From Malacoraja senta (lineage: Eukaryota), in the NCBI GenBank assembly GCA_038087875.1, contig CM075990.1, positions 16,680,001 to 16,744,000 of the forward strand: a stretch of DNA of 64,000 nt, given 5' to 3'. Below the pieces are notes generated by a model. The model worked only from the letters and a program-made list of their open reading frames with translations. It searched no databases and was not told the DNA's origin. This document shows positions 1-64,000 of this stretch, one piece after another. A program made the translations under genes and the position numbers. How positions within the stretch are numbered: the stretch's first letter is position 1; every line of letters begins with the position of its first letter.

Positions 1-24
1 ATAACAAAACAAACCCAACAGACA

Positions 25-282
25 AAGAAGGGTCTCGACCCGAAACGTCACCTATTCCTTCGCTCCATAGATGCTGCCTCGCCCGCTGAGTTTCTCCAGC
101 ATTTTTGTCTACCAACAGAGAGTAACACAACATTGAGTAACACAACATTGAGTAACACAACAAGCTGGAGTAACTCAGTGGGACAGCGTCTGAAGAAGGG
201 TCTCGACCCGAAACGTCACCCATTCCTTCTCTCCAAGTTGCTGCCTATCCCGCTGAGTTACTCCAGCTTTTTGTGTCTATCT
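25..282 (+). mobile_element. Two Penelope-like element pseudo-LTR (pLTR) fragments with hammerhead-ribozyme-like core
   Basis: (CTG)AAGAAGGGTCTCGACCCGAAACGTCACC...AGATGCTGCC...GCTGAGTT..TCCAGC motif at about 25-112 and 190-282; the same motif recurs dozens of times in the window. Confidence 0.75.
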
Positions 283-1742
283 TCAAGTTCATTGAGTGGC
301 CTGTTTAACCCACTCTGTTGGAAATCAAGCATTGCTTTGTTTTAGCTGAGGGGCTAACCCAGGGATGCTCTGTATTAGCTTGGCTGATCTTCTTGTTTTA
401 CCCATTTGCTGATCAGAGCTCTCACTGTAAACAGTGCTCTCTGGAACGCTGAGAGCCCCACCGTGATTTTTTAGTTCCAGGATACGGAACTGTTTCGAAT
501 GAGGAGTTCAAATGGTTGAGTGCTTGACTCACTGCCAAATGAATCACGGGCTTAAGCCCACCAGGCTAGCTGTCACTTGGGCTTGCCTTCCGCACTTCAC
601 TGAGTCCTGAAAGTCATTTGGTTCTCACAAGAAAGCACCACCAAGAGACTTCATCTTACCCGTGCTCTAAAGTGGCCTGTGGCCAACTGAACTTTTCCTG
701 CTGTTGTAAAGAGGTTCCTGACCTCTAAGTGCTTGCACTAAAGTTTGATGTCTTTTCTTACTTGGCGAAAGTTTAGTTGCTCAAACACTTTCGGCACCAA
801 AAGTTATTTGTGAGCGTTTTGTACGTCCTGGTCCCAGATATATTGTGTAGGAAGGAACTGCAGATGCTGGTTTACACCGAAGATCATTTTTCCGACATCC
901 TTTATCTCCAGAGATGCTGCCTGACCCACTGAATTACTGCAGCATCTCCCCTCTAAATCCATCCTATTCATGTACCTGTCTAAATGTTCCTTAAACATTG
1001 TGACAGTAAAAACAATGGTGATAACTAATGTTGTCTCAAATGGATTTTGTGTGAATCAGACTCAAAAAGCTGGGGTAACTCAGCGGGACAGACAGCATCT
1101 CTGGAGAGAAGGAATGGATGATGTTTCGGGTCGAGACCCTTCTTCAGACCTTCTTCAGATATACTGTATGTGTTTGTGTCTGCACCATTTTAGGAGAATC
1201 GGCACCAATAATGGGGGATTATCGATGACAACAGCTGCTGATAACAAACCTGTTGCATCCAAACAAATTCAGCTGCTGTTTGAGGGAAAGGAAAATAAGT
1301 GAAATGGATGGATTGAAAGTAACCACAGTAACTATCTCTCAGATGACAGAGAGAGCTCTTTATTGGCTTTCTTTTGAACATTTGACAGGCTTGAAGCCTC
1401 TGATGCACACTTAACATGGTCCAGCTTAATACTGGGTGGGAACCACGCACAAGACAGGACAGTTGTACGCCAATTTCTGTCCATCAGCATTAATGCGTTG
1501 AAAACCCCACAGGAGTTCTGGCCTCTGTGCCTGAACTATCCCTGTGTGCACGTCTAAGCCACAAGCTTCCATCCTGTGCATGTCACTTCCAAACACCGGC
1601 CCTGTAATCCGATTTGAACCGAAGAGCTACGGGAAATAAAGTTATCTTCTTCTCACTGCCGTGCATGCTGAGATTTACACTGGCATTAACAACCAGGGGA
1701 GAAGTCTGCCCCTTGCTGCCCCTACTCCAGAAATAAAACGTG

Positions 1743-2043
1743 GGCAGCACGGTGGCGCAGCGGTAGAGTTGCTGCCTCACAGCGCCTGAGACCCGGGTTC
1801 AATCCTGACTACTGGTGCTGTCTGTACGGAGTTTGTACGTTTTCTCCGTGACCGCGTGGGTTTTCTCCGGGATCTCTGGTTTCCTCCTACACTCCAAAGA
1901 CGTACAAGATTGTAGGTTAATTGGCTTGGTTTAATTGCAAATTGTCCCTGGTGCGTGGAGTATAGTGCAGTGATCGCTGGTCGGTGTGGACTCGGCAGGC
2001 TGAAGGCCGTGTTTACACACTGTATCTCTAAACTAAATTAAAC
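1743..2043 (+). mobile_element. tRNA-derived V-SINE (HE1-like), near full length
   Basis: A box GGTGGCGCAGCGG, B box GGTTCAATCC, V-domain (GGAGTTTGTACGTT..CCGTGACCGCGTGGGTTTTCTCCGG), CR1-like 3' tail ending in TGTATCTCTAAACTAAA. Confidence 0.85.
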
Positions 2044-2098
2044 CAAATTATCTCATTTTAGAAGCAGGTTTTCTGACATGGGTTTTACCCAATTCCAT

Positions 2099-2245
2099 TG
2101 GAATTCATTGCCACAGAAGGCTGTGGAGGCCGTCAATGGCTATTTGTAAGGTGGTGATTGTTAGTTTCTTGATTAGTACGGGTGTCAGGGGTTATGGGGA
2201 GAAGGCAGGAGAATGGGGTTAGGAGGGAGAGATAGATCAGCCATG
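2099..2245 (+). mobile_element. CR1 LINE 3' fragment
   Basis: TGGAATTCATTGCCACAGAAGGCTGTGGAGGCC...GGTTATGGGGAGAAGGCAGGAGAATGGGGTT, same as other CR1 ends in the window (WNSLPQKAVEA motif). Confidence 0.75.
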
Positions 2246-3276
2246 AGCTGAAGGAGGGTTTCGGCCCGAAACGTTGCCTATTTCCTTCGCTCCATGCAAA
2301 GTTGAACAATCTCCACTATAGGAAATAGGCAACGTTTCGGGCCGAAACCCTATGGGTTTCGTCCCGAAACGTTGCCTATTTCCTTCGCTCCATAGATGCT
2401 GCTGCACCCGCTGAGTTTCTCCAGCACTTTTGTCTACCTTCGATTTTCCAGCATCTGCAGTTCATTCTTAAACAACGATCAGCCATGATTAAATGGCAGA
2501 GTAGACTTGATGGGCTGAATGGCCTAATTCTACTCCTTTGACTTACGAATGTTTGACCGCCACCTCCCCCTTCAACATCTGAGACCCAAGATGAGGAAAA
2601 AAGGCTTGAGATTGTACATTCTGGTCTATTTCTTTTTATTACATGAGATATCAATGCAAAATAAGGTGGGCAAATAATACTCACATGAGTGAACAAAGAT
2701 TGCCAGTGCTCATGCCGCAAAGAATAATTTCTGGGCTCAGATGTTCAAAGTCATTTTAATACTCACAAATGCAAGAGCAGATTTTAGTTGCATGCCACTC
2801 GACATCGAGTAGACCTGTCAGACATTGGCAGGCTGCAGTGCAGAACAGATGTGGTTCATCATGTAAGGGACTGGAGAGGTGCCAGATAATTAAACCAGTC
2901 CATTCTGTTGACTTGGATACTGTTTTGGATGGACCATAACATTTAAATAAATAGCTGAATACAACTGGACTCAATATGTGACTCACCCACTTCCATAAGG
3001 GAAGAGAAAGTAGCCATTCGATTACATACTCGATCCAAGGCCAGATCTCAGTTATTCTGTACTTGGATTGGTAAATATTTCATTGCCTGGCAAATATTTA
3101 TCCTGTACCATCGGAAAGAATGGCCCCGATTATTTTCTTTTCCACTGAAAACTAAAGGCAAACTGAAAATAGTCTCCCTGCTGCAAAAGTGAAGTTTGAA
3201 ACAATAACGTCACCCTTGTGGCACTGTAGCAAAGCTAAGCAAGCAGCGGCAAGTGATTCTGAGCAGCAGATAGATC

Positions 3277-3726
3277 GGCACGGTGGTGCAACGGTAAAGT
3301 TGCTGCCTTACAGCGCCAGTGATCCGGGTTCAATCCTGACTATGGGTGCTGCCCCCACAGAGTTTGAACGTTCTCCCTGTGACGGCGTGGGGGTGCTCCG
3401 GTTTCCTCCCACACTCCAAAGACGTACAGGTTTGTAGGTTAATTGGCTTGGTATAATTGTAAATTGTCCCTAGTGTGTGTGTGGTATAGTGCAGGGATTG
3501 CTGGCCGGTGCGGACTCGGTGTGCCAAAGGGCCTGTTTCTGCCTGTCCCTAAACTAAATATCTCTAAACTCCACACTCCAAAGATGTACAGGTTTGTACA
3601 TTAGTTGGCTTTGGTAAAAATTGTAAATTGTCCCTATAGTGTAGGATAGAGCCAGTTCATAGGGGGATCGGTGCTTGGCACCGACTCGGTGGGTTGAAGG
3701 GCCTGTTCCATGCTGCATCTCTAAAG
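3277..3726 (+). mobile_element. HE1-like V-SINE plus a second copy of its 3' half
   Basis: A/B boxes at about 3282-3336, V-domain, tail; 3' half repeated from about 3572. Confidence 0.8.
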
Positions 3727-5514
3727 TTTATAGTCTAAAGGTCGATGTTTTCATTTGTTTGACATCAAACATAGAGATGTGATGATAACACAGAACTGTT
3801 AACGTATGACAGTGGCTTCCTGTATGTGCCAGCAAATCAAACTTTCAGAGATACATAGGACATAGAACATAGAACAGTCCAGCACAGGAACAGGCCATTC
3901 GGCCCACAATGTCCATGCCGAACATGATGGCAAGTTAAACGAATTTCCTCTTCCTCTAACCAAAAGCACCTTAAATGCCACTTATATCTCTGGCAGTGTG
4001 TTCCATGCACCCAAAACCCTCAAAGCAAAAAACTTGCTCCATACATCTCCTTTAAACTTTGCCCCCTCTCACTTTAAGCTATGCCCTCTAGTCTTTGATA
4101 TTCTATCCTGGGAAAAAGGTTCTGACTGTCCAGCTTATCTACGTCTCTCAACATTTTACGTGCTTCCAACACCCAACGTCCGACGTATTGTCCACTTATC
4201 CTAGATCCCCTGGACCTTTCTTCAGACTGATTGTTAGTAGAGAAGGGAGAGCTGGAAAAGAAGTGTGGGTTGGCAACGTTTGGCAAGTGATAGGTGGATA
4301 CAGGTGAGGGGGGTTGTTGATAGGCAAAGGCTGCAGATGAAAAGGGGACAAAGGGTGACAGGAAGGTGACACAAATGAGACAAGGAGACAAAAGGATGCT
4401 GATAAGGAGAGGAATTAAATATAAAGTCAGTGGGCATAGTCAGTCTGGAGAAAGATCCCGACCCAAAATATTGCCTGTCCATGTCCTTCAGAGATGCTGT
4501 CCCACCCGTTGAGTTACTCCAGCAAGGAACAAGATTCCAGCATCTGCAGTTCCTTGAGTCCGCACTCCTTTGGCATTCTGACAATGCTGCTCCTTTTTAA
4601 TGTTTACTGGCCTTGTGTTAAAATAGATCTGTCCAGCATTTTATACTCTTAAGATTTCCTTTGCAATGTTGGTACACAATAGGGTGACACCCCGGCAAGT
4701 ATTGTGTTCAGGCAGTCCTTGAATAAAACAGAGTGGTATCTAACATGAGCACCGTATGCGATGGGAGAAGCTGCTGAATAGATATCCTATCCTTTAATTT
4801 TCTTTGATTCATCAGTCTGAAGGGGGTGAGTCAAAAGGGGGTAAATAGATCGCAAGGCCTGCATTAATCTACAAAAACTGCAGGATGAGTTGTTAATTCG
4901 TAGAAACACCTTATCAAACAAAAAGGCTTCAGTGTGATTTATCTCCAGTGCAAGCTGCTTCGAGCAAAGCAAGCATTTGGAAGACAGCAATACACACCAA
5001 TCATAGACCTCTGGGATTCTGCTTTAATAGAGAGAGAATTGTGTGGTCATAGTTAAATGAGGATTTATGAATATCAGTGGGGATTTATATTTACTTTAGC
5101 TCTTGGATTGCTACAAAGCCACCACATTAAACCGCTCATAAGAAAATGCTTTTACTTTGCCCGCGTGGTGGAGGCTTCAAGAACAAGCCCTGCTCCCGAC
5201 TCAACACGTCACGCAGTTTGCTGACACCTGATTAATGATAACAAATCTGGGAACTGAAGGTTGACTAACCACAGCTGGAAAATTCAATCTTATTCTAAAA
5301 TGGAAAAGGGATGAAAAATAAAGCAATTAATAAAATCCACTCAAATCACTGCATTCTCACGTGGTATTTCCCATCATGTTGACAGCGCCAACAAAAGGAG
5401 ATTGTAGGTAGGGGCTGCAGAAGCACACACGAGCACCCAGTCTCTCCCCACACAGTCCACACGACACTGCTCCTTACACCCATGCACATGTGAAGGAGAT
5501 AGTGGTTCTTTGTT

Positions 5515-5826
5515 TTTTAGTGTAGTTTAGAGATACAGCGCGGAAACAGGCCCTTCGGCCCACCGGGTCCGCGCCGACCAGCGATCCCTGCACATTAACG
5601 CTACCCTACACGCACTAGGGACAATTTACACATACACCAAGCAATTTAATCTACATCCCTGTACGTCTTTGGAGTGTGGGAGAAAACCGAAGATCTCGGA
5701 GAAAAGTCACGGGGAGAACATATAAAACTTCATACAGATGGCACCCGTGGTCGGGATCGAACCCGGGTCTCCGGCGCTGCAAGCGCTGTAAGGCAGCAAC
5801 TCTACCGCTGCGCCACCGTGCTGCCC
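5515..5826 (-). mobile_element. HE1-like V-SINE
   Basis: Reverse complement of SINE head (CTACCGCTGCGCCACCGTGCTGCCC) and tail (TTTAGAGATACAGCGCGGAAACAGGCCCTTCGGCCC). Confidence 0.85.
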
Positions 5827-5989
5827 TTCCATTCATCGGAGTTGAGAGTATGAATATTACAAAAAGTGGTGTTCATCTATCAAGCCATGGAGAACTCTCT
5901 CTAATCTGAAAAACAAATTGTGACTACCACACTCCATTTCCTTTTAGTTAATTCATTTTCTATCTTTCCAATTTGAGAAAGAATGACTT

Positions 5990-7039
5990 GAACACTGCAG
6001 TGGCAGTTGCTGGCAGCAGTTACAGCTATGACGTGACCATGGGATCTCATTTACATAAACTGCCCTTGAACAGTGCTCCACCCGACAATTACATCACAAT
6101 AGGATCTCATTTACATAAATTGCCCATCAACAGTGTTCCACCCAGTGCAATGAGAGATTTGTTACATTGTTGTAAGGAGAGGGAGGGTGTGGGCGAGGTG
6201 AGTTGGAGAAATGTTATTTAAACATTGTGTTTAGTGGGGGAGTGCGATAGGGGAGAGGTGAGGAGTTGGGGAGCAGGGAGAGGGGGAGCGGGGAGAGGAG
6301 AGAGAAGAGGGAAGAGGGAGGGTGAAGAGGAGGGGGAGGGAGTGTTGGGGATGAGGGTAAATGAGCCGTGCCTACGCAGTTGGGGGCTATGGGTTGGGAG
6401 AACATGTTGCATTAGGGGATCGGGTGAGTGGTGGAAGCAGGTTGTGTTGGGGGAACATGTGAGTGATGGAATATTGTGCTTGAGGAACGGGGTCCAACGG
6501 GTCCCACTTGGTCTAGTATATATTACTAAAACTCTCATCTTGTTTGTTTGTTTGTATGCATGTGTGCGCATGAGATCCCAAAACCCTGCCAAAACGGTAC
6601 ATGATAGTGCTACAATTTTTAGCCCACCTTACTCACCATTGTCCTGTGATGTAAATGAAACAAGTTTCCTTCAGATTGATGGTGTATTTTACAAGTTATT
6701 GACATTTTAAACTTTACAAAAATCACTTTTCAAACCACTTTTCCACTTGCCCTGCCCCTCAGCCACGTTTGACGTCACAATGACATCACAATGGGATCCC
6801 AAATTTTTTTTTTTTTAAATATCCATGGTGTTTTTTGCACGTACTTGCCTGGCCTCACAACGGGGACCCAACAGCTCCACAGATAAGTTTTCTTCTACTG
6901 TACAAACGCCTCCACGGGTCCTCTATTCACTTTATTAACTTTAACTTAATTTCAGCTGACAGCGGCACAACTTTGAACGCAGCGGCCGCGCACGCACAGT
7001 TTGGTGGAATGTTGCGTTGGGGGAAGCAGGCCCAACGGT
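5990..7039 (+). mobile_element. Two tandem non-autonomous Helitron-like elements (junction at 6516/6517)
   Basis: First unit ends ...CCAACGGGTCCCACTTGGTCTAG (CTAG 6513-6516). Second starts TATATATTACTAAAA followed by a (TTTG)n microsatellite and ends at a subterminal hairpin CGTTGGG..CCCAACG (7015-7037). Left boundary approximate. Confidence 0.5.
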
Positions 7040-8029
7040 GACCTTTAAAGTGAGCACTGTGAAGGACACAGTGAAGGAAGTCCAAGGATTAACATTGATA
7101 GCTTTGATGTGGGGTTTGGACGCAGTAACATAGGAGACCTCTCTCTACGCTATATTTTCCAGAGTGCTGGGAGCATCAGTAATACAGATGTTGGAGGCTG
7201 GGGTCACCTTCACAGCTTCTGGTAAAGAACTAGACTGTAATGTGGTCAACAGCTCCTCGCACTGACCAGCGCCAACTTGCTGGATCAGCAGAAACGTTCT
7301 GCTGGAGCTGTCTCGTAGTAAGATCAGGCTGTGTTAACCTTGACCGGTGAGTTCACATCCTGTCTCCTGCAAGCTTTTTCTTGCTGCTGATTCATCAGTG
7401 CTGTCACCAGAACCGTTTCTGCAGAGACGTGAGTGTGTGTCTGTGAACATCTTTATCACGGTGCCGTCTCTGGGATCCGTTTAAACTAATAATTCTTTGT
7501 TAACTGCAGGAGTCTCCATTTCCCCTTCCCAAGACATTACCCTCTGTTAGTTTTGAAGCCTGTAAGTCTTTATCAAAAGGCCATGCATAAGCCACAAGAC
7601 CAGGCACCAGAGAAACAGGTTTCTGTCACTCCACTTGTGCATAGACTGTTGGGAGGAGGGGTTAGAGGCCTCATCATGAACAAGGGCATCAATACAGATC
7701 AACACAATGATCGGAAACCCTCTTGATCGATGAGACGGGTGGAGTCTGAAGAGTTAACCATCCATTTTGGATTCTGCAGTGCACGGAAGTGAACAGGTAG
7801 TTAGGGGGGATGGGAGTTGAAGATCTTTGGAAAGATACTGAAGGTCGGGAATGAATAGCAACGCTTTGAATATCAATTCCCAGAAGGATTATGGAAGAGG
7901 ACATGTCAGAGCCATACCATATTAGGCATTGTTTTTGTTCCAACAGTAACAAGGAAATAATATATATGCAAAGGACATTTAAAGAGGCTGCACCTAGAGA
8001 CAGCATGGTGTCGTAACGTCATGTCAGAA

Positions 8030-8548
8030 GTGATAGTAGAATTAAGCCATTATCCATTACGTCTACTCCATTCAATCATGGCTGTTCTACCTCTCCCTCC
8101 TAACCCCATTCTCCTGCCTTCTCCCCATAACCTCTGACACCAGTGCTAATCAAGAATTTATCTATCCCTGCCTTAAAAATATCCACTGACTTGGCCTCCA
8201 CAGCCTTCTGTGACAAATAATTCCACAGATTCACCACCAAAGAAATTTCTCCTCATCTTCTTCCTAAAAGAACGTCTTTTAATTCTGAGGCTATGACCTC
8301 GACTCCTCGACTCTCCCACTAGTGGAGACATCCTCTCCACATCCAGTCTATCCAAGCCTTTCACTATTCTGTACTTTTCAATGAGGTCCCCCCTCATTCT
8401 TCTAAACTCCAGCGAGCACAGGCCCAGTGTCGACAAACGCTCATCATAGGTTAACCTACTCATTCCTGGGGTCATTCTTATAAACCTCATCTGGACCCTC
8501 TCCAGAGCCAGCACATCCTTCCTCAAAAATAGTGGCCAAAACTGCACA
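8030..8548 (-). mobile_element. CR1 LINE 3' fragment (RT C-terminus and 3' UTR)
   Basis: ORF 8173-8547: VQFW..LRKDVLALERVQ.RF...LEFRRMRGDLIE.Y.IVKGLDR...SRGHSLRIK. Confidence 0.9.
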
Positions 8549-9224
8549 ATGGAGTATTGCTCATGCTATTATAGAAAGGGCATTGAAGGCCCAGAAGGCA
8601 TGCCCCAAATGTTCACTGGGCCACTGTCAGATTGTGGATGTGAGGTGAAATGCAAGATGTTAATGGTAAACAGAGATAGAAAGATAGAACACCATTTACA
8701 GTCACAGGGCCATGGTGTCATAGAATCACAGTGCCCTTTGGCCCAACTTGCCCACGCCGACCAACATGCCCCATCTACACTAGTCCCACCTACCTACATT
8801 TGGCCCATATCGCACTAAGTCTTTCCCATCCATGTACCTGTCCAAATGTTTCTTAATAGTCCCTGCACCCCATCCTACCTTCACCCTTTGTTTCTATTCT
8901 ACACGCATTCTCATCAAATGCCTGTTATTTCACCACTTCCTATACATGAGGGGCAATTTACAGAGAGCTACTTAATCTCCCAACCCACATGTCTTTGGCA
9001 TGTGGGAAAAAGCTGGAGCACCCACAGGAACTCCACACAGACAGGGAGACCACACACACACAGCACCTGGGTCACTCTTGATGCCTAATATTACCCAAGC
9101 AGAATTATGAGAGGAAATTCTTTATTTGCACCTAACTGTTGGAAATGGGCTGAGCTAATTCTGATGGAATCCCTGGTCCAGAACTGGGCATGTCAGTGGT
9201 GCAGCTGGTAGAGCTGCTGCCTTA

Positions 9225-9529
9225 TGGGGCTGTCCCACTGTACGAGCTGATTCAAGAGCTCTCCCGAGTTTTAAAAAAAATCAAACTCGTGGAAGCACGT
9301 AGAATGTACATAGCGTGTACGTCGGAGCTCGGTGACGTCTCTTACCGGCTCGTAACGCTAACGGCGGGTACTCGGGAAACGCGGTAAGCTCGGGAAGACT
9401 CGTGAAGATTTTTCAACATGTTGAAAAATGTCCACGAGAGCCCCGAGTACCTACGAGCGGCTATTACCATAATTCTCCGAGTTCGAATCAGAGGAAACTC
9501 GGGAGAGCTCGTACAGTGGGACAGCCCCA
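9225..9529. mobile_element. PIF/Harbinger-type MITE inserted into a V-SINE head
   Basis: 24-bp TIR TGGGGCTGTCCCACTGTACGAGCT / AGCTCGTACAGTGGGACAGCCCCA; TTA TSD (9222-9224, 9530-9532); host SINE GCTGCCTTA|CAGTGCC is restored when it is removed. Confidence 0.85.
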
Positions 9530-9742
9530 TTACAGTGCCAGAGACGCAGGTTTGATCCAGAATTCGGGTGTGCAATTTGCGCAATCTCCCTGCGACTGCA
9601 TGGGTTCCCTACGGATGCTCCAGTTTCCTAAAACATCGCAGAGTCGTGTGGGTTGTAAGGTTAATTGGCCTCTGTAAATCACACCTAGTATGTACGTGAG
9701 TGGTAAAATCATTGGAATTTAATAAGAAAGCGGGGAGAATGC

Positions 9743-9921
9743 TGGGCGGCACGGTGGCGCAGCGGTAGAGTTGCTGCCTCACAGCGCCAGAGACCCAGGT
9801 TCGATCCTGACTATGGATGCTGCCTGTATGGAGTTTGTACATTCTCCCTGTGACTGTGTGGGTTTTCTCCAGGTTCTCCGGTTTCCTCCCACACACCAAA
9901 GATGTACAGGTTTGTACGTTA
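9743..9921 (+). mobile_element. HE1-like V-SINE (5' part)
   Basis: GGCGGCACGGTGGCGCAGCGGTAGAGTTGCTGCC...GGTTCGATCC, V-domain. Confidence 0.8.
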
Positions 9922-10557
9922 AAAAAAAATTGTCAACTTAAATTAAATAAAAAATTGGTGATGGGCCAGACGCATTAGGTGTTAACGTGCCAAAAATCAG
10001 AAACCAGTCCAGGCTAATAACTAAAGAGGAACATTTCAGCCAGGCCAATATCAATCTCCAATCTTGATGGACCTCCAACATAATACAAGATAATCAGTTT
10101 TCAATGTAACCTAATATCATAACATACAAAGACGTTTCACATCAATTAACACCAAAAATTGTTGCTGTGATATGAACATTTCACTACATATTTTAATAAT
10201 TTAAGCATATCTTGCTGACGTGCGTACGAAAACAACAAATTATTATTCCAAAATAGGTTCCGGTTAAATGGTTATCTGATAAGTAAGTACAATATTTTGC
10301 AACAATGCTATCTAATTAAAGGAATAATTAATGATCTCTCAGATGCCAAAACTGTTCTTCTTTGGGCAATGTTTGCACCTGTTTGTCTCCTGTTGAGGGT
10401 AAAGAGAATGTGCTTCGAAAGCCGTGAGATCCAGCATGGAATCCATAGAGTAGCAGCTGCAACATGAATGAAACTTCATCCTTTAACATTTACAAAGGAA
10501 AAGGCCGGACATGCATTTGAACGGCGCCTTGTGTATCCCTTTCAAGGGATTGGAGGG

Positions 10558-11005
10558 GGGGATGCTCCTCAAACTGCGAAGCATCTTGGACAATACAGCT
10601 CACCCCTTCCGCGACACACTGGTCAACCTGAGGAGCACCTTCGGCAACAGACTGGTTCCACCAAGATGCAGGACAGAACGCCACAGGAGATCCTTTCCTC
10701 CTCTCCAGAGATGCTGCCTGTCCCGCTGAGTTACTCCTGCTTTTTGTGTCTATCTTTGGTTTAAACCAGCATCTGCAGTTCCTTCCTACACAGGTCCTTT
10801 TTCCCTGTGGCTATGAAACTGTACACCTCCTCCGTGGAGTTGACTGTCGTGGAGTAGACTGACTCCCCTCCCTTCCATCCCCAATGCGTTCCACTCGTCA
10901 CTTTAATTTCATGTTTCATGTATCTTGTGTTTTTTATGACTGTTGGCAGATCAATTTCCCTCCTGGGATAAATAAAGTTCTATTGTGTCGTATTGTATCG
11001 TAGCG
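10558..11005 (+). mobile_element. Rex1/Babar-like LINE 3' end, interrupted by a Penelope-like pLTR (about 10700-10792)
   Basis: Translation LLKLRSILDNTAHPFRDTL...RCRTERHRRSF|FPVA.KLY; tail GGGATAAATAAAGTT followed by (TATCG)-like repeats. Confidence 0.7.
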
Positions 11006-11124
11006 TAAGACATCCTTAGCACTTCACAGCTTATGAAGCACTTACAAAGTCACTGTTTCAATAACGCAAATGTCGCCATCAATTTGCACACGTGATTGGA
11101 AACCATATTTTAAAAAATGTTAAT

Positions 11125-11273
11125 TGTACGTCTTTGGGGTGTGGGATGAAACCCACGCACAGGTCACAGGGAGAACGTGCAAACTCCGTACAGACAGCAC
11201 CCGTAGTCAGGATCGAACCTGGGTCTCTGGCGCTGTGAGGCAGCAACTCTACCGCTGCGCCACCGTGCCGCCC
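11125..11273 (-). mobile_element. HE1-like V-SINE (5' part)
   Basis: Reverse-complement head and V-domain. Confidence 0.8.
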
Positions 11274-11735
11274 ATCCTCAAGGGTTTTACGTCCACTTGA
11301 GACAGCAAATGAAGCATTTGAAATGCAACATCTTTAACTACGCACCACACAGTGTCAGCGTCGTTTTTGTTTGTGTTCTACATTCTGGACTTAAAACTTG
11401 ACGCTTCCAACTCAACGTTGAGGTTATCACACTCTGATTTACTCATCTTGTAAACAGTCACAGGACTTATCTTCCACAGTTTACACAACCTTTCCTTATC
11501 AGTTATCAAAAGTGACAAATGCTCCTTTATTTCATAATTATAGAGTGCAGTGGTTTCAAAGCTCTGATTACAGACATTAATGGTGAATCCTATACCGTCT
11601 CACCTTACAGAGCCAAAGTCTGGTCCGCGCTCCAATCAGATGGCATGGTTTCTTGGCTGAAACTGTCAGCTTCAATGAGGATCAGCAATGTTATTAGTTA
11701 ACACCAGCCTCTCTCTTCTACGCTATGATTCGTAT

Positions 11736-12049
11736 TTTAGTTTAGTTTAGTTTAGAGATACAGCGCAAAAACAGGCCCTTCAGCCCACCGGGTCCACACC
11801 GACCAGCGATCACCCCAAACTAGCACTATCCTACACACATTAGGGGCGATTTACAATTGCACCAAGCCAATTAGTTTACTAATCTGTATGTCTTTGGAGT
11901 GTGGGAGGAAACCGGAGATCCCGGAGAAAAGTCTCGCAGGTCACGGGGAGAACGTACAAACTCCGTGCAGACAAGCGCCTGTAGTCAGGATCCAACCCGG
12001 GTCTCTGATGCTGTAAGGCAGCAACTCTACCGCTGCGCCACCGTGCTGC
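11736..12049 (-). mobile_element. HE1-like V-SINE, full length
   Basis: (TTTAG)n tail through to CCACCGTGCTGCC head. Confidence 0.85.
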
Positions 12050-12157
12050 CTCTATTCTTCTCAAGCATTGAGCTACAATCCTACAGCATTGGACAAACAT
12101 GTAAAACATAAAAGGGTGTCAGGGTGGTGCTGCGCTGGAGACCCGGGTTCCATCCTG

Positions 12158-12524
12158 GGACGACAGATGGCGCCCTGGGACGACAGATGGCGCAATGGGC
12201 TAAGTGTTCGGCTGGCAACCGGAAGGTAGCCGGTTCGAATCCCGCTTGGAGTGCATACTGTCGTTGTGGCCTTGGGCAAGACCTTTGCCTGCGTGTGAAT
12301 GTGTGTGAATGTGTGTGAATGTGTGTGAGTGATTGGTGGTGGTCGGAGGGGCCGTAGGCGCAGATTAGCAGCCACGCTTCCGTCAGTCTGCCCCAGGGCA
12401 GCTGTGGCTACAGAAGTAGCTCACCACCACCGAGTGTGACTGAGGAGTGCATGAATAATGCGATGTAAAGCGCCTTGAGTATTAGAAAGGCGCTATATAA
12501 ATCCCATCCATTATTATGATTATT
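12158..12524 (+). mobile_element. Distinct tRNA-derived CORE-like SINE with L2-type 3' tail, nested in a V-SINE
   Basis: A box TGGCGCAATGG, B box GGTTCGAATCC, CORE-like GTCGTTGTGGCCTTGGGCAAGAC, (TGTGTGAA)n, tail GTAAAGCGCCTTGAG..AAAGGCGCTATATAAAT + (TTA)n; TSD ATCCTG (12152-12157, 12525-12530). Confidence 0.8.
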
Positions 12525-13261
12525 ATCCTGACTACGGGTGCTGTCTGTACGGAGTCTGCACGTTCTCCCAGCGACCTGCGCGGGTTTTCTCCGGGTGCTC
12601 CGTTTTCCACCCACACTCCAAAAGGTTATTTGGCTTCTGTAAATTGTCCCAAGTGTACAGGATAGTGCTAGTGTATGGGGTGGTCGCTGGTCACTGTGGA
12701 TTCAGTGGGCCGATGGGCCTGTTTCCACGGTGTGTCTCTAAAATCTAAAGTGTAAAGTAAAACAAAGTCTCAAACTGCGAACATTTTCACAATTACACGC
12801 GGCAGATTTGACTGCATTGTTCTGCGAAGAACTGCTAGTGAGTCTGAGGACTGAATGTCTTTGTCTCTGTCTGTCTCTCCATCTCTCTCTCTCTTTCTGC
12901 CTCTTTCTGTCTATCTGTCTCTCTCTCCCTCTCCCTCCGTCTGTCTGTGAATTTTCGATGATGGTGCAATTGTAGACACCGTGCCAGGAAAAAATCTGTT
13001 ATTGCCGCGCAAGAAATATTGATGCTACCAGGTTGATCATTGTTGCTGTCCTCCAAGTACACCCAGGCTCCGGCTCAGAGATACAAGCAACCTGCTTCTC
13101 ATTAAAGATTCTTCTCACATCCAGGCAGACGCTGCGCTTTCCCTGTCCATTTGCCTCTCCCCGTCCTGCAATCAGATTCTAACTAACATGCAAGTCACAT
13201 CCTGACATCCTAGTGCCGCAGTGGGCTGAATCATGCTCGAGCAGATAGCAGGAGCTAGTGC

Positions 13262-13581
13262 AGGAGAGAAAAAGAGTGAGAGAGAGACAGAGAGAGAGAA
13301 AGAAAAAGAGGGAGACGGGGAGAAAGAGAGCGAGACAGAGAGGGGACAGACAGAGAGATAGAGAGGGAGGGGGAGATAAAGACAGAAAGAGGCAGAGAGA
13401 GAGAGAAAGAGAGATAGACAGGCAGAGAGAGAGAGGGAGTGAGAGAAACGGACTGACAGAGAGAAAAATAGATAAACAGTGAGAGAGAGAGACAGAGAGA
13501 GAAAATGACAGAGAGACAGAGATAAGCAGTGAGAGAGACAGACAGAATGATGGAGACAGAGAGAGAGAAAGAGAGAGAGAA
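13262..13581. repeat. Degenerate (GA)n purine-rich microsatellite
   Basis: Directly visible. Confidence 0.95.
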
Positions 13582-15306
13582 ATAATGATCTAATCTCCTG
13601 ACATAGATGCCATTTCTGAGTTGGATTGTTTGCCAGCATTCCACATGTTGCCCTCATCTCTGTGCCAGTCAGCAGATTTCCTTTGAACGCTGTGGTATGT
13701 ACAAGTAATGGGTGTTATAAACAGCCCACCCTCAGCACAGAGGCAATGCATCCATTTCATTACCATCTACTGATTTAACGTAATTCTTAATCACCTATTC
13801 TTACTCTTTGCTGACCACTGCAAAGAGAGCTCACTTGCATCAGTGTCTTTCTCTGAAAGTCAATTCAATTTCCTCTCGCCTTAAGCCTCCCAATAATCGA
13901 AAGAGAATTGAGGACTACTCCACACGTTACATTCACTATATATACGCCAGCACAGTGGCGCAGCGGGTGGAGCTGCTGCTTCACAGCTCCAGAGATGCGG
14001 GTTCGATCCTGACATCTGTGTGGAGTCTGCACGTTCACCCGCCGGGTGCTCCGGTTTCCTCCCACATCCCAAAGAAGTGTGCGCTTGGAGGTTTTGTTTA
14101 AGAAAGAACTGCAGATGCTGGTAAAATCGAAGGTAGACACAAAATGCTGGAGTAACTCAGCGGGTGAGGCAGCATCTGTGGAGAGAAGGGATTGGTGACG
14201 TATCGGGTCGAGGCCCTTCTTCCCTGGGTTTGGAGGTTAATTGGCCTCTTGAAAATTGGCCCTTATGTGCAGGGATTGGATGTGAAAGTGGGGGAGTCAA
14301 GAGTGTTTTAGTGTCATATGTCCCAGATACAACAATGATATCCTTACTTGCAGCAGCACAACAGAATATGTAAACATAGTACACTATAAACAATATGATA
14401 AAGGAGAAAGACACTGATGCATGGGACTAGTGGACTTGGTGTGCTGAAGGACATGTTTCCATGCTTTTTCTCTAAACTATATTAATTTCTGGGACCTAAA
14501 ATACTGATATGAAATTATTTGAAAGCACCATTTTGCTCTTCCATCTCCCCAACATCATTGAAGCCAACCTATTATTTTACCCTGTGTGTTAATTGTAACA
14601 GATTGTAAATGTTTACAGGCAACATGTTTATTAACTCATTAAGACCGACAGAGAGAAAACTACCAGAGCTCATGCGAGGCGTAAACATGCTTCTGACTGT
14701 TATATTCTTGTAGCAACAAGGACAAAATATGGCCTTTGTGTTCGGTACCAGAGGCTAATGGGAGCCTCTGGGACTAGGGTCAGAGGCAGGGTCCTGAAGG
14801 AGCTGGGAAAGCAGAAACAGAAATCAACACACTGTCAGGAGTCAAATGTCACAACACGGCGCTGAAAGAACATTTATATACAGTGAAGGGTCTGTTCTCT
14901 GGCTTCCATAGGGGGCGGGGTGGTGAAGCACGGCCGTTAGTCAAACACACCGCGTAGACAAACGTTAACAGTGATTACACATAATGAATAATATTGCAGG
15001 TGTTATTGGGGGATGATGAGGGATGATTAACTACAGAATTCTGCAGCATCTGCATTGCCCAGCAGGTGAGAATAAAGGTACGTGATGGGCAGACCTACAA
15101 GATGCTCACATCTTCATGCGTTTGCTTCAGTGTGAAGCATGGTTAGAGTTGTGTGCATGAGTTGTCGGATGTGATAGCAGGTCTCGTCACAGCGTTCCAC
15201 ATCCTTGATACATGATGACTTTCACACAACTGTGACATCGCGACTGGGAGTCTGTGGTACTGGAGTCAGCTCTCTGCACTGTGTCCAGTCTCTGCTATTA
15301 ATACTT

Positions 15307-15790
15307 CACACATGGGCGGAAATCACTTTTAAAACATAAGGGGGGACACAATGAGGACTAACATATAGGACAGGGGTCGGTAACCTACGGATCCGGCCCT
15401 TAACCCGAAATCATCCGGCCCGCAGGCGGGTTTTTTTCAACTAGTGTTTCTCGTCCTGGGAGCTACAGCCAGACCTGGGGCAAACGAGCTGACCTGCGAA
15501 CTGCAGCCAGACCTGCCAGCCGACCCGGGCGCGCAGGCGACCTGGGAACTGCAGGTCCTTTGGCCCATCGTGTCCGCGCCGACCGCAATCACCCCGTACA
15601 CTAGCACCATCCGACACACTAGAGACAACTTACAATTTACCAAAGCACTTAAACCTACAAACCTGCACGTCTCTCAAGTGTGGGGCAGGCGAGCTGACCT
15701 GGGACTGGCTGTAGTGCCCAGGTCACAAAACATGGACGGGATTGTCCCCCACCTCTTAAAACATGGGGGGGGGGGATAGGTCCGCCTCCC
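15307..15790. mobile_element. Degenerate hAT-like DNA transposon fragments with a nested SINE fragment
   Basis: CAGGGGTCGGTAACCTACGG...CCGGCCCGCAGG (15371-15426) resembles hAT-Charlie termini; SINE tail fragment about 15553-15683. Confidence 0.35.
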
Positions 15791-15919
15791 CCGTCACCCC
15801 CCTCCCCCGTCCCCCCCCAAGACACATTCATTCACGTTCTGTTGAAACTGCTGGATTTTACTCATATTAATCGCCAGTGTATACTGCCCCCTGAAACACT
15901 TAGATTGCATGTTAAATGA

Positions 15920-16140
15920 ACTGGTGTGTGTATGGAACAAACTGCCAGAGGAGGTAGTTGAGGCTGAGACTATCCCAACAGTTAAGAAGCAGTCAGACAG
16001 GTACGTGGATAGGACAGGTTTGGAGGGATATGGACCAAATGCTGGCAGGTGGGACTAGGGTAGCTGGGACTTTGTTGGTCGGTGTGGGCAAGTTGGGCCG
16101 AAGGGCCTGTTTCCACGCTGTATCACTCGACGACTCCAGA
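15920..16140 (+). mobile_element. CR1 (HER1-like) LINE 3' fragment
   Basis: TGGAACAAACTGCCAGAGGAGGTAGTTGAGGC...GGGCCGAAGGGCCTGTTTCCACGCTGTATC. Confidence 0.8.
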
Positions 16141-16551
16141 ACTGTTTGAACCAAAACAGATTTTGCATGACCTGAGCAAATACCGAGCTACTCTCTGGGA
16201 ATCGTAGAACCTTGTCTGAGCTTTGAGATTGTTGTTACTTGCGTTCGTCACAGGTTACAGGAAGCCAGAGCATTGTGGCCTGAACAGTCCGATTATCTTG
16301 GTTTACAAAACATAACTGGGAAGGAAATAAATGACACTTTGGAATCCAGTGTTGAATATATTAGCATATTGAAAGAAGCAGCAAGTTATTTGGCAGATCA
16401 AGGGAATGAAATAACCTTGGAATATGTACTGCATCCACTGTGCGATATATGTTGTGACTGTGTCACAGTTGGTGTGAGCTTTGATTACGGATATCACTGA
16501 AGCTGTGGAGTCCTTAACTTTCAAAAAAATGTAAAGAAATGCTCATTCTAA

Positions 16552-17150
16552 AGGGGCTGTCCCACTGCAGCAACATAATTAGCGAGTTTAGAAGGGTTAA
16601 GGAGAGTTTAAAAAAATGTCATGTTGAAGAACTCCTTCCACTATGTTGAAGACCTCCTTCCACTATGTTGAAGACCTCCTTCCACTATGTTGAAGACCTC
16701 CTTCCACTATGTTAAAGACTAGCTTCGACTAGCTTCGGGAAAATTGGACACCGAATAGTGGAGAGTGAAGACGACCTCCTTCGACCTCCCTTCGACCTCC
16801 CTTTGACTGTGTTGAAGACTATCTACGACTACCTTCGACTCCCCTCGATTACCTACGACTAACATGCCGACCTACTACGACCTACTCCGACCTCCTCCGA
16901 CTAAACCTACGCGTAAAAAAAGTATCGATTTTTTCCATGGCGACCTTTTTTTTACTCGCGGGCATTTTTCAACATGTTGTGAAAATACGCCGCGACCTAG
17001 CTGAGGCCTCGAGTACGCGGGGACTACTCTCGAGCATGAAGGAGAGTTACAAAGACCTCCCAGGACCTCGTGTCGACCATGCAGCGAGTATGAGTCGAGG
17101 GCAAACTCGCCAGAACTCGCCGATTAGGTCGCCCAAGTGGGACAGCCCCT
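16552..17150. mobile_element. PIF/Harbinger-type MITE with internal 22-bp tandem repeats
   Basis: TIR AGGGGCTGTCCCACT / AGTGGGACAGCCCCT, TAA TSD (16549-16551, 17151-17153); ATGTTGAAGACCTCCTTCCACT repeated about 4 times at 16621-16710. Confidence 0.85.
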
Positions 17151-17365
17151 TAAGTCTCCTCCTGAGATGCTGCCTGACCCGCTGACTTACTCCAGCATTC
17201 TATGGCTTATTCCAATTCTGTCGGCTGGGTATCAACAGTAATGGGGTTCAGGGGTACAGTAGCAAAGCAGGTGAATTCCCGGCTTAATGTGGACAGGCCT
17301 TGAATCTTGGCTGAGAAACATAAGTTCAGTTCCTACCTTGACTGTTGGGGAAATTGAAGTCAAGG

Positions 17366-18190
17366 AAGCACAGTGCGGTGCAGCGGTAGAGTTGCTGCCT
17401 TACAGCGCCAGAGACCCGGGTTCCATCCTGACCACACGCGCTGTCTGTATGGTTTAGTTTAGTTTAGTTCAGAGATACAGCGTGGAAACAGGCCCTTCGG
17501 CCCACCGAGTCATCACCGACCAGCGATCCCCGCACATTAACACTATCCTGCACACACGAGGGACAAATTACACATACACCAAGCCAATTAACCTACATAC
17601 CTTAATGTCTTTAGAGTGTGGGAGGAAACCAGAGATCTCTGAGAAAACCCACGCGGTCACAGGGCGAACTCCATGCAGACAGCACCCGTAGTCGGGATCG
17701 AACCCGGGTGCATTCGCTGTAAGGCAGCAACTCTGCCACTGCATCACTGTGGCCGTGTGTTTTGTACGTTCTCCCTGTGACCTGCGTGGGGTTCATCCGG
17801 GATTTCCGGTTTCCCCCAACACTCCAAACACGTACAGGTTTTGTTGCTTAATTGGGTTGGTATAATTGTAAATTGTCCCCAGTGTGTGTAGGATAGTGTT
17901 AGAGTGCGAGGATCGCCGGACAGTGTGGACTCGGTGGGCCGAAGGGCCTGTTTCCGCGCTGTATCTCTATACTAAACCAGACTACATTTACAATTTACAA
18001 TTTTAACAAACCTACAAACATCTTTGCACATCTTTGGCGTGTGGGAGGAAACCGGAGATCTCGGAGAAGTCCCGTGCCGTCACGGAGGGGACGTACAAAC
18101 TCCGTACAGTCAGCACCCGTGGTCAGGATCGAACCTGGGTCTCTGGCGCTGTGAGGCAGCAACTCTACCGCTGTGCCACTGTGCGGCCCT
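17366..18190. mobile_element. Cluster of nested V-SINEs (plus-strand copy split by a minus-strand copy at about 17452-17755, then another minus-strand copy)
   Basis: SINE head 17368-17450 resumes at about 17760; inverted copy in between; a further inverted copy at about 17990-18189. Confidence 0.8.
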
Positions 18191-18388
18191 GTCATTGGCA
18201 GCAGTAAGCACTCCTTGCAAGGCAGGGGTCAGGTGGAGGGGAAGCTCCCCCGACAATGCCCTCTCTGAGTGCAATTACCCAATTAGTGTTGGAGATGAGC
18301 TGTGCCGGCTTACCCCGCTAGTATTTAGATTCGCGAAATTAATTTCAGTTAAGAGTCTCAAAAGCCGTTGGAGAGAGAGGAGACATAC

Positions 18389-18466
18389 CTCCCACTGGAG
18401 TGAGCGAGATTTGAACCCGGTCACTTCCTCAGGTCCCTCATTAATCTCCATGATATAATCAGCCAT
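18389..18466 (-). CDS. Candidate first coding exon of an unidentified host gene (MADYIMEINEGPEEVTGFKSRSLQWE)
   Basis: Strong Kozak context AACAACATGG, 26 open codons, then phase-0 donor GAG|GTATGT, in non-repetitive sequence; no homology recognised. Confidence 0.3.
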
Positions 18467-18669
18467 GTTGTTTACAGTAAAAATGATATCCGCGACAATT
18501 TTACAACCAGTATCTCTCAGGTACAAAAATAACAGAGTCTCTGAAAAAACAACTGCAGTGGGAGCCGACCGATTTCAGAATTCATTTTCTGATGCTGCTT
18601 TCATAACTTGCAGAGATTGATGTAATTCCTCAAGTACCTCACCTGGCATCAAGTATCATCTCCTGATTA

Positions 18670-18875
18670 AGAAGGAACTGCAGATGCTGGAGAATCGAAG
18701 GTAGACAAAATTGCTGGAGAAACTCAGCGGGATAAGCAGCAGCATCTATGGTGCGAAGGAAATAGGCAACGTTTCGGGCCGAAACCCTTGGTTTCGGCCC
18801 GAAACGTTGCCTATTTCCTTCGCTCCATAGATGCTGCTGCACCCGCTGAGTTTTTCCAGCACTTTTGTCTACCTA
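18670..18875. mobile_element. Inverted pair of Penelope-like pLTRs forming a long palindrome
   Basis: GGTAGACAAAA..GCTGGAGAAACTCAGCGGG..GCAGCATCTATGG..GGAAATAGGCAACGTTTCGGGCCGAAACC followed by its reverse complement. Confidence 0.8.
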
Positions 18876-19179
18876 CCACCTCCTGATTCCTCAGCTAGCA
18901 GGAAGGGAGCACAGTGGCGCAGTGTAGCTGGGACATGTTGGTGGGTGTGGGCAAGTTGGGCCGAAGGGGCCGTTTCCACACTGTATTTATTGCCTTCCAT
19001 CACATTGAGGAATGTTGATTCCACTGTGGTGGATGTTTATGTTCCATTTATTTTATGTGTGTATTGGGGCAGAGCACCAAGGAAAATACCTTGTATGTGA
19101 ATACTTGGCCAATAAACGACTATGTAGTAACAGAGAATGAACCATGGGAAATATGATTGATACCAGTTGTCTGAGAAAC

Positions 19180-20367
19180 CTATGCCAACCATTGAAGATG
19201 GTTTTACAGGGGGACGCCCCTGCTGACGTTATTGCAGAATTGGAACAGCTGGGCTGTTGGAAGGCTGATTCCGGATTGTGGCTTACGCCGGCCGGACAGA
19301 CCTGTATGACGGACCAGCTGGCTGCATGGGTTGTAGACTGCCTACATTTGGCCACTCATTGTGGCACGACCTTGCTGAACGATGCCTTAGTGCAGGCCTG
19401 GTGGCACCCGCGGCTTAAAGTCCTCGCCGCCCAGACCAGCGCATGATGCCTTACTTGTGCCGAATGCAATCCCGGCAGGGGCGTCCCGTGTCGAACGGGG
19501 CGGACTCCCTTGCCGGTAGGTCCCTTTGAGACCCTGCAATTAGACTTTATCGACCTACCGAAGTGCCAGTCGTACAGACATGTATTGGTTATTATTGATG
19601 GTTTTTCTAGATGGATCGAGGCCTTTCCCACCACCGATTGCACGGCCCCTACGGTTGTTTCCATTCTACTGCGTCACATTGTTCCCCGCTTCGGGGTGCC
19701 AAAGACCATTAGCTCTGACAACGGCCCCCACTTTATCGCTGCCATTAATAAAGAATTGTACTTCCAGCTGGGCGTAACGCAGCGTCTGCACTGTGCTTAT
19801 CGTCCTCAGGCGGCCGGAATGGTGGAACGAATGAACCAGACCCTTAAAACTAAGCTTGCCAAGTTAGTTGACCAATCTGGTTCCACATGGGTCAAAATGT
19901 TTCATGTCGCCCAGTTCCAGATAAGGGTAATGCCATGTGGCGCTGGTCGCCTTTCCCCTGCGGAGATTGTCTATGGCCGCCCTCTCCGTACCCCCTGAAC
20001 TGACATTATCCCCAGGCCTATGGAACTTCACCACATGTCCGAGGAAATGGTTTCCTATATCCTGGCCTTGACTAGGGCCCTGCGTACTATCCATGATGAC
20101 GTAAAGGCAACATACGTCGCTGACATTAATTTTCCCGTGGAAGGCCGCATTTCTGTTGGCTCATACGTCCTTATCAAGAATTGGACCCGGAAGAATGGCC
20201 TTTCGCCTCGATGGCTGGGCCCCTTCCAGGTTCTCCTTACCACGCCTACGGCTGTCAAGGTCGAGGGCCGGTCCGCTTGGGTACATTTACATCATTGTAA
20301 GGTGCTTGGTGACACCAAGCAAAGGAGGGAGAGGAAGGAGACGGAGGGACAGCAGCAAACCGGATAA
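19180..20367 (+). pseudogene. Endogenous retrovirus pol remnant: integrase (HHCC, D,D(35)E core, C-terminal GPF motif), class I (gamma/epsilon-like)
   Basis: One reading frame across ORFs 19144-19446, 19510-19998 and 20020-20367, broken by TGA at 19444 and 19996: HLATH...CLTC, LQLDFIDLP...IIDGFSRWIEAFP...SDNGPHF...ERMNQTLK, PRWLGPFQVLLTTPTAVKVEGRSAWVHLHHCK. Confidence 0.9.
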
Positions 20368-20636
20368 ATACGGATAAGTATGAAAACAACTGATCACATA
20401 TTAAAGCATTAAGTATGTCTATTCGCAGGAAGATGGCTGCCTGACTGGTCCAACTACCAGCGGTCCTATGTCTTCTGCTATATGGATGGGTGAGATCCTT
20501 GTTAACCCAGGAGGCAAGGAAGAGGAAGACAATGGGGAAAGTGGAGGAAAGGGGAAATGGTCAGATGACACATGTAAATATCTGCCTAAATGCTGCTTGC
20601 TGCCTTCTATGCTCTTTGTAATATATAGGAACCAAC

Positions 20637-20734
20637 ATGAAGATACTATGGGCGCTGGTGCTCACTTGTCTGACAGCCGGAATAACGATCTGGAGGCAGA
20701 CCAGACCAATGAACGAAAGTAGGAATAAGAGAAG
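20637..20734 (+). pseudogene. Probable ERV env (or accessory gene) N-terminus, truncated by CR1
   Basis: MKILWALVLTCLTAGITIWRQTRPMNESRNKRS: signal-peptide-like, 270 nt after the integrase stop; sequence becomes CR1 at about 20735. Confidence 0.45.
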
Positions 20735-21452
20735 CTGGATTTCACTCAATTCCTCCAACTCCTTTGACCCGCGGTCCCCTGCTATTTCCGGCAGATTATT
20801 TATGTCTTCCTTAGTGAAGACGGAACCAAAGTAGTTATTCAATTGGTCCGCCATATCCTTGTTCCCCATGATCAATTCACCTGTTTCTGACTGCAAGGGA
20901 CCTACATTTGTTTTAACTAATCTTTTTCTCTTCACATATCTATAAAAACTTTTGCAGTCAGTTTTTATGTTCCCTGCCAGTTTTCTTTCATAATCTATTT
21001 TCCGATTCCTAATTAAGCCCTTTGTCCTCCTCTGCTGGACTCTGAATTTCTCCCAGTCCTCTGGTAGGCTGCTTTTTCTGGCTAATTTGTATGCTTCATC
21101 TTTTGTTTTGATACTATCCCTCATTTCCCTTGTTATCCACGGATGCACTAGCTTCCCTGATTTATTCTTTTGCCAAACTGGGATGAACAATTGCTGTAGT
21201 TCATCCATGCAGCCTTTAAATGCCTTCCATTGCATATCCACCATCAACCCTTTAAGAATCAATTTCCAGTCTATCTTGGCCAATTCACGTCTCATACCCT
21301 CAAAGTTACCTTTCTTTAAGTTCAGAACCCTTGTTTCTGAATTAATTATGTCACTCTCCATCCTAATGAAGAACTCAACCATATTATGGTCACTCTTGCT
21401 CAAGGGACAACACACAACAAAGACTGCTAACTAACCCTTCCTCATTACTCAT
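20735..21452 (-). mobile_element. CR1 LINE ORF2 internal fragment (endonuclease C-terminus and linker)
   Basis: SDHNMVEF...NLKKGNFEGMRRELAKIDW...PWIT...KSFYRYVKRKR...MADQLNNYFGSVFTKED. Confidence 0.9.
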
Positions 21453-21560
21453 TCTTATGAATTACTTATTCATTCATTCATTCAATCATTGTATTGTGTT
21501 CTTCTCACTTGGTATGGCTGTATGGTAACTCAAATTTCACTGTACCTTAGTTGGTTTAGT

Positions 21561-21948
21561 GACAATAGACAATAGACAATAGACAATAGACAATAGGTGC
21601 AGGAGTAGGCCATTTGGCCTTTCGAGCCAGCACCGCCATTCAATGTGATCATGGCTGATCATCTCCAATCAGTACCCCATTCCTGCCTTCTCCCCATATC
21701 CCCTGACTCCGCTATTTTTAAGAGCCCTATCTAGCTCTCTCTTGAAAGTATCCAGAGAACCTGCCTCCTCCGCCCTCTGAGGCAGAGAATTCCACAGACT
21801 CACCATTCTCTGTGAGAAAAAGTGTTTCCTCATCTCCGTTCTAAATGGCTTACTCCTTATTCTTAAACTGTAGCCCCTGGTTCTGGACTCCCCCAACATC
21901 GGGAACATGTTTCCTGCCTCTAGTGTGTCCAAACCCTTAACAATCTTA
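21561..21948 (-). mobile_element. CR1 LINE 3' end with (ATTGTCT)n tail
   Basis: ORF 21669-21932 (SRTRGYSLRI...LWNSLPQRA...); (GACAATA)x5 on plus strand. Confidence 0.9.
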
Positions 21949-22502
21949 ACACAATAAACACAAACTCGAACTCGAACTTGAACATGACTCTATGACCCTC
22001 TAAGTGTGCGATTTCACTGCCCTTTGCTTTAGAACGGAGTTACTTAGATTCACACAGCTCTGCCATAGCACTATAAGCCTGAGACTGGATCCAAAGTTGC
22101 ACATTAGTTTCCATGGTTACAATAGACTGCGTCATCAGACTTGTTTTCCACTTTAAAAAAATAAACAAGGAGCAATGGAAAACTGGTAGGTAATCCAGTG
22201 ATAGAAATCAATACCTTAATCAATTTCATGAGGGAGAATAGTCGGGTGAGAAACAGCGATGGGATGTGTCATGTCTTATGATTGATGGTGGCCTGCAATG
22301 ATTCATATATTTGTGGTCTATACAGGATAATGACCACCTTATAGATGTCTTTCAATCTTTCACTGTGATACGCATAGCTTCATCAACCACTGACAATTCA
22401 ACCCGAGGCCACTGACATTCCCTCAAAGTGTTTTTCACAGTTAAAAGAAAAATGTTGACATGCGTTGGCGAACATTCTTTGTCAAAATTAGTTGACACTT
22501 TT

Positions 22503-22796
22503 GGCAGCACAGTGCCAGAGATCTGGGTTCATTCCTGACCTCGGGTGCTGTCTATGTGGAGTTTGCACGTTCCCCCTGGGACTGTGTATGTTTCCATCCA
22601 CTCCCCAAAGACGTGCATGTTTGTAGGTTAATTCGCCTCTGTAAATTGCCCCTAGTGTGTGTGGGGAGTGGATGAGAAAGTGGGATAGCATGGGGCTAGC
22701 GTGAATGGGTGATCGATGTTCAGAGTGGACTTGGTGGGCTGAAGGGCATGTTTCTATGTTTCTATGTTTCTATGTTTCCATGCTGCATCTCTAAAC
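22503..22796 (+). mobile_element. V-SINE, older subfamily
   Basis: GGGTTCATTCCTGACCTCGGGTGCTGTCTATGTGGAGTTTGCACGTT, CR1-like tail. Confidence 0.7.
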
Positions 22797-23009
22797 TTCA
22801 TTAAACCGGTCAAATTCTGCCATATATACATACAGTAGAACAAAAAGAAATGCAGATGCTGGTTTATCAATGCTGGAGTAACTCAGCGGGTCAGGTAGGA
22901 TCTCTGGAGAACATGGATAGGTGATGTTTTGGGTCAGGACTCACTGAAGAAGAGTCCCAACCCGAAACGTCAGCGATCCATGTTCCCCAGGGATGGTGGG
23001 CTGAAGTTT

Positions 23010-23335
23010 ACTTTAGTTATTACTTTGACGTGTACTGAGGTACGGTGAAAAGCTTTTTGTTACATGCTATCCAGTCAGCGAAAAGACTACACGTGATTAA
23101 AATGGAGCCGTCCACAGTGTACAAGTACAGGATAAAGGGAATAACATTAAGATAAAGTCCAACAAAGTCTGATTAAAGATAGTTCGCAGATCTCCAATAA
23201 GGTAGATGGGAGGTCAGGACCGCTCTCTAGCTGGTGAGAGGACAGTTCAGTTGCCTGATAACAGCTGGGAAGAAACTGTCCCTGAATCTGGAAGGATGTG
23301 TTTTCAAGCTTCTGTACCTCTTGCCTGATGGGAGA
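23010..23335 (-). mobile_element. Rex1-like LINE 3' fragment
   Basis: LPSGKRYRSLKTHPSRFRDSFFPAVIRQLN plus 3' UTR; similar fragments at about 52970-53330, 58490-58865 and 62540-62930. Confidence 0.65.
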
Positions 23336-23598
23336 GGGGCCTGTTTCCATGCTGTATCTTCCAACCTAACATGGAACAAGTAGCCAAAATAGGTCCACAG
23401 CACTAAACAAATGTTGGAAACTTTCAGCAGTGTCAACCTTGGATGGCAATGAGAATGTGGACATACAGCCTAATTGTGGTGTTATATAATGGCTTGTCAC
23501 TGGCATTTCTTCAGCTTAGTAGCCCAGCAGATAATTAATAGTAAGATTAAACGAGAACTTACCAGTTTGAAGTTTGATCTTTATTTTATGAGGAGTAA

Positions 23599-24148
23599 AA
23601 GGCCTGTCTCACGAGTCTGCGGTCATTGGCGGCGAAACGGGAAGAATCTACCGCTTCTGGGCCGCCATAGACCGCACACTCGGTCAAACGCACAACTCCA
23701 TTGCTAAAATAAAACCAACACTGTTCAAAAATATGTCCCTACCGCACAGCCTCCGCCAGTGAGGCATGAGTGCGGCACGGCCGCCGCCACAGCTACCGCC
23801 ATTGTGGCTCGAGCGCCGTGCGTCGAACTTGCACCGCCACAGCCTCCGCTAGTGAGTCACGTGTGTGGCACGGCCGCCGCCACAGCCACCGCTACAGTGC
23901 CGCGATCAGGACGGCCGCCGCCACAGCCCCTCAGATCCAAAATGATGTCATCGCAGTCGGCCCGCCCTTTTTTTTAACTTACCGCAAGCACATGGGACTA
24001 GCCGTATTTAAATCACTCGGCCCCCGCGCAGCATCCGTGCGACGCTCCCGTGGCATAGGCTCGGCGCTCTCGCCGTTGCCGTGCGGTCCACTCTACAGGC
24101 GAAGCCGCGCTTCACCGCCGATGACCGCAACACCGTAAGACAGAGCCT
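23599..24148. mobile_element. GC-rich PIF/Harbinger-type MITE inserted in the DIRS 3' terminal repeat
   Basis: Imperfect TIR AAGGCCTGTCTCACG / CGTAAGACAGAGCCT, flanks TAA/TTA; the ICR copy shows the empty site GAGGAGTTACGTTGAGG. Confidence 0.75.
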
Positions 24149-24305
24149 TTACGTTGAGGGATTACGTGAGGAGCCCGCCAGGGCGCATGTACGACATATC
24201 TTCAAAGCTGTGGTGTGAAATCACAGATACGGTAGTCGAATTAACATAGTAAGATAAGAACTTGAATACCAGCTGACCTTTATAATAGAGGGTGGGCGCG
24301 GAGGG

Positions 24306-24415
24306 CACGTAATCCCTCAACGTAACTCCTCATAAAATAAAGATCAAACTTCAAACTGGTAAGTACTCGTTTAATCTTACTATTTTACTTCGGAGTCACG
24401 TGAGTGACTACGTGA
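24306..24415. repeat. DIRS internal complementary region (ICR)
   Basis: 24306-24384 is the reverse complement of the left terminus (with the MITE removed); about 24383-24415 is the reverse complement of 28819-28851. Confidence 0.9.
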
Positions 24416-24629
24416 AGATTTTAAAGCTCTGTGATTTCATGCCACGGAACGAGTCCATGCTTCACACCCTGCTGTCGTAGAATGAGGAGGAAGTATCTTA
24501 ACAAATCCAGACATGAATCAATTGTTAAAAAGAAACAATAAGTGATCTATTAACACAAATTATAATAATGACCCCTGTCCTTCGGGGCGTATTATAAAAC
24601 AGAACTCAAAATAGTCTCTGCAAAAGTCA

Positions 24630-25530
24630 CAGGCTTGGCAACTGGCTTATTATAAAATTCTTGGAAGGTCTTCTCCCTGGACCATCCTGTCGTACCCAAG
24701 ATGTGATCCATTGGAACCTCCATGTGCCGTGCTGCCGATGTGGCTGCAGCCCTGGTGGAATGAGATTAAAAAATATCAGTATCCACCTCTGCAGCCCCCA
24801 AAACCTGTCGAAGCCATCTAGATATAGTTTGGGCCGATACCATGTTGTGAGGTCTTTTGTGGCTCACTAATAGTGCCAATTCTTGGCCTCTTACTTTAGC
24901 TGTTAGCTCAATGTAAAGTAACAGATGTGTCATAAGGCTGTATGATCCTGGCCTGTTTTGTTTTACCAGTTCATGAATATAAAATGTTATATCATATGTC
25001 ACTTTGGCCATCGAGTCCAGTCATAACTTGTGTAAAGATTGCACCCGCTGGGCCGAGACCAGTGCCATCAGCATTACCAATTTAAGGGTAAGTTTCTCCA
25101 GGGACAGGGACGTTGCTGGTGACCAACCCCGAAGCAATGTCAACACAATACTCACATCCCAAATGTGAGAGTATCTGGCCCTAGGGGGATTCGAGTTGAA
25201 TATACCCCTCATTAGTTTGGAAACCAAGGGGTGAGATCCCAGTGAATGGTGGTCGAATCCCCGCCACAAATAGGTCAATAGGGCACTCCTGGCGCTGTTG
25301 ATGGCACTGTAGCTAAGCCTTTCATCAAAATGAAGGTTAGCTAGGAACTCCAGGACATTAGTTACAGTGGCTGAGTTATACTCAACATTAATCCTGGAAC
25401 AATATAGTTCCCATTTCCTGATGTAAGTCAGGTACTGTTTTCTGGTAGACTCTCTTTGTGCTGCCATGATCATGTTGATGGTTCGGTCCGTCAGTCCAAG
25501 ATCCAGAAGTGACCTGTTCAAATTCTGCAA
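24630..25530 (-). pseudogene. DIRS tyrosine recombinase (disrupted)
   Basis: N-terminal binding domain (STRKQYLTYIRKW...LSYSAINSARSAL), catalytic R (VSAQRVQSL), HSTRAAATSAA and GWSREKTFQEFYNKPV read from the minus strand at about 24640-24765; stops and frameshifts present. Confidence 0.9.
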
Positions 25531-26105
25531 ATTAACAGATTAGTCCTGTCATGGCATGGATGACTTTCGCCAGTTACAGGATGGACCATCAAGACTGGTC
25601 TTTTAGTGACGGCCATACATGGTTCTGAAACCATGTCGAGAACCACAGGGAACCATGGCTGGGTAGGCCAGTCGGGTACTACCAAAATACCTGACGCAGA
25701 GTCTTGTTGTATTTTGCGTAAGACCCGACTGATGAGGCAGAAGGGGGGAAATGCATAGAAAAACAAATTTCCCCAGTGCAGCGAAAATGCGTCCATCGCT
25801 GCTGCCCCAGGGTCTGGTTCCCACGCAACATATGTCGGCAACTGGTGGTTAAGCCTAGATGCAAATAGATCGATATCTGGTGTTCCATATCTTGCTATGA
25901 TGTCTGCAAACACTTTAGGGTCCAACATCCATTCAGTGTTGTCATTACATTTTCGTGACCTGGTGTCTGCCACTGAATTAAGTTTACCTGGTAGGTAAAT
26001 AGCAGATGTCCAAATGTTTCTCTGGATACACCATTGCCAGATTGAATTGGCCAGATCATCACATGATATCGATCTGATTCCACCCATGTGATTAATATAA
26101 GCCAC
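25518..26105 (-). pseudogene. DIRS pol C-terminus: RNase H end and DNA N6-adenine methyltransferase-like domain
   Basis: AYINHMGG...YLPGKLNSVADTRSR...DIDLFASRLNHQLP...FYAFPPF...VVPDWPTQPWFP. Confidence 0.85.
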
Positions 26106-27565
26106 CGCAGTGGTATATCTATTTGCAGGCGAACATGCAAATGATGCATTTTTGAACAGTATGCCTTCAACCCATAGAATGCTCCCAACATTTCCAAATA
26201 ATTTATACCAAGTGTATAAAGCAAAGATGATTCATGCGCATCCCATCTGCCCCCACAACTGTAGATGGTGTTGGTGGCTCCCCAATCTTGAGCGCTGGCA
26301 TCAGTCTGTAATACAACTGACGGGTTGCTAATAATAATGGAGCTGAAGGAACGCCGAATGTTATGCGTCCACCATCGGAGTTCCAAAATAGCTTTTGTTG
26401 GTAATTGCATTGGTCTATCGAAATGACCAGCATGATGTTTAAGTGCTTGCACCTTTGCTCTCTGTAAATTCTGATAGTGCAAAGGTCCAAAGTGTGTCGC
26501 TGGAAAAGCAGCTACGATTTTGCCAATTACCCTTGCTACTAGTCTGATAGATGGTTGACTGATGAGAGCAAGGTTGCTGCAAACTTCCATTAATTCAGTT
26601 GCCTTTCCCCTAGGTAAAGTCACAGTCATGTGAACTGAATTAATGGTGAATCCCAAATAGTCCATAGTCATGGATGGTGTTAACTTTGATTTATCTGGAT
26701 GTATGATAAACCCCAGTTTCTAAAATAGACCTATGGTAGCTGAAACAGCTAATTTGGCTCATTCGTAGGTTTTACCCACGATTAGTATGTCATCTAAATA
26801 CGCCATGACTATATGTTTTTGTTTCCGAAGAAACGCCAGAGCTGGTTTCAGTAATTTGGTGAATAGTCTGGGGGTTGAGGTCAATCCATTAGGTAGTGCT
26901 TTGTACTGCCAAAGCTGCCCCATCCAGTTAAACTTCAGATATCGGCGGTGATCCTTGTGTATAGGCACCGAACAGTATGCATCTTTTAAATCGATGCATG
27001 CCATGAAGTAGCCTTTGGAAATCAATTGTTTGGCCGTGACAAAGGTATCCATTTTGAAGTGAGTATACTGCACAAATGTGTTCAATTGTCTCAAATCGAT
27101 AATGATGCGACATCCACCATCTTTTTTCTTTTTTGTGAAAATGTTTGACACAAATTCTCGAGACTCATGTTGAGATCTCTCAATTACACCCTTAGTATAA
27201 AGCCTCTTAATTTCAGCATGACCATCCAACTTCTCTTGTTGTGATAGAATAAATGATCTGATGGGTGCATGCTGAACCGGAGGAAGGTGTTTGTTTTCGA
27301 CTTCAATTTCATATCCTTGAACACTATGCAGTAGATAAGAATCAGAGGTTATTGAGCTCCATGCCTCCCAAACCCAGTGTAACCTACCACTAACAAGTGT
27401 ATCCATTGCACCCGCTATGTCCTGCGAGGAACCAGACCCACCTACCTCCATGGTTACCAGTGGGGTGTTCATCTCTTCTTCTTCTGTTTCTTGGCCGATT
27501 GAGGTGCTGAAATTCGGGGTTGGCGCATCTTCCACGAAGGTCGCTCTGGGCCGCGGTCTAAAAAA
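25895..27565 (-). pseudogene. DIRS reverse transcriptase and RNase H (disrupted)
   Basis: KKKDGGCRIIIDLRQLN, IDLKDAY, LPNGLTSTPRLFTK, AYLDDILI; DYLGF; LQTDASAQDWG...INYLEM; stop at 26759 and a frameshift near 26110. Confidence 0.92.
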
Positions 27566-28653
27566 GACCTTTGTCCTTGAGTTGCGGCCTTCGAACTTTC
27601 ACCAGTTTCGACGTGACGTGGCCTGCTGGTGGATGCGTAGGGGTGCTGTCGCCAAGGTATTTTGCCCGATGCCTTGATGAGCCCGGCGGCTTTCGCCTCT
27701 TCATCCAGGTCTTTAACCTGTTTGGACAGGTTGCCCCCCAATAACAAAATTGGCGGCGGTGTGGTGTTGGTCTTGCACAGAGCTGCAAATTTGGGGTTCA
27801 AGGCTGGGCTGATGGAGTTCTTTCGGAAACAGTTGATCTCGAACTGTGTATTGCAGAGCATCGCCAGCGTATCTTGCTGAGCCTCTGTCATTTCCGTGTC
27901 ATCCACCGACCGGGCAAATGCTGTAATCCCCGTTGTTAAAATTTGAGGATTTTCTGCATTTGTACCTCCTGTGCCCTTACACCTGCACCAATATGTCCCC
28001 AGATGGAGGGATTCACTGCTGGGACATTCAGTGAAATACAGTTCCCTGGTGCCAGGTATTTTGCAGTGGTTTCATTAAGTGCCTGTTCCTGCAATTGATG
28101 GGTTGAAAGGTAGTCAATGCTGGCTGCTAGTTGTTGTTTCAGCGGATGCCCTGACTGTGGAGGCACCGCAAACTTTTCACCATGCCCAGCATCTTCTCTT
28201 CTGGCACCCCCAGCACACTTGAAGTATCTTCAGCCAACCCTTGTTCCGAGTCAGCCCAGAAATGACTCCCAATGCTCCCCTCTGTCGAGGGAGATGCATT
28301 GTGCAGCCCTGAAAAAGGTACTGCCATGGGCGTCCTAGGAGGCCCGTAGTGACATGACTCCTTCTCCCGGAGTTTGTCACGGTGAAGCAGTTGCTCCACC
28401 AGCCGCTCCAAACGTGAAATGCGACTACTGTCGCTGTCAGCCGGCGGCGTTTGCTCATGGCCCGATACATCGGAGTCCATGAGCGTGTCCCTCCTTTTGG
28501 CGTTCCTGTCAGCCTGTGGTGACCCAGGCTGCACAGGTGCCGGGACAAAGATTGCGATGCTGCAGTCGGCCGCTGCTGGCTCCCGGTACTCTCGCGGTCC
28601 TCCTCAGCCAGTTTCTTAGCGGCCCGTTTGGACTTGGTACGGGTCCTGTCCAT
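27469..28653 (-). pseudogene. DIRS gag-like ORF1 (frameshifted pieces)
   Basis: ORF pieces 28177-28653, 28139-28534, 27936-28166 and 27469-27906 (YLAPGNCISLNVPAVNPSIW...RKNSISPALNPKFAALC...LLGGNLSKQVKDL) directly upstream of RT. Confidence 0.7.
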
Positions 28654-29269
28654 CGTTGGTCTTCCTGTGAACAGAAAGACACCCGAAAAACGACCTCAGA
28701 GTAAGTAACTTACCTGTAGGTCTCCGGGTTTCAGCTTACCGCTGCGGGGAACGCTCCTCCCCGCCTGTCGCTCTCAATGCACTAGACGATATGTCGTGCA
28801 TGCGCCCTGGCGGGCTCGTCACGTAGTCACTCAGGTGACTCCGAAGTAAAATTCTGTATTGAGCTCGAATCTTCCTGTTCCTGCTTAAAGTCTGCAGGCT
28901 CTTTATTAATCTGTGTCATAATCCACATCAATTTCTTCCCTCTATCAATGTCATATTTTAAGTTATGGAAGTAGATGCCAAGAATTCATTAACACCCTGG
29001 TGTTAAATCATGACTTCATGTCTAATAAAGGCTGAAACACACTTCTAGATGATACTAACTGTATTAACAGGCATGTGTTGTACTTCCATAGACCTTGCCA
29101 AAAACACAAGGTCAAGTTTACAATAGAAACACTTTGCTCCATCTTTCTGAGTACATGTTGAGCCATCAAAGCATCCCGAAATCCAATGTGCAATTATACA
29201 AAAGCGAAAAATGAATTCCTATAATTTCAATTCCATCTCTTGTGTAAGAGGTTTTTCTATCGTAATATG

Positions 29270-29569
29270 TAGGGTGCAGCAGTAGAGTTGCTGCCTTTAA
29301 GTGTTTACAGCGGGTTCGATCCCGGCTACGGGTGCTGTCTGTACGAAGTTTGTACCTTTTCCCCGTGACCAGGTGGGTTTTCTCCGAGATCTTCAGTTTC
29401 CTCCTACAGTCCAAAGACTTACAGGTTTGTAGGTTAATTGGCTTGGAATAAATGTGACAATTGTCCTTAGTGTGTGTAGGATAGTGTTGATGTGCGGGGA
29501 TCGCTGGTCGGCGCGGACTCGGTGGGCCGAAGGGCCAGTTTCCGAGCTGTATCTCTAAACTAAACTAAA
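29270..29569 (+). mobile_element. HE1-like V-SINE
   Basis: B box GGTTCGATCCC, V-domain, tail CTGTATCTCTAAACTAAACTAAA. Confidence 0.8.
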
Positions 29570-31630
29570 TATCATAAGAGTACAATGCTGCTCCGTCAGC
29601 GGTGGAGCAGCGGCAGAGGACACCACGGCCACGCTTGGCCAGGCCGACCCTGCAACGCCGCCAGGACAACAGACCTACATGGTCAGGTCAAGATGCCTGC
29701 ACTTACAACAACTGGGACTTGAATATGGCACCAAATTGGCGACTCTGTATACTGTCTCTGTGTACTACTGCTAAACACTTGTACTGTATCTGAGATGCCT
29801 ATTTCAGATGTATCTAAGTGTTTATGCATTGTGATACTTGTACTGAACTGTATACAAAGATGAATTTCACTGTACCTCAGTGCATGCAGCAAATAAAGTA
29901 CCATACCATTCCAATAGATTATGAAAGATGAGAAAAGATATTTCATAATGTCAGTACAAGCTTCACTTAACTGTAAGCACAGCGATGGATTGGTGTTAAT
30001 CCTCTAGCACTAGTATTGGAGCCATCAAACGTTCTACCATTCAAAGATGTCCCGTTGATCTGCATTCCAACACCATATAATCCTAAGCCATTAACTCTAT
30101 TGCCTGAGTTGCGTTTCTCAGTTTCCCTTTAAGATTCAGAACATGAACTCAGGCACCCATGTCAGATGGGAGATAATTGACCTGAAACATAAACACTGTG
30201 TTTTCTTACAGATGCTACCTGATCTACTGAGGATTTTCATCCATTTTAATTATCATTTCAGACATTCCTGGGGCTAAATGTCCTTTTCCTTGAATCTAAG
30301 TATTTACCACAGAAGAAATAGAAAGATCTCATGGTTAAGATATCAATGGTATTGCAGGAATTGCAAAGGCTAATGTCATTGTCTGAATCTGAAGATGGTT
30401 CTCGGCCTGAAGCATCATCTCCAGAGCCTCAATCTGAAGAAGGGTTTCGGCCCGAAACGTTGCTTATTTCCTTCGCTCCATAGATGCTGCCTCACCCGCT
30501 GAGTTTCTCCAGCATTTTTGTGTATCTCCAGAGATGCTCCCTGACCCGCTGAGTTACTCCAGCATTTTATGTCTGTCTTCGGTACAACATACTCCCTGAG
30601 TTGACCCTCCATGTTGGACTTTTTGGTGACATGATTTTGATCAACATTACTGCAGGTTGTTGACTTTTTTTGTGATTCGCCTCTGTCTTAAATAAGTACC
30701 TAATCATGTTTAGCTGGGTACCTTAAATAAAATATATAAAGACGGACCATGTTCTTTGTGCTTGTTGTCCTTTCCTTCTTAAGTGCCTGTGCGTCCACCA
30801 TTCTACAATTCTCACCTCCACACTTTGGCCTGGGTTGAATATAGTTGAGCCTACAGTGGGGTTGAACCTTCTTGAATATAGTTGGACCACTAATCACCCA
30901 TTCAATGCCCTCCTGACCTGTCAATGGCAGCACAGCGTTTGTGAAGTCAGGAGTTTGTGTCACTCATTAACACCACGGAGAACATCAACTAAAGTCAGAG
31001 AGTCACACAGCACGGAGACAGGCCCTTTGGCCCAACACTAGTCCCACCTGCCAGCGGTTTGGCCCATATCCCTCGAAAATATTCTTGTCCAACTCTGCTG
31101 AATAAAGCTTGATTGACGGTCCCTAGCTTTGTAACAAAGTCACCATTGATTCCAAAATCTATGCGTGGACAAATAGTTCCACAGGATTAATAAGTTTGTA
31201 AGTTATCTGAGCAGAATTAGGCCATTCAGCCTATCAGGTCTACTCTGCCATTCAATCCTGGCTGATCCATCTTTCCCTCTCAACCCCATTCTCATTTCTT
31301 CTCCCCATAACCCCTGACCACCGTGTTAAAATTAGCCACCAGCATTGGACAGGAGTTGGAGCAATGGCTGATATTGACAACACTGCCCCATCTCCCCCCC
31401 CAGCCCCTTGCCCCTGTTGTGCACCTCAGCAGGCTCATTGGGCCCATGTGGAATAGCACGTGAGATTGGAACTCTAGCGACTTCAATATCCTCTTTCCAC
31501 CTGCAACCGGGGACAATGTCTGAAGAAGGGTCTCGAACCAAAACGTCACCCATTCCTTCTCTCCAGAGGTTCTGCCTATCCCGCTGAGTTACTCCAGCAA
31601 TTTGTGTCTATCTTCGGTGTAAACCAGCAT

Positions 31631-31684
31631 GGGGTGGAAGATTGCAACCTTCACGTGGTCCACCCTGTTTCGACGAATGCAATC
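31631..31684 (+). ncRNA. Minimal HDV-like (CPEB3-type core) self-cleaving ribozyme
   Basis: P1 GGGGTGG/CCACCCT (G1-U wobble), P2 GATTGCA/TGCAATC, P3 ACC/GGT, L3 TTCACGT, GT, short TTCGA loop in place of P4, J4/2 CGAA with putative catalytic C at 31674. Confidence 0.85.
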
Positions 31685-31770
31685 AACCCGGCGTGCACAA
31701 TCAAATAAGATCAAATAGAACAAGTTGTCCTACAACTTTAGGATGTGCACGCCATACGCAAGAAGGAGAA
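31631..31770 (+). mobile_element. Short non-autonomous retroelement with 5' HDV-like ribozyme and Vingi-like 3' tail
   Basis: 12-bp TSD GTAAACCAGCAT (31619-31630, 31771-31782) inside a Penelope-like pLTR; 3' end CTACAACTTTAGGATGTGCACGCCATACGCAAGAAG matches 34147-34182. Confidence 0.9.
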
Positions 31771-31887
31771 GTAAACCAGCATCTGCAGTTCCTTCCTACA
31801 CAGGTTCTACCCGGCTGTGCATCATCCCGGCCCCATTAGCTGTAGCAAAGTATCTAGAAATGTCACATCAAGAGAGAGTTAAATACA

Positions 31888-32037
31888 GCTCTTAGGGCTA
31901 AGGGAATCAAGGGATATGGGGAGAAGGCAGGAACGGGGTACTGATTTTGGATGATCAGCCATGATCATATTGAATGGCGGTGCTGGCTCGAAGGGCCGAA
32001 TGGCCAACTCCTGCACCTATTTTCTATGTTTCTATGT
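31888..32037 (+). mobile_element. CR1 LINE 3' end with (TTCTATGT)n tail
   Basis: GGGATATGGGGAGAAGGCAGG...GAAGGGCCGAATGGCC..CTCCTGCACCTATTTTCTATGTTTCTATG. Confidence 0.85.
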
Positions 32038-32497
32038 CTCTATCTTCCGCAGCTGACTGAGTGACAGGCCAGCGAAATGCAGAGCGCAGCTAATTACTGT
32101 GAGCACTCAGCCGGACCCAAACTGCAGTGGGCGCATGCTTGATTCGAAGGAAAGTAGCAGCATCCATGCGGCGTTGGGGCTCAACAGACTGTGCAGTTCC
32201 TTATTAAAACCGAGGACTGATTATGGTGCAGTTTAAACAAGAAGACGATCGTTTTATTTTAAGGTGCTTTGAGAGAATCGGAGCATCGTTGCAGATTAAA
32301 CACCGAACTGCAGATGTTGACTCGTTAATCTGACCAGGAGCTCCCCCATATTTCCTTATCAGTGGAAACTGAGAAATGAGACTTTCATTAGAAATAAGCA
32401 GCAATGTTTGGTTTCTTCACAAAATGTATGACGTAACAGTCCAGGGGCTTGCTAAATAGCATCTAAGTACATCCCAGCCTGAGACACATGAAGCCCA

Positions 32498-32932
32498 TGA
32501 CCGCGTGGGTTTTCTCCGAGATCTCCGGTTTCCTCCCACATTCCAAAGACGTACAGGACTGAAGGTGGTGCAGGAAAGAACTGCAGATGCTGGTCTAAAT
32601 CGAAGGTAGACACAAAATGCTGGAGTAACTCAGCGGGACAGGCAGCATCTCTGGAGAGAAGGAATGGGTGACGTTTCGGGTCGAGACGTTTCGGGTCGGG
32701 TCTGAAGAAGGGTCTCGATCCGAAACGTCACCCATTCCTTCACTCCAGAGATGCTGCCTGTCCCGCTGAGTTACTCCAGTATTTTGTGTCTACCAGGTTT
32801 GTAGGTTAATTGGCTTGGTATAAATATAAATTGTCCCTAGTGTGTACAGGATAGTGTTAGTGTGCGGGGATCGCTGGTCAGTGCAGACTTGGTTGGCCGA
32901 AGGGCCTGTTTCCGCGCTGTATCACTAGACTA
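32498..32932. mobile_element. V-SINE split by an inverted Penelope-like pLTR pair (about 32571-32794)
   Basis: SINE stops at GACGTACAGG and resumes CAGGTTTGTAGG; the sequence in between is a palindrome of pLTR sequence. Confidence 0.8.
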
Positions 32933-33568
32933 AGTTCATAATTTTCCCACATTGGTCAAGACAGCTGAAAAAACCCTCTTCCATTTAGATTATGTGAAGA
33001 GAGAGCATTCTCCCCAGTAATTATTGAAGATAAATGTAAATGTTGAGATTGCATGTGTATGTAAACAGGTTTTCTTTGTCAACGCCATAACTTCAGATTT
33101 AGATTTATTATTGTCATGTGTACTGAGGTATGTGCTTTGTACGCTCTCCAAACAGATCAGACAGCAATCAGACTACGATCAGTCTGAAGAAGGGTCCCGA
33201 TCCAAAATGTTACCTATCGATGTTCCCCAGAGATGCTGCCTGACCAACTGAGTTACTCCAGCACTTTGTGCCTTTTCTTTTTAAACCAGTATCTGCAGCT
33301 CCTGGATTAATACAATTATACAATTGTATAATTAATATACAATTATACAATCAAGTCCGATTCAAGTACAATAGATGGAGCAAAGTGCAGAATATAGTTC
33401 TCAGCATCGCAGCACATCCGTTCCATTGACAATGACATGTCATAGACATAGATTAGACAAACTAAACTGAACTGAACAATGTCCAATGTCCGCAATGGGG
33501 TTGAGGTGAATCAGACTGTGTCCTGGCAAAGGGAAAGATACAGATTTGATTATATAGTTCTCAGCATT

Positions 33569-34187
33569 GCAACGAGTTGACACTGTCCTTAACTCCGCAA
33601 TGCGGGTCATCACAGGGAGGCTTAAGTCAACACCTTTGCAGTGGCTCCCTGTCCTCTCTCATATCACCCGTCCCAGCATACGCAGAAGGGAGAGGATGTT
33701 GAAAGATTGGTGCACCACCGGGGCCAACTCTGACCTTCCCATCCATGCTGACTCGAACAATCTGCCCAACATGCGCCTGAAGCCCTGCAAACCCTTCTGG
33801 CCTTCCGTTAAATCCCTGGAAGACTTTGACTCCGAGTCTGAGTGGCGCAGAGCCTGGAAAGATGCCAACACCAACAACGGAGAGGTCATCACAGACCCCA
33901 CAGTGAAACCACCGGGTTTTGACCTCCACCGCAAGCAATGGCTAACCCTGAACAGAATCCGCACCCTCCATGCAAGAACTGCACGTGGGGGATGACAGAC
34001 AGCCCTGCTTGCGACTGCGGACATCCAGACTAGACCAGACCATCCCACACATCGTGAATGACCGCCCACTGAGGCTTTTCCCCGGGGGCATCAAAGCCAT
34101 CCACCCAGTAACTGATGCTGTCCTGGCCTGGATGTCCGCCCTTGATCTACAACTTTAGGCTGTGCACGCCATACGCAAGAAGAGGAG
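33569..34187 (+). mobile_element. 5'-truncated Vingi/Ingi-clade (I group) LINE: C-terminal ORF with CCHC-like knuckle and 3' tail
   Basis: VDTVLNSAMRVITGRLKSTPLQWLPVLSHI.RPSIRR...PPGFDLHRKQWLTLNRIRT; after a frameshift WG..DSPACDCGHPD.TIPHIV..(R)PLRLFPGG; short (GAA/GAG) tail; flanking GCATT repeat (33564-33568, 34188-34192). Confidence 0.75.
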
Positions 34188-34723
34188 GCATTACAGCGCA
34201 TTATTATAGAATCTGGAGTCTGTCCCTTTAAAAATGGTCAGATTTAAATCTCTGCTTCTGTTCCTATTAATGATGTGAAAGAGCTCTGGGAGTGCTGACA
34301 ATTTCAGCAGCTGTAATATATTCATGGCTGGAGATTCAGCTTGATGTCATTGCTGCTGCCGTCCCACGAGGCATCATTAAATCTGTTCAGACTGAGTAAT
34401 GGCTGTGAATGAATGGCCACAGAACGAGCTTCCTTCTTCAAAAAAACAAAACCCACGCTAGGCCTTGGGCAGTGGAAGATTTTCCGCGATTCCCCTCTTA
34501 AAATAATCTTGACATTAAATACGGTACAAATTGCAGACTCCTTTCGAAGGGAAAGGAAGCCAGGAATTGTAACCCTCGGCATTTCATAAAACTAAGATTG
34601 CCGATATATTTCTCAAATTATTTTACTCTTGCGTTCTGCAACTTTCAGGAACAGATTCTTCCCCATATCAGGCTTCTGAACGGTCCTTCCATAAGCTAGG
34701 ATACTGTCCGATTCACCTCTACT

Positions 34724-35026
34724 GGGGTGGCTTGGTGGCGCAGCGGTTGAGTTGCAGCGCCAGAGACCCAGGTTCGATCCCAACTACGGGCGCTGTCTGT
34801 ACGGACTTTGTACGTTCCCCCCGTGACCGCGTGGGTTTTCTCCGAGATCTTCAGTTTCCTCCCACACTCCAAAGACGTACAGGTTTGTACGTTAATTGGC
34901 TTGTTGTGTGTGTAAATTGTCCCTAGTGTGTGTAAGATGGTGTTAATGTGCGGGGATCGCTGGTCAGCGCGGACTCGATGGGCCGAAGGGCCTGTTTCCG
35001 CGCTGTATCTCTAAACTAAACTAAAC
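34724..35026 (+). mobile_element. HE1-like V-SINE, full length
   Basis: Head, V-domain and (CTAAA)n tail. Confidence 0.85.
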
Positions 35027-35211
35027 CACCCCATTGCGGACATTGGACTTTGTCTCTGGAACTGGTGCTACAATGCTGAGAACTATATTCTGCACTCTGT
35101 ATCTTCCCCTATTGGACTTGAGTCTGCTGTCAATTCTCGTTAAGAAGTTGTAGGACAGAGAATTTCCCAAAATCAAGAGAAGATGAACGTTTGTAAGTCT
35201 CTGGTAATTTT

Positions 35212-35417
35212 CAAGAAAGAACTGCAGATGCTGGAAAAATCGAAGGTAGACAGAAATGTTGTAGAAACTCAGTAGGTGAGGCAGCATCTAGGGAGCGAGG
35301 AATAGGTGACGTTTCGGAACTGAAGAAGGGTCTCGACCCGAAACGTCACCTATTCCTTCGATGCTATAGATGCTGCCTGAAACCCGCTGAGTTTCTCCAG
35401 CATTTCTGTCTACCTTC
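35212..35417. mobile_element. Inverted Penelope-like pLTR pair with hammerhead core at 35320-35347
   Basis: Palindromic arms around CTGAAGAAGGGTCTCGACCCGAAACGTC. Confidence 0.8.
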
Positions 35418-36618
35418 TGGTAATTTTCAATTTTATTTGCCAAAGCAACAATAGTTAAAATGGCCTCAAATCCTCCTCTTCCACAACATCACTGCCTTCA
35501 AGGTAAAGACCAATTTAAACATGACTCCAACTAAGCACCTGAGTAAAGGATTGTATCTTGAAGAAGGTTCCTGACCCCAAACATTGTCTTTCCACTTCCT
35601 CCAGAGATGCTGCCTGACCCCACTGAGTTACTGCAGCACTTTGTGTTACGGCTTATCCCCATGGTTACCCCGGGTTTTACCCCCATCAGAGACACACACC
35701 GCTCCTCTCCCCATCTCACTTAACAAACTTCTTTTGTCTCCTGAAGTGTCATGAACATGAAACATTAACTACGCTTCTCTTCCCACAGATGCAGCCTGAC
35801 CGGCTGAGCATTTCCAGCATTTTCTGTTTATATTTTAGATTTCCAACAGTTGCAATATTTTTGAGATACACTAGATTGTACTCTATACTTTTAAGGCAGT
35901 GAAATATTCATTTCCCACTTGACAGAAACACCCGGCAGGTCAGGCAGCATCTATGGAGAGAGAAACAGTGTTAATGCTCAGGTTGTTAACCTATCTATGA
36001 TTTCTCTACTTGTTCGAACATGACCGAAGGTAGATACAAAATGCAGGCGTCACTCAGCAGGTCCAGCAGCAACTCTGGAGAGAAGATCTCCAGCATTTTG
36101 TGTCTTTCTGGAAGGCTTGGTTGTTGTGCCGAACAAAGTCTGGACCTACAATGTGATGTTAAGAACAATTTATTATAGATGCCGGCAAGTGAGGACGTAG
36201 GTACATTGAGGACTCCTCTTCCTCTTGGACATCCAGTGCTGGCCTTCTTCAAACGCTCCTCTCCATCTTGGACACTCCCTACAAGCCTTCTACTCTCTCT
36301 CTCTCAGCCATTTCATTCCCCTCCGCCATCACGGCATTGATCCTTAAAGGGTCTACTAGGGGCAAAACTCGCTTTAGCTAATGAACCTAGCAGCATGTCT
36401 TTGGGATGTGGGAGAAAACCAGAACATGCAGACAAAACCCACGCAGTCCCAGAGAGAACACGCAAGGTCCTCATAGTCCATAAAAACAAAGTGCTGGAGA
36501 AACACATTATCTGTGGAGAGAAATGGACAGACAATGTTACAGTTTGGACAGGTTTTCTGGTTCCCTCCACAGATGAGTTGGATCTCCATCTTTGGAGCGC
36601 AGGATGATGAGGAATGAT

Positions 36619-36818
36619 NNNNNNNNNNNNNNNNNNNNNNNNNNNNNNNNNNNNNNNNNNNNNNNNNNNNNNNNNNNNNNNNNNNNNNNNNNNNNNNNNN
36701 NNNNNNNNNNNNNNNNNNNNNNNNNNNNNNNNNNNNNNNNNNNNNNNNNNNNNNNNNNNNNNNNNNNNNNNNNNNNNNNNNNNNNNNNNNNNNNNNNNNN
36801 NNNNNNNNNNNNNNNNNN
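36619..36818. other. Assembly gap (200 N)
   Basis: Run of exactly 200 N. Confidence 1.
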
Positions 36819-37156
36819 GAGTAGGCCATTCAGCCCTTCGAGCCAGCACCGCCATTCAATGTGATCATGGCTGATCATCCACAATCAGTACCCCGTTCCT
36901 GCCTTCTCCCCATATCCCCTGACTCCGCTATCTCTAAGAGCCCTATCTAGCTCTCTCTCGAAAGTATCCATAGAACCGGCCTCCACCGCCCTCTGAGGCA
37001 GAGAATTCCACAGACTCACCACTCTCTGTGAGAAAAAGTGTTTCCTCGTCTCCGTTCTATATGGCTTACCCCTTATTCTTAAACTGTGGCCCCTGGTTCT
37101 GGACTCCCCCAACATGTTTCCTGCCTCTAGCGTGTCCAAGCCCTTAATAATCTTAC
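36819..37156 (-). mobile_element. CR1 LINE 3' fragment
   Basis: ORF 36885-37139 SRTRGHSLRIRGKP...LWNSLPQRAVEA. Confidence 0.9.
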
Positions 37157-38389
37157 ATCTTTAGCCAGACGGTGGTGAATCTGTGGAATTCATTGCCAGA
37201 AAGCCAAGTTATTGGCTAGTTTTGCAGCGGAGGTTGACAGGTTCTTGATTCGTAAGGATGCCAAAGGTTATGGGGAGAAGGCAGGAGAATGGGGTTGAGA
37301 GGGGAAGGATAGAACAGCCGTCACTGATTAGCGGAGCAGACTTGATGGGCCGAATGGCCAAACCACACAAGTGAAGCAGCTACACTTTTACACACTCCGA
37401 CACTGTCACAGTCTTCGTGCACACTTTCTATTTCAGCCATTCATTAGTCCAGGTTTGTGTTTAATCCAATATTTCATTGCGCAAATCTCATTAAATTTCA
37501 TTTGCAACACAGGGCATTTGCACTGAAACAGTTTACAAAGTGCACAGCATCTGCCCGTTCAGAGCAGAGAGAGCCTATTAGCCGGAAAAGGGGGCAGTCA
37601 TTCACATAAATGCACCCACACAGGACCCATGCTGTTCAGTGGCAGCCCTGCCTCCCTCTGTATGAAGTGGCATCCGTGTTATTTAATGAGGCTCTATTTC
37701 AAGAGTCGCAGTACAGCATCCAATGAATCACCTGATGACATAATCCTGGCGTCAGTCAGCTGCCCTGTGAAAACGGATGCAGGTCGCTGGAATGTTCCAG
37801 TGTTTGTGTGCAGTATGCAGCATGAAGGCACATCCGCCCCTAACCCGGAGGCTTTGTCACACCCGTCTAATTCATGGCTCTGAGCAGAGATAATATCCGT
37901 GAATCAGCGAATTCTGGACGCAGCCCAGGCCATCACACAAACCAACCTCATCAGCGGAAGAAGGGTCTCGACCCGAAACGTCACCCATTTCTTCTCTCCG
38001 GAGATGCTGCCTGGCCCACATTTTGTGTCTGTCTCCCTTCCATTGACTCCGTTTATACCTCTCGCTGCCTCGGCATGGCCAGCAACATAATCAAGGACCC
38101 TGGCCACTCCCTCTTCTCCCTTCTCCCATTTAGAATTACAGAATTGTACCACACAGAAATGGACCCTTGGCCCACCACATCCAGTCTTGATGCCCAACCA
38201 TCCCAATCCCATTTGCGCTCATTAGAACCATATCTGTTTATGTGTCCAAATACCTTTTAAACCTTGGAACTGCACCTGCCTCGAACACCTCCAGGTATCA
38301 TCCACTCTCTGGTGGAGTGCTTGGAGGTTGAAGGTGAAGATGATAAAACTTCCAGGGATACGTTCAGGGTGGAACTGTGGCTCAGCGGC

Positions 38390-38994
38390 AGAGTCCTAGA
38401 GTGATACAGTGTAGAAACAGGCCCTTCCGCCCAACTCGCCCGCACCGGCCAACATGTCCCAGCTACACTAGTCCCACCTGCCTGCGCTTGGTCCATATCC
38501 CTCCAAACCTGCCCTATCCATGTACCTGTCTAACTGTTTCTTAAACGTTGGGATTGTCCCAGCCTCAACTATCTCCTCTGGCAGCTTGTTCCATACACCC
38601 ACCAGCCTTTGTGTGAAAAAGTTACCCCTCACATTCCTATTAAATCTTTTCTCCTTCACCTTGAACCTATGTCCTCTGGTCCTCGATTCCCCTACTCTGG
38701 GCAAGGGATTATGTGCATCTCCCGATCTATTCCTCTCATGATTTTATACACCTCTATAAGATCACCCCTCTTCCTTCTGCGCTCCAAGGAATAGAGACCC
38801 AGCCTGCTCAACCTCTCCCTATAGCTCATACCCTCTAGTCCTGGCAACATCCTCGTAAATCTTCTCTGAACCATTTCAAGCTTGACAACATCTTTCCTAT
38901 AACATGGTGCCCAGAACTGAACACAATACTCTAAATGCGGTCTCACCAACGTCTTATACAACTGCAACATGACCTCCCAACTTCTATGCTCAAT
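38390..38994 (-). mobile_element. CR1 (HER1-like) LINE 3' fragment
   Basis: MLQLYKTLVRPHLEYCVQFWAPCYRKDVVKLE..RGDLIEVYKIMRGIDR; SRTRGHRFK...VWNKLPEEIVEA; 3' tail shared with the V-SINE. Confidence 0.92.
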
Positions 38995-39739
38995 AGTTGC
39001 TGCCTTACAGCGCCAGGGACCAGTGCTCGATCCTGACTACACATACTGTCTGTACGTTCTCCCCGTGACTGCCTGGAATTTCTCCTAGATCTCCAGTTTC
39101 CTCCCACACTCCAAAGACGTACAGGTTTGTAGGTTAATTGGCTTGGTATGAATGTAAATTGTCCCTAGCGTGTGTAGGATAGCGTGATTGCTCGGGGATC
39201 GCTGGTCGGCGTGGACTCAGTACTCACACTAGATACTCACACATTAGTACTCACACTAAATGTCCTCAAGCCAGTTCTGCCTACCACAAACAATGTTCAA
39301 AAGCCTTCAAAACCCAATGTATTCAATAAAAATCCATGCATTTATTGAATAAATATGATTCATTTTCCCAGGGACAGAACATGAAAGAATAAAGACTGAC
39401 AGGGCTTTTCATATCTGTTTTAGAACATCCAAAAGCAATTTGTAGTTAGTGATGTACATCACTAGTTTAGAGATACACTATCATGTGTCCCTCTGAACTA
39501 GGTACAGGAAGAAACAAGCCCTTCGGCCCACCGGGTCTATGCCCACCCATTCACACCAGTTTCTATGTTCTCGTCCACTCCCTACACACGAGTGATAATT
39601 TACAGAGGAGAATTAACCTACAAACCTGAACAGCCTTGGGACAGAAACCAACACAGTCAGAGAGAACATGCAAACTCCACACAGAAAGCACCCAAAATTA
39701 GTATCGAACCTGAGTCTCTGACGCTGCAAGGCAGTACCT

Positions 39740-40770
39740 TTAGACCAGACAATTTACAATTTAAAGAAGCCAATTAACCTACAAACCTGTACGTCTGTGG
39801 AGTGTGGGAGGCAACCGGAGCACCCAGGGAAAACCCACGCAGATCACGGGGAGAACGTAAAACTCCGCACAGACAGCACCCGTAGTTGGGATCGAACCGG
39901 GGTCTCTGTCACTGTGAGGCAGCAGCCTTACCGCTGCGCCACCGTGCCATTACCAGAAAGGTGAAGGGATGCTTTCAGTCTGTATTGGAGGGTGAGGCGG
40001 ATGCTCGGCAGCCGTATATTCAACCTTTATTGTCAATACAGGTTTACCTTCCTTGGATAAGCCACGTGATCCAGTGCCAAGAACCAACGTGCCAGAGGAA
40101 GTAGTTGAAGCTGATGCAATAAAAACATTTCAAAAACTTTGGACAGGTACGGCACGGTGGCGCAGCAGTGGAGTTAGAAACATAGAAACATAGAAAATAG
40201 GTGTAGGGGGAGGCCATTCGGCCCTTCGAGCCAGCACCGCCATTCATTGCGATCATGGCTGATCATCCCCAATCAATAACCCGTGCCTGCCTTCTCCCCA
40301 TATCCCTTGATTCCACTAGCCCCTAGAGCTCTATCTAACTCTCTCTTAAATCCATCCAGTGACTTGGCCTAGAGCTCTATCTAACTCTCTCTTAAATCCA
40401 TCCAGTGACTTGGCCTCCACTGCCCTCTGTGGCAGGGAATTCCACAAATTCACAACTCTCTGGGTGAAAACGTTTTTTCTCACCTCAGTCTTAAATGGCC
40501 TAACAGCACCAGAGGCCCGATCCTGACTACGGGTGCTGTCTGTACGGAGTTTGCACGTTCTCCCCGTGACCTGCGTGGGTTTTCTCCAAGATCTTCGGTT
40601 GCCTCCCACACTCCAAAGATGTACAGGTTTGTTGGTTAATTGGCTTGGTTAAAATGTAAATTGTCCCTAGTGTGTGTAGGATAGTGTTAGTGTGCGGGGA
40701 GATTGCTTGTTGGTGTGGACTTGGTGGGCTGAAGGACCTGTTTCCGCACTGTGTCTCTAAAACTAATAGA
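39740..40770. mobile_element. V-SINE (minus, about 39740-39948) and V-SINE (plus, about 40150-40765) interrupted by a CR1 3' end (minus, about 40176-40500)
   Basis: SINE motifs; CR1 with (TTCTATGT)n tail; 46-bp tandem duplication at about 40322-40413. Confidence 0.75.
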
Positions 40771-41349
40771 TTAAAAGGTAGACGGAAAGCAAAGGTTTAG
40801 AGGAATACGGGCCAAACGGGACTAGCTACAATGAGCATCTTGGTTAACATGCACAGTTGGGGCAAAGAGGCCTGTTTCTATGCTGAATGGTCCTTTGACT
40901 CAATACTGTGTGACATCAGAGGGCCAGAACCATACAGACATCTGGAACTAGAGATACAGAGCAGGGAACAGTCCCATCACCCAAGCTCAGTTCCATCATG
41001 CAACAACCTGCTGTGCCTGGTTAAATGAGCAGTATTTTGACCAAGAAGGAGACTGCATAATATAATTCGTGCTGGGATTTTAATAGCATTCTGTTGGCAA
41101 AACCACTTTCTGCCTTGGAGGCAAAGCTCTCCCAAGGTACAAGCAGCTACACAGACACTCACACTCCGCAGAGTCGCCAGCTTGCAAAACATTGCACGTT
41201 TGAGCTCTGTTTAAAGAAGATCGGGCGGCACGGTGGCGCAGCGGTAAAGTTGCCGCCTCACAGCGCCAAAGACCCGGGTTCAATCCTGACAAGCGTAGAT
41301 GGAGAGCCTTGGTCGGCATGGGCAAGTTGGGCCGAAGGGCCTGATTTCC

Positions 41350-42828
<1,479 letters not shown>

Positions 42829-45800
42829 CCAGCACTCTGCGCTATCCCAGTTACATAAGGCAGGGTGGATGCTGCGTGGCTGTGTGGATGGGAAGCAGGT
42901 TAGTGGTGCTGCATTGCACTACTTTCCAAGGCAGGAGGGAGCACAGCTGTGTCCTTGTCCTGCACCGCGGTTCGCAGCGCTCCTGTCAAAGGGAACACAT
43001 GGACAATTGGGTAACGTCACACAATGCAAGCTCGATACCCAGCTGCTGATCTCTGGTGCCTGCGTGGAGACAACAGCAGCAATCAATTATCCTCTCTTCC
43101 AGCAATCAATATGAGGTAGAATTAAAATTCATTCCCTCCTGCGTCTGCCCGTCACTTGCTTCACATCCACGCTTTATTGCTTAATTGTAAAACCATCTTC
43201 TCACACAGTTTAACGTTACCACAACCATGCAGAGAAATAGGGACACACGAGTCCTCCACACTGTCCTTGACTTAAACAATTCCCTTTCTCTTAGCCCAGC
43301 ACCTTGCATTTCAAAACTTTATCTTCCATTCTCTTAACAATAGTTTCTAGCAGCAGGGCGTGTAATCCTCACAACCACACTTTATTAATTACCTTCCAAC
43401 CTCCAAGTGCTTTGAGACTGACTTAGCCACATCTACATTTTTATTGTGTCAGAAGGAACTGCAGATGCAGGTTTACACCGAAGATAGATGCAAAATGCTG
43501 GAGTTACTCAACCGATCAAGCAGCATCTCTGGAGAAAAGGAGGTGATGAGGAATTTCTTTAGTCAGATGGTGGTGAATCTGTGGAATTATTTACCAAGGA
43601 AGGCTGTGGAGGCCAGGTCAATGGATATTTTTAAGGCAGAGATAGATAGATTCTTGATTAGAACGGATGTCAGGGGTTATGGGGAGAAGGCAGGAGAACG
43701 GGGTTGAGAGGGAAAGATAGATCACCGAAGATTGAGCATTGAGCCTGGCCGAACATTTGAAACATAGATGATGGCCATGAAAGAAGAATTGAATGGCGGA
43801 GTGGACGATGGGGCGAATAGTCTAATTCTGCTCCTGTCACTTATGTACAGGAATAGGTGACGTTTGGGTCAAGGCCCTTCTTCAGACTCCTGAAACATCT
43901 CCTATTATTTTTCTCCACATATGCTGCCTGTCCCGCTAAGTTATTCCAGCATTTTGTGTCTACATTTGTATTATTTTCTTCACTGATTTCAAATGCTCTG
44001 TCCATCACAACAACATGAGATAGCAGGAGAGACCACTCAGCCTCTCAAACCTGCCCTGCCTTTCATTATGGTGGTGGCCAATATGCCCCAGGCCTCAGCT
44101 CTTTACTAGTTACCCACAACAACACCCTTTCAAAGATGAATCGACCTCCACTTTAAATATCTCTTATGAGCTGGTCTTCACACCCCATAGGAGCAGAGAT
44201 CTCCAGAGGTTGATCAGTCTCCGGGTCTCAGTTTTAAATGACTGGTCCATCTAATCTTGTAACTATTTCCGAAGATAGACACAAAAAGTTGGAGTAACTC
44301 AGCGGGTCAGACAGCATCTCCGGAGAAAAGGAATGGATGACGTTTCGGGTCAAAACTAATCTGCAGTTACTTCTTACACACATTGTAATGATGTCCCCTC
44401 ATTGGGGGCAGCCGACAGGTGAAGAACATCTTAACATCTGCCCTGTCAACCCCTCACAGGATCTCATATGTTTCAAGCCTCCGATATCCCTGCGTTCCTC
44501 CAAATGCCAGAGACCCAGGCTGAATCCTGACTATGGGTGCTATCTGCGTAGGGTTTGTATCTTTTTCTGTGTTCTCTGGGTGCTCCGATTTCCTCCCACA
44601 TTGCCAAGGCGTGCGGGTTTGTGGGTTAATTGGCATCTGTAAGATAGAACCAGTGTACAGGTGATCGCTGGTTGGCGTGGACTTGATGGGCCGAAGGGCC
44701 TGTTTCCATGCTGTACCTCTAAAACTAATCTGAACTAATTCGGACTTCCCGATCACCTCCAGATTTGATGATCGGATCCTTGACACCTGCGCCATCAATG
44801 GTAATCCTAACCTTTCACGAACCCTGTGCCCATCCCTCCTGCATCGTTCCTCTATGCCCAGCTCCCCGTCTAAGCTTTCAGTTGCATGCATTCACATCTC
44901 TTTACGTCAGCCTGACCGCTTTGTTCAGCGAAGTCCCCCGAACCACCTTGGGACGGTTTGCAACGTCAAAGATGAGCATAAAAGGCCTTGGATAAAGTGA
45001 ACGCTCACAGTCTTTTTTCCCAGGATAGAGGATACTAAAACTAGAGGGCACAGGCTTATAGCGAGAGGGAGAGATTTAAGAGGAACCTCAGGCAACAGTT
45101 TTCGCTCAGAGGGTAGTCCGTACCTGGAACGAGGTGCCTGAGGAACCTATAGAGGTAGATACATTTATGACTTTTATGACTATTGGACAGATATATGGAT
45201 AGGAGAAGTTTAGAGGGATATGGGCCAATGGAGGCAAATGGGACTAGCCCAGTAGCTAACTTGGTCAGCATGGACAAGGTGGGCTGAAGGGCCTGTTTCA
45301 GTGCTGTACAACTCTACGACCCATAGCAAGAACCAGCACAAGACCAAAACTAGGGTGTAAGACATACTAAAGTGTAAAGTACTTGTCCTCTGGAACAAAG
45401 AACAGTCCAGCACAAGAACAGGCCCTTCGGCCCACAAATTCTGAGCCGAACTTGATGCCAAGACCAACACATCTTGCCAGCACATAATCCATATCCCTCC
45501 ATTCCCTGCATATTCATGTGATCTGTCTCTACTGTGTTATACAGTTACTTAAGTTGTAGACAGCGAAGAGGACTATGTAAAACAAGACAGAATGCAACTA
45601 GGAAGACAGCAAGAAAAATAGGCATAAAATGCTGGAGCAACTCAGTGGGCCAGGCGGCATCTCTGGAGAAAAGGAATAGGTGGCGTTTTGGGTCGAGACC
45701 CTTCTTCAGACTAGGTAAGACAGGTAATTGAAAACTTTAACATTGACGTGGGTTTCAACGAGCAACTGGGAGGAGGAAACGTGGAGAGACCTGGAGAGGA

Positions 45801-45879
45801 AACTTTCCAAGCTGAAGAATTTAACAGCTGGAGGTGAGGCCAGCAAATAGGCAATGACAAACATCAGAATGGTAGACAA

Positions 45880-46220
45880 AAAGTGTAGGAAGGAACTGCA
45901 GATGCTGGTTTAAACCGAAAATAGACATAAAATGGTGGAGTAACTCAGCGGGACATGCAGCATCTCCAGGGAGAAGGTAGACAAAAGTGCTGGAGAAACT
46001 CAGCGGGTGCAGCAGCATCTATGGAGCAAAGGAAATAGGCAACGTTTCGTCCCGAAACGTTGCCTATTTCCTTCGCTCCATAGATGCTGCTGCACCCGCT
46101 GAGTTTCTCCAGCACTTTTGCCTACCTTCGATTTTCCAGCATCTGCAGTTCCTTCTTAAACGCTTTGTCTGCTCCAGGGAGAAGGAATGGATGACGTTTT
46201 CGTGTCGACACCCTTCTTCG
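45880..46220. mobile_element. Nested Penelope-like pLTRs: an inverted pair inside another pLTR
   Basis: CTCCAGGGAGAAGG appears on both sides (about 45965-45978 and 46172-46185) of a palindromic pLTR pair. Confidence 0.7.
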
Positions 46221-47728
46221 AATTGCAGTACTGTAAATATATCTCTGATGGCTCCAAGTCTCCAGAAGGAGAGACCACGAGGGGGGTTGAAATTGGGCAA
46301 CCTAAAAAACGATGGGGAAAATATCAAGAGTAATAATCCATAATGAGGTTCAGCAGCGAACGGAGTCAGTGAAGGATTGTTGGGATCAATCAATCAATCA
46401 GATTTATTCATCACATACACAATGAAGGTGCAGTGATATGAATTTGCCAGCAGCGGTACAATCAAAAACGAACACACAATACACAATAAAAATGTAACAT
46501 AAACGTCCACCACAGCAATCTTCACTGTGGTGGAAGGCACAAAGTACAGTCAGTCCTCCTTCATTCTCCCCCCCCCGTGGTCGGGGCCATAAACCTCCGC
46601 AGTCGCCAGATGTACAGGCCTTCTCTTCTGGAAGGTAAGTCCCGAATCAGAGTGTTCTCTTCGTGCAGATATGAGGCTTGAAATACAGCCCAATAAATCC
46701 ACTATTGTAAACAGAACTGACAGCAAAGAAAATGAGGACACTTCAACCGACACAGTAGAGAATCGGAAAAAGCAGTTAATTCAGAAGAAATGCAAAGACT
46801 CAAGAAGGGATTTTGATACCAAATATTTTCCTTCCCCGAACCTGGTACACAATCGTTCTCCTGGCCCTTTGTGATAATTGATGCCTGAAAAAATGATGCC
46901 TTGTGCAAATCACATTCTTAAACCAGTCATCGACAAGGGCAGCTAACCTCAAATTATGGGTAGACTGAGACACACTGAAGGACACAGAAAGACAGAGAGA
47001 GGGAAAGAGAAAGGGGGGAGAGAGAGCGAGAGGGGAGTGGGAACGAGGGGGTAAGAAAGAAAGAGGGAAAGCCAGAGAGAAAGAGAGTAGAAAATAGAAA
47101 GCGAGAGAGAGAGAGAGAGAGAGAGAGATAGAAAGAAAGTGAGAGTGAAAGACTGACCCCCCCCCCTTCTAGTGCCCCACCTGCACCCATTTCTCCCCTC
47201 CCCCTCCCGCCTACATTCCTTCCTCTGGCTTCACAACTCTTCTATCCTTATCTCACACCTTTAGTCTCCTCTTTAGTCTGTACAAGTCTCCTTTCACCAT
47301 CATTCATCCAATCCAGATTCAGAAGCATTATGTTGCCGCATTGGTAAATTCAGAGCTCTGAATGAATAAGAGAGAGACCTGTTTCATTGTCATCAAGATA
47401 GCTGGGGAATATAACTGATGTTAATTAAACCTGGAATAATTCACTAATATCAAGAATGCTAACCACTGAAATGAAGGACTGTTGTAAACTTATATCCACT
47501 GTGATCTGTTTCAGTGAAGGTACCCTGTTGCTGCGTTTCCTTGTCTGGCCAACATGTGATCTTAACTCACATGTGTCTTCTAAACCAATCCAAGAAATAG
47601 CCCAGTATTTCCTACCGCCTCTCCATCCCACCCTCTCCCAGTTCAAGGAATATTGGGAAAGGGCAGCATCCCCCAATCTTGTCACAGACACCCTTGTGTC
47701 AACAGTGAATTGCCGGCTGCGACAGTGT

Positions 47729-48035
47729 GAGCCTCGGTGGCAGCAGGAGCCTTGGCGGTGGCAGCAGGAGCCTCGGCGGTAGCAGCAGGAGCCTCGGCAG
47801 CAGCAGCTGGAGCCTCGGCTGCAGCAGGAGCCTTGGCGGGAGCAGCAGGAGCCTCGGCAGTAGCAGCAGGAGCCTCGGCAGCAGCAGCTGGAGCCTTGGC
47901 TGCAGCAGAAGCCTTAGCGGCAGCAGCAGGAGCCTTGGCGGCAGCAGCAGGAGCCTTGGCGGCAGCAGCAGGAGCCTCGGCAGCAGCAACATGGCCCTCG
48001 GCGGCAATGGGAGCCTCGGTGGCGGTGGGGCCTCG
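47729..48035. repeat. GC-rich minisatellite, 18/21-bp unit GAGCC(T/C)(C/T)GGCGGCAGCAGCAG
   Basis: About 14 tandem units; unit lengths are multiples of 3, giving low-complexity ORFs in several frames. Confidence 0.9.
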
Positions 48036-48168
48036 CGGTCGATGAGAGTTGGGGGACCGCTGTGAAACCGCTGTGAAAAGACCCGAAACGTCACCTATTC
48101 CTTCGCTCTATAGATGCTGCCTCACCTGCTGAGTTTCTCCAGCATTTTTGTCTACCTTTGGTTTGTAA

Positions 48169-48457
48169 AGGGGCTGTCCCACTGTACGAGCTAATTCAAG
48201 AGTTCTCCCGAGTTTCCCCTGATTCGAACTCGGAGAATTACGGTAATAGCCGCTCGTAGGTACTCGGGGCTCTCGTGGACATTTTTCAACATGTTGAAAA
48301 ATCTTCCCGAGTACCTGCCGTTAGCGTTGCGAGCCGCTAAGAGACGTCCCCGAGCTCCGACGTACCCGCTACGTACATTCTACGTGCTTACCACGAGTTT
48401 GTTTGTTTTTTAACTCGGGAGAGCTCTTGAATTAGCTCGTACAGTGGGACAGGCCCT
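48169..48457. mobile_element. PIF/Harbinger-type MITE (same family as 9225-9529, opposite orientation)
   Basis: TIR AGGGGCTGTCCCACTGTACGAGCTAATTCAAGAG / CTCTTGAATTAGCTCGTACAGTGGGACAGGCCCT; TAA TSD. Confidence 0.85.
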
Positions 48458-48595
48458 TAAGTAACATCTTTTATTGCCAAAATGTTTTAATAGATACAAT
48501 TATCAATCAATATAGAGCAAGATTGTTTCATCATTTTTACACAAAGACTTTCCTTGTGTAACAAATCCCAGTTAATGTTGCCGCATGGGATCTAA

Positions 48596-48926
48596 TAGCC
48601 CTGTCCCATGGTACGAGTTCATTCCAAGAGCTCTCCTGAGTTTAAAAAAAAATCAAACTCGTGGTAAGCACGGAGAATGAACGTAGCGGGTACGTCGGAG
48701 CTCGGGGACGTCTCTTAGTGGCTCGTAATGCTAACGGCAGGTACTCGGGAAGACTCGCTAATGGCAGGTAAGCACGGGAAGACTCGTGAAGATTTTCCAA
48801 CGTGTTGAAAAATGTCCACGAGAGCCCCGAGTACCGACGAGTGGCCATTACCGTAAATCTCCGAGTTCGAATCAGGGCAAACGCGGGAGAGCTCTTGGAA
48901 TGAACTTGTACCGTGGGACAGGGCTT
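48596..48926. mobile_element. PIF/Harbinger-type MITE
   Basis: TIR TAGCCCTGTCCCATGGTACGAGTTCATTCCAAGAGCTCTCC / GGAGAGCTCTTGGAATGAACTTGTACCGTGGGACAGGGCTT; TAA TSD. Confidence 0.85.
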
Positions 48927-49396
48927 TAAGCAAGAGACCATGGACATTTATAGAAGACCTTAGTAAGGTCACCGGGTCCAAAAGACATTCCTACCAGCCG
49001 TCGACAATTCAAGATTAATTTGAAATGGGTTCTGTGCTGTTGGAAGATACAAAATGACAACTCGTCTCCAAGTTTCCAGACATTTTAAGCGCAATTAAGG
49101 GATGTTAATCTATTTTTTGTGCTGTTGGCTGACTATTAATTAGGATTTGTGCAAACGTTTCCTTTTCCCATTGGATTTGAAGATTCTGTGCGAATTGAGT
49201 TTGGAGAGTCTCTGATCGAAACGCCGTGCATTTGACTCACCACAGAAAATAGTCTGAAAGCAACCACGGATTGGTAGTGACAATCAAAGTCAACAGGGTT
49301 GGAACAGTTGGGGCGGGAGTGGCAGGCAATACTCTTCTGGGTGGGGTGAGCCTTGTGGGACATAGAGGTGGGAAGACCACCACCACACCCCACATA

Positions 49397-49642
49397 GGGT
49401 GGCACAGAGGCGCAGCGGTAGAGTTGCTGCCTCACAACGCCACAGACCCGGGTTCGACCCTGACTACAGGTGCTGTCTGTATGGAATTTGTACGTTCTCC
49501 CTGTGACCACGTGGGTTTTCTCCGGGTGCTCAGGTTTCCTCCCTCATTCCTCTAGGATAGTGTTAATATGCGGGGATTGCTGATCGGTGCGGATTCAGTG
49601 GACCGAAGAGACTCCACGCTGTATCTCTAAATTAAACTAACT
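49397..49642 (+). mobile_element. HE1-like V-SINE (internally deleted)
   Basis: Head, V-domain and tail motifs. Confidence 0.75.
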
Positions 49643-49917
49643 ATGCTATTGTCTTTCTGCTGCACGCTCCAATCCTTTCCTATCCATGCATGCAACAAAA
49701 GCTTTTCACTGTACCTCGGTACATGTGACAATAAACTAAACTGAAAAAGTCACAGAGTTCTACAGCATGGAAATGGGCCCCTCAGCATAACTTGTCCATG
49801 GGGACCAAGAGGCCGAACCCAGCGGGTCCAGAACGACTTGCTAAAGTCCATGTTGTCCCACATCTTCTGGTCATCTATGGGGTTTGGAAGATGATGCCCA
49901 TGATGACTTGGCAATTG

Positions 49918-50050
49918 GTCTGAAGAAGGGTCTCGACCCGAAACGTCACCCATTCCTTCTCTCCAGAGATGCTGCCTGTCCCGCTGAGTTACTCCAGCAT
50001 TTTGTGTCTACCTTCGATTCAAATCAGCATCTGCAGTTCTTTCCTACACA
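49918..50050 (+). mobile_element. Penelope-like pLTR with well-preserved hammerhead core (49920-49947)
   Basis: GGT-CTGAAGA-A-GGGT CTCG ACCC-GAAAC-GTC-ACC. Confidence 0.75.
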
Positions 50051-50467
50051 TGACTCGGCAATTGACCGACTGGAATTTTGTGGCCCAGACACACATGGTT
50101 CTCCACCTGGTCCTCAAGAAGGTCAGAGGATAGACAATGAACACTGGGCTTGCCGCTAATACCGAACCACATTACATGTTTTTGTTTTAATAAACTATTT
50201 TACTAGCTTGGAAAATAGAAAGATCTATTGGAAAAGTGGCTTAACTTTGAACATCGTGCAATCTGTTGTCACCAAGATAATCCAGCTCAGTACAGCTAGA
50301 ACGATCCAGGTCAACTATTTTAACATAGAGCAAGATATTCTTTCGCTATAAACTAAATGTTGGAGAAAATCAACAGGTCAAGTAGCTCCCACAGAGGCAA
50401 ATGGGCAAACAACTATTTGTGTTGGGACCCATCTTCTGCAGAGGGGAGAAGACGTGGAGAGGTGGAA

Positions 50468-50889
50468 ACAAGGAACTGCAGATGCTAGTTTATACCAGAG
50501 GTAGACACAAAATGCTGGAGTAACTCAGCGGGACAGGCAGCATCCCTGGAGAGAAGGAGTGGGTGACGTTTTGGGTCGAGATCCTTCTTCAGACCCGAAA
50601 CGTCACCCATCCCAACTCTCCAGAGATGCTGCCTGTCCCGCTGAGTTACTCCAGCTTTTTGTGTCTACCTTCGGTTTAAACCAGCATCAGGGACAATTTA
50701 CAAACGCCAATTAACCTGCAAACCTGTACGTCTTTAGGATGTGGGAGGAAACCGGAGCACCCAGAGAAAACCCACGCGGTCACAGGGAGAACATACAAAC
50801 TCCGTACAGACAGCACCCTTGGTCAGGATCGAACCGGGGTCTCTGGCGCTGTAAGGCAGCAACTCTACCGCTGCACCACCATGCCACCC
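50468..50889. mobile_element. Inverted pLTR pair followed by a minus-strand V-SINE
   Basis: Palindrome about 50470-50688; SINE about 50689-50889. Confidence 0.8.
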
Positions 50890-51493
50890 TATAAACGAAA
50901 AGATTTCTGAATTCCCTATGTGATTTAATTTTGTTCAGTGTGGATGCGCTGTGTTTGAATCGGTGATGTTCTGATCTTTGGAATAGACCTTTGCATTTCG
51001 ACAAACAAGCTGTTGAGTTCAAAGCCAGTTAAATTCAGATTTTCTATATAACAAACTGCTGGAGGAATTCTGCAGGTCAGGCAGCATCTTTGTTGGGGGG
51101 GGGGGGGGGACTGCGAGGTTTCGGGTCGGGACTCTACTTTGGGTGTCTTGGTGCAGTCTCATTCAAGGAAGCTCAGTGTTGAAGGGTGGCGACTGGGACA
51201 AGTGTTGGCCATGGGATGTGGCCCTACGTACCCTGTCTAATCTTCCACCAGGGGCTTTGCAAACCTTCTTTACACGCGCCATTTCTCTCCTCTTTCATTC
51301 TTAAACAAAGTGATGAGCCAGGTCCTGGGAGATTAGAGAGCTCCAGCATTTTAAAGAGATTATCCATCATTTTACTTCCTGGATTTATTTTTGGGTCACA
51401 GCATCTTTGCGCAGCTGTAGTCACGTCAGTACGCGTGGCTTTCTTTCATTTTGCAATTTTATCCCTTTCCTGCTTTAATCCTCTCTGGTCCAC

Positions 51494-51960
51494 CTAGAGT
51501 CACACAGCGTGGAAACAGGCCCTTCAGCCCAACCCGCCCCTGCCGACCAACATGCCCCGTCCACCTGCCTGCACTCGGCCCATATCCCTCTAAACCTTGT
51601 AGGAAGGAACTGCAGATGCTGATTTAAACTGAAGATAGACACAAAATGCTGGAGTGACTCAGCGGGACAGGCAGCATCTCTGGAGAGAAGGAAGGGGTGT
51701 CGTTTCGGGTCCCGAAACGACACCCGTTCCTTCTCTCCAGAGATGCTACCTGTCCCACTGAGTTACTCCAGCATTTTGTGTCCCTCCAATCCTTTCCTGT
51801 CTATGTCCCTGTCGAAATGTTTCTTAAACATTGTGAAGTACCTGCTTCAACTATCTCCTCTGGCAGTCTATTCCACATACCCACCATCCTTTGTCTATAA
51901 GAAATAGTTGCCCTTCAGGCTTCTATTATATCTTTCTTCCCTCTCCTTAAACCTGTGTCT
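51494..51960 (-). mobile_element. CR1 3' end interrupted by an inverted pLTR pair (about 51598-51781)
   Basis: CR1 tail motifs either side of a palindrome centred on TTTCGGGTCCCGAAA. Confidence 0.75.
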
Positions 51961-52287
51961 TGATTGCAGGTTCAGGAATCTGAAGTCGACTGATCCTGGC
52001 ATCTTTTAACTTCAACAGATCTAGCCTCACCTGTACAGAGAACATAAGAAATATAACAATGTGGCACTTCAAACTTGTGTCCCATTCGAGAAAACTGCGG
52101 CTGATCTTTGCTATCCCAGTCTCCATGCCTTTGGTCTGTGGTCTCCTGTGGTCTAAAAATCTATCGTAGCCTGCATCGTCTACATTCATTTGGCCCCACG
52201 CCTTTCAGGATCAGCCAACGCCACAGATTTGAAACTTTCTAGGAAATGGGCAACTCTTTAATCCTGACTTTGTCGGTCAAATTCTAA

Positions 52288-52626
52288 TGGGCCTGTCCCA
52301 CTTGGCGATGTTTCAGGCAACTGCCGGCGACTGTCATAGTCGTAGCAGGTCGCCGAAAAATCGGTGACAACCTACGTCATCCTGGTGACAACCTACGTCA
52401 TCCTGGCGACAACCTACGACAGCACCTACGTCAGGAGAAGTCAAGCTACGCTCAATGGCGTCAAACCCACTGTCGCTGAAAATGTTTCAACATGTTGAAA
52501 ATTTAGCGGCGACCGGAAAGATGCTACGACTTTTTGCGCGACTGAGGAGACGACTCCCGGCGAATATTTGGCGACAAACTAGTCACCTGTAGTTGCCTAA
52601 ATAATTACCTCAGTGGGACAGGCCCA
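52288..52626. mobile_element. PIF/Harbinger-type MITE
   Basis: TIR TGGGCCTGTCCCACT / AGTGGGACAGGCCCA, left flank TAA; a related truncated copy starts at 53820. Confidence 0.8.
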
Positions 52627-53819
52627 AAACTTACCCCAGCATCTCACCATCTACCCTATACCTGTCTCAATGAGACCCTCTCTCATTCTTCTTAATTCCA
52701 GAAACCCTTGGCCCAATCTACTCAACAATAAGTGAGTGCTTGTATTATATTCCACGAACTGAGTAAACTCAAATGAAGTGGAAGTCAATGCGTTTTGGGG
52801 CAGGCAGCATATGTGGAGGGAATGCACAGATGATGTTTCGAGTCAGGCTCCAGGTAGCATCTGTGAAGGAAATGGACAGGCATCTACAGTTTCTTGAGCT
52901 CCAAACTCAAATGAAAGCCTTGACCAGAAGTGAACCTCCTGACCCCAATGTCAATGCCGATAGCTTATTTTTTTCATCATGTGTACCAAGGTACAGTTAA
53001 AAGCTTTATATTGCAACCTATCCAATCAAGTCAGATAATATCAGGCACGATACAATCAGGCCAAACTCGTACCCCTGGTGGAGTAAAGGGGAAGATACAG
53101 AGTGCAGAATATAGTTCCCAGCATTATAACGCATCAGTTCCACAGATAAAGTCCAATGTCCACAATGGGGTAGATATGAATTGGACGGTACCCTAGTCTA
53201 TGGAAGGACCATTCAGAAGCCTGATAACAGAGGGGAAGAAGCTGTTCCCGAGTCTGGTGGTGCGCGCTTTCAAGCTTCTGTTCCTTCTGCCGGACGGGAG
53301 CGGGGAGAAGAAGGAATAACCGGGATGGGAAAGGTGTTTGAATATGTGACGTTACAGTTGATAATTTGACAACACAGCTCCTCCATTTCTCAAAGACATT
53401 CCATGAATTAGCTCAGAGTAAAAGTGCTTTTGGACATCCACGGAGAGCCAGGAGTCTTCCTTCCTGCCTTCTGCATCTCACCATTGAACCCTCAACAACC
53501 CGTACACTGTGATCAGGTTATAGATTTGAAATTAATTAGGCCTATATTGTACACAATTAATTGGATTCGTTAAACCATAATCAGCATCTGCAGCTCTTGT
53601 AAAAATAAATTAGTTTGCAAAGACAAGTTTAAATTTGATTAATGCAATGTGGAGGCGGTGTAAGATATTCTATTAAAATTCTGCAAGTGGTCCATTGAGG
53701 CCGATGTTACGGTCTCTCATGATCTAAGTGCTCAGTTTTTAATTATCTTTTTCTCTTCCCACGTTAGATGTGCTTCCAACAGCTGTGAGGTATTTGGGAT
53801 GTTGGGACTGGGTACCTAA

Positions 53820-54082
53820 TGGGCCTGTCCCACTTAGACGATTTTTTCGGCGACTGCCGGTGACTGTCATCGTTGTAGCAGGTCACCGAAAAACCGGCGA
53901 CTGGACCCCCCTACGACAATGTCTACAACAACCTACCACCTCGTCGACGTCAAGCTATGGCAAGCTACCATTAGGATGTCCACCTACGACCACACCTACG
54001 TCCACCCGCGACAAGGTAAGACAAGTCAGTCGCCGGTACTTGTCACCGGTTGACGTAGATTACGTAGGTAGTCGCCAATGGC
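53820..54082. mobile_element. Truncated MITE related to 52288-52626
   Basis: TAA|TGGGCCTGTCCCACTT..., shared GACTGTCAT..GTAGCAGGTC.CCGAAAAA. Confidence 0.7.
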
Positions 54083-54624
54083 CACAACTTCTCTCTGCGT
54101 TGTATTCTTTCTCCCTCGTACTTGTTCTCTATCTCTCATATTCTTTCTTTCTAATATTCTTTCTCTAATTATTTCTTGTATTTTCTCTCTATTTTCTCTC
54201 TCTTACCAATACTTACAGTAAATCTCGCATTCATACGCATCTGAGATTGTCACCTTCCCATGGTCAGTTGTTGACAAAATTCCTCACGTATACATTTGCT
54301 TTGTCATTTTCCCGTCAAATAGATCAAACCCTCAACGTGCCGAGATGGTCGTCCACCGCTTTATGCCATGTTTTCGAGTTGCTTTGGCTTGCATTCTCTT
54401 GATTTTACAGAGAGATAATCTCATGGAAAGACAATTGGACTGGGGTTTGAATAGGAAAGGTTCAGGGAAATGGGCAAAAGGCAGGGAAATTGGGCCAGCT
54501 TAGTGCGGTATGTTGATCGGCATGGGCATGTTAGGCCATAGTGCCTGTTTCCATGCTGTATGACTCTGAAAAGTACAATATTCATACAACAGTCTGGATA
54601 TTGTATTGTATAATGTTGGACATA

Positions 54625-55046
54625 TGGAGAGCTCTGGGCCTGTACTCGCTGGAGTTTAGAAGCATGAGGGGGGACCTCATTGAAAATTACCGTATAGTAA
54701 AAGGCTTGGATAGAGTGGATGTGCAGAGGATGTTTCCACTAGTGGGAGAGTCTTGGACCAGAGGACACAGCTTCAGAATAAAAGGATGCACCTTTAGAAA
54801 GGAGATGAGAAGGAATTTCTTTTGTTGGAGGGTGGTGAATCTGTGGAACTCTTTGCTGCAGATGGCTGTGGAGGCCAAGTCAGTGGGTATTTTTAAAGTG
54901 GAGATTGGCAGGATCGTGATTAGTATGGGGGTCAAAGGTTACGGGGATGAAGCAGGAGACAGGGACAGATAAATCAGCCATGATAGTATGGTGTAGCGGA
55001 CTAGATAGCCCAAATGGCCTAATTCGGCTCCTATGACTTATGAGCT
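54625..55046 (+). mobile_element. CR1 LINE 3' fragment
   Basis: LGLYSLEFRSMRGDLIENYRIVKGLDR...RVVNLWNSL. Confidence 0.9.
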
Positions 55047-55494
55047 TATGCTTCCCTTGACTGAACAACCTTGGGCCAAGGTGTATCGTCTCAAATCGAG
55101 GTCGAGTTTTAAGGTAAAAAGAAGGATACATTTCTTCACATAGGTGGGTGAATCTTTAGAATTCTTTACCCCAGGAGACTTGGAGACTGGGTCACTGAGT
55201 TGGCTGAAAGCTGAGATCACTAGATGATGCAGGAAAGCGGAGCTGAGGTAGAAGAATATCTGTGGTGTTGAACGGTGGAGCAGGCATGATGAGACTTGTA
55301 GTCTCATGTTCTTGTATTCATGTCTGGCTTGTCCATCACTCCCTTCACCAACGCCACATTAACTTGAGGCCATTCAGATCTCTTCTGCTTGCATTTTGAC
55401 TCACACAAAGACCGTACATTCATCATTCATTTGCTTTTTGCTCACCCGGCCCCCAAGATGATTTGGGAGCCATCGTGAGACCAATTGTATTAAG

Positions 55495-55850
55495 GGAGAA
55501 AGCTGGAAGAGAGGTGGGGACAGCACAAAACCTGGCAAGTGATAGGTGGATAGGCATAAAAAGCTGGAATAACTCAGCGGGTCAGACAGCATCTCTGGGG
55601 AAAAGGAATAGGTGAAGAAGGGTCTCGACCTGAAACGTCACCTATTCCTTTTCTCCAGAGATGCTGTCTGACCCGATGAGTTACTCCAGCTTTTTGTGTC
55701 TATCTTCGATTTAATCCAGCATCTGCAGTTCCTTTCTACACAAGTGATAGGTGGATACAGGTGAGGGCAGATGGTTGGACAAAGGCCAGAGATGAAAGGA
55801 CAAAAGGCTGTGAGAAGAGGCGTGGAATGTGAAGAGAAGGGAGATGAGGA
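55495..55850. mobile_element. Penelope-like fragment with an inverted pLTR pair flanked by a 17-bp direct repeat
   Basis: CAAGTGATAGGTGGATA at 55536-55552 and 55741-55757 flanks the palindromic pLTR. Confidence 0.7.
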
Positions 55851-56312
55851 TGTATAAACCTCTCTCTATAGATATATTAGCGCTGGCTTTGCTAATGATA
55901 CCTGCATCCTATATAAAAATGAAATAAATAAAAGAGCACATTTCATTGTTTTGGAATAGACAAAGATAGATTGGAAAAGATGTTTAACCTTCTCTGTCCT
56001 GCCATCCATTGTTACCAAAACAATCCGCTTTATTGACATCAGAATAATCCATCTTAATTACACAAATGCACCAGTGGATATCCTATAACATTGTGCATGC
56101 AACTTTCTCTCAAAATATACTCTCGCTGAAGTCTGAAATTTATTTCTAACTCAAAGGAGAAGACTCTTTGCTGACCTTCATCTTCAGAGGATTTGGACAA
56201 AGGGGAAAGACGAGAGTTCTGGGCAGGGCCTTCATGGAACGATTGGAAGTTCATTTGTGTATCTGCTCATGGTGAATCTTTTGACTTGGATGGTTGACCA
56301 TTCGGCCATACT

Positions 56313-56827
56313 CAATTCTTGCTATTGAGGGAGTGCAGCGTAGGTTTACAAGGTTAATTACAAGGATGGCGGGACTGTCATATGCTGAGAGAATGGAGCA
56401 GCTGGGCTTGTACACTCTGGAGTTTAGAAGGATGAGAGGGGATCTCATTGAAACATATAAGATTGTTAAGAGTTTGGACATGCTAGAGGCAGGAAACAGG
56501 TTCCTGATGTCGGGGGCGTCCAGAACCAGGGGCCACACAGTTTAAGAATAAGGAGTAAGCCATTTAGAACGGAGACGAGGAAACACTTTTTCTCACAGAG
56601 AGTTGTGAGTCTGTGGAATTCTCTGCCCAAGAGGGCGGTGGAGGCAGGTTCTCTGGATGCTTTCAAGAGAGAGCTAGATAAGGCTCTTAAAAATAGCAGA
56701 GTCAGGGGATATGGGGAGAAGGCAGGAACGGGGTACTGATTGGGGATGATCAGCCATGATCACATTGAATGGCGGTGCTAGCTCGAAGGGCCGAATGGCC
56801 TACTCCTGCACCTATTGTCTATTGTCT
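56313..56827 (+). mobile_element. CR1 LINE 3' end with (ATTGTCT)n tail
   Basis: ILAIEGVQRRFTRLI..LEFRRMRGDLIETYKI; same subfamily as 21561-21948. Confidence 0.92.
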
Positions 56828-57619
56828 GTTGTCAAATAGCATCAGGTTTTCTGGGACTGAACTTTGAAGCCAGGTTGCCCAGACGAGGCTTGTCTCCCCG
56901 AAGCTTAGACCTGACTGGAGATGCAGAAACGAGAAAGGGATCGGATAGGATACATACAGCTCACCAAAATACTGCAGATGCTAGAAATGTGAAATAAAGA
57001 CAACTGTTGGAAATATTATATGTAGCACTTGTGGAGTTCCAGATTGAAGAAGTGTTATCAGAACTGAATGGTCATCACTTGGACAGGTACATGGATGGGA
57101 AAGGTTTTGAGGCATATGGGCCAAAATGGGAGTAGCTTCGATGGGGATAGACACAAACAGCTGGAGTAACTCAGCGGGACAAGCAGCATCTCTGGAGAGA
57201 AGGAATGGGTGACGTCACGGGTCGAGACCTTTCTTCAGACTTCGCCTAGCTTGGATGAGGCATGGACACGTTGGGCCGAAGGGTCTCTGTCCATGATGTG
57301 TGACTCCATCAAGCTGAAACATGAACTCCGTTCCTCTCTCCTCATTTGTTGTCTGAGTATGATTAGCATTTGCTTTTTTTTAAAATTACCTATACTGTTT
57401 AATCTTTCATCTGGAGGAGGAATGGAAGCTATTTACATCTCCAAAAATAGGAATATTTCCTCTAATAAAAGGTGACAATTGATAGTAGAGACCTGGCTCT
57501 TGTAATTTTATATACTTCTATCCAGTCTTGCCGCAACCTCTGACAGTCCTGAGATAGCTACTTGATGGCTGGCACTGACATGGTGGGCAGAAGGGCCTGA
57601 TTCGATGCTGTTCGGCTCT

Positions 57620-57958
57620 GTCATAAGGTCACAAGTGATAGGAGCAGAATTAGGCCATTCGGCCCATCTACTCCGCAATTCAATCATGGCTGATCTATCT
57701 CTCCATCCTAACCGCATTCTCCTGCCTTCTCCCCATAACCTCTGACACCCGTACTAATCAAGAATCTATCTATCTCTGCCTTAAATATATCCACTGACGG
57801 CCTCCATAGCCTTCTGTGTCAAAAAATTCCACTGATTCACCACCCTCTGACTAAAGAAATGTCTCTTAATCTCCTTCCTAAAGGAACGTCCTTTAATTCT
57901 GAGGCTGTGCCCTCTAGTCCTAGATTGTCCCATTAGTGGAAACATCCTCTCCACATCT
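57620..57958 (-). mobile_element. CR1 LINE 3' fragment
   Basis: DVERMFPLMGQSRTRGHSLRIKGRSFRKE...SQRVVN.WN. Confidence 0.88.
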
Positions 57959-60012
57959 GTGACTCTGAGGCAGGAGCCAGACAAGGCCAGGACATTGAGC
58001 TCGCTGGTCCAGAACCCTCCCACTGCCCGCTCGTGATAGAAAAACAAGCAGATGATCGGAAAGATTTGCAAAGATTACTGCGGGTTATCTGTGCAGCTAA
58101 GACACTTAATTCAGGAAGACAAAAGGTCATGGGAAACCTGATGGCTAAAAATACGTCAAACCTACAGATTATGTAAGTGCATCGTGATGCACTGCAGATC
58201 TCTACGCAGGTCCATTCATGATAGAGACCACGTATTTATTATACAACGAGGGAGTGGCTAGAACCCTTGGTGCTGCATCAGCCCACCTCACCTGCTGGTC
58301 ACCACCTGGGCTAAATGTCCTGTATCTCAAGGTGGGTCTGGCCAATCTGAATGAAAACCTTCTGCCGATTATAGGGTCAACCAGGATGGACACACGAGGA
58401 GTAATCAAGAGTGCAGAGGAAAATAAAGCTTCACACTGTGAATATCCCAAAACGGGGAGGGGTGAATTATCCTGGAGAAAGCAGCCAACATAATCACTAA
58501 CGGTCATCCCTTCTTCTCCGCCCGCGCTCCTGCCAGGCAGACGATATAAACGCTTGAAATCACCCTCCACCAAACTCAGGAACAACTTTCCCCTTCATTA
58601 TCAGATTGCTAAACGGCTCTCCCAGAAGCGAGGACATAGTCCCAATCTTCCAACCTACCTCACTATGGACCTTGAACCTTTTCTCCTGAACTGTTACACT
58701 ACAGTTGCTGAAACTATATTCTAGTATTTTTCTCTTAGCATTAACCGTTGCATTAGTGTACTCACAGTTGAGTGTATTCATGTCTAATATTATACGATGT
58801 AATCAGATAGCCTGCAAGCAAAATCTTTTCACTGTATCTCTGTACACATGACTATACTAAACTAATGCCAACACCAATTTCAATTGGACTATTTTTGGTG
58901 ACCTTGATCCTCAGAAACATCATTGTCCAAGCCCAGAACTGGAAATAGATTGCTTGGCTGAATGTGTGTCACACTTTTAATAAAATTCATGATTAAACCA
59001 TTATGTATTATTTTATTGTAGACCAACTGCCCAAAACCACATTGGAGTCCCGTTGAATCTGTGGCAGCAGAATATCTTTTGACCCCACACATCTCTCACG
59101 TTTTAGATATACACAGTATGAAGTTTTCTTTCCTCTTCACTGTTGATTACACCTTGTGATGTCCCAATGTACCTTCAACACGTCACCCATCCATGTTCTC
59201 CAGAGACGTTACTTGACCAAAGTACTCCTGCATCTTTGTGCCTTTTTTCAACAAAGCACGTATTTTTTCAATAAGAGTCAAGATACAAAATTATGAAGGG
59301 CATCATCAGGGTTGGTAGAAAAGTCAAACACAGACACAAAATGCTGCAGTACCTCAACGAGGTAGGCAGAATCTCTGGAAAAAAAGGAATGGGTGACGTT
59401 TCCTTATCTCCGGAGATGCTGCCTGTCCCGCTGAGTTACTCCAACTTTTTGTGTCTATCTTTGGTGTAAACCAGCATCTGCAGTTCCTTCCTACACATTT
59501 GGTAGAGAAGTCTATACTTAAGATAACGGTTAAGAGATATGGCCAAGATTTGAGGAAGACTTTTTTTGGTTGAAGTCTGGATCGCGCTGCCTGGTGGAGA
59601 GGAGAATCAGGTGGTCTACAGCGATTATGTATTAGATAGGCACTTGAAAAATAAGGCACAGCAGGGTGAGGGGCAAATGCTGGGAAATGGGATGAGTGTA
59701 GAGAGATACTTTTTAACCAGTACAGAAAAGTGGGATAAAGGGCCTGCTATAACCTCATGACATTGGCTACCCAAGGCTATGATCTTTAAGAATCACCATT
59801 CACTCTGAAATTAATTTCTTCTAATGAGTTGTATTTATTTATGCACCTTAATTAAATTGATGTGAGCTTCAAGGTTTGGACAAATTTACATAGTGTGGAA
59901 CTGTACCACACTGTAAACCGCTCGCCCAGGAATACTGGACATGTTTCTAAGCAGGAGAGATAATAAACTGCACAAGACAAGGTGCTGGAGGAACTCAGCA
60001 TGTCAGGCAATG

Positions 60013-60232
60013 TGAAAACGGGTCTCGACCCAAAACGTCAGCTATCCATGTTCTCCACAGATGCTGCCTGACCTGCTGAGTTACTCCAGCACTCTGTGAA
60101 ACGTCACCTACCCTTGCCCCCCAGAGATGTTGCCTGACCCGCTGAGTTACTCCAGCACTCTGTGAAACGTCACCTATCCATGTTCTCCACAGATGCTGCC
60201 TGACCCGCTGAGTTACTCCAGCACTCTGTGTC
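60013..60232 (+). repeat. Three tandem 66-bp copies of a Penelope-like pLTR segment
   Basis: AAACGTCA starts at 60033, 60099 and 60165, each followed by ..AGATG.TGCCTGACC.GCTGAGTTACTCCAGCACTCTGTG. Confidence 0.85.
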
Positions 60233-60539
60233 CTTTCAAGCATCTGTGGAGGAAATGGACAGGTTGCGTTTTGGGTTGTGACCCTTCTTAAGGAATGATG
60301 TGTTGACAGGTTAGAAGTTATAACTTAGCGACAATTGCTGAGGGAGAAATATTAGCCAGACAATGGTTAAAAATGCTCCTCTGGTCTAAAAAAGTGCTTT
60401 CTTATTTAAGTCTTGGACAGCACAAAAACAGACCTTCAACCCACCTTGTCTATGACAACCAAGTTGGAATACTGGGCATCTCATTTACCTGCATTTGCCA
60501 CATACCTGCATGCCCCTCGATCCTTTCTATGTGTCCAAA

Positions 60540-60715
60540 TAAGTTCATAAGTGATAGAAGCAGAATTAGGCCATTCGGCCCATCAAGTCTACCCTGCCAT
60601 TCAATCATGGCTGATCTATCTCTCCCTCTCAACCCCATTCTCCTGCCTTCTCCCCATAACCCCTGACACCCGTACTAATCAAGAATCTATTCATCTCTGC
60701 CTTAAAAATATCCAA
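60540..60715 (-). mobile_element. CR1 LINE 3' end
   Basis: Same 3' UTR as 57620-57958 and 8030-8548. Confidence 0.8.
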
Positions 60716-61699
60716 CTGATCTGAAAGCAGTATGATAACTGATGCAGCGTTCCAAGACTGCGTGCGGTTTGTGAGTCGACTGTTATCCATACGAAGATGA
60801 ATCTTTTCACACGTGGACAGGAAGTGTTGAGGGGGTCAAACCACATGCGTTTCAAGTACAATATTGTGGCACCACAGAGCTGTCTCACACGCTAGCCTTG
60901 CGTGTGACTACAGGAGCAAAGATCAGATCTGCCCCACATGTTAAACCAGTGTCCAGGAAGCATGTCGGCTGGCAATTTCCTCTCGGGCCCCATCTAAAGC
61001 CAGATACGGACTTCCTCACAGCTCACTCCACACACGGATTACCCGCCCAGTGAGACAGACACAGAATGCTGGAGTAACTCAGCGGGACAGGCAGTGTCTC
61101 TGGAGGGAAGGAATGGGTGACGTTTCGGGTCGAGTTCTGAAGAAGCGCTTCCACTAGAAACATAAGCTTTGCTACTCTTCCCACAGATGCTGCCTGATCA
61201 CCTGAGTTTCCAGCCTTTTCTTTTTTTTGTCTGTGTGCAAAAAATGGATGAGTAGCCGGGAACAATATTTAAAGAGCAGAGCGAAGCAGAACTTCCCTGA
61301 TAAAGGAGGGATGTGGCCACAGCTGTTGTTTTGGATACTAGTTCTAGGGGGGTTACTGGTACAACAGCAGCGTCAAGGAAAGAGCGTTCACGTCAATCGC
61401 GGCCCTGTTTCCACCACCACGCACAAGAAGCAACAAGACAGACACCATTGTATGCAGATGCCGAGAAGTGCGTTCAGCTCTGGCTGAACAACTTGTAATC
61501 TTGTGTGCGGACTCGTTAAGAAGATCTTCAAGTAACCCCAACATTCCCTCTCTCTCCATCCCTCCCCCTCCCAGCTTCTCGTTTTCACCCAACAAACAGC
61601 TAATAACGGCCTGTTTCTTTTATCATCGTTACTTTCATCCATTATTCTTTATCTCTCTACATCATTGTCTATATTTCTTGTTCCCCTTTTCCCTGACTA

Positions 61700-61832
61700 G
61701 TCTGAAGAAGGGTCTCGACCCGAAACGTCACCCATCCCTTCTCTCCAGAAACGTTGCGTGTCCCGCCGAGTTGCTCCAGCTTTTTGTGTCTATCTTCGGT
61801 TTAAACCAGCATCTGCAGTTCCTTCCTACACA
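61700..61832 (+). mobile_element. Penelope-like pLTR with hammerhead core (61702-61729)
   Basis: CTGAAGAAGGGTCTCGACCCGAAACGTCACC...AAACCAGCATCTGCAGTTCCTTCCTACAC. Confidence 0.75.
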
Positions 61833-64000
61833 TTCCTGCAAACTGTGCAGGAGCAAGCAAGTTGCCAGACCAGAGCCACACTTACTGAAACTACAGAACT
61901 CCAGCCTGGCAGAAACAACTGGCTCACCTACACCAGTGATGCCACACTCGAGGAGGGATCACTTTTGCTGCTCATTGGATGCATTTGTACTGCACAAACT
62001 TGAGCTGTTAATCACTTTTAATCAGCCTAATCACAAAATCTACTCCTCCAGAGAGGTGCGGCGAGTTTGCAGTACGGAGCAATTAATTGTTGCAGGATGG
62101 AACTGCAAATGCTGGTTTACACCGAAGATTGACTCAAATTGTTAGAGTAACCCAGCGGGACAGGCAGCATCTCTGGAAAGAAGGAATGGGTGACGTTTTG
62201 GGTTGAGACCCTTCTACAGACGAAGTAGAGTCTCGACCTGAAACGTCACCCATTCCTTCTCTCCAGAGATGCTGCCTGACCCGCTGAGTTACTCCAGCAT
62301 TTTGTGTCTATCTTTATGCTGTGACATTGGTATTTTATTACTGTCACATCATACCGTCTATACGGTGAGAAGCTTTTGTTCTCATGCCATACAGTCCTAG
62401 CCTGCTCAATCTCTCCCCTATAGCTCAGGCCCTCAAGTCCTGGCAACATCCTTGCAAATCATTTCTGCATTCATTGTGAAGCGTGTTTAGATTATATTTC
62501 TTTGGGAGTTTTTTGTAATATGACCATTGAAAATACTATTGATATCATACAATACATGATGCCAGCCGTACACAGGTGCAAATAGTTCAAAGTGAAAAAT
62601 GCCAGAGTGCAGAATATAGTGTAACATTGTAATAGCATTACGGTCACAGTGAAAGTGCAGATAAGAAAAAGTGTAAGGTCGGCAATGAGGTAGGTCGAGG
62701 GATCAGAAATAGCACCCTAGCTTATGAGAAGACCGATCAGTAGTCGGATAACACCAGGGAAGAAGCTGTTTCTGAATCTAGTGGCACGTGCTTTCAAGCT
62801 TTTTTATCTTCTGCCAGATAGGAGAGGGGGGAAGAAAGGGGGGGGTGGTAGAAGGTCCGTGATTATGTCGGCTGCTTTCCCGTGGCAGTGTGAAGTGTAG
62901 ATGGGTCGATGGCAGAGAGTCTTGTCTGTGTGCGGCTTCTTGAAATCATCATTGAATGTTAGACTGATTTAGTGTCGACCTCAGCTGCATTTACTAATAC
63001 ACCCCGTCCCTGGATAATGAATGGGTTCTGTTATTACAGAGGTCCATAAGTTGATTATATCCATACGTCAGAAAGTAAACATCCACAGTGTTGTGATGAA
63101 TAGCATCAAAGCACGCAAGACTGAGAAGAAAGAACAATTACTAAAAGTGGAGAGAGCATGGAAACTAGTCCTGTCGATGATAGGAACTAGCGCACAAATG
63201 TCAGACATTTGAATGTAATAATATTGTGGGTGCTTGTTCGTGCGTAAGAGTGTCCAGAAGTCGGGGCTTCAAAACTTGGGGACAGCCTGTCTAGTGATAA
63301 CATTATTTAAAACCCAGTGCAGATTTTTTAAAAGCTCCAGTTTCACATGAATCCAATGCATTAAATGATGCGTGTTAAAGCCCTTGTGGTTTTCCAGTTA
63401 GCAACAACTGGAACTTGGAACAGTATAGCACAGGAACAGGCCCTTCGACCCACAATGTTTGTATCGAACATGATGCGAAATTAAACGGATCTCATCTGCG
63501 TGTACATGATCCATATCCCGCTAATCCCTGCACTTTCACATGCCTATCTTAAAGTCTATTAAATGCCACGATCCTATCTGACCACCACCACCCCAGCAGC
63601 ATATTCCAGGCCCCCACCACTCTCTGTGGAACAATAGTTTACGGCATCTCCATTAAACTTTCCCCCTCTCACATTATAGCTATTTCCGCTGGAGTTGGAC
63701 ATTTCTACCCCATCTGTGTCCGTCATGTCTCTTGGCTAACCATCCCTAGGAGGCAAACCACCATTGCTTTACACCGCATCTTAGAGCTGAAATACTCGTT
63801 CAGTTACAACAGGGATCCTGAGAAGCGTTCAGAAGATACCAATCCACCCCTAGCTGCCCGACCAGCAGCAATAAACACTGCTCCAACTGTGATTTACGGC
63901 ACTGTTAATATGAGGTTTCTCCAAGACAGGGATATGTGGCGATACTTAAATGAATTGGATTGACCTGCACAATTGCCTAGTCCACGTGCTGTAATCATTC

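What the first reader, a model, noticed from the sequence alone, without database searches (positions are those of the whole stretch)
31619..31782. 140-bp mini-retroposon that starts exactly at an intact minimal HDV-like ribozyme
Seen: a 140-bp insert (31631-31770) bounded by a perfect 12-bp TSD (GTAAACCAGCAT) splits a Penelope-like pLTR. Its first 54 nt fit the HDV nested double pseudoknot: P1 GGGGUGG (31631-37)/CCACCCU (31660-66) with a G1-U wobble, J1/2 AA, P2 GAUUGCA (31640-46)/UGCAAUC (31678-84), P3 ACC/GGU, L3 UUCACGU, then GU, a 5-nt UUCGA loop replacing P4, and J4/2 CGAA (putative catalytic C31674). There is no tRNA A/B-box head and no ORF. Known: HDV-like ribozymes cleave just 5' of G1 and head R2 and L1Tc/ingi-clade retrotransposons. 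As I recall it, the mammalian CPEB3 ribozyme has the same L3 UUCACGU, the same CU-GU junction after P1 and the same CGAA. Inference: the element's 5' boundary coincides with the predicted cleavage site, so it probably cuts itself out of read-through transcripts and needs no promoter of its own. It would be a P4-less, ribozyme-headed non-autonomous element in a vertebrate genome. I do not know whether this family has been described.
Basis: partly seen in the sequence, partly recalled or inferred. Interest (0 to 1): 0.92.

Follow-up and report, generated by a model that had tools for sequence, protein, structure and literature searches.

The report
Ribozyme-headed mini-retroposon cut down from a LINE
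The 140-bp insert is one of thousands of copies of a tiny mobile element, an internally deleted version of a LINE retrotransposon, and both start exactly at a 54-base HDV-like self-cleaving ribozyme fold whose closest relatives match the model of the "mammal-only" CPEB3 ribozyme.

Summary
Window 31631-31770 is a 140-bp insert between perfect 12-bp target-site duplications. Its first 54 nt fit the HDV double pseudoknot without P4.

It belongs to a family whose ribozyme core occurs at 8,344 places in this 1.94-Gb genome. RAG1 similarity marks the genome as elasmobranch. Copies have precise 5' ends, 10-14-bp duplications and variable (GAA)n tails.

The LINE starts with the same 54-nt ribozyme, and its last ~35 nt equal the mini-element's tail. 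The mini-element is therefore an internal-deletion derivative, like R2 SIDEs or NARTc.

The fold alone is weak evidence: Rfam scores are 16 bits and the chance rate is about 0.1 per window. Comparison makes it strong. A second P4-less family differs on both sides at 10 of 17 pairs yet keeps 98.5% pairing. Sister LINE families carry P4-bearing versions scoring up to 64 bits on Rfam's mammalian CPEB3 ribozyme model (threshold 35).

Self-cleavage itself is untested; the RNA reads showed no 5'-end pile-up.

Verdict: a new variant of a known kind, with a notable lead on the origin of the CPEB3 ribozyme.

The parts
31619..31630 (+). left target-site duplication GTAAACCAGCAT
   Evidence: D13; present once in uninterrupted copies of the host repeat (I1/I6; table 7)
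31631..31684 (+). 54-nt P4-less HDV-like (CPEB3-type) ribozyme fold. P1 31631-37/31660-66; J1/2 31638-39; P2 31640-46/31678-84; P3 31647-49/31657-59; L3 31650-56; J1/4 plus loop 31667-73; J4/2 CGAA 31674-77 (putative catalytic C at 31674)
   Evidence: helices. RF00094 16.4 bits and RF02682 15.9 bits, both aligned end to end with P4 deleted; covariation; own model, 78.1 bits.
31685..31730 (+). spacer related to the LINE 5' UTR; holds the 5' arm GGCGTGCACA (31690-31699) of a 10-bp stem
   Evidence: stem in MFE and centroid folds; the LINE 5' UTR has the related GACGTGCACA stretch
31731..31770 (+). LINE 3' end: last 13 nt of the LINE ORF with its stop codon (TACAACTTTAG), the 3' UTR including the stem arm TGTGCACGCC (31744-31753), and a purine-rich AAGAAGGAGAA tail
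   Evidence: identical tail at window 34150-34185 and in L091; tail length varies between copies
31771..31782 (+). right target-site duplication GTAAACCAGCAT
31298..31618 (+). host repeat interrupted by the insert; it continues at 31783 to about 31805. Contains CTGAAGA...AAAAC GTC, a hammerhead-like motif by my recollection, at about 31521-31550
   Evidence: D1, D2, I1, I6; depth table; Penelope identity not verified
33575..34185 (+). 5'-truncated, decayed 3' part of the partner RTE-like LINE. The ORF C-terminus ends ...LDLQL*, followed by the same 3' UTR and tail as the mini-element
   Evidence: 523 first-look candidates genome-wide. RT and endonuclease homology.
61369..61424 (+). degenerate copy of the head of a second P4-less ribozyme family ('mini2' type)
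   Evidence: 22.8 bits, E about 1e-5 with model R1; sequence; no Rfam hit

Best explanation
Window 31631-31770 is a copy of a non-autonomous retroposon formed by internal deletion of an RTE-like LINE. It keeps the LINE's first nucleotides (a 54-nt P4-less HDV-like ribozyme plus part of the 5' UTR). It also keeps the LINE's last ~35 nt (the end of the ORF and a 24-nt 3' UTR) plus a (GAA)n-type tail.

Proposed cycle:
1. The element has no promoter of its own and is transcribed as part of a longer host or neighbouring-repeat transcript.
2. The ribozyme folds and cleaves immediately 5' of G1, giving an RNA that begins at the element's first base.
3. The LINE's endonuclease/reverse transcriptase recognises the shared 3' end, nicks a target and copies the RNA by target-primed reverse transcription up to its 5' end. 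This produces 10-14-bp target-site duplications.

Shown here: the anatomy, the family, the target-site duplications, the shared ends with the LINE, the fold's covariation, and the homology of the ribozyme type.

Inferred: catalytic activity, cleavage in vivo, read-through transcription, and mobilisation in trans by the LINE protein.
For: FAMILY
- The 140-bp query gave 192 first-look candidates, of which 40 were scored, all at 94-100% identity. 37 of 40 begin at query base 1 and 28 of 40 cover 1-140.
- The 20-nt ribozyme core, allowing 1 mismatch, occurs at 8,344 places (4,190 + 4,154), against 0 for the control pattern.
- 27 of 30 best copies begin GGGGTGG at the junction.
- In a sample chosen without regard to the 5' end (L031-L060), 18 of 30 do so. 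Most of the rest differ by one base or one position.
- Duplications of 10 nt or more with at most 1 mismatch abut the junction in 23 of 30 copies. Exact duplications of 8 nt or more occur in 14 of 30, against 0 of 868 mismatched flank pairings.
- Tails vary in (GAA)n length. Extreme 5'-truncated copies with duplications exist (L079/L080).

PARTNER LINE
- Window 33575-34185 and L091 end with the same 35 nt, including the ORF stop.
- There are 523 first-look candidates of this LINE 3' part.
- Its RT region is 76% identical to P0001, a 1,019-aa protein with endonuclease and RT domains from a 3,344-nt contig.
- Near-full copy L092 has the 54-nt head, then about 54 nt of 5' UTR, then ATG and the endonuclease N-terminus.
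- Of 13 LINE 5' regions (11 distinct), L097 and L098 start at G1 with unrelated upstream DNA.
- The shorter mini-element subfamily B equals LINE nt 1 to about 92 joined to the last ~27 nt.

RIBOZYME
- RF00094 and RF02682 both align end to end at 31631-31684, with only P4 deleted.
- In an ungapped alignment with a second P4-less family, 98.5% of cells are paired. 10 of 17 pairs are changed on both sides (P1 3, P2 5, P3 2). 0 of 500 shuffles reach this, and slid controls give 33-50% pairing.
- Sister LINE families carry P4-bearing versions scoring 40.7-64.2 bits on RF00622, whose gathering score is 35.
- 39 of the 51 genome matches listed (59 candidates scored) are over the cut-off.
- P2 differs between families yet stays complementary, in alignments that do not model P2.
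- 42 of 75 heads of nominal length keep all pairs, G1.U and the CNRA junction.
Against: - No experiment shows cleavage.
- The window's own ribozyme scores far below every Rfam threshold (16.4 of 50; 15.9 of 44) and is not reported by RF00622 at E up to 10.
- A generic descriptor match arises by chance about 0.1 times per 64-kb window.
- P1.1 can form only one Watson-Crick pair (C of L3 with G31667).
- The covariation test rests on two independent lineages only.
- Only 2 of 11 distinct LINE 5' regions start cleanly at G1. Five distinct regions are truncated within the first 8-11 nt, and several are joined to inverted LINE segments. Precise 5' ends are therefore not universal.
- The catalytic C lies in a CpG and reads T in about 7-14% of laid RNA reads (31 of 228 and 10 of 148, table 3).
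- No promoter test was done, so an internal promoter starting at G1 is not excluded.
Confidence: 0.78

Rival explanations
1. The element's 5' end is set by transcription initiation at G1 from an internal promoter. The conserved fold would then serve another purpose, such as binding the LINE protein or promoting translation of the LINE ORF, and not self-cleavage.
For: The first 77 nt of L1Tc/NARTc act as both a promoter and an HDV-like ribozyme (abstract of PMC3383444 in the listing; passage). HDV-like ribozymes of R2 and L1Tc are proposed to act like an IRES (review passages). In the sister LINE the ATG lies about 30 nt behind the ribozyme. No read-start pile-up was seen at 31631 (table 6).
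Against: There is no tRNA, 5S, 7SL or snRNA similarity. The mini-element has no ORF to translate, yet it keeps the complete fold in thousands of copies. The conserved features are those of the catalytic core: G1.U, L3 and the C of J4/2. RTE and baggins elements are described as promoter-less (review passage).
Confidence: 0.12
2. The head descends from a true ribozyme but is catalytically dead since it lost P4. On this view the mini-element spread for other reasons, and its 5' end reflects only full-length copying of whatever RNA was available.
For: P4 is absent and P1.1 is weak. Rfam scores are low. Many LINE copies have ragged 5' ends.
Against: Two separate P4-less families keep all three helices through 10 compensatory pair changes, which implies selection on the fold after P4 was lost. 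5' ends pile up at G1 with unrelated upstream DNA. P4-less 'minimal' HDV-like ribozymes are a recognised group (passage of PMC10879173). That some of them are active in vitro is my recollection of Riccitelli et al. 2014, which I did not read here.
Confidence: 0.08
3. The HDV-like fold is a chance resemblance in an ordinary short retroposon.
For: A generic descriptor match is expected about 0.1 times per window. Rfam E-values are 0.24-2.3.
Against: The match begins at the exact base defined independently by the target-site duplication. There is covariation with a second family. Sister LINE heads score up to 64 bits on RF00622, while 14 control genomes score none.
Confidence: 0.02

Closest known systems
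R2 SIDEs (short internally deleted elements of R2, Drosophila; PMC3414825, abstract seen in the listing)
   Same: Non-autonomous derivatives made by internal deletion. They keep the 5' self-cleaving HDV-like ribozyme and the 3' end that the element's protein needs.
   Different: R2 is rDNA-specific and belongs to another clade. Its ribozyme lies in the first ~184 nt (review passage). Here insertions are dispersed, the partner is RTE-like, and the ribozyme is 54 nt without P4.
NARTc / L1Tc of Trypanosoma cruzi (PMC3185411, PMC3383444; abstracts, passage)
   Same: A truncated non-autonomous element shares the HDV-like ribozyme at the first nucleotides with its LINE.
   Different: It belongs to the ingi/L1Tc clade in a protist. 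Its 77-nt head is also a promoter. No promoter function was tested here.
Ribozyme-terminated RTE and baggins LINEs (Ruminski et al. 2011, not held; known to me only through passages of PMC6765202 and PMC3774820)
   Same: LINEs of the RTE type with an HDV-like ribozyme cleaving at the 5' junction. They are described as lacking promoters and relying on co-transcription.
   Different: I could not read which hosts and ribozyme forms that paper covers. Here the host is an elasmobranch, the ribozyme lacks P4, and a deletion derivative has outgrown the LINE (8,344 cores against 13 LINE 5' junctions).
Mammalian CPEB3 ribozyme (Rfam RF00622)
   Same: Same L3 (UUCACGU) in the same register, and the same CCCUGU and CGAAU junctions (consensus printed; primer). 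Sister LINE ribozymes of this genome pass the family's gathering score.
   Different: CPEB3 is a single-copy intronic ribozyme with P4. It is reported as not found outside mammals (PMC8233481 passage). The window's own ribozyme lacks P4, has different P1, P2 and P3 sequences, and does not reach the RF00622 threshold.
Minimal (P4-less) HDV-like ribozymes and theta ribozymes (PMC10879173, passages)
   Same: A nested double pseudoknot without the P4 domain.
   Different: Those were found in metagenomes and are almost all in phages, next to tRNAs. This one heads a vertebrate retrotransposon and has a CPEB3-type core.

Membership tests
HDV-like ribozyme | P1 of 7 bp whose first pair is G1.U, with cleavage 5' of G1 | tested here: met
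   31631-37 pairs with 31660-66, 7 of 7 including G.U. The cleavage itself was not tested.
HDV-like ribozyme | P2 pseudoknot closing the fold | tested here: met
   31640-46 pairs with 31678-84, 7 of 7. 5 of 7 pairs are changed on both sides against the second family. Further P2 variants stay complementary.
HDV-like ribozyme | P3 of 3 bp capped by a 7-8-nt L3 | tested here: met
   ACC/GGT with TTCACGT; 2 of 3 pairs covary.
HDV-like ribozyme | P1.1 (two pairs between L3 and J1/4) | tested here: inconclusive
   Only C31652-G31667 can form a Watson-Crick pair; the next position is U opposite U. That CPEB3 is similar in this respect is my recollection.
HDV-like ribozyme | catalytic C in J4/2 (C-N-R-A) | tested here: met
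   CGAA at 31674-77. CTAA in the LINE and subfamily B, CCAA in other families. The C-N-R-A rule itself is recalled.
HDV-like ribozyme | P4 helix | tested here: not met
   Replaced by 5 nt. P4 is absent from the recognised 'minimal' subgroup, so this does not exclude the fold.
HDV-like ribozyme | Rfam gathering score of an HDV-type model | tested here: not met
   RF00094 16.4 of 50; RF02682 15.9 of 44; RF00622 not reported at E up to 10.
HDV-like ribozyme | Mg2+-dependent self-scission | not testable with these tools
   Needs a bench assay.
Rfam RF00622 (CPEB3 ribozyme), applied to sister LINE heads of this genome | score at or above 35 bits | tested here: met
   5 of 10 LINE 5' regions score 40.7-64.2 bits. 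39 of the 51 genome matches listed (59 scored) are over the cut-off. 10 of 10 re-examined loci score 37.0-59.7 bits.
Internally deleted non-autonomous LINE derivative (SIDE/NARTc-like) | 5' end and 3' end shared with an autonomous LINE, with no ORF between | tested here: met
   5': L092 and L097. 3': window 34150-34185 and L091. The element is 140 bp without an ORF.
Internally deleted non-autonomous LINE derivative (SIDE/NARTc-like) | hallmarks of target-primed reverse transcription | tested here: met
   Target-site duplications, variable tails, 5'-truncated copies.
Internally deleted non-autonomous LINE derivative (SIDE/NARTc-like) | mobilised in trans by the LINE protein | not testable with these tools
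   Inferred from the shared tail.
Classical SINE (pol III head from tRNA, 7SL or 5S) | tRNA-, 7SL- or 5S-derived 5' head | tested here: not met
   No tRNA; no such Rfam match.
RTE clade (for the partner LINE) | single ORF of about 1,000 aa with an AP endonuclease and RT, about 3.3 kb, very short UTRs | tested here: met
   P0001: 1,019 aa, PF03372 + PF14529 + PF00078, on a 3,344-nt contig. 5' UTR about 108 nt, 3' UTR about 24 nt. That these traits mark RTE is recalled.
RTE clade (for the partner LINE) | placement within RTE in an RT phylogeny | not tested
   No reference set of LINE clades was available.

The most novel reading that the evidence does not exclude
The mammalian CPEB3 ribozyme is a domesticated 5' ribozyme of an RTE-like LINE lineage that still lives in elasmobranch genomes.

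The window's 54-nt head is a P4-less offshoot of that lineage. Its sister LINE families carry P4-bearing versions. In the alignment printed, I count 33 of 41 bases identical to the CPEB3 consensus from G1 to the start of P4. The P1 differences are compensatory.

These sequences would supply the outgroups that PMC8233481 says are lacking. They would also show that a vertebrate ribozyme can shed P4 and still drive the spread of thousands of copies.
Probability: 0.45. Interest if true: 0.85.

Novelty: new variant of a known kind. Interest (0 to 1): 0.72.

Why it matters
Ribozyme-terminated LINEs and their short derivatives are known in insects and trypanosomes. This case extends them in three ways.

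1. It is a vertebrate example whose ribozyme core occurs at over 8,000 places.
2. It is a natural P4-less HDV-type ribozyme in a eukaryotic chromosome. The minimal forms were reported from metagenomes and almost only in phages.
3. The ribozyme type is that of CPEB3. [quoted passage not shown] In this elasmobranch genome, 39 of the 51 matches listed (59 candidates scored) pass the Rfam CPEB3 threshold, and the ones examined sit at LINE 5' ends.

If these are homologues, the origin of the CPEB3 ribozyme becomes directly testable. The natural series from full P4, to short P4, to no P4 gives ready-made variants for studying what P4 contributes.

Tried and rejected
- RNA evidence. No listed holder of the stretch is on record as RNA. 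The one raw RNA run (X24, poly(A), a related organism) covers the element at depths of about 130-243 and 60-163 in the two directions. It shows no place where many molecules begin or end (table 6). The flanking repeat's much higher depth raises that table's threshold, and poly(A) selection would miss a 140-nt RNA, so this neither supports nor contradicts cleavage.
- Ribozyme head followed by foreign sequence. This search gave 331 matches, and the 30 loci examined were all indel variants of the same mini-element. It missed the LINE because the LINE's 5' UTR resembles subfamily B.
- P4-bearing version of this exact head. 74 matches, all indel variants.
- Tail with foreign upstream sequence. 132 matches, and the 30 loci examined gave subfamily B, copies carrying a TIR-flanked insertion, and truncated copies. 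L089 was the first glimpse of the LINE.
- MAFFT alignment of 9 ribozymes of unequal P4 length mis-aligned the 3' halves (A1), so it was not used. The alignment from my own model also mis-placed the P4-bearing ones (A3), so it was not used for pair counts either.
- Hammerhead check of the host repeat found no Rfam hit.
- Earlier findings of this scan: none.
- Literature. The searches found no description of this family or of CPEB3-type ribozymes in LINEs of fishes. Searches (motif UUCACGU; badly set term count) were uninformative. Ruminski 2011 and Webb 2009 are not held. Repbase and Dfam cannot be searched here, so a prior library entry is possible.
Full report
OBSERVATION

The sequence is as described. 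GTAAACCAGCAT stands at 31619-31630 and at 31771-31782, around a 140-bp insert (D13). The insert lies inside a repeated element. A neighbouring minus-strand copy of that element (32568-32692) runs through the site with the 12-mer present once (I1 and I6). All four sequencing runs laid on the stretch show the uninterrupted form: loose ends after 31630 continue CTGCAGTTCC... (table 7).

My own descriptor asks for a 7-bp P1 starting G.U, a 3-bp P3, a 7-8-nt L3, a C-N-R-A junction and a P2 of at least 6 bp. It finds this one site on both strands of the window. In 200 simulated windows the same descriptor finds 20 sites with P2 of 7 bp or more and 49 with 6 bp or more. The fold alone is therefore only mildly unusual.

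Rfam gives no hit at gathering score in the whole window. On short stretches the HDV ribozyme model scores 16.4 bits (threshold 50). The F. prausnitzii HDV model scores 15.9 bits (threshold 44). Both align end to end on 31631-31684 and differ essentially by deletion of P4.

A LARGE RETROPOSON FAMILY

The window's genome is held: 1.94 Gb in 6,182 contigs.
- The 140-bp query gave 192 first-look candidates, of which 40 were scored, all at 94-100% identity. 37 of 40 start at query base 1 and 28 of 40 span 1-140.
- The 20-nt core of the ribozyme, with at most one mismatch, occurs at 8,344 places against 0 for the reversed control.
- Among the 30 best copies, 27 begin GGGGTGG directly after unrelated flank.
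- In 30 copies selected by a pattern that ignores the 5' end, 18 do so. Most others differ by one base or one position, and one lacks about 6 nt.
- Target-site duplications of 10 nt or more (at most one mismatch) abut the 5' junction in 23 of 30 copies. Exact ones of 8 nt or more occur in 14 of 30, against 0 of 868 wrong flank pairings.
- The 3' end is AAGAAG followed by a variable number of GAA-like units.
- Extremely 5'-truncated copies flanked by duplications exist (L079/L080).

These are the marks of target-primed reverse transcription. There is no tRNA-like head.

THE PARTNER LINE

The tail recurs in the window at 34164-34182. There it ends a coding-looking stretch (33575-34185) whose frame closes ...LDLQL with the stop codon inside CAACTTTAGG, followed by a 24-nt 3' UTR and the tail. 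The mini-element's last ~35 nt are this ORF end plus 3' UTR.
- The LINE 3' part has 523 first-look candidates, of which 40 were scored: the window's own copy at 100% and the other 39 at 89-92%.
- Copy L091 shows RT motifs and the same end.
- Its RT region is 76% identical to P0001, a 1,019-aa protein with AP-endonuclease and RT domains from a 3,344-nt contig. I read this architecture as RTE-like from recollection; no phylogeny was made.
- A near-full copy (L092) carries the same 54-nt head (one G short). It is followed by about 54 nt of 5' UTR, whose first ~38 nt equal the body of mini-element subfamily B. Then come the ATG and an N-terminus aligning to P0001.
- A pattern at the 5' UTR/ATG junction finds 13 places, 11 of them distinct. 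L097 and L098 start at G1. L092 and L106 start nearly so. Five distinct regions are truncated within the first 8-11 nt. Two distinct regions lack the head and are joined to inverted LINE sequence.

The mini-element is therefore an internal-deletion derivative of a LINE that is itself ribozyme-terminated. Subfamily B is LINE nt 1 to about 92 joined to the last ~27 nt. The window copy belongs to a longer subfamily A.

IS THE FOLD REAL?

Comparison answers what the single sequence cannot.
- A second family of 54-nt P4-less heads aligns to the window type without a gap, anchored on the unpaired segments (A2). On that alignment 98.5% of cells pair. 10 of 17 pairs are changed on both sides (P1 3, P2 5, P3 2). 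None of 500 shuffles reaches these values, and sliding the partners gives 33-50% pairing and 0-2 such pairs. The caveat is that this compares only two independent lineages.
- I fetched the 5' regions of ten other RTE-like LINE copies (38-49% protein identity to P0001). Five match Rfam's 'Mammalian CPEB3 ribozyme' model above its gathering score of 35: 64.2, 63.8, 57.1, 52.6 and 40.7 bits, best E = 2.9e-16. Two others (L114 and L116) fit my descriptor with different P1, P2 and P3.
- Genome-wide, 39 of the 51 matches listed (59 candidates scored) pass the cut-off, and 14 control genomes give none.
- Ten further loci re-examined all pass, at 37.0-59.7 bits. They span full P4, short P4 and no P4.
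- In these alignments, which do not model P2, the two P2 strands change together. Examples are GGUAGAA/UUCUACC, GAAGGA/UCCUUC, GCAGGA/UCCUGC and GGAAAGA/UCUUUCC, against GAUUGCA/UGCAAUC here.
- The upstream 11 nt differ between copies, consistent with the element starting at G1. The ATG follows about 30 nt behind the ribozyme.

A mouse Cpeb3 ribozyme primer in PMC10919898 puts TTCACGT at nt 20-26, as here.

RNA

Only one raw RNA run was offered (poly(A), related organism). It covers the element in both directions and shows no pile of read starts. This is uninformative for a small RNA without a poly(A) tail amid a far more abundant flanking repeat.

HOST

RAG1 of this genome is 97% identical to a skate's. 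It is 87-90% identical to RAG1 of other rays and sharks, and about 80% to mammals'. The genome is therefore an elasmobranch, not a mammal.

MECHANISM

Shown here:
- the anatomy and the copy family;
- the signatures of target-primed reverse transcription;
- the ends shared with the LINE;
- selection on the fold.

Inferred:
- the element is co-transcribed from outside;
- the ribozyme cuts 5' of G1;
- the LINE protein uses the shared 3' end in trans.

A 10-bp complementarity between 5' UTR and 3' UTR is kept in both the LINE and the mini-element (GGCGTGCACA at 31690-99 with TGTGCACGCC at 31744-53; 9 of 10 pairs in the LINE form). It is unexplained.

COMPARISON AND NOVELTY

Known relatives:
- HDV-like ribozymes at the 5' junction of R2, R4, L1Tc and RTE elements (passages).
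- Short derivatives that keep them: R2 SIDEs and NARTc.
- P4-less HDV-like ribozymes, reported from metagenomes and phages.

What I did not find in print:
- a vertebrate family of this kind;
- a P4-less form in a eukaryotic chromosome;
- CPEB3-type ribozymes outside mammals.

These negatives rest on the searches. [quoted passage not shown] Ruminski 2011 and Webb 2009 could not be read, and Repbase and Dfam cannot be searched, so priority is uncertain.

I rate the element a new variant of a known kind. The CPEB3 link is the boldest reading the evidence allows.

Noticed in passing
L109:326-409, L113:57-140(-), L115:326-409, L110:86-169(-), L111:69-152(-); 39 genome places: 5' UTRs of sister RTE-like LINE families match Rfam's 'Mammalian CPEB3 ribozyme' model above its gathering score (up to 64.2 bits) in this elasmobranch genome. 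The start codon follows about 30 nt behind.
   Followed up: partly
L117-L122; window 61369-61424: A second family of 54-nt P4-less CPEB3-type heads (P2 GGAAAGA/TCTTTCC, junction CCAA) scores 37-44 bits on RF00622. A decayed copy of this head lies in the window.
   Followed up: partly
L072, L081, L090: Some mini-element copies carry an insertion of about 230-300 bp bounded by inverted repeats, at the TTA of ACTTTAGG. It occurs in either orientation and in two sequence types, which looks like repeated hits by a TTA-targeting DNA transposon or MITE.
   Followed up: no
L093/L094, L096, L098, L102/L105, L103/L104, L106: Many LINE 5' regions are joined to inverted pieces of the LINE's own 3' coding part, or have their first ~220 nt inverted. 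This resembles 5' inversions made during reverse transcription.
   Followed up: no
L110:177-284(-), L111:109-216(-): Partial tandem repeats of ribozyme positions about 4-33 (P1 3' part to P3/L3) sit just upstream of the complete ribozyme in two LINE copies.
   Followed up: no
window 31690-31699 with 31744-31753; LINE 5' UTR with 3' UTR: A 10-bp complementarity between the 5' UTR and the 3' UTR is kept in the LINE (9 of 10 pairs) and in the mini-element (10 of 10). Its function is unknown.
   Followed up: no
window 31634-31768, run X24 (table 2): RNA read pairs over the element are unequal between the two directions (about 230 versus 150 in the 5' half, about 210 versus 93 in the 3' half). The flanking repeat is symmetrical. 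The library's strandedness is unknown.
   Followed up: no
window 32605-32794: Two copies of the host repeat form an 88-nt inverted dimer, 94% complementary with a 14-nt gap. This produced spurious Rfam matches to long-hairpin families.
   Followed up: no
window 41350-42826; 36619-36818: A 1.5-kb (GT)n microsatellite and a 200-N assembly gap.
   Followed up: no
runs X1, X18, X21 (table 8): Contigs from three differently labelled organisms hold the mini-element at roughly 90-96% likeness, so the family is shared by related species.
   Followed up: no

What the first reader, a model, noticed from the sequence alone, without database searches (positions are those of the whole stretch)
31730..34192. 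The mini-element's likely partner LINE (Vingi/Ingi-like) lies 1.8 kb away and shares its 3' tail
Seen: the mini-element ends CTACAACTTTAGGATGTGCACGCCATACGCAAGAAG (31730-31765). The truncated LINE at 33569-34187 ends CTACAACTTTAGGCTGTGCACGCCATACGCAAGAAG (34147-34182), one mismatch in 36 nt, and both carry a short GAA/GAG tail. The LINE peptide (ITGRLKSTPLQWLPVLSHI..., LNRIRT...CDCG...H) resembles the C-terminus of Vingi/Ingi-clade ORFs. Known: non-autonomous retroposons borrow LINE RT through shared 3' ends, as RIME does with ingi and NARTc with L1Tc, which share both termini with their partners. Inference: this is an autonomous/non-autonomous pair, and full-length copies of the LINE should start with the same ribozyme.
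Basis: partly seen in the sequence, partly recalled or inferred. Interest (0 to 1): 0.8.

Follow-up and report, generated by a model that had tools for sequence, protein, structure and literature searches.

The report
Ribozyme-headed retrotransposon whose ends pair up
A 140-base jumping element with thousands of copies is a cut-down form of a 3-kb Vingi-type retrotransposon, keeps both of its ends including a predicted self-cutting ribozyme, and those two ends are complementary in this and related families, which likely lets the RNA close into a loop that the copying enzyme would recognise.

Summary
The shared tail is real (35 of 36 bases). The mini-element (31631-31770, 12-bp target duplication) has at least 4,577 genomic copies; the LINE family has at least 184. 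An older mini subfamily matches the LINE for about 80 nt at the 5' end and 41 nt at the 3' end, and four independent deletion junctions exist. The LINE is Vingi-type: one ORF of about 1,000 aa, APE plus RT, no RNase H. The 1.8-kb spacing is chance, and this copy is a dead 5'-truncated fragment. Such pairs are a known kind. Two features were not found in my literature searches. (1) A short segment just after the ribozyme is complementary to the segment just before the 3' A(C/T/A)ACG-GAA tail, in the same register but with different sequences across nine Vingi-like elements (permutation 1 of 362,880; weak in three). (2) 16 of 71 LINE copies carry the RNA's 5' end inverted, mostly primed at nt 61-122; two other families with the helix rarely do (1 of 50). 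Cleavage, pairing and horizontal transfer are untested.

The parts
31631..31770 (+). Non-autonomous mini-element, main (younger) subfamily: LINE 5' end, 13-20 nt filler, LINE 3' end, GAA tail
   Evidence: 40 of 40 listed genomic matches at 94-100% identity; 4,577 exact matches of a mini-specific 23-mer; target duplications of 7-13 bp (median 11) in 24 of 37 copies
31619..31630 (+). Left target-site duplication of the mini (12 bp), inside another abundant repeat
   Evidence: empty form of the host repeat is common in other runs
31771..31782 (+). Right target-site duplication of the mini
31631..31684 (+). Predicted HDV-like ribozyme, 54 nt: P1 1-7/30-36, P2 10-16/48-54, P3 17-19/27-29, L3 UUCACGU, one-pair P1.1 (C22-G37), P4 reduced to U-UUCG-A, catalytic-position C at 31674
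   Evidence: descriptor match; 0 of 600 shuffled chunks and 1 other (loose) hit in 128 kb; helices covary across families; no Rfam match at gathering score; cleavage not tested
31690..31699 (+). 5' arm of the predicted end-to-end helix (GGCGTGCACA)
   Evidence: pairs 10 of 10 with 31744-31753; present in MFE and centroid folds; 9 or 10 of 10 pairs in 33 of 38 mini copies
31744..31753 (+). 3' arm of the predicted end-to-end helix (TGTGCACGCC), directly before the ATACG motif and GAA tail
31730..31765 (+). Tail shared with the LINE: last three codons, stop, 3' UTR, start of GAA repeats
33571..34187 (+). 5'-truncated, broken copy of the Vingi-type LINE (family A): last about 615 nt of a 3.1-kb element
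   Evidence: 89.8% to positions 2478-3039 of copy L073; three frames, internal stop; 184 exact matches of a LINE-specific 23-mer
34147..34182 (+). LINE tail shared with the mini; ORF stop at 34156-34158, 3' helix arm at 34161-34170
33564..33571 (+). Probable left target duplication of the LINE fragment (8 bp, matches 34188-34195 at 7 of 8)
   Evidence: read by eye

Best explanation
The mini-element is an internally deleted, non-coding derivative of a 3.1-kb Vingi-type LINE (family A) that keeps the LINE's first about 80 and last about 40 bases, and it was likely copied in trans by that LINE's endonuclease and reverse transcriptase. Inferred steps: read-through or internal transcription; the predicted HDV-like ribozyme would cut just before G1 and set the 5' end; the segment after the ribozyme likely pairs with the segment before the 3' ATACG-(GAA)n tail, closing the RNA; the LINE protein would bind this end and prime reverse transcription at a nick, leaving 7-13 bp target duplications. 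Both ends are kept in every deletion derivative, which is what the paired-end model would require. In family A the nearby single-stranded 5' UTR was likely also primed by the second nick (twin priming), giving copies whose 5' end is inverted. The two elements in the window are independent insertions.
For: Shown: LINE copies L068 and L098/L099/L164 run from ribozyme to tail between target duplications. An older mini subfamily is LINE-identical to about nt 80 and shares 41 nt at the 3' end; 21 of 30 loci with a LINE-type 5' motif are of it, and L410/L414, L405/L406/L419 and L423 are three further deletion junctions that all keep both arms. Non-CpG divergence: LINE 3.6% (68 copies), old mini 3.2% (21), main mini 2.2% (22). 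0 of 30 loci from five other Vingi-like families match the mini. Protein: APE and RT Pfam hits, no RNase H hit; colinear with P0001 residues 22-1012. Ribozyme fold upstream of the ORF in relatives, with P1, P2, P3 changed on both sides. End helix: cognate arms pair 7.6 of 10 against 4.8 for swapped arms, 1 of 362,880 permutations as good; duplex energy 40 of 362,880, and 6 of 40,320 without family A. The published alligator SINE2-1_AMi (Vingi 5' part, 'unknown' 3' part) has a 5-bp stem in the same register before ACACG (supplement passage; read by eye, not used to set the register). Inversions: 17 of 73 independent copies, 16 primed at nt 330 or less against 2.95 expected, 13 at nt 55-125; target duplications enclose the whole structure.
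Against: No cleavage, expression, binding or structure probing data. In 3 of 8 elements tested (L250, L302, L236) the end duplex is no stronger than duplexes with windows from their own ORF. The register was chosen after seeing five of the nine elements, some of the nine are related, and elements lacking a detected ribozyme or an end (L219, L220, L221, L223, L233, L261, families E and F) were left out. Families C (9-bp helix) and D show 5'-end inversions in 0 of 22 and 1 of 28 copies, so the helix alone does not cause them. Whole-mini folding energy is not exceptional (z -1.99 for the window copy, -0.33 to -1.70 for three others). The main mini subfamily looks younger than the average LINE copy, and no intact family A copy was found (longest open frame 442 aa).
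Confidence: 0.8

Rival explanations
1. The pair is real, but the end-to-end complementarity is a by-product of template switching or snap-back during reverse transcription (or chance), with no role as an RNA helix; each end works on its own, the ribozyme for processing and the 3' tail for protein binding.
For: The family A core GTGCAC is a palindrome, which eases chance pairing; three of eight elements show no excess over their own background; inversions and fold-backs that could copy one end onto the other do occur; R2 SIDEs are explained in print by independent 5' and 3' functions (PMC3414825 passages).
Against: The arms differ in sequence between families yet keep one register against two landmarks; G-U pairs are tolerated (L229, L250), as in RNA helices; the most abundant mini subfamily closes the one mismatch of the LINE helix; all four deletion junctions keep both arms.
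Confidence: 0.3
2. The mini arose from family A, but its large later expansion was driven by another Vingi family in the genome (such as D or C) that recognises the shared ACACG/ATACG-GAA end.
For: Main mini 2.2% divergence against LINE A 3.6%, D 1.6%, C 0.7%; younger families with long open frames exist; their 3' ends share the terminal motif.
Against: No sequence match of the mini to those families; main mini is older than D and C by the same measure; short sequences make the 2.2% noisy (quartiles 1.1-2.9%), and LINE subfamily structure would inflate 3.6%; the old mini subfamily matches the LINE's age.
Confidence: 0.15
3. The mini is a chimera of an unrelated ribozyme head and the LINE tail, or the two window elements are parts of one rearranged insertion.
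For: About 20 nt in the middle of the main subfamily are not in the LINE; the two lie 1.8 kb apart on one strand.
Against: The LINE carries the same head; clean deletion derivatives exist; each window element has its own target duplication and unrelated repeats lie between them.
Confidence: 0.02

Closest known systems
Vingi-1_EE and its non-autonomous derivatives (hedgehog; Kojima et al. 2011, seen only as cited in PMC5786205 passages)
   Same: Vingi-type LINE with short derivatives made by internal deletion that keep the 5' and 3' ends.
   Different: [quoted passage not shown] End pairing and 5'-end inversions are not mentioned in the passages seen. The 2011 paper was not available to read.
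L1Tc/NARTc and ingi/RIME of trypanosomes (PMC4035085 passages)
   Same: Short partner shares a 77-nt 5' hallmark holding an HDV-like ribozyme, and the 3' end, with its LINE; here the shared 5' part is 77-80 nt.
   Different: L1Tc encodes RNase H, family A does not; no sequence comparison was possible; a promoter role of the head is untested here.
R2 SIDEs of Drosophila (PMC3414825 passages)
   Same: Ribozyme plus 3' end is enough for a non-autonomous element that is not a pol III SINE.
   Different: R2 is site-specific and RLE-type; SIDEs are rare, whereas this mini outnumbers its LINE about 25 to 1 by exact 23-mer counts.
Twin-primed 5' inversions of mammalian L1 (PMC2912911, PMC4245944 passages)
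   Same: Inverted 5' segment inside the target duplication, short microhomologies at both junctions, similar frequency (17 of 73 here; 30.9% in L1).
   Different: PMC4245944 found inversions almost only for L1 in human cells. Here they occur in a Vingi-type element and 16 of 17 take the first 330 nt of the RNA, with up to 2.8 kb missing in between; that L1 inversion points usually lie close to the truncation point is recalled, not read.
Vingi-2_Gav and SINE2-1_AMi of crocodilians (PMC5786205 main text and supplement passages)
   Same: Their printed 5' ends have the same layout as family C of this genome and fit the HDV fold by eye; SINE2-1_AMi has a stem in the helix register before ACACG.
   Different: SINE2-1_AMi has a tRNA head; the paper calls its 3' part unknown and does not describe a fold in the passages seen.

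Membership tests
Vingi clade LINE | Compact element (about 3.1 kb) with a single ORF of about 1,000 aa | tested here: met
   L073 is colinear with P0001 residues 22-1012 over about 2.94 kb, ATG about 110 nt from the 5' end; Vingi-2_Gav is 3,128 nt
Vingi clade LINE | APE endonuclease followed by RT | tested here: met
   PF14529 E 4e-8 and PF00078 E 9e-28 in natural open stretches
Vingi clade LINE | No RNase H domain (separates Vingi from Ingi, per PMC13708176 passage) | tested here: met
   No RNase H Pfam hit up to E 1 in P0001 or E 0.1 in family A pieces; no room for an insert in the colinear match
Vingi clade LINE | RT groups with named Vingi elements, apart from Ingi | tested here: inconclusive
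   Quick tree (careful search unfinished): family A and P0001 fall in one clade (SH-aLRT 99) with family C, whose 5' end resembles Vingi-2_Gav. No named Vingi or Ingi protein was available as a row
Ingi clade LINE | RNase H domain after RT | tested here: not met
Bipartite non-autonomous LINE (RIME/NARTc/SIDE type) | Shares both termini with an autonomous LINE of the same genome | tested here: met
Bipartite non-autonomous LINE (RIME/NARTc/SIDE type) | Dispersed copies with target duplications and a variable tail, no ORF | tested here: met
Bipartite non-autonomous LINE (RIME/NARTc/SIDE type) | Mobilised in trans by the partner's protein | not testable with these tools
   Inferred from shared ends and overlapping ages
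Classical SINE | Head derived from tRNA, 7SL or 5S RNA | tested here: not met
   The head is the LINE's own 5' end; no Rfam family matches the window
HDV-like ribozyme | Nested double pseudoknot P1, P2, P3, P1.1 with 7-nt L3 and C-N-R-A before the P2 3' strand | tested here: met
   descriptor match, rare by chance, covariation across families. Element numbering and the U20-G25 and C75 roles are recalled
HDV-like ribozyme | P4 helix | tested here: not met
   Only U-UUCG-A between P1 and the catalytic C; relatives have 20-55 nt there. Minimal HDV-like ribozymes exist (search listing); that they lack P4 is recalled
HDV-like ribozyme | Self-cleavage 5' of G1 dependent on the catalytic C | not testable with these tools
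   Indirect only: 26 of 37 minis begin GGGG at position 1; C44 kept in 26 of 27

The most novel reading that the evidence does not exclude
Vingi retrotransposon RNAs close into a loop: a short arm right after the 5' ribozyme pairs with the 3' UTR directly before the priming tail, and this two-ended helix is the cis signal for the reverse transcriptase. That would explain why Vingi (and perhaps Ingi and RTE) spawn derivatives that keep both ends, and why family A is primed a second time right beside its ribozyme, giving a 5'-end-targeted kind of inversion not seen in L1.
Probability: 0.45. Interest if true: 0.8.

Novelty: new variant of a known kind. Interest (0 to 1): 0.58.

Why it matters
The pair alone is a new member of a known kind. 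What lifts it is the anatomy. PMC5786205 says that only a few LINE groups make derivatives with both ends 'for unknown reasons'; a conserved helix joining the two ends is a concrete, testable reason. Vingi-1_Acar is used in RNA-only gene-insertion platforms whose donors carry both UTRs and often insert truncated (PMC13708176 passages), so compensatory tests are feasible now and would guide donor design. The 140-nt element may be a natural minimal template. It also places at least 4,600 predicted minimal HDV-like ribozymes in one vertebrate-sized genome, and shows twin-priming-like inversions outside L1.

Tried and rejected
Adjacency as evidence: rejected, chance suffices. The idea that the end helix by itself causes 5'-end inversions: not supported, families C and D have the helix but 0 of 22 and 1 of 28 such copies. 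Inverted pieces copied from mini RNA in trans: disfavoured, they carry LINE-type letters and run into LINE-only sequence. A hairpin at the mini's junction as its origin: the older subfamily shows the LINE's own letters there, so the 7-bp form arose later. Rfam: no match. PDB: only L1, R2 and group II intron RTs. Atlas: unnamed APE-RT clusters only. Viral contigs: no relative; prokaryote contigs: 4 probable contaminants, two used as tree rows. Horizontal transfer: 16 DNA or unlabelled runs from 10 coded organisms hold 0.30-0.35 of the LINE's words, and seven of these organisms were laid and hold the head or the mini, but names are coded, so patchiness is unknown; no RNA holder listed. The DNA ends of the closest relative P0001 (71% identity, unnamed) were not seen, so its ribozyme and helix remain open. 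The permutation used a wrongly picked family A arm and was redone. Earlier scan notes: none. Kojima 2011 and Ruminski 2011 were not held; they, Repbase reports and patents may already describe a Vingi ribozyme. Searches with no relevant description of end pairing or of this element.

Full report
Observation. The two tails differ at 1 of 36 bases and nothing else in the window comes close. The mini-element spans 31631-31770 with a 12-bp target duplication; the LINE fragment spans 33571-34187, is broken by a stop and frameshifts, and matches the end of an intact 1,019-aa protein, P0001, at 61%. The window lies in a 1.94-Gb assembly. Its repeats look like those of a cartilaginous fish; this is a recalled impression, no call names the host.

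Copy numbers and adjacency. A mini-specific 23-mer occurs 4,577 times, a ribozyme-core 22-mer 4,645 times and a LINE-specific 23-mer 184 times; all are lower bounds. From raw counts 1.6 mini-LINE pairs within 1.84 kb are expected by chance, about 7 with assumed corrections. Two of 68 distinct LINE loci sampled by position have a separate mini in their flanks, in either orientation. The neighbourhood is therefore uninformative.

The LINE. Natural copies define a 3.1-kb element (family A) with a 5' UTR of about 110 nt and one ORF colinear with P0001 residues 22-1012. APE and RT domains are detected, RNase H is not. This is the Vingi architecture as stated in PMC13708176 (passages). In a quick tree of 37 rows (35 different; the careful search did not finish) family A is sister to P0001 and sits in one clade, support 99, with five other families from this genome and with arthropod-named proteins. 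One of those families, C, has a 5' end closely like Repbase Vingi-2_Gav as printed in the supplement of PMC5786205. No named Vingi or Ingi protein was available, so the RT test is indirect. No intact family A copy was seen among the loci fetched.

L068 and L098/L099/L164 run from the ribozyme to the tail between target duplications; L073 and L072 are colinear but lack a few 5' bases. None of 30 loci from other families matches the mini. A search with the LINE-type 5' motif returned 362 places; of the first 30, 21 are an older mini subfamily identical to the LINE to about nt 80 and sharing 41 nt at the 3' end, 6 are three other deletion junctions, and 3 are inverted LINE 5' ends. Non-CpG divergence from each column's commonest letter is 3.6% for the LINE, 3.2% for the old mini and 2.2% for the main mini; families D and C give 1.6% and 0.7%. 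All samples were conditioned on an exact motif. The minis thus arose repeatedly by internal deletion while the LINE was active; the later main expansion leaves some room for help from another family.

Ribozyme. Nucleotides 1-54 fit an HDV-like fold with P4 reduced to one pair and a UUCG loop. The descriptor hit 0 of 600 shuffled chunks and one loose site in the rest of the window. It also hit just upstream of the ORF in six metagenome relatives (L229, L245, L250, L256, L281, L284, of 22 examined) and in families B, C, D and G, with P1, P2 and P3 changed on both strands. Rfam gave nothing. [quoted passage not shown] Activity is inferred.

End-to-end helix. In the mini, nt 60-69 are the reverse complement of nt 114-123, which lie directly before ATACG and the GAA tail; the helix appears in both predicted folds and keeps 9 or 10 of 10 pairs in 33 of 38 copies. 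The LINE form has 9 of 10. In eight other elements with both ends, the segment starting 4-6 nt after the first six bases of the P2 3' strand pairs with the segment before the equivalent motif: 10, 7, 9, 6, 5, 9, 9 and 4 of 10. Swapped ends give 4.8 on average; 1 of 362,880 permutations reaches the observed sum, 40 by duplex energy, and 6 of 40,320 without family A. Against this: the register was set after seeing five elements, some are related, elements without a detected ribozyme or end were left out, and L250, L302 and L236 do not beat windows from their own ORF (11, 16 and 16 of 38 as strong). As an outside check, the published SINE2-1_AMi has a 5-bp stem starting 6 nt after P2 and ending before ACACG (supplement passage, read by eye). 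Searches for such pairing found no relevant paper; the library lacks most subscription papers, Repbase reports and patents.

Inversions. Of the first 76 listed LINE matches 75 were held, 73 after removing two duplicates, and the 5' end was seen in 71. Seventeen are 5'-inverted; in 16 the inverted piece comes from the first 330 nt of the RNA, in 13 it starts at nt 55-125, and it usually runs to within 20 nt of the RNA start before joining a 3' fragment up to 2.8 kb further on. Uniform priming predicts 2.95 such cases; 0 of 200,000 simulations reach 16. Target duplications enclose the whole structure and short microhomologies are visible in most junctions (by eye), as in twin priming of L1 (PMC2912911 passages). 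PMC4245944 found inversions almost only for L1 in human cells (passages). The hot spot lies beside the 5' arm, which fits a looped RNA, but families C and D show it in 0 of 22 and 1 of 28 copies (Fisher p 0.001), so something particular to family A is also needed; the missing P4 is one untested candidate.

Distribution. Ten coded organisms hold similar shares of the LINE; the seven laid hold the mini or the LINE head with the same variant sites and subfamilies, which points to expansion in a common ancestor. The closest named proteins are from arthropods at about 50% identity. This is compatible with an old horizontal entry but does not test it.

Verdict. Shown: the shared ends, the deletion origin, the architecture, the complementarity and the inversion pattern. 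Inferred: cleavage, pairing in the RNA, trans-mobilisation and twin priming. The pair is of a known kind (Vingi-1_EE derivatives, RIME, NARTc, SIDEs); the end helix and the 5'-end-targeted inversions make it a new variant worth a bench test. Papers seen: passages of PMC5786205 (with supplement passages), PMC13708176, PMC2912911, PMC4245944, PMC4035085, PMC3414825 and PMC3391268; others as search listings only.

Noticed in passing
L298-L340 (G000): At least six more Vingi-like families (B-G) in the same genome, copies 94-98% alike, some with stop-free frames of about 1,000 aa (L307, L311, L316); family D has 786 and family C 157 exact 3' motif matches. Good natural material for assays.
   Followed up: partly
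L307 and L311, 5' ends: Family C copies begin with several tandem repeats of the first half of the ribozyme before one complete ribozyme.
   Followed up: no
L155, L103: Two inverted pieces stop at nt 63-64, inside the 5' arm of the predicted helix, rather than near the RNA start.
   Followed up: no
mini copies L119-L148, L431-L460: The base before G1, the last base of the target duplication, is T in 23 of 37 copies, suggesting a target preference.
   Followed up: partly
L302, L305, L236, L251, L256: A subgroup ends in TCGC-(TAAA/GAAAT) instead of ACG-(GAA) and has only a 4-6 bp end helix.
   Followed up: partly
window 25024-28695, minus strand: Several open frames that read like a DIRS-type retroelement (RT, RNase H, methyltransferase-like and recombinase-flanking parts); label recalled, not tested.
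   Followed up: no
window 19447-19995, plus strand; 20564-21430, minus strand: An integrase-like fragment of an LTR element and a CR1-like LINE fragment; labels recalled, not tested.
   Followed up: no
window 41083-43111; about 36330-36600; 47685-48107: A 2-kb GT-rich microsatellite, a run of N, and a 21-bp tandem repeat with open frames rich in Ala-Pro or Leu-Pro.
   Followed up: no
L294-L297: LINE-like sequence in four prokaryote assemblies, probably eukaryotic contamination.
   Followed up: no
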